From NCBI GenBank assembly GCA_022791395.1, contig JAAVZA010000038.1, positions 2,061-66,060 of the forward strand: a stretch of DNA of 64,000 nucleotides. The letters run 5' to 3'. Below the pieces are notes generated by a model. It saw nothing but the letters and a program-made list of their open reading frames with translations. It ran no database searches and was not told where the DNA came from. The stretch comes from Clostridia bacterium (GTDB taxonomy: Bacteria; Bacillota; Clostridia; TANB77; CAG-508). The position numbers and the translations under genes are program-made. Positions 1-64,000 of this stretch are shown piece after piece (within the stretch, counting starts at the first letter, position 1; every line of letters starts with the position of its first letter).

Positions 1-40650: not shown

Positions 40651-41220
40651 TTGCAAAAGAAAATTATAAAAACTATAATTATAATAACAGCAATAATATT
40701 GATATCAATACTACTATTTGGGGTATTAAAAATTCAAAATATAGTATTAAAGAAGATATATCCAATTAAATATTCGGAATATGTATATAAATATGCAAAG
40801 GAATATAATGTGGATCCAACCCTTGTATTTGCAATAATAAAAGCTGAAAGTAATTTTAATCCTAATGTAGTATCTTCAAGTAATGCAATAGGACTTATGC
40901 AATTAATGGATGCAACAGCAGAAGAAATAGCAAGAAAATTAGAAATTAATTTTATAGAAAAAAAGTCGTTATATAATCCAGAATTAAATATACAACTTGG
41001 TACAAAATATTTTTCTAATCTAATGAAAGAATATAACAATAATTATTTATTAGCATTAACAGCATATAATGCTGGAATTGGTAATGTAAAGAGATGGATA
41101 GAACAAGGAATTATAAAAGAAGATGGTAGTGATATTGAAAATATACCTTTTAAGGAAACCAACAATTATGTAAGAAAGATTTTGAGAGATTACAAGATAT
41201 ATGAAGAACTTTACAAATAA
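40651..41220 (+). CDS. Lytic transglycosylase (SLT domain), membrane anchored
   Basis: TTG start after AGGAGAG. AESNFNPNVVSSSNAIGLMQLM and AYNAG motifs. Confidence 0.8.
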   Translation: MQKKIIKTIIIITAIILISILLFGVLKIQNIVLKKIYPIKYSEYVYKYAKEYNVDPTLVFAIIKAESNFNPNVVSSSNAIGLMQLMDATAEEIARKLEINFIEKKSLYNPELNIQLGTKYFSNLMKEYNNNYLLALTAYNAGIGNVKRWIEQGIIKEDGSDIENIPFKETNNYVRKILRDYKIYEELYK

Positions 41221-41256
41221 TCAACATAAAATTTAGAAAAGGTGCATAAAATATAA

Positions 41257-41285
41257 TTGACATATGCAAAAACATATGTTATCAT
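41257..41285 (+). promoter_or_regulatory. Sigma-A type promoter (TTGACA, 17 nt spacer, TATCAT) driving the repeat RNA
   Basis: TTGACA at 41257-41262 and TATCAT at 41280-41285. The spacer contains the LexA-like AAACATATGTTA (41270-41281). Confidence 0.6.
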
Positions 41286-41291
41286 ACTATT

Positions 41292-41394
41292 AACAAATAG
41301 GTTTCGCAACCCTACTTGCGAAGAACAAATGCGTAGGTGAACAAATAGGTTTCGCAACCCTACTTGCGAAGAACAAATGCGTAGGTGAACAAAT
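41292..41394 (+). repeat. Perfect 48-nt direct tandem repeat, 2 full copies plus 7 nt
   Basis: Read directly from the sequence. Each unit can form stem TTCGCAA/TTGCGAA, and its loop CCTAC can pair with the downstream GTAGG (H-type pseudoknot). Confidence 0.95.
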
Positions 41395-41400
41395 TTAATA

Positions 41401-41441
41401 GGGGGTTACTAATATTTTAATAGTAACCCCTCTATTTTTTT
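41401..41441 (+). terminator. Rho-independent terminator between the repeat RNA and the toxin gene
   Basis: Stem GGGGGTTACTA / TAGTAACCCC followed by TCTATTTTTTT. Confidence 0.85.
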
Positions 41442-41541
41442 ATTTTATAAGCAGTTATAGTTCAAGACATATTACTACATTCGTACTAATTTATTATTAT
41501 AGACTGAATATTAACTGTAAGCAAGTAGGAGGAAAAGAAAT

Positions 41542-42045
41542 ATGAAGGTTGAAGAAGGAAGATTTTATTTTTTAAAAGACAGTTTTTTCGAGAAGATGAA
41601 AGACACTAATTTATCGAACAATAAAGATAATGGAAATAAAAGACCATGTTATTATTGTTTTAAAGATAAGGAATATAACGAATTATTATGGTTTATACCA
41701 ATAAGTTCTAAAGTAGAAAAATATCAAAAAATATATATAGAAAAATTGAAAAAATATAAAAGAGTTGATACTTTAGTTTTTGGTAAGGTTAGTGGCAAAG
41801 AAAGAGTATTTTTAATACAAAATATGTTTCCAACAATAGAAAAGTATATTGAAGAAGTATATGTTAGGAAGAATTGTAAAGTAAAAGTAACAAATAGTTT
41901 AGAAAAAGAAATAAAAGAAAAAGCGAATCTTGTATTAGAAATCACTAAGAAAGGGAAAAGAGTGGTTTTCCCAGACATAATAAAGATGAGAGAAATATTA
42001 CTAGAAGAAATAGCTATAAAATCATTTACAAATAATAAGGGGTGA
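41542..42045 (+). CDS. Type III toxin-antitoxin system toxin, ToxN/AbiQ-like (CptN-like) endoribonuclease
   Basis: 167 aa. GRFYFLKDSFFEKMKD..., KRPCYYCFKDKEYNELLWFIPISSKVEKY and VFLIQNMFP parallel remembered ToxN/AbiQ blocks. The genetic context (repeats, terminator, toxin) is diagnostic. Confidence 0.75.
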   Translation: MKVEEGRFYFLKDSFFEKMKDTNLSNNKDNGNKRPCYYCFKDKEYNELLWFIPISSKVEKYQKIYIEKLKKYKRVDTLVFGKVSGKERVFLIQNMFPTIEKYIEEVYVRKNCKVKVTNSLEKEIKEKANLVLEITKKGKRVVFPDIIKMREILLEEIAIKSFTNNKG

Positions 42046-42077
42046 TATATAATAGCAAATATGAAGGAGGAACGGTT

Positions 42078-43079
42078 ATGTCAGTTTTAGTTACAGGTGG
42101 AGCAGGTTATATTGGAAGCCATACAGTAGTAGAATTATTGAATAGTGGAAAAGATGTTGTTATAATAGATAATTTTTCAAATAGTAAGCCAGAAGTATTA
42201 GATAAAATCAAAGAAATTACAGGTAAAGATTTTAAGTTTTATGAAATAGATTATTTAGATAGAAAAGCTTTAGAAAAAGTGTTTGAGGAAAACAAAATTG
42301 ATGCAGTTTTAAATTTTGCAGGATATAAAGCGGTTGGTGAATCTGTTCAAAAACCGATTGATTATTATACAAATAATGTTTCAGGAGCATTAGTATTACT
42401 AGATACTATGAAAAAATATGAGGTAAAAACGTTTGTGTTTAGTTCTTCTGCAACAGTATATGGAGATCCAGAAAAAGTACCAATTACAGAAGAATGTAAA
42501 ACTGGTGGAACAACAAATCCATATGGAACATCAAAACTGTTTATTGAACAAATTTTAAAAGATATTTATACATCAGATCCAACTTGGAACATATGTATAT
42601 TAAGATATTTTAATCCAGTAGGAGCACACCAAAGTGGACTAATTGGAGAAGAACCACAAGGAATACCAAACAACTTAATGCCATACATAGTAAGAGTTGC
42701 AAAGGGTACACTAAAAGAATTATCAGTATTTGGAAATGATTATAACACCAAGGATGGAACAGGGGTAAGAGATTATATTCACGTAGTAGATTTAGCAATT
42801 GGACATATAAAAGCCTTAGATAAACTAGAAAAAGAGAGGAAGGGATTATTTATTTATAATCTTGGTACAGGAAATGGATATAGTGTACTAGATATGGTAA
42901 AATCTTTTGAAAAAGCTACTAAAAAAGAAGTTGCATACAAAATTGCACCAAGACGTTCAGGAGATATTGCTGCTTGTTATGCAGATCCTAAAAAAGCAGA
43001 AGAAGAATTAGGATGGAAAGCAAAACTTGGTATAGATGATATGTGTAGAGATTCTTGGAATTATATAAAGGAAAAATAA
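42078..43079 (+). CDS. galE: UDP-glucose 4-epimerase
   Basis: ATG at 42078 after GAAGGAGGA. MSVLVTGGAGYIGSH, SSSATVYG and YGTSK motifs. Confidence 0.9.
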   Translation: MSVLVTGGAGYIGSHTVVELLNSGKDVVIIDNFSNSKPEVLDKIKEITGKDFKFYEIDYLDRKALEKVFEENKIDAVLNFAGYKAVGESVQKPIDYYTNNVSGALVLLDTMKKYEVKTFVFSSSATVYGDPEKVPITEECKTGGTTNPYGTSKLFIEQILKDIYTSDPTWNICILRYFNPVGAHQSGLIGEEPQGIPNNLMPYIVRVAKGTLKELSVFGNDYNTKDGTGVRDYIHVVDLAIGHIKALDKLEKERKGLFIYNLGTGNGYSVLDMVKSFEKATKKEVAYKIAPRRSGDIAACYADPKKAEEELGWKAKLGIDDMCRDSWNYIKEK

Positions 43080-43083
43080 AAAG

Positions 43084-43119
43084 TTTGATAGTTGCATATG
43101 AGCAACTATCAAATTTTTT
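43084..43119 (+). terminator. Rho-independent terminator
   Basis: 12-bp stem TTTGATAGTTGC / GCAACTATCAAA followed by T6. Confidence 0.85.
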
Positions 43120-43174
43120 ATTTTCTTAATATACAAAATTCACCAAAAATTCACAAAAATATACTTTTAATTGG

Positions 43175-43203
43175 TTTACATATTGTGTAAAAATTGCTAT
43201 AAT
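43175..43203 (+). promoter_or_regulatory. Sigma-A type promoter (TTTACA, 17 nt spacer, TATAAT)
   Basis: TTTACA at 43175-43180 and TATAAT at 43198-43203. This places the track TTG start (43171) upstream of the promoter. Confidence 0.55.
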
Positions 43204-43230
43204 AGGAAATATGTAAAAAGGGGAAAACAA

Positions 43231-44100
43231 ATGGAAGAAATAATGGAAAAAGTAGATGAAGTAGAAAATATAGTAAAACAAAAAGAACAATTACATAAAG
43301 AAAAGAAGAAATTTACTATTATGGGAATAAGTATATGGAGAATGCTTGCATATTTTATTATTTATAGTGTGGTTGGCTTTATTATTGAAACAGCGTTTGG
43401 ATTTGTTACAAAAGGAGTAATAGAGAGTAGACAAAGTTTTTTATATGGGCCATTTTGTGCTATTTATGGTGTTGGAGCAGTAATTATGATTCCAATATTA
43501 AAAAAATTTAATAAAAATAATTATACTTTGTTTTTTGGAGGATTTGTTATTGGTTCTTTTGTAGAATATATAATTAGTCTAATTGGAGAATTTATATTCC
43601 ATATTAAATGGTGGGATTATTCGGAAATGGCATTTAATATAAATGGAAGAATATGTATTGCATTTTCGTTCTTTTGGGGAATTTTAGCAATTTATTTAAT
43701 GAGTCATTTTAATCCTATAATAGATAGATGGATTAATAATATAAAAGAAAAAGTGCCAACAAAAACTTTAAAGACAGTATGTGTAACTATTATTATATTT
43801 CTATTTATAGACTTTTTAGTAAGTAGTTTTGCACTTAAAATGTTCTTTACAAGAATTGTAGCAAAATATAACTTAGAGCTTGATACATATGACGAATACA
43901 TATTTGAATGTGCAGAGGCTTACAAAAATGAAGATATAAAAAACTTTACATTAAAATATTTTTCAGATGAAAAAATGTTAAAAACTTTTCCAAATATTAA
44001 ATTAACAGGAAAAGATGGAAATATAATATTTGTTAAAGACATATTGAGCGATATACAACCATACTATATAAAAGTATTTACACCAATACGAGAAAAGTAA
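43231..44100 (+). CDS. Membrane protein, ABC_trans_CmpB / DUF1113-like
   Basis: ATG at 43231. YFIIYSVVGFIIETAFGFV...FLYGPFCAIYGVGAV pattern typical of the family. Confidence 0.6.
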   Translation: MEEIMEKVDEVENIVKQKEQLHKEKKKFTIMGISIWRMLAYFIIYSVVGFIIETAFGFVTKGVIESRQSFLYGPFCAIYGVGAVIMIPILKKFNKNNYTLFFGGFVIGSFVEYIISLIGEFIFHIKWWDYSEMAFNINGRICIAFSFFWGILAIYLMSHFNPIIDRWINNIKEKVPTKTLKTVCVTIIIFLFIDFLVSSFALKMFFTRIVAKYNLELDTYDEYIFECAEAYKNEDIKNFTLKYFSDEKMLKTFPNIKLTGKDGNIIFVKDILSDIQPYYIKVFTPIREK

Positions 44101-44114
44101 ATTTATAAAAAAGG

Positions 44115-47100
44115 ATGTTGAATAAAATGATTTCAAATTATAGTGTAAAAAAACCATTTACTGTATTTGTTGCAGTAATATTAATTATTATTTTAGGAGT
44201 AATTTCATTTACGAGTATGACTACAGATCTATTACCTAAAATGGATTTGCCATATGCAATTATTATGACTACATATGTAGGAGCAAGTCCTGAAAAAGTA
44301 GAAAATGTTGTTACAAAACCATTAGAACAATCTATGTCTACGATAGGTAATATAAAAAATGTATCTTCTATATCAAGTGAAAATTCTTCAGTAGTTATAT
44401 TAGAGTTTTCAAATGATGTAAATATGGATTCTGCATTAATTGAAATAAATTCTAAATTAGATTTAATAAAAGCTGCATGGAAGGATGATATGATAGGCTC
44501 ACCAATGGTATCTAAAATAAATCCAAACATGATGCCTATTATGCTTACAGCAGTAGATATTCAAGGTATGGACAATGCAGAAATTACAGAATTGGTGAAT
44601 AATAAAATAATGCCAGAACTTGAAAGAATAGATGGAGTAGCAAGTGTAAGTGCTACTGGATTATTAGAAGAGCAAATAAAAGTTAATTTAAATCAAGATA
44701 AAATAGATGAAATAAATAAAAAAATATTAAATAGTGTAAATAGTAAATTATCTAAAACACAAGCTGAACTAAATAGTGCTAAAAGCAAATTAAATGAAGG
44801 AAAAGAAACATTAAAAAAACAATCTAATGAACAAACAGCAAAATTAATAGATGGATTAAGTGCTATAAAAGCAGGAAGTGCTAAAATAGAATCAGCAAAA
44901 AATGAAATTGAAACAAAAGAGCAAGGACTAAAAATAGCTAAAGATACATTAAATACAACGATAAAAGGAATGGATACATTACTTAATAAACTAAATAATG
45001 AAAAAGCTGAACTTGTTAAATTGGGGAATAATTTAACTGATGAGCAAAAAATAAAATTAGAGGCATTAAATAGTAGTATATCAAAAACAGAAGGATTAAA
45101 AAAAGAAACAAATTCAAAGCTTGAAGAAATAAATTCTGGACTAAACCAAATATCTGTAGGTAAAATAGAATTAAATAAACAAAAAGAAAATCTTGTAAGA
45201 CAAGAAAAAGATTTAGAAATGGCAAAAGTAACTTTAACTAAAGAGCTTAGTAAAGCAGAGCAGGCTTTAGCTACAAGCGAAACTGAATTAAATAATGGAA
45301 TTAAACAATTTGAACAGGCAAGAGACCAAGCACTAAAAAGTGCATCAATAGATGGTATTATAACTATTGATATGATTTCTAACATATTAAAAGCTGAAAA
45401 CTTTTCTATGCCAGCAGGCTATATTGAAACTTCAAACGATAAAATGATTATTAAAGTTGGAGAAAAGTTTAACAATGTAGATGAAGTTAAGAACTTAAAA
45501 ATATTATCTTTTGACATAGAAGGACTTGAAAATATTACTTTAAATGATTTAGCAGACATAGAATTTACAGATAATTCAAGTGAAATTTATGCTAAAGTAA
45601 ATGGAAATAATGGTATTGTTTTAACCTTCCAAAAGCAAAGTACAGCATCAACAGCAGATGTTTGTAAAGATATAGAGAATAAAATGGATAAATTGGAAAC
45701 ACAAAATGAAAACTTAAGATTTACAACACTTATGAATCAAGGAGTTTACATAGACATCATTATAAATTCAGTATTAGATAACTTAGTTTATGGAGGAATA
45801 CTTGCAGTTATAATTTTATTTGTATTCTTAAAAGATTACAAACCAACACTTATAATAGCACTATCTATACCAATAAGCTTAACATTTGCAATAGCACTTA
45901 TGTATTTTACAGGAGTAACAGTAAATATTATATCTTTATCAGGTCTTGCATTAGGTGTAGGAATGCTTGTAGATAACTCTATTGTTGTTATAGAAAATAT
46001 ATATAGATTACGTAACAGTGGAGCAAGTGTGAAAGAAGCAGCCATTAAAGGTGCTTCAAGTGTTGCAGGTGCTATTACATCATCAACCTTAACTACTGTA
46101 TGTGTATTTTTACCAATTATATTTATTGAAGGTATATCAAGACAATTATTTACAGATATGGGCTTAACTATTGCTTATTCATTGCTTGCAAGTTTAATTG
46201 TGGCAATAACATTAGTACCAGCAATGGCTTCAAAAATGTTTAAAGAAACCAAAACAAAGAAAGATATTTTCTTTGATAAAGTAATTACATTATATGAAAA
46301 ATTACTTAAAGTTGCATTAAAACATAAAATAATAGTAGTCCTAACGGCACTTATATTACTTATAGGAAGTTTTATGCTTACAGGAATAATGGGAACAGCA
46401 TTTATACCGAGTGTTGATGGAGAACAAATATCTATAAGCATGGAAACACCAAAAGAAGTTACAAGTGAAGAAACAAAGAACATAGCAGATGAAATAATAG
46501 AGAAATTACTAACTATTGACGAGATAGAAGAAATTGGTGCACTAGATTCTGGAACAATGAGTTCTATATCAAGTCTTTCAGGAGGAAATAGTAATTCAAT
46601 TAGTATGTATGCTATTTTAAAAGAAGATAGAAAAGGAACTAATGCTGAAATTGCAAATAAAATTTATGAATTAACAAATGGTATGAACTGCGAAATTTCT
46701 GTTAGTACTTCTGAAATGGATATGTCTTCTATGATGACCTCTGGTGTACAAATTGTAGTAAAAGGAACAGATACAGACAAATTACAAGAAATTGCAAAAG
46801 AAGTAGCTGGGTTACTAAAGGGAATAGAAGGAATAGATAAAATAGATTCTGGGGTAAGCGAAACTTCAAAAGAAACGAGGGTTACAGTAGATAAGAATAA
46901 AGCAATGGAATATGGATTAACTGTTGCACAAGTTTATTCTAAGGTATCTAGTGAAATTTCAAATGAACAAGAAGCAACAACTATTACAGTAGATAATAAA
47001 GATTATCCTATTATAGTAGTAAAACCAGAAGAAAAAAGAATTACAAATGATAATTTAAATTCTATTATATTAGAAGGAAAAAAGAATAATGAAACAGTAG

Positions 47101-47819
47101 ATGTTAAACTTGGGGATATAGCAAGTATAGAAGAAAAAGATGGACTAAGTTCAATTTCACACGATAATGGAGAAAAATATGTTACAGTATCAGCTACTAT
47201 AAAACAAGATGCAAATGTTGGAATTGTAGGAAGACAAATAGAAAATAAACTAAAAGAATATAGTGCTCCAGATGGATATAGTGTGGAAATACAAGGAGAA
47301 AGTGAAACAATTAATCAATCTTTACAAGATTTAGTAAAAATGATTGCACTTGCAATTGTATTTATATATCTAATAATGGTGGCACAGTTCCAATCATTAA
47401 AATCACCATTTATAGTAATGTTTACAATACCACTTGCATTTACAGGAGGATTATTTGCATTATTTATAACAGGATGTGAAATAAGTTTAATTGCAATGCT
47501 TGGTTTCTTAATGCTTGCAGGAATAGTTGTAAATAACGGAATAGTATTTATAGATTATGCAAATAATTTGAGAAGTGAAAAAGGATTAAAAATAAAAGAT
47601 GCGTTAATAGAAACAGGAAAAACAAGATTAAGACCAATTCTTATGACAGCTCTAACAACAATACTTGGTTTATCAACAATGGCATTAGGAATAGGCTCTG
47701 GTACAGAGATTATACAACCACTAGGTATAGTAACAATAGGAGGACTTGTGTATGCAACACTTCTAACACTATTCGTAATTCCTTGTTTATATATGATGAT
47801 GAATAAAGAGAAAAAGTAA
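44115..47819 (+). CDS. RND family efflux transporter permease (AcrB/SwrC-like) with a large coiled-coil insertion
   Basis: 1234 aa with 12-TM RND topology. The start may be the ATG at 44127. A ~225-aa K/E/L/N-rich coiled-coil segment (nt ~44667-45345) is inserted in the first extracytoplasmic domain. Confidence 0.85.
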   Translation: MLNKMISNYSVKKPFTVFVAVILIIILGVISFTSMTTDLLPKMDLPYAIIMTTYVGASPEKVENVVTKPLEQSMSTIGNIKNVSSISSENSSVVILEFSNDVNMDSALIEINSKLDLIKAAWKDDMIGSPMVSKINPNMMPIMLTAVDIQGMDNAEITELVNNKIMPELERIDGVASVSATGLLEEQIKVNLNQDKIDEINKKILNSVNSKLSKTQAELNSAKSKLNEGKETLKKQSNEQTAKLIDGLSAIKAGSAKIESAKNEIETKEQGLKIAKDTLNTTIKGMDTLLNKLNNEKAELVKLGNNLTDEQKIKLEALNSSISKTEGLKKETNSKLEEINSGLNQISVGKIELNKQKENLVRQEKDLEMAKVTLTKELSKAEQALATSETELNNGIKQFEQARDQALKSASIDGIITIDMISNILKAENFSMPAGYIETSNDKMIIKVGEKFNNVDEVKNLKILSFDIEGLENITLNDLADIEFTDNSSEIYAKVNGNNGIVLTFQKQSTASTADVCKDIENKMDKLETQNENLRFTTLMNQGVYIDIIINSVLDNLVYGGILAVIILFVFLKDYKPTLIIALSIPISLTFAIALMYFTGVTVNIISLSGLALGVGMLVDNSIVVIENIYRLRNSGASVKEAAIKGASSVAGAITSSTLTTVCVFLPIIFIEGISRQLFTDMGLTIAYSLLASLIVAITLVPAMASKMFKETKTKKDIFFDKVITLYEKLLKVALKHKIIVVLTALILLIGSFMLTGIMGTAFIPSVDGEQISISMETPKEVTSEETKNIADEIIEKLLTIDEIEEIGALDSGTMSSISSLSGGNSNSISMYAILKEDRKGTNAEIANKIYELTNGMNCEISVSTSEMDMSSMMTSGVQIVVKGTDTDKLQEIAKEVAGLLKGIEGIDKIDSGVSETSKETRVTVDKNKAMEYGLTVAQVYSKVSSEISNEQEATTITVDNKDYPIIVVKPEEKRITNDNLNSIILEGKKNNETVDVKLGDIASIEEKDGLSSISHDNGEKYVTVSATIKQDANVGIVGRQIENKLKEYSAPDGYSVEIQGESETINQSLQDLVKMIALAIVFIYLIMVAQFQSLKSPFIVMFTIPLAFTGGLFALFITGCEISLIAMLGFLMLAGIVVNNGIVFIDYANNLRSEKGLKIKDALIETGKTRLRPILMTALTTILGLSTMALGIGSGTEIIQPLGIVTIGGLVYATLLTLFVIPCLYMMMNKEKK

Positions 47820-47833
47820 ATAAAATTTTTATA

Positions 47834-47880
47834 AATAATTGACTATATACGATAAATGATGTAATATATAGTCAATTATT
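47834..47880. repeat. Perfect 16-bp inverted repeat (AT-rich hairpin; probable terminator)
   Basis: AATAATTGACTATATA at 47834-47849 and TATATAGTCAATTATT at 47865-47880, with a 15-nt loop. Confidence 0.6.
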
Positions 47881-47975
47881 TTATCTATAAAATAAAACTG
47901 TATTCATAGTTTTAAATTTCCCAAAATAATTGATTAATAATATTATTGATGTTATAATGAAGGAGGTAGTACTTT

Positions 47976-48242
47976 TTGCCAACAATTTCGCAATTTTATG
48001 GTATAGTTATAAGTATGTTTTTTAATGATAATGAACAACATCATTTACCACATATTCACGTAGAGTATTCTGGAAATAATGCAGCATATGATTTAGAAGG
48101 TAATCTTATTGTTGGAAATATACCAAATAAACAAAGAAAATTAGTAGAGGCTTGGATAGAGATACATAAGGAAGAATTAAATAGTTTGTGGCACATAGTT
48201 CAAGAGGGAAGAGAAGCTTTTAAAATAGAACCACTAAAATAA
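47976..48242 (+). CDS. DUF4160 domain protein
   Basis: TTG start after GGAGG. MPTISQFYGIVISMFFNDNEQHHLPHIHVEY is the typical family N-terminus. Confidence 0.7.
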   Translation: MPTISQFYGIVISMFFNDNEQHHLPHIHVEYSGNNAAYDLEGNLIVGNIPNKQRKLVEAWIEIHKEELNSLWHIVQEGREAFKIEPLK

Positions 48243-48262
48243 TTAAAATGGGGGGAATAATA

Positions 48263-48544
48263 ATGAATAATCAAATAGAACCAATGCCAGAAGAGGTAAA
48301 AGCATTAGAAGGATTTTTGTTATATATTAAATTTAAAAATGGAGAAGAAAGAATTTATGATATGAATGAAATGCTTAAGTTTGATTATTATAAGAATTTA
48401 AGGGATAAGGAAATATTTAAAACTGTAAAAACGTCTGGAGTGACTTTAATATGGAAAACAGGTGAAGATATCGCACCAGAAAAGATATATTTTGATAGTA
48501 TACCAGTTAATGAATACAAATTTAAAATTGAAATGATGAAATAA
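48263..48544 (+). CDS. DUF2442 domain protein
   Basis: ATG at 48263 after GGGGGG (the track start at 48248 is also possible). It follows the DUF4160 gene, the usual pairing. Confidence 0.6.
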   Translation: MNNQIEPMPEEVKALEGFLLYIKFKNGEERIYDMNEMLKFDYYKNLRDKEIFKTVKTSGVTLIWKTGEDIAPEKIYFDSIPVNEYKFKIEMMK

Positions 48545-48615
48545 TTTATTTAAAATAGAACAGTTAATTATTAATTGTTCTATTTTTATTGTAGGAATAA
48601 AAAATTAAAAAATTA

Positions 48616-48663
48616 TTGACTTTTTTTATAAAATATATTAACATATGAACATACGTGCATATG
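48616..48663 (+). promoter_or_regulatory. Promoter (TTGACT, 17 nt spacer, TAACAT) with an overlapping imperfect inverted repeat, likely the ArsR/CadC operator
   Basis: CATATGAAC at 48642-48650 and GTGCATATG at 48655-48663 match at 8 of 9 positions as a palindrome. The repeat overlaps the -10 region. Confidence 0.45.
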
Positions 48664-48683
48664 ATATATTAAGGAGGTAATTT

Positions 48684-49067
48684 ATGGAGGATAAAGAGCT
48701 AGAGTTTGTGTGTGGAGAAAATTGCCCACACTATAAAAAAATAAATGAAGTAAAAAATGTAGAACCAAATATTGAAGAAATTGTAAGTTTAGCTGATATG
48801 TTTAAATTATTTGCAGATAATACAAGACTTAGAATTATTTGTAGTATTTTAAATACAGAACTTTGTGTATGTGATTTATGCGAGCTTTTAGAAATGAATC
48901 AATCAACTGTATCTCATCAATTGGGATTACTTAGAAATGCTAAACTTGTAAAATATAGAAAAGAAGGAAAACAAGTTTATTATAGCCTACAAGATGAACA
49001 TGTTGAAAAGATTATCTCATTGAGTTTAGAACATATATTAGAGGAGGGAAATAAATATGGCATGTAA
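48684..49067 (+). CDS. ArsR/SmtB family metal-sensing transcriptional repressor (CadC-like)
   Basis: ELCVCDLCELLEMNQSTVSHQLGLLRNAKLV wHTH motif with a CVC metal site. Overlaps the ATPase gene by 11 nt. Confidence 0.85.
   Translation: MEDKELEFVCGENCPHYKKINEVKNVEPNIEEIVSLADMFKLFADNTRLRIICSILNTELCVCDLCELLEMNQSTVSHQLGLLRNAKLVKYRKEGKQVYYSLQDEHVEKIISLSLEHILEEGNKYGM

Positions 49068-64000: not shown

Follow-up and report, generated by a model that had tools for sequence, protein, structure and literature searches.

Positions 41257-42045 of the window, by which we mean the whole 64-kb stretch of DNA that was analysed, appear to hold a complete and probably active type III toxin-antitoxin module of the CptIN family, a reading to which we give a probability of about 90% from the sequence, the modelled fold of the toxin and analogy with the E. 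rectale system. The cptIN family was defined by Blower et al. 2012 (PMC3401426), and the E. rectale structure (PDB 4RMO) was described by Rao et al. 2015 (PMC4627078). The locus is chromosomal, lies in a gut Clostridia lineage and is read as type III because promoter, repeats, terminator and toxin ORF stand in the canonical order, an arrangement by which type III loci are defined operationally in the literature (PMC5086642). An earlier note, made from the letters of this DNA, had proposed a promoter, 48-nt repeats, a terminator and a 167-aa ORF inserted between a transglycosylase gene and galE, and all of these were recovered at the positions it gave, as listed here.

40651-41220, SLT-domain lytic transglycosylase gene, upstream flank (Pfam SLT, E 6.5e-38)
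41257-41285, + strand, sigma-70-type promoter, TTGACA-17 nt-TATCAT with a TG extension, matching the consensus at 11 of 12 positions
41257-41262, + strand, promoter -35 element TTGACA, followed by the 17-nt spacer
41261-41266 and 41273-41278, + strand, two CATATG hexamers in the promoter spacer
41277-41285, + strand, extended -10 element TGtTATCAT
41292-41394, + strand, cptI antitoxin gene, the 48-nt unit twice in full and then AACAAAT (7 nt) for a third time
41292-41298, 41340-41346 and 41388-41394, + strand, junction motif AACAAAT, three copies bracketing both units
41293-41340, + strand, CptI unit 1, in the inferred register ending ...GUGA
41341-41388, + strand, CptI unit 2, identical to unit 1 (TRF, BLAST)
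41398-41441, + strand, Rho-independent terminator between cptI and cptN, with a 14/15-nt stem, a 9-nt loop and seven T
41398-41411 and 41421-41435, + strand, terminator arms ATAGGGGGTTACTA and TAGTAACCCCTCTAT, with the seven T at 41435-41441
41448-41453 and 41518-41523, + strand, direct repeat TAAGCA bordering the 70-nt spacer
41454-41523, + strand, extra 70-nt spacer between terminator and ribosome-binding site, particular to the window genome
41527-41532, + strand, ribosome-binding site AGGAGG, 9 nt before the ATG
41542-42045, + strand, cptN toxin gene, 167 aa, ATG start, CptN-family endoribonuclease with a predicted Kid/MazF-like fold
42078-43079, UDP-glucose 4-epimerase-type gene (galE), downstream flank (Pfam Epimerase, E 1.5e-58)

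The promoter was the top-scoring plus-strand site of the region in a promoter scan, and no promoter-like site reached the scan threshold between the terminator and the toxin ATG; the consensus match thus gives a single promoter, upstream of the repeats, for antitoxin and toxin together. From its spacing, transcription is predicted to start at ~41292, where the repeat array begins. Alignment of the window with three related loci (L001, L002 and L003) revealed that the -35 and -10 elements and both CATATG hexamers are invariant, whereas the 6 nt separating the hexamers vary, and the conserved CATATG-N6-CATATG looks like an operator.

In the TRF analysis the repeat array (41292-41394) has a period of 48, 2.1 copies, 100% matches, zero indels and a score of 206, and it is the sole tandem repeat scoring at least 80 in the window, where BLAST found no further copy of the 48-nt unit. 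A chance repeat could be ruled out, the 55-nt duplication being perfect and the only such array in the 64 kb, as could a CRISPR-like array, the repeats being contiguous and devoid of spacers. The count of ~2.1 copies is explained by the additional 7 nt, which restore the 3' junction motif after the last unit. Few, long repeats had reminded the earlier note of CptIN, and the comparison holds: published CptIN repeats span 40-48 nt in 1.9-3.4 copies (PMC3401426, Table 2), which puts the window repeat at the top of the range in length and inside it in copy number, and tandem repeats of 44-51 nt lie directly upstream of the toxin in 81 of 103 related loci, with ~2 copies in 78 of those 81.

The minimum-free-energy structure contains the terminator hairpin; a consensus terminator scanner missed it (41398-41435) because its 9-nt loop exceeds the scanner limit of 8. 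The stem sequence is altered in L001-L003, yet the hairpin and the T-run are kept, and terminator-like hairpins also follow the repeats on the 3' side in the remaining related loci that were inspected. Akin to other type III systems, in which the terminator sets the ratio of antitoxin to toxin (PMC5086642), it would be expected to halt most transcripts and thereby leave the RNA antitoxin in excess over the toxin mRNA. Between the terminator and the ribosome-binding site, which is itself retained in L001-L003, the window genome carries the extra 70-nt spacer that is absent from all three in the alignment, so that terminator and start codon lie 100 nt apart here versus ~30 nt in the syntenic relatives, and this longer leader could change toxin expression. 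The spacer was considered as a repeat element, of which no second copy occurs in the window or the fetched loci, and as a promoter, but nothing promoter-like within it reached the threshold of the scan.

The identity of the toxin is well supported. Among profiles of type III toxins, the NCBIfam equivalog NF047359 ('CptIN family toxin') matched far above its cutoff (187.8 bits versus 90, E 9.8e-56, profile positions 1-150 of 150), and the protein also matched PDB 4RMO_A (CptN Toxin) over residues 7-152 (E 2.9e-28). Structure prediction pointed the same way: the AF2 model (pLDDT 87.1, pTM 0.83) has the predicted CptN fold, a Kid/MazF-like twisted beta-sheet core with helices around it, its top Foldseek match being again 4RMO_A (E 5e-13, TM 0.81/0.87, rmsd 2.3 A), with MazF/CcdB structures as runners-up at TM ~0.45. 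These matches uphold the earlier assignment to a CptIN-like type III system. The accompanying description of the protein as 'ToxN/AbiQ-like' is right at the level of the superfamily and fails at that of the family, as the Pfam ToxN_toxin model (PF13958) gave 17.3 bits (E 0.0056), under its gathering cutoff of 25, and a search of PADLOC-DB with the toxin returned no match; because the score falls under the Pfam ToxN cutoff, we assign the toxin to CptIN and not to ToxIN/AbiQ.

In light of the residue roles worked out for E. rectale CptN (PMC4627078), Ser55-Ser56-Lys57 and Tyr107 are the putative catalytic residues. Across 27 sequences Ser55 and Ser56 are invariant and Lys57 and Tyr107 are kept in at least 90%; Lys57 aligns with Arg53 and Tyr107 with Tyr104 of the E. 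rectale protein, such that a Ser-Ser-Lys triad stands here in place of Ser-Ser-Arg, with the Ser-Ser-basic arrangement and the Tyr retained. In E. rectale CptN, Asp81 and Ser85 specify the scissile adenine (PMC4627078). Neither of these two residues is conserved here or across the family alignment, and since they are the ones that specify the base, the cleavage specificity, and hence the exact processing site, may differ from that of E. rectale.

Each CptI unit can form an H-type pseudoknot like that of E. rectale CptI. The predicted elements of unit 1, all on the plus strand, are as follows.

5' tail, 10 nt in the predicted fold, ACAAAUAGGU
41303-41309 with 41316-41322, S1 helix, 7 bp, UUCGCAA pairing with UUGCGAA
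C41310, L1, 1 nt
41311-41315 with 41333-41337, S2 helix, 5 bp, CCUAC pairing with GUAGG
41323-41332, L2, A-rich, 10 nt, GAACAAAUGC
3' tail, UGA, following S2

The S1 hairpin is present in the minimum-free-energy fold, and the fold of the whole leader has z = -4.26 relative to shuffles. Searches with Rfam retrieved one tRNA and no antitoxin RNA over the window at the gathering threshold; at a permissive E-value they returned chance-level matches only over the locus (GibS, 19 bits versus 115) and left the CptI RNA unrecognised. As Rfam holds no model that recognises CptI, the assignment of the RNA rests on our own covariation analysis, for which we gathered ~100 loci that together supply 45 different CptI units. 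In a column-based count on an automatically made alignment of 32 distinct related units, 79.2% of the S1/S2 cells were paired versus 62.9% after shuffling, a value reached by none of 500 shuffles, and the covariation score was 0.445 compared with 0.184 in shuffles and at most 0.227 in slid controls. Changes on both sides were seen at 4 pairs in S1 and 4 pairs in S2 among these units, examples of the S2 variants being CCUAC/GUAGG, UCUAC/GUAGA, UUGGG/CCCAA, CCAGU/ACUGG and CUCGAU/AUCGAG. An automatic S1/S2 finder that admitted G-U pairs and free anchoring picked incorrect stems, and comparing cognate with non-cognate S2 was too noisy in this A/U-rich RNA to be used (mean 4.2 versus 3.9, and 5.0 versus 4.0 once anchored on the CGC/GCG core). 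The covariation supports the predicted pseudoknot, and the assembled loci thereby lend independent support to the pseudoknot of the single crystal structure.

The predicted RNA resembles E. rectale CptI, with its 1-nt L1, long A-rich L2 and G-A at the 3' end (PMC4627078), in its H-type plan, its one-base L1, its long A-rich L2 with an internal U and its short 3' tail ending in G-A, and it differs in having a unit of 48 rather than 45 nt, a 5' tail of 10 rather than ~6 nt and an L2 of 10 rather than 9 nt. The two RNAs are unrelated in sequence, as expected since CptI/CptN pairs are strictly cognate. The likeness extends to the locus as a whole, in which a promoter, ~2 tandem repeats, a Rho-independent terminator and a toxin of ~160 aa occur in the same order in E. 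rectale, and to the toxin, which is homologous at ~40% identity; a search with the 4RMO protein against the fetched loci gave nothing above 44% identity.

By analogy with the structure and genetics of the E. rectale system, we propose that the locus would work as follows. Transcription would begin at ~41292 from the one strong promoter, and most transcripts would stop at 41398-41441, yielding a precursor of ~150 nt with two identical CptI units of 48 nt, while a minority of read-through would allow translation of CptN, the 167-aa endoribonuclease of predicted Kid/MazF fold. CptN would then cut this precursor at the junction GA/ACAAAU, an A-rich single-stranded stretch that occurs three times, and so release the two 48-nt units, expected to end in 2',3'-cyclic phosphates; the exact register of the units and the cleavage site are placed here by reference to E. 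rectale. [quoted passage not shown] Were transcription of the locus halted, or the locus lost, the short-lived RNA would be expected to decay before the protein, and the freed CptN would cut cellular RNA, along with any phage RNA, and arrest growth.

This scheme shares the general logic of type III systems. ToxIN (Pectobacterium atrosepticum, Bacillus thuringiensis, E. coli) and AbiQ (Lactococcus) likewise combine a repeat RNA antitoxin, a terminator and an endoribonuclease of the same Kid/MazF-like superfamily fold, which processes its own inhibitor into pseudoknots that trap it. Unlike the window locus, however, ToxI has units of ~34-36 nt in 2.9-5.5 copies, triplex-stabilised pseudoknots and 3:3 triangular complexes, and abortive-infection activity is proven for ToxIN and AbiQ but not for CptIN. 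TenpIN (Photorhabdus luminescens) is a type III system with long repeats as well (39-57 nt, ~2 copies) and an A-rich RNA stretch (PMC12283969), but it has another toxin family, whereas the NCBIfam equivalog places the window protein in CptIN; TenpIN also makes coliphage infections abortive, and its repeats often differ from one another.

Comparison of related genomes showed that the locus is maintained. It lies between the SLT gene and galE in four species-level genomes (the window genome, L001, L002 and L003), and since it is syntenic in these four and its divergence keeps pace with theirs, it is not a recent insertion as judged from the sequences. Other close relatives that lack CptIN have SLT and galE adjacent, which fits the insertion site named in the earlier note. 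Two of them, L109 and L110, are closer to the window than L002 and L003 are, yet have SLT and galE adjacent, such that CptIN has been cleanly lost in at least one nested lineage; L105 and L111 carry other cargo at the SLT-galE site, in which no defence genes were found by Pfam or PADLOC. The wider neighbours of the locus are polA, SLT, galE, CmpB and an AcrB-type pump, and Pfam annotation of these neighbours, together with the PADLOC search on the toxin, did not reveal a defence island. Both the CptN protein and the CptI RNA are under purifying selection. The dN/dS of cptN is 0.11-0.16, compared with 0.10-0.14 for galE, which rules out a decayed pseudogene, and the 48-nt unit is identical in the four genomes at dS 0.55 to >1.3; in L002 and L003 the array is identical at 102-103 of 103 nt, while third-codon identity in the flanking genes is ~60-70%. 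In L001, the closest relative, there is one repeat unit only, as in L004, and these one-unit arrays may be collapses in short-read assemblies. Among the related loci at large, the repeat sequence class varies together with the toxin lineage.

These observations bear on the reading that the repeats instead regulate a downstream gene of other function in cis, acting in its leader as an attenuator or as DNA repeats that bind a protein, or that the locus is a decaying relic, which we consider very improbable. Although Rfam has no matching RNA family and the single unit in L001 could be read as decay, in E. rectale one CptI unit suffices for full antitoxicity (PMC4627078), meaning that a one-unit locus need not be decayed. 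Moreover, the protein is unambiguously CptN, with the putative catalytic Ser-Ser-Lys and Tyr intact and a dN/dS in the range given above; the pseudoknot covaries over dozens of loci, with an RNA class that tracks the toxin lineage; and conservation of the RNA is perfect across genomes whose synonymous sites are close to saturated. The CptIN module is thus best viewed as a well-preserved but ordinary further member of a known family that is probably functional.

As to the role of this CptIN module, selfish addiction has roughly an even chance of being correct: with the same anatomy, loss of the locus would poison cells (post-segregational killing) and there would be no benefit to the host. E. 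rectale CptIN indeed raised plasmid retention from ~50% to 100% in E. coli (PMC4627078), CptN homologues occur on 15 PLSDB plasmids, all labelled 'hypothetical protein', and the locus has been kept at one core-genome site through species-level divergence. However, the clean loss in the L109/L110 lineage implies that addiction is not absolute, and selection on the toxin as strong as that on galE is easier to explain with a host benefit. Phage defence is a possible role to which we attach somewhat lower odds, in which shutoff of transcription or degradation of RNA by a phage would free CptN from the same module and the infected cell would be killed or arrested before phage release. Two related families, ToxIN and TenpIN, do abort infections by phage (PMC3401426), and presence or absence varies among close relatives, as it does for accessory defence genes. 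CptN relatives were also found on six IMG/VR viral contigs, one of them within a siphovirus tail-gene module, a typical site of phage-carried exclusion genes, but a search of 50,697 isolated phage genomes gave no CptN match, and the toxin has no PADLOC match and lies outside any defence island. In addition, the E. rectale and R. torques CptIN systems gave no resistance to 6 coliphages, nor did E. rectale CptIN protect E. coli from >200 coliphages (PMC3401426, PMC4627078, PMC5086642), although such heterologous tests are weak negatives. The term 'abortive infection', which the earlier note had attached to the locus, is accordingly an assumption.

It is also conceivable, if unlikely, that CptIN in this Clostridia lineage is neither a mobile defence gene nor wholly selfish, and has instead been resident for long, passed on vertically and co-opted by the host as a regulated RNase switch. 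We raise this because it has occupied one core-genome site (polA-SLT / galE) from before the divergence of the species (dS 0.55 to >1.3), because selection on the toxin equals that on galE with the 48-nt RNA essentially unsubstituted, and because the CATATG-N6-CATATG is operator-like. If true, release of CptN would be under transcription-factor control, beyond phage or loss of the locus alone.

To our knowledge, only three members of the CptIN family have been experimentally tested. The window locus leaves the general understanding of type III systems unchanged, and the result matters mainly as a correct annotation: cptN would as a rule carry the label 'hypothetical protein', and Pfam, PADLOC and Rfam miss the toxin or the RNA. 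Homologues of CptN numbered 503 at E <= 1e-3, and PHROG 33519 is listed as 'unknown function'. While a survey in 2012 placed the cptIN family on chromosomes only (PMC3401426), the plasmid and viral contig matches described above indicate that CptIN is spread more widely than was then reported.

The locus at 41257-42045 is a further member of the known CptIN family, and every family-defining feature that can be examined in silico was found in it. Its organisation is as an earlier note had described it, from the strong promoter and the perfect 48-nt repeats through the intrinsic terminator to the 167-aa toxin gene and both flanks:

Upstream flank: SLT-domain lytic transglycosylase gene (SLT)
41257-41285, + strand: promoter, TTGACA-17 nt-TATCAT with an upstream TG (11/12 consensus positions; best + strand site in the region by promoter scan)
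41292-41394: tandem repeat array, cptI (Tandem Repeats Finder: period 48, 2.1 copies, 100% matches, no indels)
41398-41435: terminator hairpin (14/15-bp, G+C-containing stem, 9-nt loop; from sequence and fold), then seven T at 41435-41441
41542-42045: ORF of 167 aa, cptN, preceded by the ribosome-binding site AGGAGG
Downstream flank: galE-type epimerase gene (galE)

The array is the sole tandem repeat scoring ≥80 across the 64-kb window, which holds no further copy of the 48-nt unit. A simple terminator scan missed 41398-41441 solely because the 9-nt loop exceeds its loop limit.

The HMM search that the earlier note had proposed bore out the resemblance to CptIN: the toxin scored 187.8 bits against the NCBIfam equivalog NF047359 (‘type III toxin-antitoxin system CptIN family toxin’; curated cutoff 90) with end-to-end coverage of the model. 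From sequence alone exactly one solved structure was found, 4RMO, the CptN of Eubacterium rectale (E 2.9e-28), and 4RMO chain A was also the best structural match (TM 0.81/0.87, rmsd 2.3 Å) of an AlphaFold2 model built from 26 homologues (mean pLDDT 87). MazF, Kid-like and CcdB toxins ranked next (TM ~0.45), in keeping with the superfamily relationship that PMC4627078 describes for toxins of type III systems. The wording ‘ToxN/AbiQ-like’ thus holds for the MazF/Kid-type fold but is otherwise loose: Pfam ToxN_toxin gave 17.3 bits, short of the ToxIN family threshold (cutoff 25), PADLOC returned no match for the toxin, and on sequence grounds it is not a strict ToxN/AbiQ family member. When the toxin is aligned with the 4RMO sequence and 25 homologues, the Ser-Ser pair in its catalytic triad (Ser55, Ser56) is invariant, the basic triad residue is Lys57 in the window clade versus Arg53 in E. 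rectale, and the stacking tyrosine is retained (Tyr107, equivalent to Tyr104). The E. rectale residues Asp81 and Ser85, said to read the scissile adenine (PMC4627078), are not conserved, and the substrate specificity of this CptN may therefore differ. Together with a unit of 48 rather than 45 nt and a longer leader ahead of the toxin gene, these differences from the E. rectale type member are the sort of variation to be expected in a family of co-evolving toxin-RNA pairs that show no cross-reactivity (PMC4627078). To a specialist the locus will be unsurprising, a clean, well-conserved example that offers useful comparative data.

In the register ending GUGA, the repeat unit reads ACAAAUAGGU-UUCGCAA-C-CCUAC-UUGCGAA-GAACAAAUGC-GUAGG-UGA. 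In its predicted fold, stem S1 has 7 bp and loop L1 a single base; stem S2, of 5 bp, pairs the S1 hairpin loop with a downstream segment, and loop L2 is A-rich, 10 nt long and interrupted by one internal U. The CptI of E. rectale follows the same plan, an H-type pseudoknot of 45 nt with a single-base L1, a 9-nt A-rich L2 kinked at a U, and a cyclic phosphate on the G44-A45 3' terminus (PMC4627078). Among 104 loci encoding CptN relatives, fetched from genome, viral and metagenome collections, 103 had enough upstream sequence. In 81 of these a tandem repeat of 44-51 nt immediately precedes the toxin gene, with ~2 copies in 78 cases. These loci yielded 45 distinct CptI units, of which 32 entered a MAFFT alignment. 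There, S1 and S2 were paired at 79.2% versus 62.9% in column shuffles (0/500 shuffles reached the observed value), the covariation score was 0.445 versus 0.184 (every register-slid control ≤0.227), and two-sided base changes occurred at four pairs in S1 and four in S2, with S2 variants such as CCUAC/GUAGG, UCUAC/GUAGA, UUGGG/CCCAA, CCAGU/ACUGG, CUCGAU/AUCGAG and CCGG/CCGG, among others. The pairing, the score, the two-sided changes and the variants supply comparative support for the predicted pseudoknot that is independent of the crystal structure.

The junction motif AACAAAU stands at both ends of the array and so occurs three times, bracketing two complete units; on a simple reading, the fractional ‘.1’ copy is the extra terminal motif, and a pattern of 2.1-2.3 copies recurs across the CptN-relative loci. 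Only one complete unit lies between two junction motifs in L001:5860-5930, the locus of the closest relative (toxin 86% identical, synteny shared), and in L004:5545-5625, from another of the fetched relatives. Because short-read assembly can merge perfect 48-nt tandem copies into one, these one-unit arrays may be assembly artefacts. A single CptI unit gives full antitoxicity in E. rectale (PMC4627078). Non-identical repeat pairs, described for tenpIN and reportedly uncommon in cptIN (PMC12283969), occur at L006:5360-5440 and L016/L017:5830-5940; the L006 copies differ in S2 with compensation (CCUAU/AUAGG in one, CUUGC/GCAAG in the other), which would imply two distinct pseudoknots for one toxin.

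To the anatomy, homology, covariation and selection observed here, the E. rectale system adds by analogy a picture of precursor processing, stoichiometry and toxicity. By homology with that system, transcription would start at ~41292 and mostly halt at the terminator, giving an excess of two-unit precursor, and CptN would be made from read-through transcripts. CptN would cut the precursor at the junctions, presumably somewhere within AACAAAU, and the 48-nt pseudoknots would hold it in a closed 2:2 complex with the active site occluded. Should the RNA supply end, the RNA would decay first and CptN would cleave cellular RNA.

The order polA-SLT-cptIN-galE is common to three related Clostridia MAGs (L001, L002 and L003). 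Relative to the window, the flanking proteins are 93-95% identical in L001 and 81-87% in L002/L003, the third codon positions of their genes 78-83% and 58-72%, and CptN 86% and 75-76%. Estimates of dN/dS are 0.11-0.16 for cptN versus 0.10-0.14 for galE, at dS of 0.55 to over 1.3, and the 48-nt unit is identical across the four genomes bar one substitution in one L002 copy. Both the CptI RNA and the CptN protein are thus under purifying selection, as would not be expected of a relic. Across the four genomes the -35, -10 and repeat region are likewise invariant, whereas sequence drift is seen in the terminator stem and in the spacers. Within the promoter spacer, two CATATG hexamers 12 bp apart, together forming the inverted repeat ACATATG-N6-CATATGT (41260-41279), are also invariant while 5/6 bases between them vary. 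The inverted repeat, which was not seen in promoters of cptIN loci at greater distance, resembles an operator for some regulator; its second hexamer shares bases with the extended -10 TG, from which part of the conservation may come. A 70-nt segment (41454-41523), missing in the three syntenic relatives, separates the terminator from the ribosome-binding site of the toxin gene and extends the toxin leader from ~30 to 100 nt. It is bounded by TAAGCA direct repeats (41448-41453 and 41518-41523), recurs in neither the window nor the fetched loci, and holds no promoter-like site.

L109/L110, with polA at 88% and galE at 91%, are nearer relatives of the window than L002/L003; in them SLT and galE are adjacent across a 116-nt gap with no CptN, and the two genes adjoin likewise in L107. 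The cptIN locus is thus accessory. Old acquisition at the SLT/galE site, followed by loss in some lineages, is the most economical history. The locus had been described as inserted between the two genes, which is fair for its position but not as a recent event. In other relatives, unrelated and unannotated genes lie directly downstream of the SLT orthologue (L105:3571-6570, L106 and L111:3565-4315). Those of L105 encode proteins of 242, 133 and over 700 aa as well as a zf_Tbcl mini-protein, that of L111 a 155-aa protein, and the L105/L111 genes have no Pfam or PADLOC match. Because of this unrelated content, set beside the adjacent SLT and galE of L107 and L109/L110, the SLT 3' end looks like a variable cargo hotspot.

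Abortive infection, the role named in the earlier note, is not established for this locus. More than 200 coliphages were unaffected by the E. rectale CptIN (PMC4627078), and a 2016 review noted no anti-phage activity for CptIN (PMC5086642). The coliphage tests used a heterologous host and are weak negatives for defence in the native host; we consider phage defence somewhat improbable. The locus lies outside any defence island, and its neighbours serve housekeeping and transport (QueH, a Fic-domain protein, polA, SLT, galE, CmpB, a pump of the AcrB type and a P-type ATPase). Addiction-type self-retention, to which we give roughly even odds (about 0.5), finds a precedent in the E. rectale CptIN, which raised plasmid retention from ~50% to 100% (PMC4627078). 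Defence and self-retention are not mutually exclusive. The Fic/DOC-domain protein (35692-36300, E 3e-13) belongs to a four-ORF run upstream of polA (34245-37896); for the other three ORFs of the run (487, 333 and 186 aa), Pfam gave nothing at E ≤ 1e-5.

A 2012 survey recorded cptIN on chromosomes only and on no phage (0/33; PMC3401426), and CptN had no match among 50,697 isolated phage genomes. On the viral contig IMGVR_UViG_3300029906_000167, a cptIN (L019:2526-3474), with a 48-nt × 2.2 repeat upstream of a toxin 59% identical to that of the window, lies within a siphovirus tail-gene module (L019:176-6086), between the major tail/tail protein genes and the tape-measure gene. PHROG lists its family phrog_33519 under ‘unknown function’; that family is CptN (E 1e-26 with the window toxin). 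Fifteen plasmids (PLSDB H1-H15), nine of them from Clostridium, encode homologues of the CptN toxin (32-44% identity), all labelled ‘hypothetical protein’; examples are NZ_CP048628.1 of Megamonas funiformis (10538-11011) and NZ_CP075965.1 of Clostridium perfringens.
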